Assembly: GCA_011364975.1 (NCBI GenBank)
Contig: RDOE01000087.1
Location: 1 to 14,075, forward strand
Length of the DNA stretch: 14,075 nucleotides
Direction: 5' to 3'
Source of the DNA: Promethearchaeota archaeon
GTDB lineage: Archaea > Asgardarchaeota > Lokiarchaeia > Sigyniarchaeales > SOKP01
The notes under the pieces were generated by a model. That model worked only from the letters and a program-made list of their open reading frames with translations, was not told the DNA's origin and did not search any database. Position numbers and translations under genes: made by a program. Below are positions 1-14,075 of the stretch, piece after piece. Each line of letters begins with the position of its first letter. Position 1 is the first letter of the stretch.

Positions 1-1
1 T

Positions 2-199
2 GGTTTAGATGTATCTGAATTGGCAAATCTCCTGAATAGTCCAATAAAAAAAAATTCTTCTATGACTGAAGCAAATATATCCGCTCAAATTAAAAAGTTG
101 GAGGAGGCGGGTTTAATTTATTGTGATTATTGCTCTGGACAACATGGAGTTCGTAAAATTAGTAAATTAAATTTAACAGAATTAATCTTAAAGTTTTAA
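2..199 (+). CDS. ArsR/SmtB-like winged helix-turn-helix transcriptional regulator, 3' part (5'-truncated by window edge)
   Basis: Manual translation of frame +2, open from the window edge to TAA at 197-199: GLDVSELANLLNSPIKKNSSMTEANISAQIKKLEEAGLIYCDYCSGQHGVRKISKLNLTELILKF*. The motifs 'VSELA..L', 'NISAQIKKLEEAGLI' and the wing 'G..G.RK' are typical of ArsR-type wHTH proteins. Not in the supplied ORF track. Confidence 0.8.
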   Translation, partial: GLDVSELANLLNSPIKKNSSMTEANISAQIKKLEEAGLIYCDYCSGQHGVRKISKLNLTELILKF

Positions 200-260
200 T
201 ACTAATTTTATCCTTTTTTTTACTATTAAAAAAAATCCTAGAATTTTTTAGTATGGAATG

Positions 261-1388
261 TTACATAAAATGAGAGATTAACGTATTTTTAATAGTTTCG
301 AAATGTCCTAAATTTACTCTCAGAAGGTCTTCAAGCGTCTCAGTCAACCCAATGGTTTCAATTTTTTCAGTTATTTTAAAATATGGACTAGTTTTTAGTT
401 CTTTAACTAAATTTTTATTACTCTCTATACTTTCTAATAGAAAATCAGAGCCTTTTATTTGTTCTATATTAAGTACTCTTTGGATAATCATTAAAAGCAT
501 GGTATCAAAGGTGATCCGAAGAATTATCTCTCTATCAAAATCTCCTTTTTTAGGAAGTAAATAATCTTTTAATAGGCTAATAGATTGTTGAAAGAGTTGA
601 ATTGAACTTTTCCCAAGTTCTTCTATTTTTTCTTTTAATTTTTCTTGTGCAGTAGCAGTAAAGCATATTTGATATTCAGCTATGAAATGAATTAATCTTG
701 CTTCAGCGTTTAATTTAGTTTCTTTAGAGTCTGCTTCATCCAGCAATTCTCCTATATTTTCAAGTGCTTGTTTAAAATATGTTGAAATCTTATAAAATTT
801 ATCCCCTGCGGCTTCAAACTCTTTACTTATTAATAAATGTTGAGCTCTTTTTTCTTCCTGTTGATATAACTCATCAAATTTATTCATCTTCATTACGGCT
901 TTTAGGATTAATCTTTTTCCAAGATCTTTAGTTAATGATGACCTTTCATACATTTGACCAGCTTTCAAAAGTAAAATTGATGCTAGACTTAGATATTCAT
1001 CCGGATCCGTTTTCCAAAGGTATTCAGAAGCTTGATGATAACTCTCCCCCGAGAGTTCCCAATCTTTCATCTTGAATGAAAGATTTCCCAATTGGATGAG
1101 TAACTTAGCTGAAATCTCATCTAATTTTAATTCTTCTGTTTTTCGAATTATTGATTTTAATCGATAAACTGCTTGGATATTATTTTTAAATTGGGAAATA
1201 ATCTGGATGATTCTAGTGTATAACTCATCTAACTTGATATAACTTCCGAGATCTAAATAGGTTTGTGCTGCCTTTTCATAAAAATCTATAGCCTCCTTTC
1301 CTTTTCCCTTATCGGCTAAAGTTTCTGCTTTGTCAATTAACTTTATCGCTTCAACTTCTAATTCTTCCTTATCTTCATGATTAAACAT
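261..1388 (-). CDS. TPR-like alpha-solenoid protein, alpha-SNAP/Sec17-like
   Basis: 375-aa ORF, predicted all-helical, with repeated SNAP/TPR-type helices: EAIDFYEKAAQTY, KDWELSGESYHQASEY, ASILLLKAGQMYE, EFEAAGDKFYKISTYF. ATG start. Confidence 0.7.
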   Translation of the reverse strand: MFNHEDKEELEVEAIKLIDKAETLADKGKGKEAIDFYEKAAQTYLDLGSYIKLDELYTRIIQIISQFKNNIQAVYRLKSIIRKTEELKLDEISAKLLIQLGNLSFKMKDWELSGESYHQASEYLWKTDPDEYLSLASILLLKAGQMYERSSLTKDLGKRLILKAVMKMNKFDELYQQEEKRAQHLLISKEFEAAGDKFYKISTYFKQALENIGELLDEADSKETKLNAEARLIHFIAEYQICFTATAQEKLKEKIEELGKSSIQLFQQSISLLKDYLLPKKGDFDREIILRITFDTMLLMIIQRVLNIEQIKGSDFLLESIESNKNLVKELKTSPYFKITEKIETIGLTETLEDLLRVNLGHFETIKNTLISHFM

Positions 1389-1555
1389 ATTTCGGTACTA
1401 CCCTTTTTAAATAAGTAAATATTGGTTAATTATTAATTTTCTATTTTATTTCTTGAAAGTGGTAAATATACTTATTCTAAGAAATAAACAATATTTAAAT
1501 GTTGATTTAATGATAATTCACAAATAATGCGTAATAATATAATAAAACAAATATG

Positions 1556-2440
1556 TTATATATCCTCCATTAATTTAATGTTATGACTTTTAAGGGTTTG
1601 TTTAAATTCTAATGCTTGGTAAACGGATGGAAAACAAGCTTTAGCATCTTCAATCGCCCCATAAAAGATAAAATTAGAAAACCACGAGACAAAAGATATT
1701 ATACTAGCTTTACGATATTTTGTATGAAATCGTTCATTTAATCGTGGTGAAGAATATTTGAAAAGAAATAGAGTAGGAGCCGTGCCTACAGGCAAATTTA
1801 TTGAGCGACTTATCATTTGTTGGGCTTCTATAATATGCCCTAAACTTTCAATATCAATTACACCACCATCAACCAAGACCCTTTTGACACCAATCCTTTT
1901 TAAACCTTCAAGAATACTAATATTATCTGGTTGATTATTTTCTGTAATATATGCAAATCTTTGAGTAGAACTCATAGAAGGAGCGCCTAAAATCAATAGA
2001 ATCACAGAATTGATTCGATTTTTCTTTATTAGTTCAATTTCACTTTTATTTTTTAAATTAGAGATTGAGTTATAAATGTAATCATCAGCTGATAAACCAC
2101 TTTCATTTAAATATTCAATACCTGATTTTCTGGCTTCAAACGTACCTCCTAAAACAAAAGGAGGCTCGTAGTTATCTAAGTAAAATTCAAGATATCTTAC
2201 CATGGCATCAGAAGAAACTGCCGAGATTTCAATTAATTCGGGCATATTATACTGTTTAGCTAATGCTTTATGTAAATCTATTCTTTTTTTAGCCTTTTCT
2301 TTATCGAAAATCTTGTCCTCTTTTCTATCTACTATTGTTTGTCCCTGATAAAAAATAGTTCCAATTAAAATGGGGGGCAAATTAAAGCTTCCAACACCTA
2401 ATTTAACATTACCATAATTATAACAAGATTCTTCAGACAT
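1556..2440 (-). CDS. mtrH: MtrH-like (tetrahydromethanopterin S-methyltransferase subunit H family) pterin-binding methyltransferase, divergent
   Basis: N-terminal PPILIGTIFYQGQTIVDRKEDKIFDKEKAKKRI matches the MtrH hallmark 'PTVLxGTIFYxGHxIV..G.FD...A'. YNSI, VLVD, LPVG and FYGAIE also match. ATG at 2440 is preferred over the TTG at 2458. Confidence 0.8.
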   Translation of the reverse strand: MSEESCYNYGNVKLGVGSFNLPPILIGTIFYQGQTIVDRKEDKIFDKEKAKKRIDLHKALAKQYNMPELIEISAVSSDAMVRYLEFYLDNYEPPFVLGGTFEARKSGIEYLNESGLSADDYIYNSISNLKNKSEIELIKKNRINSVILLILGAPSMSSTQRFAYITENNQPDNISILEGLKRIGVKRVLVDGGVIDIESLGHIIEAQQMISRSINLPVGTAPTLFLFKYSSPRLNERFHTKYRKASIISFVSWFSNFIFYGAIEDAKACFPSVYQALEFKQTLKSHNIKLMEDI

Positions 2441-2533
2441 TTTCTTTAATTTTATCAAGTGGTTTTAAAAATATATATTACCTAATACTTAATAAAACTA
2501 GTGATGATAAAAATTCGCTCTGAAAAAAGAGAA

Positions 2534-3727
2534 TCAAGTAATTTCTATATTAACACCACAATTTTTACATCGACTGTCTTTTAATTCTTGAAAGCACTGT
2601 TCATGGTATAGCGTTTGGCAATTACTACACCGGATAATTTTTTGACCCTCCTCAAAAATAAAGTTACATACAGGGCAAGAGCTAAATATTCCATCAGTAT
2701 CAAGATCTTTGAATTTTAAAGTTTCAGCTTCCGATCTTTCGGGAGTTTTTGAGGATGAGGGCATTCTTATTCTTGGTTTAACTAGAGAGGTAAGTTTCTG
2801 GGCTTGTGTGACCTCTGTTGGAATTTTTAATAAATAAAAACAATGAGGACATCTAACAGTTCCTGCTGATCTCATCTTGTTATCTTTCTGAGACTCTGCC
2901 CATGAATTTAAACAATGAATATGAAAGGGTGTTTGACAGTTTGGACAGTATCGACCACTCACATAAAAAGAACTTTTGGTAAAAGGATTTGTATCTGAGA
3001 AACATATTGAACATTTTTTATAATCAGCTAACCCTCGTATTTGTAATAATCTTTGTTCTTGATCTTTTGTTAGGTCTTGAACTCTTAGTAAGTCTGCTGC
3101 AATCTTCCGAAGAAAACCAGGATTTTCGATCAATGATTGGCGAGTATTTCCATATGTTTTAATGTTAGAAATCGCTAAATCATGAGCAGATTGGTATAAG
3201 GTTTGAGCATCATTATTATAATAATATTTTCCGCCTGTTAGGTCACTTATTCTTTTAAGGATATTTTGAGTGGACGTTTCTCCTAATCGAAATGAATCTA
3301 TTTTAATATTTAAACCTTGAGCAAGACGTGCCATTTTTAAGGGATCTATTGAGGATTTTGAGTAATTTCCATCTGAGATTATGAGAATTCGGGGTGCTTT
3401 TGCTGCTATTTTCCGTAACTCAGAAATCAATAATTTTATCGAAAATCCTAAAGCATCGCCCATAGCAGATTCACCTCCCATTGTTAATGAGCTTAACGAT
3501 TGAAACAAATTATCTTTGATATCAGTAAATTCTAAAATCTGTTTTGGTTTATCAGAAAAGGCAACGATCGCAAAAAAACTTGATAAATCATCAGCAAATC
3601 TTTCACTAATTAATTTTTTAACCGCCTCAATACTACATATTAGACGATTTGGTTGATAATCAGTTCGATACATTGATCTCGATGTGTCTAGACAAATCAC
3701 TATATTTTCGGGAAGCCGTTCAGACAA
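2534..3727 (-). CDS. vWA-domain protein with two C-terminal C4HC3 RING-like zinc fingers (Ssl1/p44-like architecture, candidate E3 ligase)
   Basis: MIDAS DTSRS and ISDG, DYQPNRL and LTGGKYY define the vWA domain (about aa 1-190). Finger 1 is C-x2-C-x18-C-x2-C-x4-H-x2-C-x20-C-x2-C (2840-3013). Finger 2 is C-x2-C-x12-C-x2-C-x4-H-x2-C-x8-C-x2-C (2558-2677). TTG start. Confidence 0.85.
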   Translation of the reverse strand: MSERLPENIVICLDTSRSMYRTDYQPNRLICSIEAVKKLISERFADDLSSFFAIVAFSDKPKQILEFTDIKDNLFQSLSSLTMGGESAMGDALGFSIKLLISELRKIAAKAPRILIISDGNYSKSSIDPLKMARLAQGLNIKIDSFRLGETSTQNILKRISDLTGGKYYYNNDAQTLYQSAHDLAISNIKTYGNTRQSLIENPGFLRKIAADLLRVQDLTKDQEQRLLQIRGLADYKKCSICFSDTNPFTKSSFYVSGRYCPNCQTPFHIHCLNSWAESQKDNKMRSAGTVRCPHCFYLLKIPTEVTQAQKLTSLVKPRIRMPSSSKTPERSEAETLKFKDLDTDGIFSSCPVCNFIFEEGQKIIRCSNCQTLYHEQCFQELKDSRCKNCGVNIEIT

Positions 3728-3934
3728 GATTATTAACCCTTTTTATAGTTTACAAGAGCCCTTAATTAAGTTTCTAACAGTGATATATAAAAAGTAAAAT
3801 AAATAATTATGTTTTTCACAAAACTAAAGCTTTATTAGTTAGATATTTCATTATATATAAAACCTTTATTAATTAAAAAAATATAGATATAGTATTGAAT
3901 TTAAGAATTATTGATACTAAATCCAAGATGAACT
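3728..3934. promoter_or_regulatory. Divergent promoter region between the vWA-RING gene and the GTPase gene
   Basis: 207-bp very AT-rich spacer. Archaeal TATA-like TTTATATA on the minus strand near 3784-3791, and TTTATTA/TTATATATA elements at about 3831-3875 on the plus strand. Confidence 0.5.
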
Positions 3935-5143
3935 ATGTCTGAAGATGAGACAAAAAGCGTAGTTATTAAAGATTTTTTTAAAAGTTCAGTAATTATCAAT
4001 GAATTAGATGAAGTGTTAAGATTCAAACCAGAGACAATAATTGGTATTGATCAAGTCTCGTCTAACGCCCTCATCGAAAATAATATTAAGGATATTGAAG
4101 ATTTAGCTAAACTATCAGTTGATGCCCTACCAAATATTAAAGTTATCCCTAAAGAAATTCTAGCTAAATGGGTGAGGATTGCTAAAGTAATTGAGAAAAC
4201 TATTCGAGAAAAGATGAAATCTCATAAGAAATTGCTTATGATTGGTCTCGATAATGGGGGAAAGACGAGTATTTTAGCAGTTATTCAAGAACGATTTTCC
4301 ATAATTAAATCATTATTACCAACCAGAGGAGTAAAGCGCGAAAAGTTAGACTTTTTTGGATATCCAATTTTGAGTTGGGACCTCGGTGGCCAGGTTCAAT
4401 ACCGTGAAAAATTATATTTCAATCGTCCTGAACTTTTCTTTACTGAAGTCGATATTGTCCTTTATGTAGTCGATAGCCAAGATTCAGATAGGTTTCCTGA
4501 ATCCGCTAATTATTTTAGGGAAGTATTGAATGCTTTGAAAGATTTGAACGAACATCCTCCTGTTTTAGTAATCCTATCAAAAAGTGATCAAGATTTCCGA
4601 ACGACGTTATCATGGAGAGACAATGTTTCCACCGTCAAGAAAAAATTTGATCAAATTGCAGCAGAGTTCGGTAATATTTCGATCGACTATGCGGATACCA
4701 CTATTTATCAAAGAGAAACTATTATGCATATGTTTAGCGTCGCTTTAAAGAAAGTTTCTGAAACATCTGAGATTGTTGAGAATATTCTGGAAGATTTTAC
4801 TCATACAATTCAAGGAAAGGCTGCAAGTTTAATCTCTATGGATGGACTTATTTTTGGCAATTTCACAGATTCGGATATTGATGAAGCATTATTAAACAAT
4901 ACTGCCTTAATAATGCAAACTCTTTCAAATTTCCATAATTCAATCGGATTGAAAAGAGAAAATACCATTACTCTGGAGTTTCCACTTAATGGATTTACAA
5001 TTAGAGGAGAAAAATTGTTTGAGTACTCAGAACTTAAAATTCCTGTTTATTTATGGATATTATCAGAGAATCCAGATTTAATGTATGAGAAAATTGATTA
5101 TTTCAAACTACAAGTATTACCTTTAATTAATTTATTTATTTAA
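3935..5143 (+). CDS. Small GTPase (Rag/Gtr-like, Arf-related) with N-terminal helix-hairpin-helix-like domain and C-terminal roadblock domain
   Basis: G1 GLDNGGKT, G2 PTRG, G3 WDLGGQ, G4 SKSD and a G5-like TTIY. The C-terminal 'IQGKAASLISMDGLIFGN' is a roadblock/profilin-like beta-hairpin signature. The N-terminal 'IIGIDQVSSNALIENNIKDIEDLA...IPKEILAKWVRIA' is HhH-like. Confidence 0.85.
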   Translation: MSEDETKSVVIKDFFKSSVIINELDEVLRFKPETIIGIDQVSSNALIENNIKDIEDLAKLSVDALPNIKVIPKEILAKWVRIAKVIEKTIREKMKSHKKLLMIGLDNGGKTSILAVIQERFSIIKSLLPTRGVKREKLDFFGYPILSWDLGGQVQYREKLYFNRPELFFTEVDIVLYVVDSQDSDRFPESANYFREVLNALKDLNEHPPVLVILSKSDQDFRTTLSWRDNVSTVKKKFDQIAAEFGNISIDYADTTIYQRETIMHMFSVALKKVSETSEIVENILEDFTHTIQGKAASLISMDGLIFGNFTDSDIDEALLNNTALIMQTLSNFHNSIGLKRENTITLEFPLNGFTIRGEKLFEYSELKIPVYLWILSENPDLMYEKIDYFKLQVLPLINLFI

Positions 5144-5189
5144 TCCTATTTTTTCAATATAATCTGGGTTTAGCAAAATCTTTTCAAGC

Positions 5190-5396
5190 TTAACTTAATT
5201 CTTCCTTAGCAGAGAGTAAAAATTGGGTAGATTTATCCATCATTTCAATAGCTTGGTTCAATTTGTTTGCAATAGATTCTAAGCCTTTTTCCTGAGCAAT
5301 TTTACGCCATTTTTCATAGTTCTCTTTATGTGACTCATTATGATTTGCCCAATGTTCACATAATTTAGCTAATTTCAAAATATCTTTATCTATCAT
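5190..5396 (-). CDS. cooJ: CooJ-like nickel-binding CODH accessory protein (short form without His-rich tail)
   Basis: 68-aa helical/coiled-coil ORF with HWANHNESH, an exact match to the CooJ-family H(W/F)x2Hx3H Ni(II) motif (5328-5354). It lies 68 bp downstream of cdhA on the same strand. Confidence 0.75.
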   Translation of the reverse strand: MIDKDILKLAKLCEHWANHNESHKENYEKWRKIAQEKGLESIANKLNQAIEMMDKSTQFLLSAKEELS

Positions 5397-5428
5397 ATGA
5401 ATTCACTAATATTTATAAGATAATAATT

Positions 5429-5454
5429 AAAAAAAAGAACAAAAAAATAAAAAG
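5429..5454 (-). terminator. Oligo-T archaeal terminator-like tract after cdhA
   Basis: The minus strand reads CTTTTTATTTTTTTGTTCTTTTTTTT immediately after the cdhA stop. Confidence 0.45.
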
Positions 5455-5464
5455 ATAAGCTTAC

Positions 5465-7816
5465 TTATGTTCGGCATAAACGCTTTAATAGAGTTGGATC
5501 CACAATTTCTCTAGGTTGCCAATTCTTCTCTTTGAGATAATCTGTGATTTCATCCTTTAAATTGATAGGAATATCTGCTTCAACACGAATGAATTTTTCT
5601 AGGTCATTTGGGATTTTAACGCCTTTATATTTTCTCTCTAAGTCAATCCAGTGTGATAATTTAATCATTCTACCTTTTGAATTATCAGCAGGCCTTAATG
5701 CTAATTTAGCAACTAAGCAAATTGCTTGTTCAATGGATTCAGCAGTAGTTAATAAATGTTCTGGTGCTGGTCCAACTAATTGATCGGGGGTTCCATCTCT
5801 AGCATTGAAAACTTTCCAAGTACTATCATCATCGGAACGTCCAATATACATTCTACGGTACTCTGCAGCATGAGGACCAACTACGGCAGGAATTCCTAAC
5901 CCATTCGCTCCAGCAGCAATGCTTGCTGCTTTTTGGGACATTGCGCCCCAAGCTACACCAACAGCGCCTACACGATTCAGAATATAATCTGCAATTTCTT
6001 CGAAATTACCTCTTAATGGTCTTCGTGCGAATATATTCGCAACCTTACATGCTGCGCCAGTAATGTGTGGATTTGCAACACAGGAACCGACGTTTACTAA
6101 TCCACCTCGATCAAAGTCCCCTGGAAATCTCTCATATAAGGTCTTTCCTTCTTCATCTTTTACAAGACCAATATCCATAGCCCCACATCCAGAAACTACT
6201 ACAATATAATTCCTAATTAAGAACTCTTCGGCCATTTTATAAAGTTCTTGAATTTCATGTCCATAACTAGCACATCCAATAATAGCAACAATTCCAGGAA
6301 TTTCTCCTAATACAATAGGAGCACCAACATTTCGAATTTCTGTGTCTTGAATTGGACCACGTCCAACTCTTACGTTGAACTTTTCGTTTCTAATTTTCTC
6401 TCTTCCAGCGTACATTAATAATGTTAAGGGTGAGACATTCTTCATGCAATCTGCTTCGCATCTTCCACAGCCTAAACATTCATCAAAAACACCTTCAAGT
6501 ACTGAAAAATCTCCTTCCTTCGCTAGCCTTACTCCTTCGACAAGAGGAAGATCATTGGGACAATTACGCTGACAATTACCACATCCGTTACAATGATATG
6601 CCATATCAATACACCCTTGTTCATTTGGAACACCGCTTTTAGCTTTTCTTATAGGATGAATCTTTACAGCAGTTGCCGCAGCAACTTCCCCTGCTTTTAC
6701 AGGATCGAGGATTAAGACACCAGCTTCTTTACCGCTAACTAAATCTTCTATAATTTCCTCTGCAGGATCGTCTGTTCTATCTTTCAACCCAGCCATGTTC
6801 TTTTCATTCGTTGCAATAAATGGAGCACCGATTAATTGAGCTTGTTCAAATGTTCTTAAATTGACACATTGCTCATCAACCATTATTACATCAGCTAATC
6901 CCGATCGTATAAAGTGCATCTGTCTAGACATTGATCCAATAATTTTTGCCCCATCATAATATCTTGTTAGATCATGGGCGGTACAGCATATAGCTCCTAC
7001 ATCCACTTTATCTTCAATGCCTTTTTCTCTTATATAATCAACTAATTCAATACCCGGAGCAACATTGTGTCCAATCATTAAAATGGTAGCTTTATTTTCA
7101 ACATCCATGGTTCCCATACCTAATTCTACAATAGGTACATCAGCTTCTCCCATTGGGAATCCATAAGCCGCAATTTGTACTGCATCAGAAATTTCCATAC
7201 CAACAGCATCCGCTAATCCCGCAACAAAACTTTTGTTTTCATAGTCTAAATAACTTGACTCTTGACCAGTATGTCCTGCTGCAAGTACATGAGTAATTGT
7301 ATAATGAACCCATTCCATCGCAGTTTCAAGATCCTCAAGCGTTTCTGGTTTCATTCCGACTAATAACCTTGTTAAAGGCATTTCTACAGCAATATTGTTA
7401 CCGTAGTTAATTGGAATATTTCCGTATTTCTCTTTTAACCAGTGAAGTAGATGGTCGCCATGGGCACTATGACATGCGGCGCCAATAGCGCAAGCAATTT
7501 GAACGATACGAGCTTGTTGAGTTTCCATGTTTATACCACATGCTCCAGTTCGGCCCTTAGAGAGATTACATTTGCCATATGTACATAAGCAACACATATC
7601 GCAAATCGGCATATAGTAAGGTTTATATCTTTCCATCAATCTAAAAAACCAATTACGAAGGGTGGGTATATGCGGTTTTGGGTGCGGTCCCATAGGTTCC
7701 CATTCTGATTCGTCTCCTTCGCTTTTAAATGCACCAGCGGAAAATTCAAAGCCTTTAATTGTACCGAGAGGTCCGCTATATGAATCAATCTTTAATTTTG
7801 TGCCTTTTTTGCTCAT
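5465..7816 (-). CDS. cdhA: CO dehydrogenase/acetyl-CoA synthase (ACDS) complex subunit alpha
   Basis: WEPMGPHPKP N-terminus. D/B-cluster motif CDMCCLCTYGKC..GACG and His tunnel ACHSAHGDHLL. C-cluster ligands in GHN, AICCTAHD, DEQC, GCAS, SGCGA and GSCVAN, with catalytic SQKA. The archaeal-type inserted ferredoxin domain CNGCGNCQRNCP / CLGCGRCEADC is present. ATG at 7816 is preferred over the GTG at 7825. Confidence 0.97.
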   Translation of the reverse strand: MSKKGTKLKIDSYSGPLGTIKGFEFSAGAFKSEGDESEWEPMGPHPKPHIPTLRNWFFRLMERYKPYYMPICDMCCLCTYGKCNLSKGRTGACGINMETQQARIVQIACAIGAACHSAHGDHLLHWLKEKYGNIPINYGNNIAVEMPLTRLLVGMKPETLEDLETAMEWVHYTITHVLAAGHTGQESSYLDYENKSFVAGLADAVGMEISDAVQIAAYGFPMGEADVPIVELGMGTMDVENKATILMIGHNVAPGIELVDYIREKGIEDKVDVGAICCTAHDLTRYYDGAKIIGSMSRQMHFIRSGLADVIMVDEQCVNLRTFEQAQLIGAPFIATNEKNMAGLKDRTDDPAEEIIEDLVSGKEAGVLILDPVKAGEVAAATAVKIHPIRKAKSGVPNEQGCIDMAYHCNGCGNCQRNCPNDLPLVEGVRLAKEGDFSVLEGVFDECLGCGRCEADCMKNVSPLTLLMYAGREKIRNEKFNVRVGRGPIQDTEIRNVGAPIVLGEIPGIVAIIGCASYGHEIQELYKMAEEFLIRNYIVVVSGCGAMDIGLVKDEEGKTLYERFPGDFDRGGLVNVGSCVANPHITGAACKVANIFARRPLRGNFEEIADYILNRVGAVGVAWGAMSQKAASIAAGANGLGIPAVVGPHAAEYRRMYIGRSDDDSTWKVFNARDGTPDQLVGPAPEHLLTTAESIEQAICLVAKLALRPADNSKGRMIKLSHWIDLERKYKGVKIPNDLEKFIRVEADIPINLKDEITDYLKEKNWQPREIVDPTLLKRLCRT

Positions 7817-8109
7817 ATTTGTCACAAATATTTTTTCTTATTTTATGAATTATAATTTATTTTATCTTTGGTATTATTTTAAAATTTATATTTCCTATGA
7901 AGAGTACAAATTTGAGAATTTAAAGGTTAATCGTTATATAATAAAAAGCAAAGATGGTAATTAATTTCAAAGTATTAGTGTGAAATTTCATTTAATGAGG
8001 TGCTATATTCTCAACAATGCTCTTTTTTTATAATTAAGTTGATTTTCCCTTGCCAATTAAAAGGTAGTTTAAGATACTTTAATTATAAAATAAACAGATA
8101 TGTAAAAAG

Positions 8110-8706
8110 TTATAGTGATGCTAAAAAGTCTGAAACGGCTTCATCAGAGATTTCTTCATCAACCAATTTATCATCTAGCATTTCACCGATTAAATCAAAT
8201 TTAAACGAACATTTCTCTCCACCCGTTAAGATGCATTCTATTTCTTTTCCCTCAGCCTCTATTCCTAAAACATCTAGAAACCCTGCAAATACCCCTTGAT
8301 AAAGAAGACACAAATTTTTTGCCATAATGCTCTCTTTATCTTCTGTTGCCAACGATTCGTAGACATTAACTATTAAGTGATCTTTTTTAAACATTCCTGT
8401 TAATGCTCCATACCCTAGCAACATCAATACTTCCAGAGACCCTAGGAAAACCTCTTTTTTGGTAGCAATCGTTTCTTTGCTCCAGTCTTTATTGTAAAAG
8501 AATTTTTCCATAAATGTCTTACCAAGTGTTTTTCCTACCCATATTAAAATATCATCCGCATTAGTGCCAGCAAATTCGCAAAATTCCATTATTTCGTTGG
8601 GTCTGAGCATTACTAATCTCAAACCTTTTTTTTTGTCTCCTAAAAAGAGTTGACCTTCTTTATCTTCAATATTTATTTCGAGGTCTTTTTTAAGTCGTTT
8701 AAACAT
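8110..8706 (-). CDS. V4R (4-vinyl reductase) domain protein, H-NOX/TRAPP-Bet3 fold superfamily
   Basis: Motifs 'ILIWVGKTLGK', 'LGYGAL', 'NLCLLYQGVFAGFL' and the terminal 'EIECILTGGEKCSFKF' give the V4R C...E-x2-C-x7-C zinc signature. Acidic C-terminal tail. Confidence 0.85.
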   Translation of the reverse strand: MFKRLKKDLEINIEDKEGQLFLGDKKKGLRLVMLRPNEIMEFCEFAGTNADDILIWVGKTLGKTFMEKFFYNKDWSKETIATKKEVFLGSLEVLMLLGYGALTGMFKKDHLIVNVYESLATEDKESIMAKNLCLLYQGVFAGFLDVLGIEAEGKEIECILTGGEKCSFKFDLIGEMLDDKLVDEEISDEAVSDFLASL

Positions 8707-8835
8707 AATTCAGTCCTTAGTAATATTGACAAATCTATTATAAATAACCATTAAGAGAATAACTATTATAATAGAAATTTAATCGTCTAGATTTATAAAC
8801 TTATGGATAAAACTTAGGCAAAAAGACGAGTTAGT

Positions 8836-9867
8836 TTATACGTAATTAAGAACGATATTTACAACTTCTTCAATATGATAATTAGTTTTTACAGATGTAA
8901 GGATAAATTTCCACTCGATATTAGTTAGCTTTTCAAGCTCAAAAAAATCAATTATTTCATTTTCAATTCTTTCAATTTGTTGATTGCCTGGATTATTGAG
9001 ATTCTTAATTAAATCGACTTTATTTCCTAAAATTACTAAAAGAGCATCTGAAAAATCATGTTTATTGATTATATTCCACAATTCTTTCTTAGCTTCTTCA
9101 AATCGAATTTGATTAGCCACATCGATCATATAAATGATAATATTTGATTCTTGAATTCCATTTAACCACTGTTCTCTAAAGATAAATTGACCTCCCATAT
9201 CCCAAAAGGAATATACTCCACTGGGTTTTTGAAGATATTCAATATTAAATTTACGTGTAGGTGAATAGTAATTGTCGTTAAACTGCCCAGTCTTTATTCT
9301 TCTTATGAAGGATGATTTCCCAGCGTTATCAATTCCGAATAAAAAAACTTTTGCAGAAATTCCCGCTGGATGGATAGAAATTTTAGGATATTTATCAAGG
9401 ATCTCATCCCCATATCTACGTATGTCAATAAATAACGTAATTAAGAAATTTTCAATTTCCATTTCATCTTCAAAATAGCAACACTTTTCAGCGTTCAAAA
9501 GTTCATTAGCTTGATCTTCAAAAATTTCTTTATAATCATATGGGTTATCATCTTTTTCAAAGATTAACCCAATAAGTATTGTTGAATTGATGCAAAGTGT
9601 AAAAATATTATATTGGTCGATATTTTGAGGTATAGGTGAGCTAATGGTAAACTCTTTAGAAATTTTTTGAATTAAATCCAATTTCTGATTATTGTCATTA
9701 TTGAGATTGTGGGATTTATATTTTTCTCCCTTTTCATGACCAGATATAATTTTTTGGATGAAATTGAGATCTTCCTTCCTTGTTAAATCTTCAGGATAAC
9801 TATATATATCAAGATGGTTCAAATTTTGAGGATTTTTTCCTTTTAGGAGAAAAATTTTTGTTAACAA
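8836..9867 (-). CDS. Arf/Arl-like small GTPase with an approximately 165-aa N-terminal putative longin/uDENN-like domain
   Basis: G1 GIDNAGKS, G2 SPT, G3 WDMGGQ, G4 NKVD and G5 TSVK. The Arf-like 'FREQW', 'IIYMIDVA..RFEEAKKEL' are present. The N-terminal beta-beta-alpha-beta-beta-beta-alpha pattern (YSYPEDL...ILIGLIFEKDDNPYDYKEIF) suggests a longin fold (inference). TTG start. Confidence 0.85.
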   Translation of the reverse strand: MLTKIFLLKGKNPQNLNHLDIYSYPEDLTRKEDLNFIQKIISGHEKGEKYKSHNLNNDNNQKLDLIQKISKEFTISSPIPQNIDQYNIFTLCINSTILIGLIFEKDDNPYDYKEIFEDQANELLNAEKCCYFEDEMEIENFLITLFIDIRRYGDEILDKYPKISIHPAGISAKVFLFGIDNAGKSSFIRRIKTGQFNDNYYSPTRKFNIEYLQKPSGVYSFWDMGGQFIFREQWLNGIQESNIIIYMIDVANQIRFEEAKKELWNIINKHDFSDALLVILGNKVDLIKNLNNPGNQQIERIENEIIDFFELEKLTNIEWKFILTSVKTNYHIEEVVNIVLNYV

Positions 9868-10028
9868 AGAATTATCTCGATGGTGTTTTACCTTAATGTG
9901 TTAAATTAAGAGTATTTAAAAAAAGTTTGTAATTAAGCTATTATTAAGACTTTTATACATTTTGTTCTTTAAATACTTGAACGGGGGTATCTAGTTAATT
10001 TCTAATAGTTGTTTATGCAAAAATAAAT

Positions 10029-11420
10029 TTAGGACTCTTTATTCTCATTTTTCTCTGCTTCTTGATTGGAATCATTATCTATAGTTTCTTTTTCATCAAT
10101 TCCTTTTGTTTCGGAGGATTCTTCAGAAGGCTTTTCCCCTACAGGAGTTTCACAAATAGGACATGTAGTCCATCCGGGACGTAAAGAATAACCACAATTA
10201 GAACATTCGATGAGACTTTCATCAGGTTTCCATTCTGGTATGTTAAGCGCGCCTCCCCTCCTTTCTTTTGCTAATTCTTGTAATTGCTCTTCTGTCCAAA
10301 CTTCCATTCCTTCTGGAATTCCAGACCCTCTTTCCTGAGAGAATTTAGCCAGATCATCTACTGTCCAAGTAGGTAAATTAGGTTGGGAAGATAATCTTTG
10401 CTGTGCTTGTTGAGCAAGTTCTTCTGAAGTCCATACTTTGAGTTCTTGACCACCAGGAGTTCTGATTGCTCCAGATCCTTGGGACGTATCTTGCACAGAA
10501 GCGGTCGCTTCGTCCATTGATATAGACGGTACATTACAACTCGCGGCAGATAATTTCAATAATGCCTCGAAACATTCTTCATATTTAGTATTTTCAGAGC
10601 TCTGATTTGTAACTACAACCAAACTTTTTTTATCTGCGGGTAACGGTATTATAATGCTACAAACATTAATATCTGATATTGCTTGTTCAGAATCTACATC
10701 AGGTGAAATTTTTTTCATAGAACTCATTAATTCAGAATCTTTCATGAAGAAATCACAAATAGGATCACCATGCCGTTGATAACCTTCATGATATTTTGCT
10801 AATTGATTTTTAGTTAGAGGGGAGTCGAATGATTTTATAATAGCGTTAATATATGGAAAGTTATGAGCCTTTGGTATGCTTTTCGTTTCATCTATCTTAA
10901 AACCTCCAAGATCTAAATTTCCCATTAATGGAGCAAATAGTGGTTCTTCACCCTTTATTTTTCCATAAATTGTGGTTCTACCAGTAAAGCATTTTACTTC
11001 ACCATAATAAGCTATCTGGTTATCATAAAATTGAACTTTACCATCATAAACAAGAGTGGGCATAGTGCAAAATATTACATCCATCCAAGGTAATTCTTTT
11101 ACCGGAATTATGACAGTACAAGTTTTTATTATCATTTCAGATAATTTCTTTAAATAATCCTTTAGATCTTTTTTAATATCCTTATATTTTTCTCTTTCTA
11201 ATTCTTTATTGGCTTTATTCAATAATTCATTAAACTTTTCCTCATTCTTCTTAATTGAGCCACCCAACGCTTTAAGTTCTCCGATGATATTATCTTTTAA
11301 TATAAATGTAGCATCATCAATAACTTCTTTTTGAAGTTCTGTTAGTTCCTCAACAAGATATTCGCTAATATCAAAATTTAAACTATTTATGAACATATCA
11401 AACAATTTTGATTCTGACAA
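10029..11420 (-). CDS. Hypothetical protein with WTxEEL-type repeats, C-terminal C4 zinc finger and acidic tail
   Basis: 463-aa ORF with a TTG start preceded by SD-like GAAGGTAA. Features are an N-terminal coiled-coil-like segment, a central alpha/beta region, three WT-x-(E/D)-(E/D/Q)-L repeats, CSNC-x10-CPIC and a Glu/Asn-rich tail. Confidence 0.8.
   Translation of the reverse strand: MSESKLFDMFINSLNFDISEYLVEELTELQKEVIDDATFILKDNIIGELKALGGSIKKNEEKFNELLNKANKELEREKYKDIKKDLKDYLKKLSEMIIKTCTVIIPVKELPWMDVIFCTMPTLVYDGKVQFYDNQIAYYGEVKCFTGRTTIYGKIKGEEPLFAPLMGNLDLGGFKIDETKSIPKAHNFPYINAIIKSFDSPLTKNQLAKYHEGYQRHGDPICDFFMKDSELMSSMKKISPDVDSEQAISDINVCSIIIPLPADKKSLVVVTNQSSENTKYEECFEALLKLSAASCNVPSISMDEATASVQDTSQGSGAIRTPGGQELKVWTSEELAQQAQQRLSSQPNLPTWTVDDLAKFSQERGSGIPEGMEVWTEEQLQELAKERRGGALNIPEWKPDESLIECSNCGYSLRPGWTTCPICETPVGEKPSEESSETKGIDEKETIDNDSNQEAEKNENKES
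10222..10445 (-). repeat. Intragenic protein-level tandem repeat, 22-23 aa period
   Basis: LKVWTSEELAQQAQQR / LPTWTVDDLAKFSQER / MEVWTEEQLQELAKER / IPEWKPDE. Trp codons are at 10431-33, 10365-67, 10296-98 and 10230-32 (spacing 66, 69, 66 nt). Confidence 0.8.
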
Positions 11421-11837
11421 AATATTTACCTTCGCAGATTGATTTGTTGTTTTTATAAATATATCAACTTAATGAATATAAAAATTTATTTGAAAATCAT
11501 TTTAATTTGTTTTTACATAATTTTGAAACTATTCTTCATAAATGATCAAGAATGACTCAAAATTGTTGCATAAAGTTGTTCAGATCTCGTTTGAAAAGAG
11601 GGTTCCATTATATTTTCTTTTTAACCGTATAAATTTTGAAGTAAATAATTGATTCCTAACATATTTTATAGAGAACGATTCTTCTTGTATTTTCTTCGAG
11701 ATCTCTAGATATCTCCTCGATTAAATTGCCTAACGCTTTTATTGATATTGACTTAATTTATAAATTCTTACTTTTTAAATTCAAAATTTTTAGATTCAAA
11801 TGACAAATATTTTATCATAAAGATATTAGTATATCCT

Positions 11838-12872
11838 ATGCCAAATAATACGAAAAAACCGATCGAGGTTTATTTTATAGATAAAATCCCTCTAAACGTT
11901 CAAAATTATTTAATTAACAATTTAAGCCACTTAGAGAATGTAAAACTTAATTTTATTGATAAAGTACAAGAAGAATATATTTTAGAGAATATCTCAGAAG
12001 CGCATATTATAATCGGATGGCGGCCAACATTAAAAATGTTAGAAAAAGCGGATAATTTAAAATTAGTAATTAACCCTGGGGCAGGAATTAGACATCTTTT
12101 AGATACTTTTCGGGAGATTAATAAAAAACGTAAAATTAATCTCGTAAATGGACATGGAAATTCCTATTTTGTGGCTCAACATGCGGTTGCTTTGTTATTA
12201 TCTCTAATGAATAAAATTATACCTCATCATGAGTGGATGAAAGAAGGAAAATGGAGGACTGGAGACAAAGAAGGTGCTTCAATTCCACTTAGATTTCGGA
12301 AAGTAGGATTATTTGGTTATGGTGCTATAAATCAGAAAGTGCATCAGATGTTAGCTGGATTTGAAGTTGAATTTTCCATACTTAGAAAGCATTGGGACAA
12401 ACAAACTCAAGAACTGATAACTCCTGCTAAAAAGTATCAATTTTGGCAATTTCATGACTTTCTTAAAGAAATTGATATTTTAATTATTGCCGTACCCGCA
12501 ACCACTATTACTGAAGGGATAATACAGCAAAAAGAATTAGAATTATTAGGCCCTAATGCTTTGATTGTCAATGTTGCGCGAGGTGAAATAATAAATGAAG
12601 CAAATTTATATAATTCTTTAAAGGAAAATGTTATTGCTGGAGCTGCAATTGATGTGTGGTATAATTATGATCCACAAAATAATGAAAATGGTAAAAAATA
12701 TCCATATAGTTTTCCATTTCACAAACTTGATAACATAATTTTATCTCCCCATCGAGGATACTCCCCATTTAGCGATTTATTACGATGGAATGAAGTTATC
12801 GAAAATATTTCACGAATGAGTCAAGGAAGGAATGATTTTGTTAATCTCGTATCCTTAGAGGATGAATATTAA
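11838..12872 (+). CDS. D-isomer-specific 2-hydroxyacid dehydrogenase (SerA/glyoxylate-hydroxypyruvate reductase-like)
   Basis: PGAG, N..VAQHAVALLL, Rossmann VGLFGYGAI, AVPATTITEGII, NVARG (catalytic Arg), AAIDVW and LSPH (catalytic His). Confidence 0.92.
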   Translation: MPNNTKKPIEVYFIDKIPLNVQNYLINNLSHLENVKLNFIDKVQEEYILENISEAHIIIGWRPTLKMLEKADNLKLVINPGAGIRHLLDTFREINKKRKINLVNGHGNSYFVAQHAVALLLSLMNKIIPHHEWMKEGKWRTGDKEGASIPLRFRKVGLFGYGAINQKVHQMLAGFEVEFSILRKHWDKQTQELITPAKKYQFWQFHDFLKEIDILIIAVPATTITEGIIQQKELELLGPNALIVNVARGEIINEANLYNSLKENVIAGAAIDVWYNYDPQNNENGKKYPYSFPFHKLDNIILSPHRGYSPFSDLLRWNEVIENISRMSQGRNDFVNLVSLEDEY

Positions 12873-13170
12873 CTTTACATGTATCTAATGGTATTTGAAA
12901 ATAAATCGGATTTTTCATAGGAAGAAGTTGAAAAACATTTTTTTCTTCAGATTTAAAAGACTCACACTTTTTGTTTAGCAATAAACAAAAAAAATTTAAA
13001 TTATTTTCAATTACTTTAAAAATTTTTCAAAAATAATTTCATTTTACGCTGTAAAGCATTATTTTTTACAAAAATATTTAGAGTATCTCCCAATAACTTT
13101 AAATTCTTATTTAGTCAAAGATATATTAAATCGGGTAAAATTTGAATTTTAAAAATATATTAACCCACTA

Positions 13171-13190
13171 AAAAAAAAGGTTTATATATC
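13171..13190 (+). promoter_or_regulatory. BRE-TATA archaeal promoter for the RHH regulator gene
   Basis: Purine-rich AAAAAAAAGG directly followed by TTTATATA (13181-13188), about 65 bp upstream of ATG 13254. Confidence 0.6.
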
Positions 13191-13253
13191 ATTTAGCAAT
13201 AAATAATTATATAAAAAAAATTTCAGAAGAAAAAGGTTAAGGCGGTTTAAGCA

Positions 13254-13544
13254 ATGAAAATTGTTACAGTTAATGTTCCCGAAAGTTATATAGATGCGAT
13301 TGAAAAATTAATTGGAGATGGAGGACTTTATCCATCTAGGTCTGAACTAATCCGATGCGCAGTTCGAGACTTTCTTTTAAAAGAGCTTAGAAACGCCAAC
13401 GATTTATTAAGATATAATGAAACAGAAATTGAGGATTTTGACGATGAAAATTTCGTACGGGTCCCTATGGAAAGTGTAAACGAGAAATCAGAACCTGTTC
13501 GAGAATTTAAAACCTATAAAATTATAAAACGATTAGAATATTAG
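13254..13544 (+). CDS. Ribbon-helix-helix (CopG/Arc/MetJ) transcriptional regulator
   Basis: MKIVTVNVPESYIDAIEKLI..GLYPSRSELIRCAVRDFL has the RHH beta-strand plus the G-Y-x-S-R-S-E-x-I-R motif. Confidence 0.92.
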   Translation: MKIVTVNVPESYIDAIEKLIGDGGLYPSRSELIRCAVRDFLLKELRNANDLLRYNETEIEDFDDENFVRVPMESVNEKSEPVREFKTYKIIKRLEY

Positions 13545-13595
13545 GAAGGAGTTGAATCCATAAAGGATTTATTAATTAAAGTTGGCTTTTAAGCA

Positions 13596-13624
13596 TTCTT
13601 TTTACTTTTCTTTTTTTTTATTTT
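13596..13624 (+). terminator. Oligo-T archaeal terminator-like tract after the RHH gene
   Basis: TTCTTTTTACTTTTCTTTTTTTTTATTTT about 50 bp after the stop codon. Confidence 0.55.
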
Positions 13625-13854
13625 AAGAATAATGTAAGGTATAAATAAAAAACATCATACTTACATTTGTGTATAAGTGAAAAAAAACATATTATAATGA
13701 AAAAAATATAAACATTATCATATTTTATATAAAAATTCATTTATGTAAATAAAATTATATCTAAAGAATATTGCTTCTATCAAATTAAGATTATTCATTT
13801 AATGTTTAAAAGTATAATAATCTAGATCTCTATTAATAAGAAGGAAGGTGAGTT

Positions 13855-14075
13855 TTGATTTCTAACGAAAACTCAAACTTAAATAAGAATAGATATGAAC
13901 CAAAATTCATGGAATGGGGTATAATTAATCACGAGAATTTTAAAGGAAAAACAACTTATGACTTACCAATAAAAAGGTGGGATCCATTATCTACTATTTC
14001 CATAAAAAGCAATGAATTTGGACTTCATAGAAACGAAAAACGTTTTTATGGTCATTATGCGTATTTATCTCCTAT
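13855..14075 (+). CDS. Hypothetical protein, 5' part (3'-truncated by window edge)
   Basis: Manual translation from TTG 13855 (alternative ATG 13909) is open to the window end: MISNENSNLNKNRYEPKFMEWGIINHENFKGKTTYDLPIKRWDPLSTISIKSNEFGLHRNEKRFYGHYAYLSP. SD-like AAGGAAGGTGA at 13841-13851. Not in the supplied ORF track. Confidence 0.65.
   Translation, partial: MISNENSNLNKNRYEPKFMEWGIINHENFKGKTTYDLPIKRWDPLSTISIKSNEFGLHRNEKRFYGHYAYLSP

Follow-up and report, generated by a model that had tools for sequence, protein, structure and literature searches.

A vWA and two-RING protein of the p44/Ssl1 plan in an Asgard archaeon, a candidate component of its ubiquitin-like modifier system

To our knowledge, the non-enzymatic core of TFIIH (p44, p34, p52 and p62) has no recognised counterpart in archaea. 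FANCL and listerin are working E3 ligases, and the Prok-RING families are said to have been originally described by Burroughs et al. in 2011 (Mol Biosyst). As one published account gives the domain plan of p44, an eZnF interlocks with p34 and an N-terminal extension contacts XPB (PMC6422496). The p44 RING is reported to bind the vWA domain of p34 in an E2-like manner, through an E2-type surface and without needing ligase activity, and the Discussion of the same report mentions E3 activity for yeast p44/Ssl1 (PMC5737387). Prokaryotic RINGs are characterized in a review as C4HC3 fingers (PMC11354881), and a preprint describes an Asgard E1/E2/RING-E3 cascade rebuilt in vitro, in which the E3 was another, small RING protein (bioRxiv 10.1101/2023.07.25.550441). 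A search of the literature for links between Asgard or Lokiarchaeal genomes and Ssl1/p44 or a vWA-RING protein returned only an XPB/RAD25-like family; the family described here may be listed in the supplementary Asgard ESP catalogues.

The protein analysed here is encoded in the window, that is, the whole stretch of 14,075 nucleotides of DNA under study. Its plan is of the p44/Ssl1 (GTF2H2) type, with a vWA domain followed by zinc-binding RING fingers; this likeness is one of architecture and does not imply common descent with p44.

Gene, vWA domain and structural neighbours

The coordinates given in the initial annotation were correct, and the gene lies on the minus strand; over 2534-3727 the plus strand is ridden with stop codons and the minus strand yields a single 397-aa ORF. 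The N-terminus (MSERLPENIV) agrees with the homologue consensus (MSERxPENIV), and 319 homologues were retrieved at E≤1e-3, the best 120 of which show 58-99% identity to the target at about equal length. A 192-nt metatranscriptome contig from one run matched positions 2759-2950 exactly and two other runs of the same study gave nothing, which is too little for a claim of transcription. Comparison with the PADLOC defence-system models gave no match for the target and matches at chance level only for its paralogues. The gene and its N-terminal features are:

2534..3727, minus strand: whole gene (P0001), encoding a vWA and two-RING protein of 397 aa, with a TTG start and the stop codon at 2534-2536 (ORF list and translation)
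3158..3706, minus strand: vWA domain, about aa 8-190 (Pfam VWA_2, VWA, Ssl1 and Tfb4; AF2; VIA)
3674..3688, minus strand: MIDAS-type motif D14-x-S16-x-S18 (DTSRS), read from the sequence, with D119 within the ISDG strand
3086..3115, minus strand: linker motif FLRKIAADLL, aa 205-214, with the family pattern hydrophobic-L-x-E/D-I-A-x-x-L; role unexplained

The order of domains initially proposed, a vWA followed by two C4HC3 cross-brace fingers, was borne out by Pfam matches to the vWA (aa 8-177; VWA_2 7.8e-16, VWA 2.8e-14) and by invariant zinc ligands, and the vWA region of the AF2 model has a pLDDT of about 82-96. The MIDAS motif of the target is apparently intact, as far as its residues can be judged from the sequence; across the 29 diverse members, D-S-S together with D119 is complete in 15 and degenerate in the others. 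Within the linker, A210 and L213 never vary in the 15-row alignment of vWA and linker, and their conservation is 90% or more both among the 29 diverse members and among the 122 homologues; L206 and I209 reach that level among the 122. A UIM carries an expected Ser; a UIM/MIU-like reading of the linker pattern L-x-E-I-A-x-x-L was dropped, as this Ser is absent and the motif is partly extended in the AF2 model.

Whether the whole chain or only the vWA was compared, p44/Ssl1 came first in the structural ranking, in keeping with the resemblance initially proposed. The best 20 whole-chain Foldseek matches were all p44/Ssl1 (E down to 2.7e-18), VIA aligned 241-254 residues of the whole chain with p44/Ssl1 through residue 392 (Z 24-26), and the vWA alone gave Z 24.9 to Ssl1 (4wfq; rmsd 2.0, 184 aligned) and 24.8 to p44 (6ro4_D). 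At the level of sequence profiles, Pfam Ssl1 (PF04056) scored 33.8 bits by hmmscan and 35.7 bits in the genome scan for a cut-off of 27, a thin margin in that 2 of 20 BatA-like controls also score 27.8-28.0 bits, and the model was matched at E≤0.01 by 16 of the 29 diverse members (best 4.9e-12). Pfam Tfb4 scored 26.1-27.4 bits on the target and passed at 27.4 in the genome scan. When the whole genome was scanned, Ssl1 matched only the target and its paralogue, and Tfb4 only the target. The whole-sequence E in HMMER searches with PDB p44 chains was 7e-5, and the three human p44 blocks quoted in the initial annotation (DGSRTMEDQDLKPNRLTCT, HGEPSLYNSL and ETGGTYHVILD) do align to the target in HMMER; the first of them, DxSxSM-x3-D-x2-PNRL, does not discriminate because BatA-like controls carry it equally. 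In the ESM Atlas, the named non-Asgard clusters nearest to the full-length protein were those of eukaryotic TF2H2 (0.90). Pfam C1_4 is listed for 73-91% of the members of these eukaryotic clusters and was not among the best 25 of 37 and 22 models listed for the fingers at E≤10.

Taken by itself, the vWA does not tell p44/Rpn10 apart from the BatA-like vWAs of prokaryotes. In VIA comparisons of this domain, BatA-like chains reached Z 23.6 and 23.1, Rpn10 chains 21.2-22.9 and Ssl1 24.9. Among solved chains the family profile scored human Rpn10 first (67.2 bits) and human p44 next (66.1 bits), with other Rpn10 chains at 60.7 (S. pombe), 56.1 (Arabidopsis) and 52-54 bits (yeast). The vWA profile of the family gave 60-108 bits for unnamed prokaryote-type vWAs and 65.5 bits for one eukaryotic Rpn10-like protein. 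A eukaryotic Rpn10-like protein stood among the best 150 of 1.84 billion representatives, and past the family itself the next matches in that scan were mostly BatA/BatB-type proteins of about 330 aa; NCBIfam BatA scored 44.9 bits on the target, under its cut-off of 380. The vWA-only neighbours in language-model space were tied between the p44/Rpn10 and BatA-like sides. Among longer proteins the vWA-only profile picked up 8 long vWA proteins, all unrelated, but not Ssl1, and the Rpn10-like protein used as query returned only itself. A 53-row vWA tree containing one Rpn10-like sequence recovered the family as a single clade (SH-aLRT 97) but did not firmly place Rpn10, which sits on a long branch of 3.4. 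The initially proposed resemblance to p44/Ssl1 is upheld by the structural ranking and by the Ssl1 match, but as to the p44/Rpn10 clade to which the vWA had been assigned, the vWA scores draw no line between p44/Rpn10 and BatA-like domains.

The two RING fingers

The C-terminal half of the protein carries two zinc-binding fingers:

2840..3013, minus strand: finger 1, a C4HC3 RING (C239..C296) with I241, W276 and P294; invariant ligands and matching structure
2558..2677, minus strand: finger 2, a C4HC3 RING of the Prok-RING_1 type (C351..C390), without the W/P hallmarks

The ligands of finger 1 (C239, C242, C261, C264, H269, C272, C293 and C296) are, like W276, invariant in the 29 diverse members and in the 122 homologues, and at I241 and P294 conservation is 90% or higher in both sets; the strings HIHCLNSW and CPHC quoted in the initial annotation are both present in the translated protein. 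We take the E2-contact positions of RINGs to be a hydrophobic residue after Cys1, a Trp in the central helix and a Pro after Cys7, and the corresponding putative triad is found among the diverse members as I/V241 in 29 of 29, W276 in 29 of 29 and P294 in 27 of 29. In VIA comparisons finger 1 gave Z 7.7 to the FANCL RING (4ccg_Y; rmsd 2.1, 64 aligned, 25% identity) and 6.3 and 6.0 to listerin; its best structural matches were all C4HC3-type RINGs (Z 7.7, 7.3, 6.3 and 6.0), including FANCL in an E2-E3 complex. Pfam zf-RING_2 scored 25.9 bits on this finger, under the cut-off of 27.3.

Finger 2 has the ligands C351, C354, C367, C370, H375, C378, C387 and C390, all invariant in the 29 diverse members and in the 122 homologues save C378, which is conserved in at least 90% of both sets and invariant in the 30-row alignment; comparison of the 29 diverse members showed that it does not have the E2-contact residues of finger 1. 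Scanned alone, it matched Pfam Prok-RING_1 (PF14446) with 32.8 bits for a cut-off of 29.1, and in the whole-protein scan with 27.7 bits, under that cut-off; the model was matched at E≤0.01 by 11 of the 29 diverse members. The finger profile matched the Arkadia RING-H2 with 37.2 bits (E 2.4e-8), and Arkadia, RNF38, RLIM and RNF165 together span E 2.4e-8 to 2e-6. By VIA, RNF165 (Z 6.7), the p44 RING (8ebs_E residues 327-386; Z 6.6, rmsd 2.2, 58 aligned) and RNF38 (Z 6.4) came close together, and the p44 RING, with Z 6.6, 5.8 and 5.5, ties with the RING-H2 ligases. In some family members finger 2 is swapped for coiled coils or other extensions.

The initial annotation had allowed that the fingers might be PHD or C1 folds; both instead model as binuclear RING folds with eight Cys/His ligands each (AF2 finger model pLDDT 80.2). 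All matches of the finger model listed by Foldseek at a probability of at least 0.8 were RING domains, U-box domains or p44 chains at full length; PHD/PZP modules and one zinc-finger array appear among the rows of low probability. The structures closest to the two fingers include several RINGs solved with bound E2. Weak matches to PHD and C1 Pfam models occur in 14 and 18 of the 29 members, respectively. The C4HC3 spacing is also the pattern of PHD fingers.

Distribution, genomic setting and possible function

Of 160 genomes of the window's class, 159 carry the family, mostly with 2-4 copies each; in a sample of 239 genomes from other Asgard classes the fused vWA-RING form was found in 0. Four copies lie in the target's own genome: the target itself, a second on contig C123, and a divergent tandem pair on contig C155. 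Next to the target, and listed as context only, lies a divergently oriented gene:

3935..5143, plus strand: Rag/Gtr1-Arf-type GTPase gene (Pfam Gtr1_RagA 1.5e-21)

Target and GTPase gene are adjacent in 5 of 5 genera checked, all of the same taxonomic family, within a larger syntenic block, and the adjacency is lost in 3 of 3 class-level loci; the block as a whole (TPR, MtrH-like, target, Rag-like GTPase and CdhA) is conserved within one taxonomic family only. At paralogue-type loci a MetRS neighbour is kept in 6 of 7 fetched, up to the level of order, and an M20 peptidase in 4 of them. Neither the neighbourhood of the target nor that of its paralogues points to a mechanism.

The genome encodes E1, E2, Ubl and JAB, with a Ubl-E1-E2-JAB operon on contig C128 that has its own RING-like membrane protein, and a second E1-like gene together with an E2 on contig C132. 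The genome's E2 has an HPN motif and the catalytic Cys and is present in 40 of 41 genomes of the taxonomic family. An XPD-type helicase is also encoded; the target is adjacent neither to it nor to the ubiquitin operon. We tentatively read the protein, built on the p44/Ssl1 plan, as a RING-type E3 or E3 adaptor that would act in the class's ubiquitin-like modifier system, and give this reading a little less than an even chance. Finger 1, which resembles the RINGs of FANCL and listerin, would dock the charged E2 through I241, W276 and P294; the vWA may hold a substrate or partner, probably with the MIDAS site engaging an acidic side chain; and finger 2, by analogy with the contact between the p44 RING and the p34 vWA, could provide a second protein contact, possibly with a paralogue's vWA, there being 2-4 paralogues in the same cell. 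Because the E2-contact positions are kept in all paralogue groups and the MIDAS is complete in only part of the diverse members, the RING surface is the constant feature of the family. If other Asgard classes, whose sampled genomes did not show the fused form, likewise carry ubiquitin systems, the family would be at best a lineage-specific E3. The initial annotation had coupled it to the Asgard ubiquitin system; being confined to one Asgard class among the genomes sampled, the family is not a general part of that system, and the target is not adjacent to ubiquitin genes.

Running against an E3 are the location of the gene apart from ubiquitin genes, the RING-like protein that the C128 operon has of its own, a finger 2 without W/P hallmarks and the PHD-like C4HC3 spacing with its weak PHD and C1 matches. 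It is possible, though less likely, that the protein is instead a non-catalytic scaffold, in which the vWA and treble-clef fingers would serve as protein or lipid/nucleic-acid modules of a lineage-specific complex unrelated to ubiquitin transfer; paralogue hetero-oligomers could then form through RING-vWA contacts, perhaps tied to the neighbouring small GTPases. The p44 RING, as reported, offers a precedent for a RING that binds a vWA without ligase activity, and because it does so via an E2-type surface the conserved triad of finger 1 could likewise serve a non-E2 partner (PMC5737387). Such a role would also suit the multiple paralogues per genome, the replacement of finger 2 in some members, the weak PHD and C1 matches, the lack of linkage to ubiquitin genes and the conserved Rag/Gtr1-like neighbour. 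The neighbour, however, reflects gene order conserved in one taxonomic family and lost at class level, several RINGs solved with E2 are among the structures closest to the two fingers, and the I/W/P triad, which coincides with the presumed E2-contact positions, is the most conserved surface of the family.

That the protein is an archaeal p44 counterpart within a proto-TFIIH, its vWA binding and stimulating XPD and its fingers tying it to a p34-like paralogue, seems to us improbable. The whole-chain matches to p44/Ssl1, the passing and nearly exclusive Ssl1 and Tfb4 scores, the proximity of the TF2H2 clusters and the presence of XPD all argue for it; set against these are the absence of the fused form from the other Asgard classes sampled, a location away from XPD, a vWA that on its own is as close to BatA-like domains as to p44, the lack of an N-terminal extension, a RING in place of the C4 eZnF and the absence of C1_4 from the models listed for the fingers. 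A search of the genome for Tfb2/p52 also gave no match, a weak point in that the same search found none in control genomes either. Least likely of all is that the protein is a ubiquitin receptor of the Rpn10 kind, handing modified proteins on to the proteasome. Rpn10 chains were the highest and most consistent profile matches among solved structures, and an Rpn10-like protein ranks among the best representatives, but Pfam detects no UIM, the C-terminal half consists of two RINGs and the VIA scores of Rpn10 fall under those of p44 and BatA-like chains.

As a candidate E3, the family could add a substrate-binding ligase to the Asgard ubiquitin system, and it could show the origin of vWA-RING scaffolds of the p44/p34 kind. 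A multi-copy family that combines the p44 plan with a FANCL-type RING and is almost universal in one Asgard class is a concrete target for experiments. Farther-reaching, and improbable, is the idea that the eukaryotic p44/p34 pair, and Rpn10 perhaps as well, grew from an archaeal stem of which this family is the survivor, its paralogues forming through RING-vWA contacts a scaffold that binds XPD and has E3 activity; if this were true, an Asgard ubiquitin-ligase module would have given rise to the structural core of TFIIH before there were eukaryotes, and the absence of the family elsewhere in Asgard archaea would be loss.

Comparison with known systems

BatA/BatB vWAs and the target have the DxSxSM-x3-D-x2-PNRL, TGG and SDG blocks in common, whereas BatA-like controls read GTAIG where the target has GGESAMG. 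The target has neither the N-terminal membrane domain of BatA (no BatA Pfam match) nor MoxR/DUF58 neighbours, and the family matches Ssl1 and Tfb4 where BatA-like controls match DUF1194, DUF58 and CoxE, none of which is among the 25 models commonest in the family (35 matched in all). RING fingers are a property of the family and not of BatA-type vWA proteins.

Of all solved chains, Rpn10/S5a has the vWA that the family profile matches best in sequence, and the N-terminal stretch DNSEWM...P-x-R of Rpn10 aligns by HMMER to DTSRSM...PNRL of the target. Rpn10 carries UIMs and no RING after its vWA, in contrast to the two RINGs of the target, whose Pfam matches at E≤0.01 include no UIM, although so short a motif could slip through the HMMER filters.

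Compared with p44, the target has a binuclear C4HC3 RING of the FANCL-like kind where p44 has a C4 eZnF between vWA and RING, its last RING is C4HC3 whereas that of p44 is C4C4, and its vWA begins at residue 8, with no counterpart of the N-terminal extension by which p44 reaches XPB. Finger 2 superposes on the p44 RING (Z 6.6, rmsd 2.2), and RNF38 and Ark2C, which one report names as nearest neighbours of the p44 RING (PMC5737387), are neighbours common to finger 2.

The RINGs of FANCL, listerin, NSE1 and Slx1 are alike to finger 1 in ligand order and fold, with Z values (7.7, 7.3, 6.3, 5.5 and 5.1) that all lie below 8 and may mean a common arrangement only; identity to FANCL and listerin is 25-32%, and Pfam FANCL_C and SLX1_C score 17 bits on this finger, under their cut-offs. 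Finally, the RING E3s of archaeal ubiquitin operons are small and operon-encoded, whereas the target joins a vWA to two RINGs in one chain and has its gene away from the operon.

The target gene and its likeness to p44/Ssl1

The interval 2534..3727, assigned by the initial annotation, proved to be a single ORF on the minus strand, encoding 397 aa from a TTG start that is credible because homologues share the N-terminus MSERxPENIV; translation of the plus strand gave stops throughout. The window is AT-rich (GC 0.24-0.39), and its other products by Pfam are an MtrH-like protein, a CdhA-like protein, a V4R protein and two Arf/Rag-type GTPases. Neighbouring features considered here are:

3935-5143, plus strand: small GTPase with Gtr1/RagA and Arf match, long N-terminal extension, G domain from about aa 95
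8110-8706: V4R-domain protein, between the two small GTPase genes
8836-9867, minus strand: small GTPase with Arf match, long N-terminal extension, G domain from about aa 171
10029-11420, minus strand: 463-aa protein with tryptophan-led acidic repeats

The 463-aa protein, which keeps its place in the syntenic block, carries four repeats (WTSEEL, WTVDDL, WTEEQL and WKPDES), after which come a zinc ribbon and an acidic tail.

Residues 8-177 of the target form a vWA domain (Pfam VWA_2, 7.8e-16; VWA, 2.8e-14). The Ssl1 model was matched at 33.8 bits, above its cut-off of 27, and whole-protein scans gave 26.1 bits for Tfb4 (cut-off 27), 27.7 for Prok-RING_1 (29.1) and 25.9 for zf-RING_2 (27.3); own-genome matches to Ssl1 were confined to the target and its paralogue, and those to Tfb4 to the target. 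The AF2 model was confident (pLDDT 84.2, pTM 0.69), and the p44/Ssl1 likeness first read from sequence was supported by Foldseek, in which the best 20 PDB matches were all p44/Ssl1 chains (E down to 2.7e-18), with alignments of 386-411 columns for 17. The vWA-only p44/Ssl1 chains reached TM 0.84-0.86 (rmsd 2.0-2.3), compared with 0.73-0.80 for Rpn10 and 0.71-0.72 for BatA/BatB-like chains. VIA-align gave Z 24-26 for whole p44 chains, the alignment extending to residue 392, and full-length language-model neighbours were Asgard clusters, then eukaryotic TF2H2 clusters (0.90).

Taken alone, the vWA fails to discriminate p44/Ssl1 from other vWA types. The proposed membership of a p44/Rpn10 clade has in its favour that p44/Ssl1 was the top structural match (VIA Z 24.9 for Ssl1, 24.8 for p44), but BatA-like chains scored about 1 unit below p44 (BatA-like 23.6, BatB 23.1); likewise, the block DxSxSM-x3-D-x2-PNRL matches p44 as originally read, but is equally present in BatA-like controls. 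Against solved chains the family profile placed human Rpn10 first (67.2 bits) and human p44 next (66.1), and it scored fungal Ssl1 (35-41 bits) below a Vibrio BatA-like chain (48.5); the NCBIfam BatA model matched the target at 44.9 bits. The family vWA profile scored unnamed prokaryote-type vWAs at 60-108 bits and the sole eukaryotic Rpn10-like protein compared at 65.5, and in the vWA-only language-model comparison archaeal, bacterial and eukaryotic Ssl1 clusters all lay at 0.89-0.90. In a 53-row vWA tree, whose eukaryotic side is one Rpn10-like sequence, the family formed one clade, the only grouping settled. Models matched by BatA-like controls (DUF1194, DUF58, CoxE) were not among the 25 matched by most family members, whereas Ssl1 and Tfb4 were matched more strongly by the family than by the controls.

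The unnamed, 192-aa, vWA-only P0263-type proteins grouped weakly (SH-aLRT 81) with the tree's single eukaryotic Rpn10-like sequence, and among named Atlas clusters a 192-aa Thermoproteota vWA cluster lay closest to the target vWA; this cluster and the P0263 type may bear on the origin of Rpn10/p44. Separately, a 1642-aa fungal (Mycena) protein, P0273, joins VWA_2 and E2 (UQ_con) domains, an independent link between vWA and the ubiquitin system.

Distribution and paralogues of the family

A word-seeded search returned 319 homologues, the best 120 of which were 58-99% identical and of equal length; those named were 'VWA domain-containing protein', almost throughout from Loki-, Prometh-, Hermod-, Hod- or Thorarchaeota, with one bacterial-labelled row. 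When 1.84 billion representatives were scanned exhaustively, 1559 matched at E<=1e-3, 100 of them at E<=1e-10, and full-length members reached down to about 22% identity. The family profile was matched in 159 of the 160 other genomes of the class, mostly in 2-4 copies (4 denoting at least 4), and weakly (E about 1e-11) in 9 of 239 genomes of the remaining classes of the phylum, where, in the genomes inspected (four of the nine and one further genome), all matches were separate vWA-only or finger-only genes. Pfam Ssl1 was matched in 155/160, 0/239 and 0/14 genomes of the class, other classes and controls, respectively. These counts make the fused family universal within a single Asgard class, with no occurrence among the other classes sampled.

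A 29-member tree resolved two deep clades (support 100/100 each), one holding the target and the other its 392-aa paralogue on contig C123 of the same genome (31% identical). Finger profiles built in this analysis found two further, divergent tandem paralogues on contig C155:

L095:4100-5497, plus strand: 465-aa paralogue
L095:5638-7059, plus strand: 473-aa paralogue

Both were detected by the finger-1 profile only (E 6e-6 and 1.4e-4); they have a degenerate vWA-like N-terminus lacking DxSxS and SDG, a finger-1-like module with additional cysteines and Y replacing W, and a C-terminal zinc ribbon.

In loci of 5/5 genera checked, target orthologues have beside them a Rag/Gtr1-like GTPase gene transcribed divergently, as part of a larger conserved gene-order block; this adjacency does not extend to class level. 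Two other genera have an additional paralogue (L059, about 3399-4448; L062, about 11571-12620), sharing 24-27% identity with the target and with its paralogue, between the Rag-like GTPase and CdhA genes; in the window the interval 5144-5464 holds a 68-aa ORF only, so this copy is missing here. The C123-type paralogue (L002 and loci L050, L053, L054, L056, L057 and L063) adjoins a methionyl-tRNA synthetase gene in six of the seven paralogue-type loci fetched (one about 1.8 kb off, and one of the six from another family of the same order), and an M20 peptidase gene is also present in the own genome and four of these loci (6 kb off in one).

RING fingers and ubiquitin genes

Across 29 diverse and 122 members, the invariant columns were essentially the zinc ligands of the two C4HC3 fingers together with W276 and L299, with I241 and P294 at least 90% kept; the MIDAS motif was complete in only 15/29. 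Apart from the ligands, one of the few stretches with strong conservation is a linker motif, hydrophobic-L-x-E/D-I-A-x-x-L (window 3086-3115, minus strand; aa 205-214), its A210 and L213 being invariant in a 15-row vWA-and-linker alignment and at least 90% kept in 29 and 122 rows.

The two-finger region modelled alone reached pLDDT 80.2, and the closest structural matches of both fingers were RINGs rather than PHD or C1 folds (C1 domains, Z about 4.5 with finger 2), in agreement with the initial reading. Finger 1 best matched the FANCL RING of an E2-E3 complex (Z 7.7, rmsd 2.1, 64/67 residues, 25% identity), followed by listerin, NSE1 and Slx1, and finger 2 matched RNF165 (Z 6.7), the p44 RING (Z 6.6, rmsd 2.2), RNF12, RNF38 and RNF13; these values are below 8 and tied, and therefore show fold class, not descent. 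The FANCL, listerin, NSE1 and Slx1 RINGs are C4HC3 variants. The finger 1 residues I/V241, W276 and P294, at positions that contact E2 in RINGs, were kept in 29/29, 29/29 and 27/29 members and are not kept in finger 2. By sequence, finger 2 matched the Arkadia RING-H2 (37.2 bits, E 2.4e-8), and scanned alone it passed Prok-RING_1 (32.8 bits versus 29.1). A finger-2-type (Prok-RING_1-like) domain also ends a 369-aa protein with an unrelated N-terminal domain (L003:1486-2595, minus strand, contig C106); within this genome, then, finger 2 is a module that moves between proteins.

Contig C128 carries a Ubl-E1-E2-JAB operon and, just behind it, the gene of a multi-pass membrane protein whose C-terminus is itself RING-like; contig C132 holds one more gene each for an E1-like protein and an E2:

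L019:10477-11673, plus strand, contig C128: P0271, 398 aa, immediately after the Ubl-E1-E2-JAB genes

P0271 had no match in Pfam or NCBIfam. Its N-terminal half contains several hydrophobic stretches, and its C-terminal finger (C-x2-C ... C-x2-C-x4-H ... W ... C-x2-C) resembles finger 1 of the target; the protein is a candidate membrane-bound RING E3 of the ubiquitin operon itself.

Possible roles and known systems

Our tentative preference is that the target is a RING-type E3 or adaptor. The folds, the conservation of ligands and triad and the presence of cognate enzymes are shown, and we infer every binding step: the E2 would bind at finger 1 and a substrate or partner at the vWA, leaving finger 2 for another contact, perhaps with a paralogue's vWA. 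A non-catalytic scaffold is a less likely rival; the kept triad of finger 1 speaks against it, and in its favour is that in TFIIH the p44 RING binds the p34 vWA via the surface where E3 RINGs take the E2 (PMC5737387). This genome also has one XPD and four or more additional RING-H2-type genes, and none of the ubiquitin-system, RING-H2-type or XPD genes lies near the target gene; a p44-like partner of XPD, for all the full-length p44 matches, appears improbable. An Rpn10-like receptor, to which the profile ranking points, is very improbable.

Our search of main texts in one literature library found no paper linking Asgard or Lokiarchaeal genomes to Ssl1/p44 or a vWA-RING protein, and TFIIH, GTF2H2 and vWA are absent from the main text of a 2026 structural-clustering preprint. 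The closest literature found concerns an XPB/RAD25-like family (PMC9258230) and the small operon-encoded RING E3s of Asgard (bioRxiv 10.1101/2023.07.25.550441). For the p44 RING, the nearest neighbours named in PMC5737387 are RNF38 and Ark2C, which finger 2 shares.
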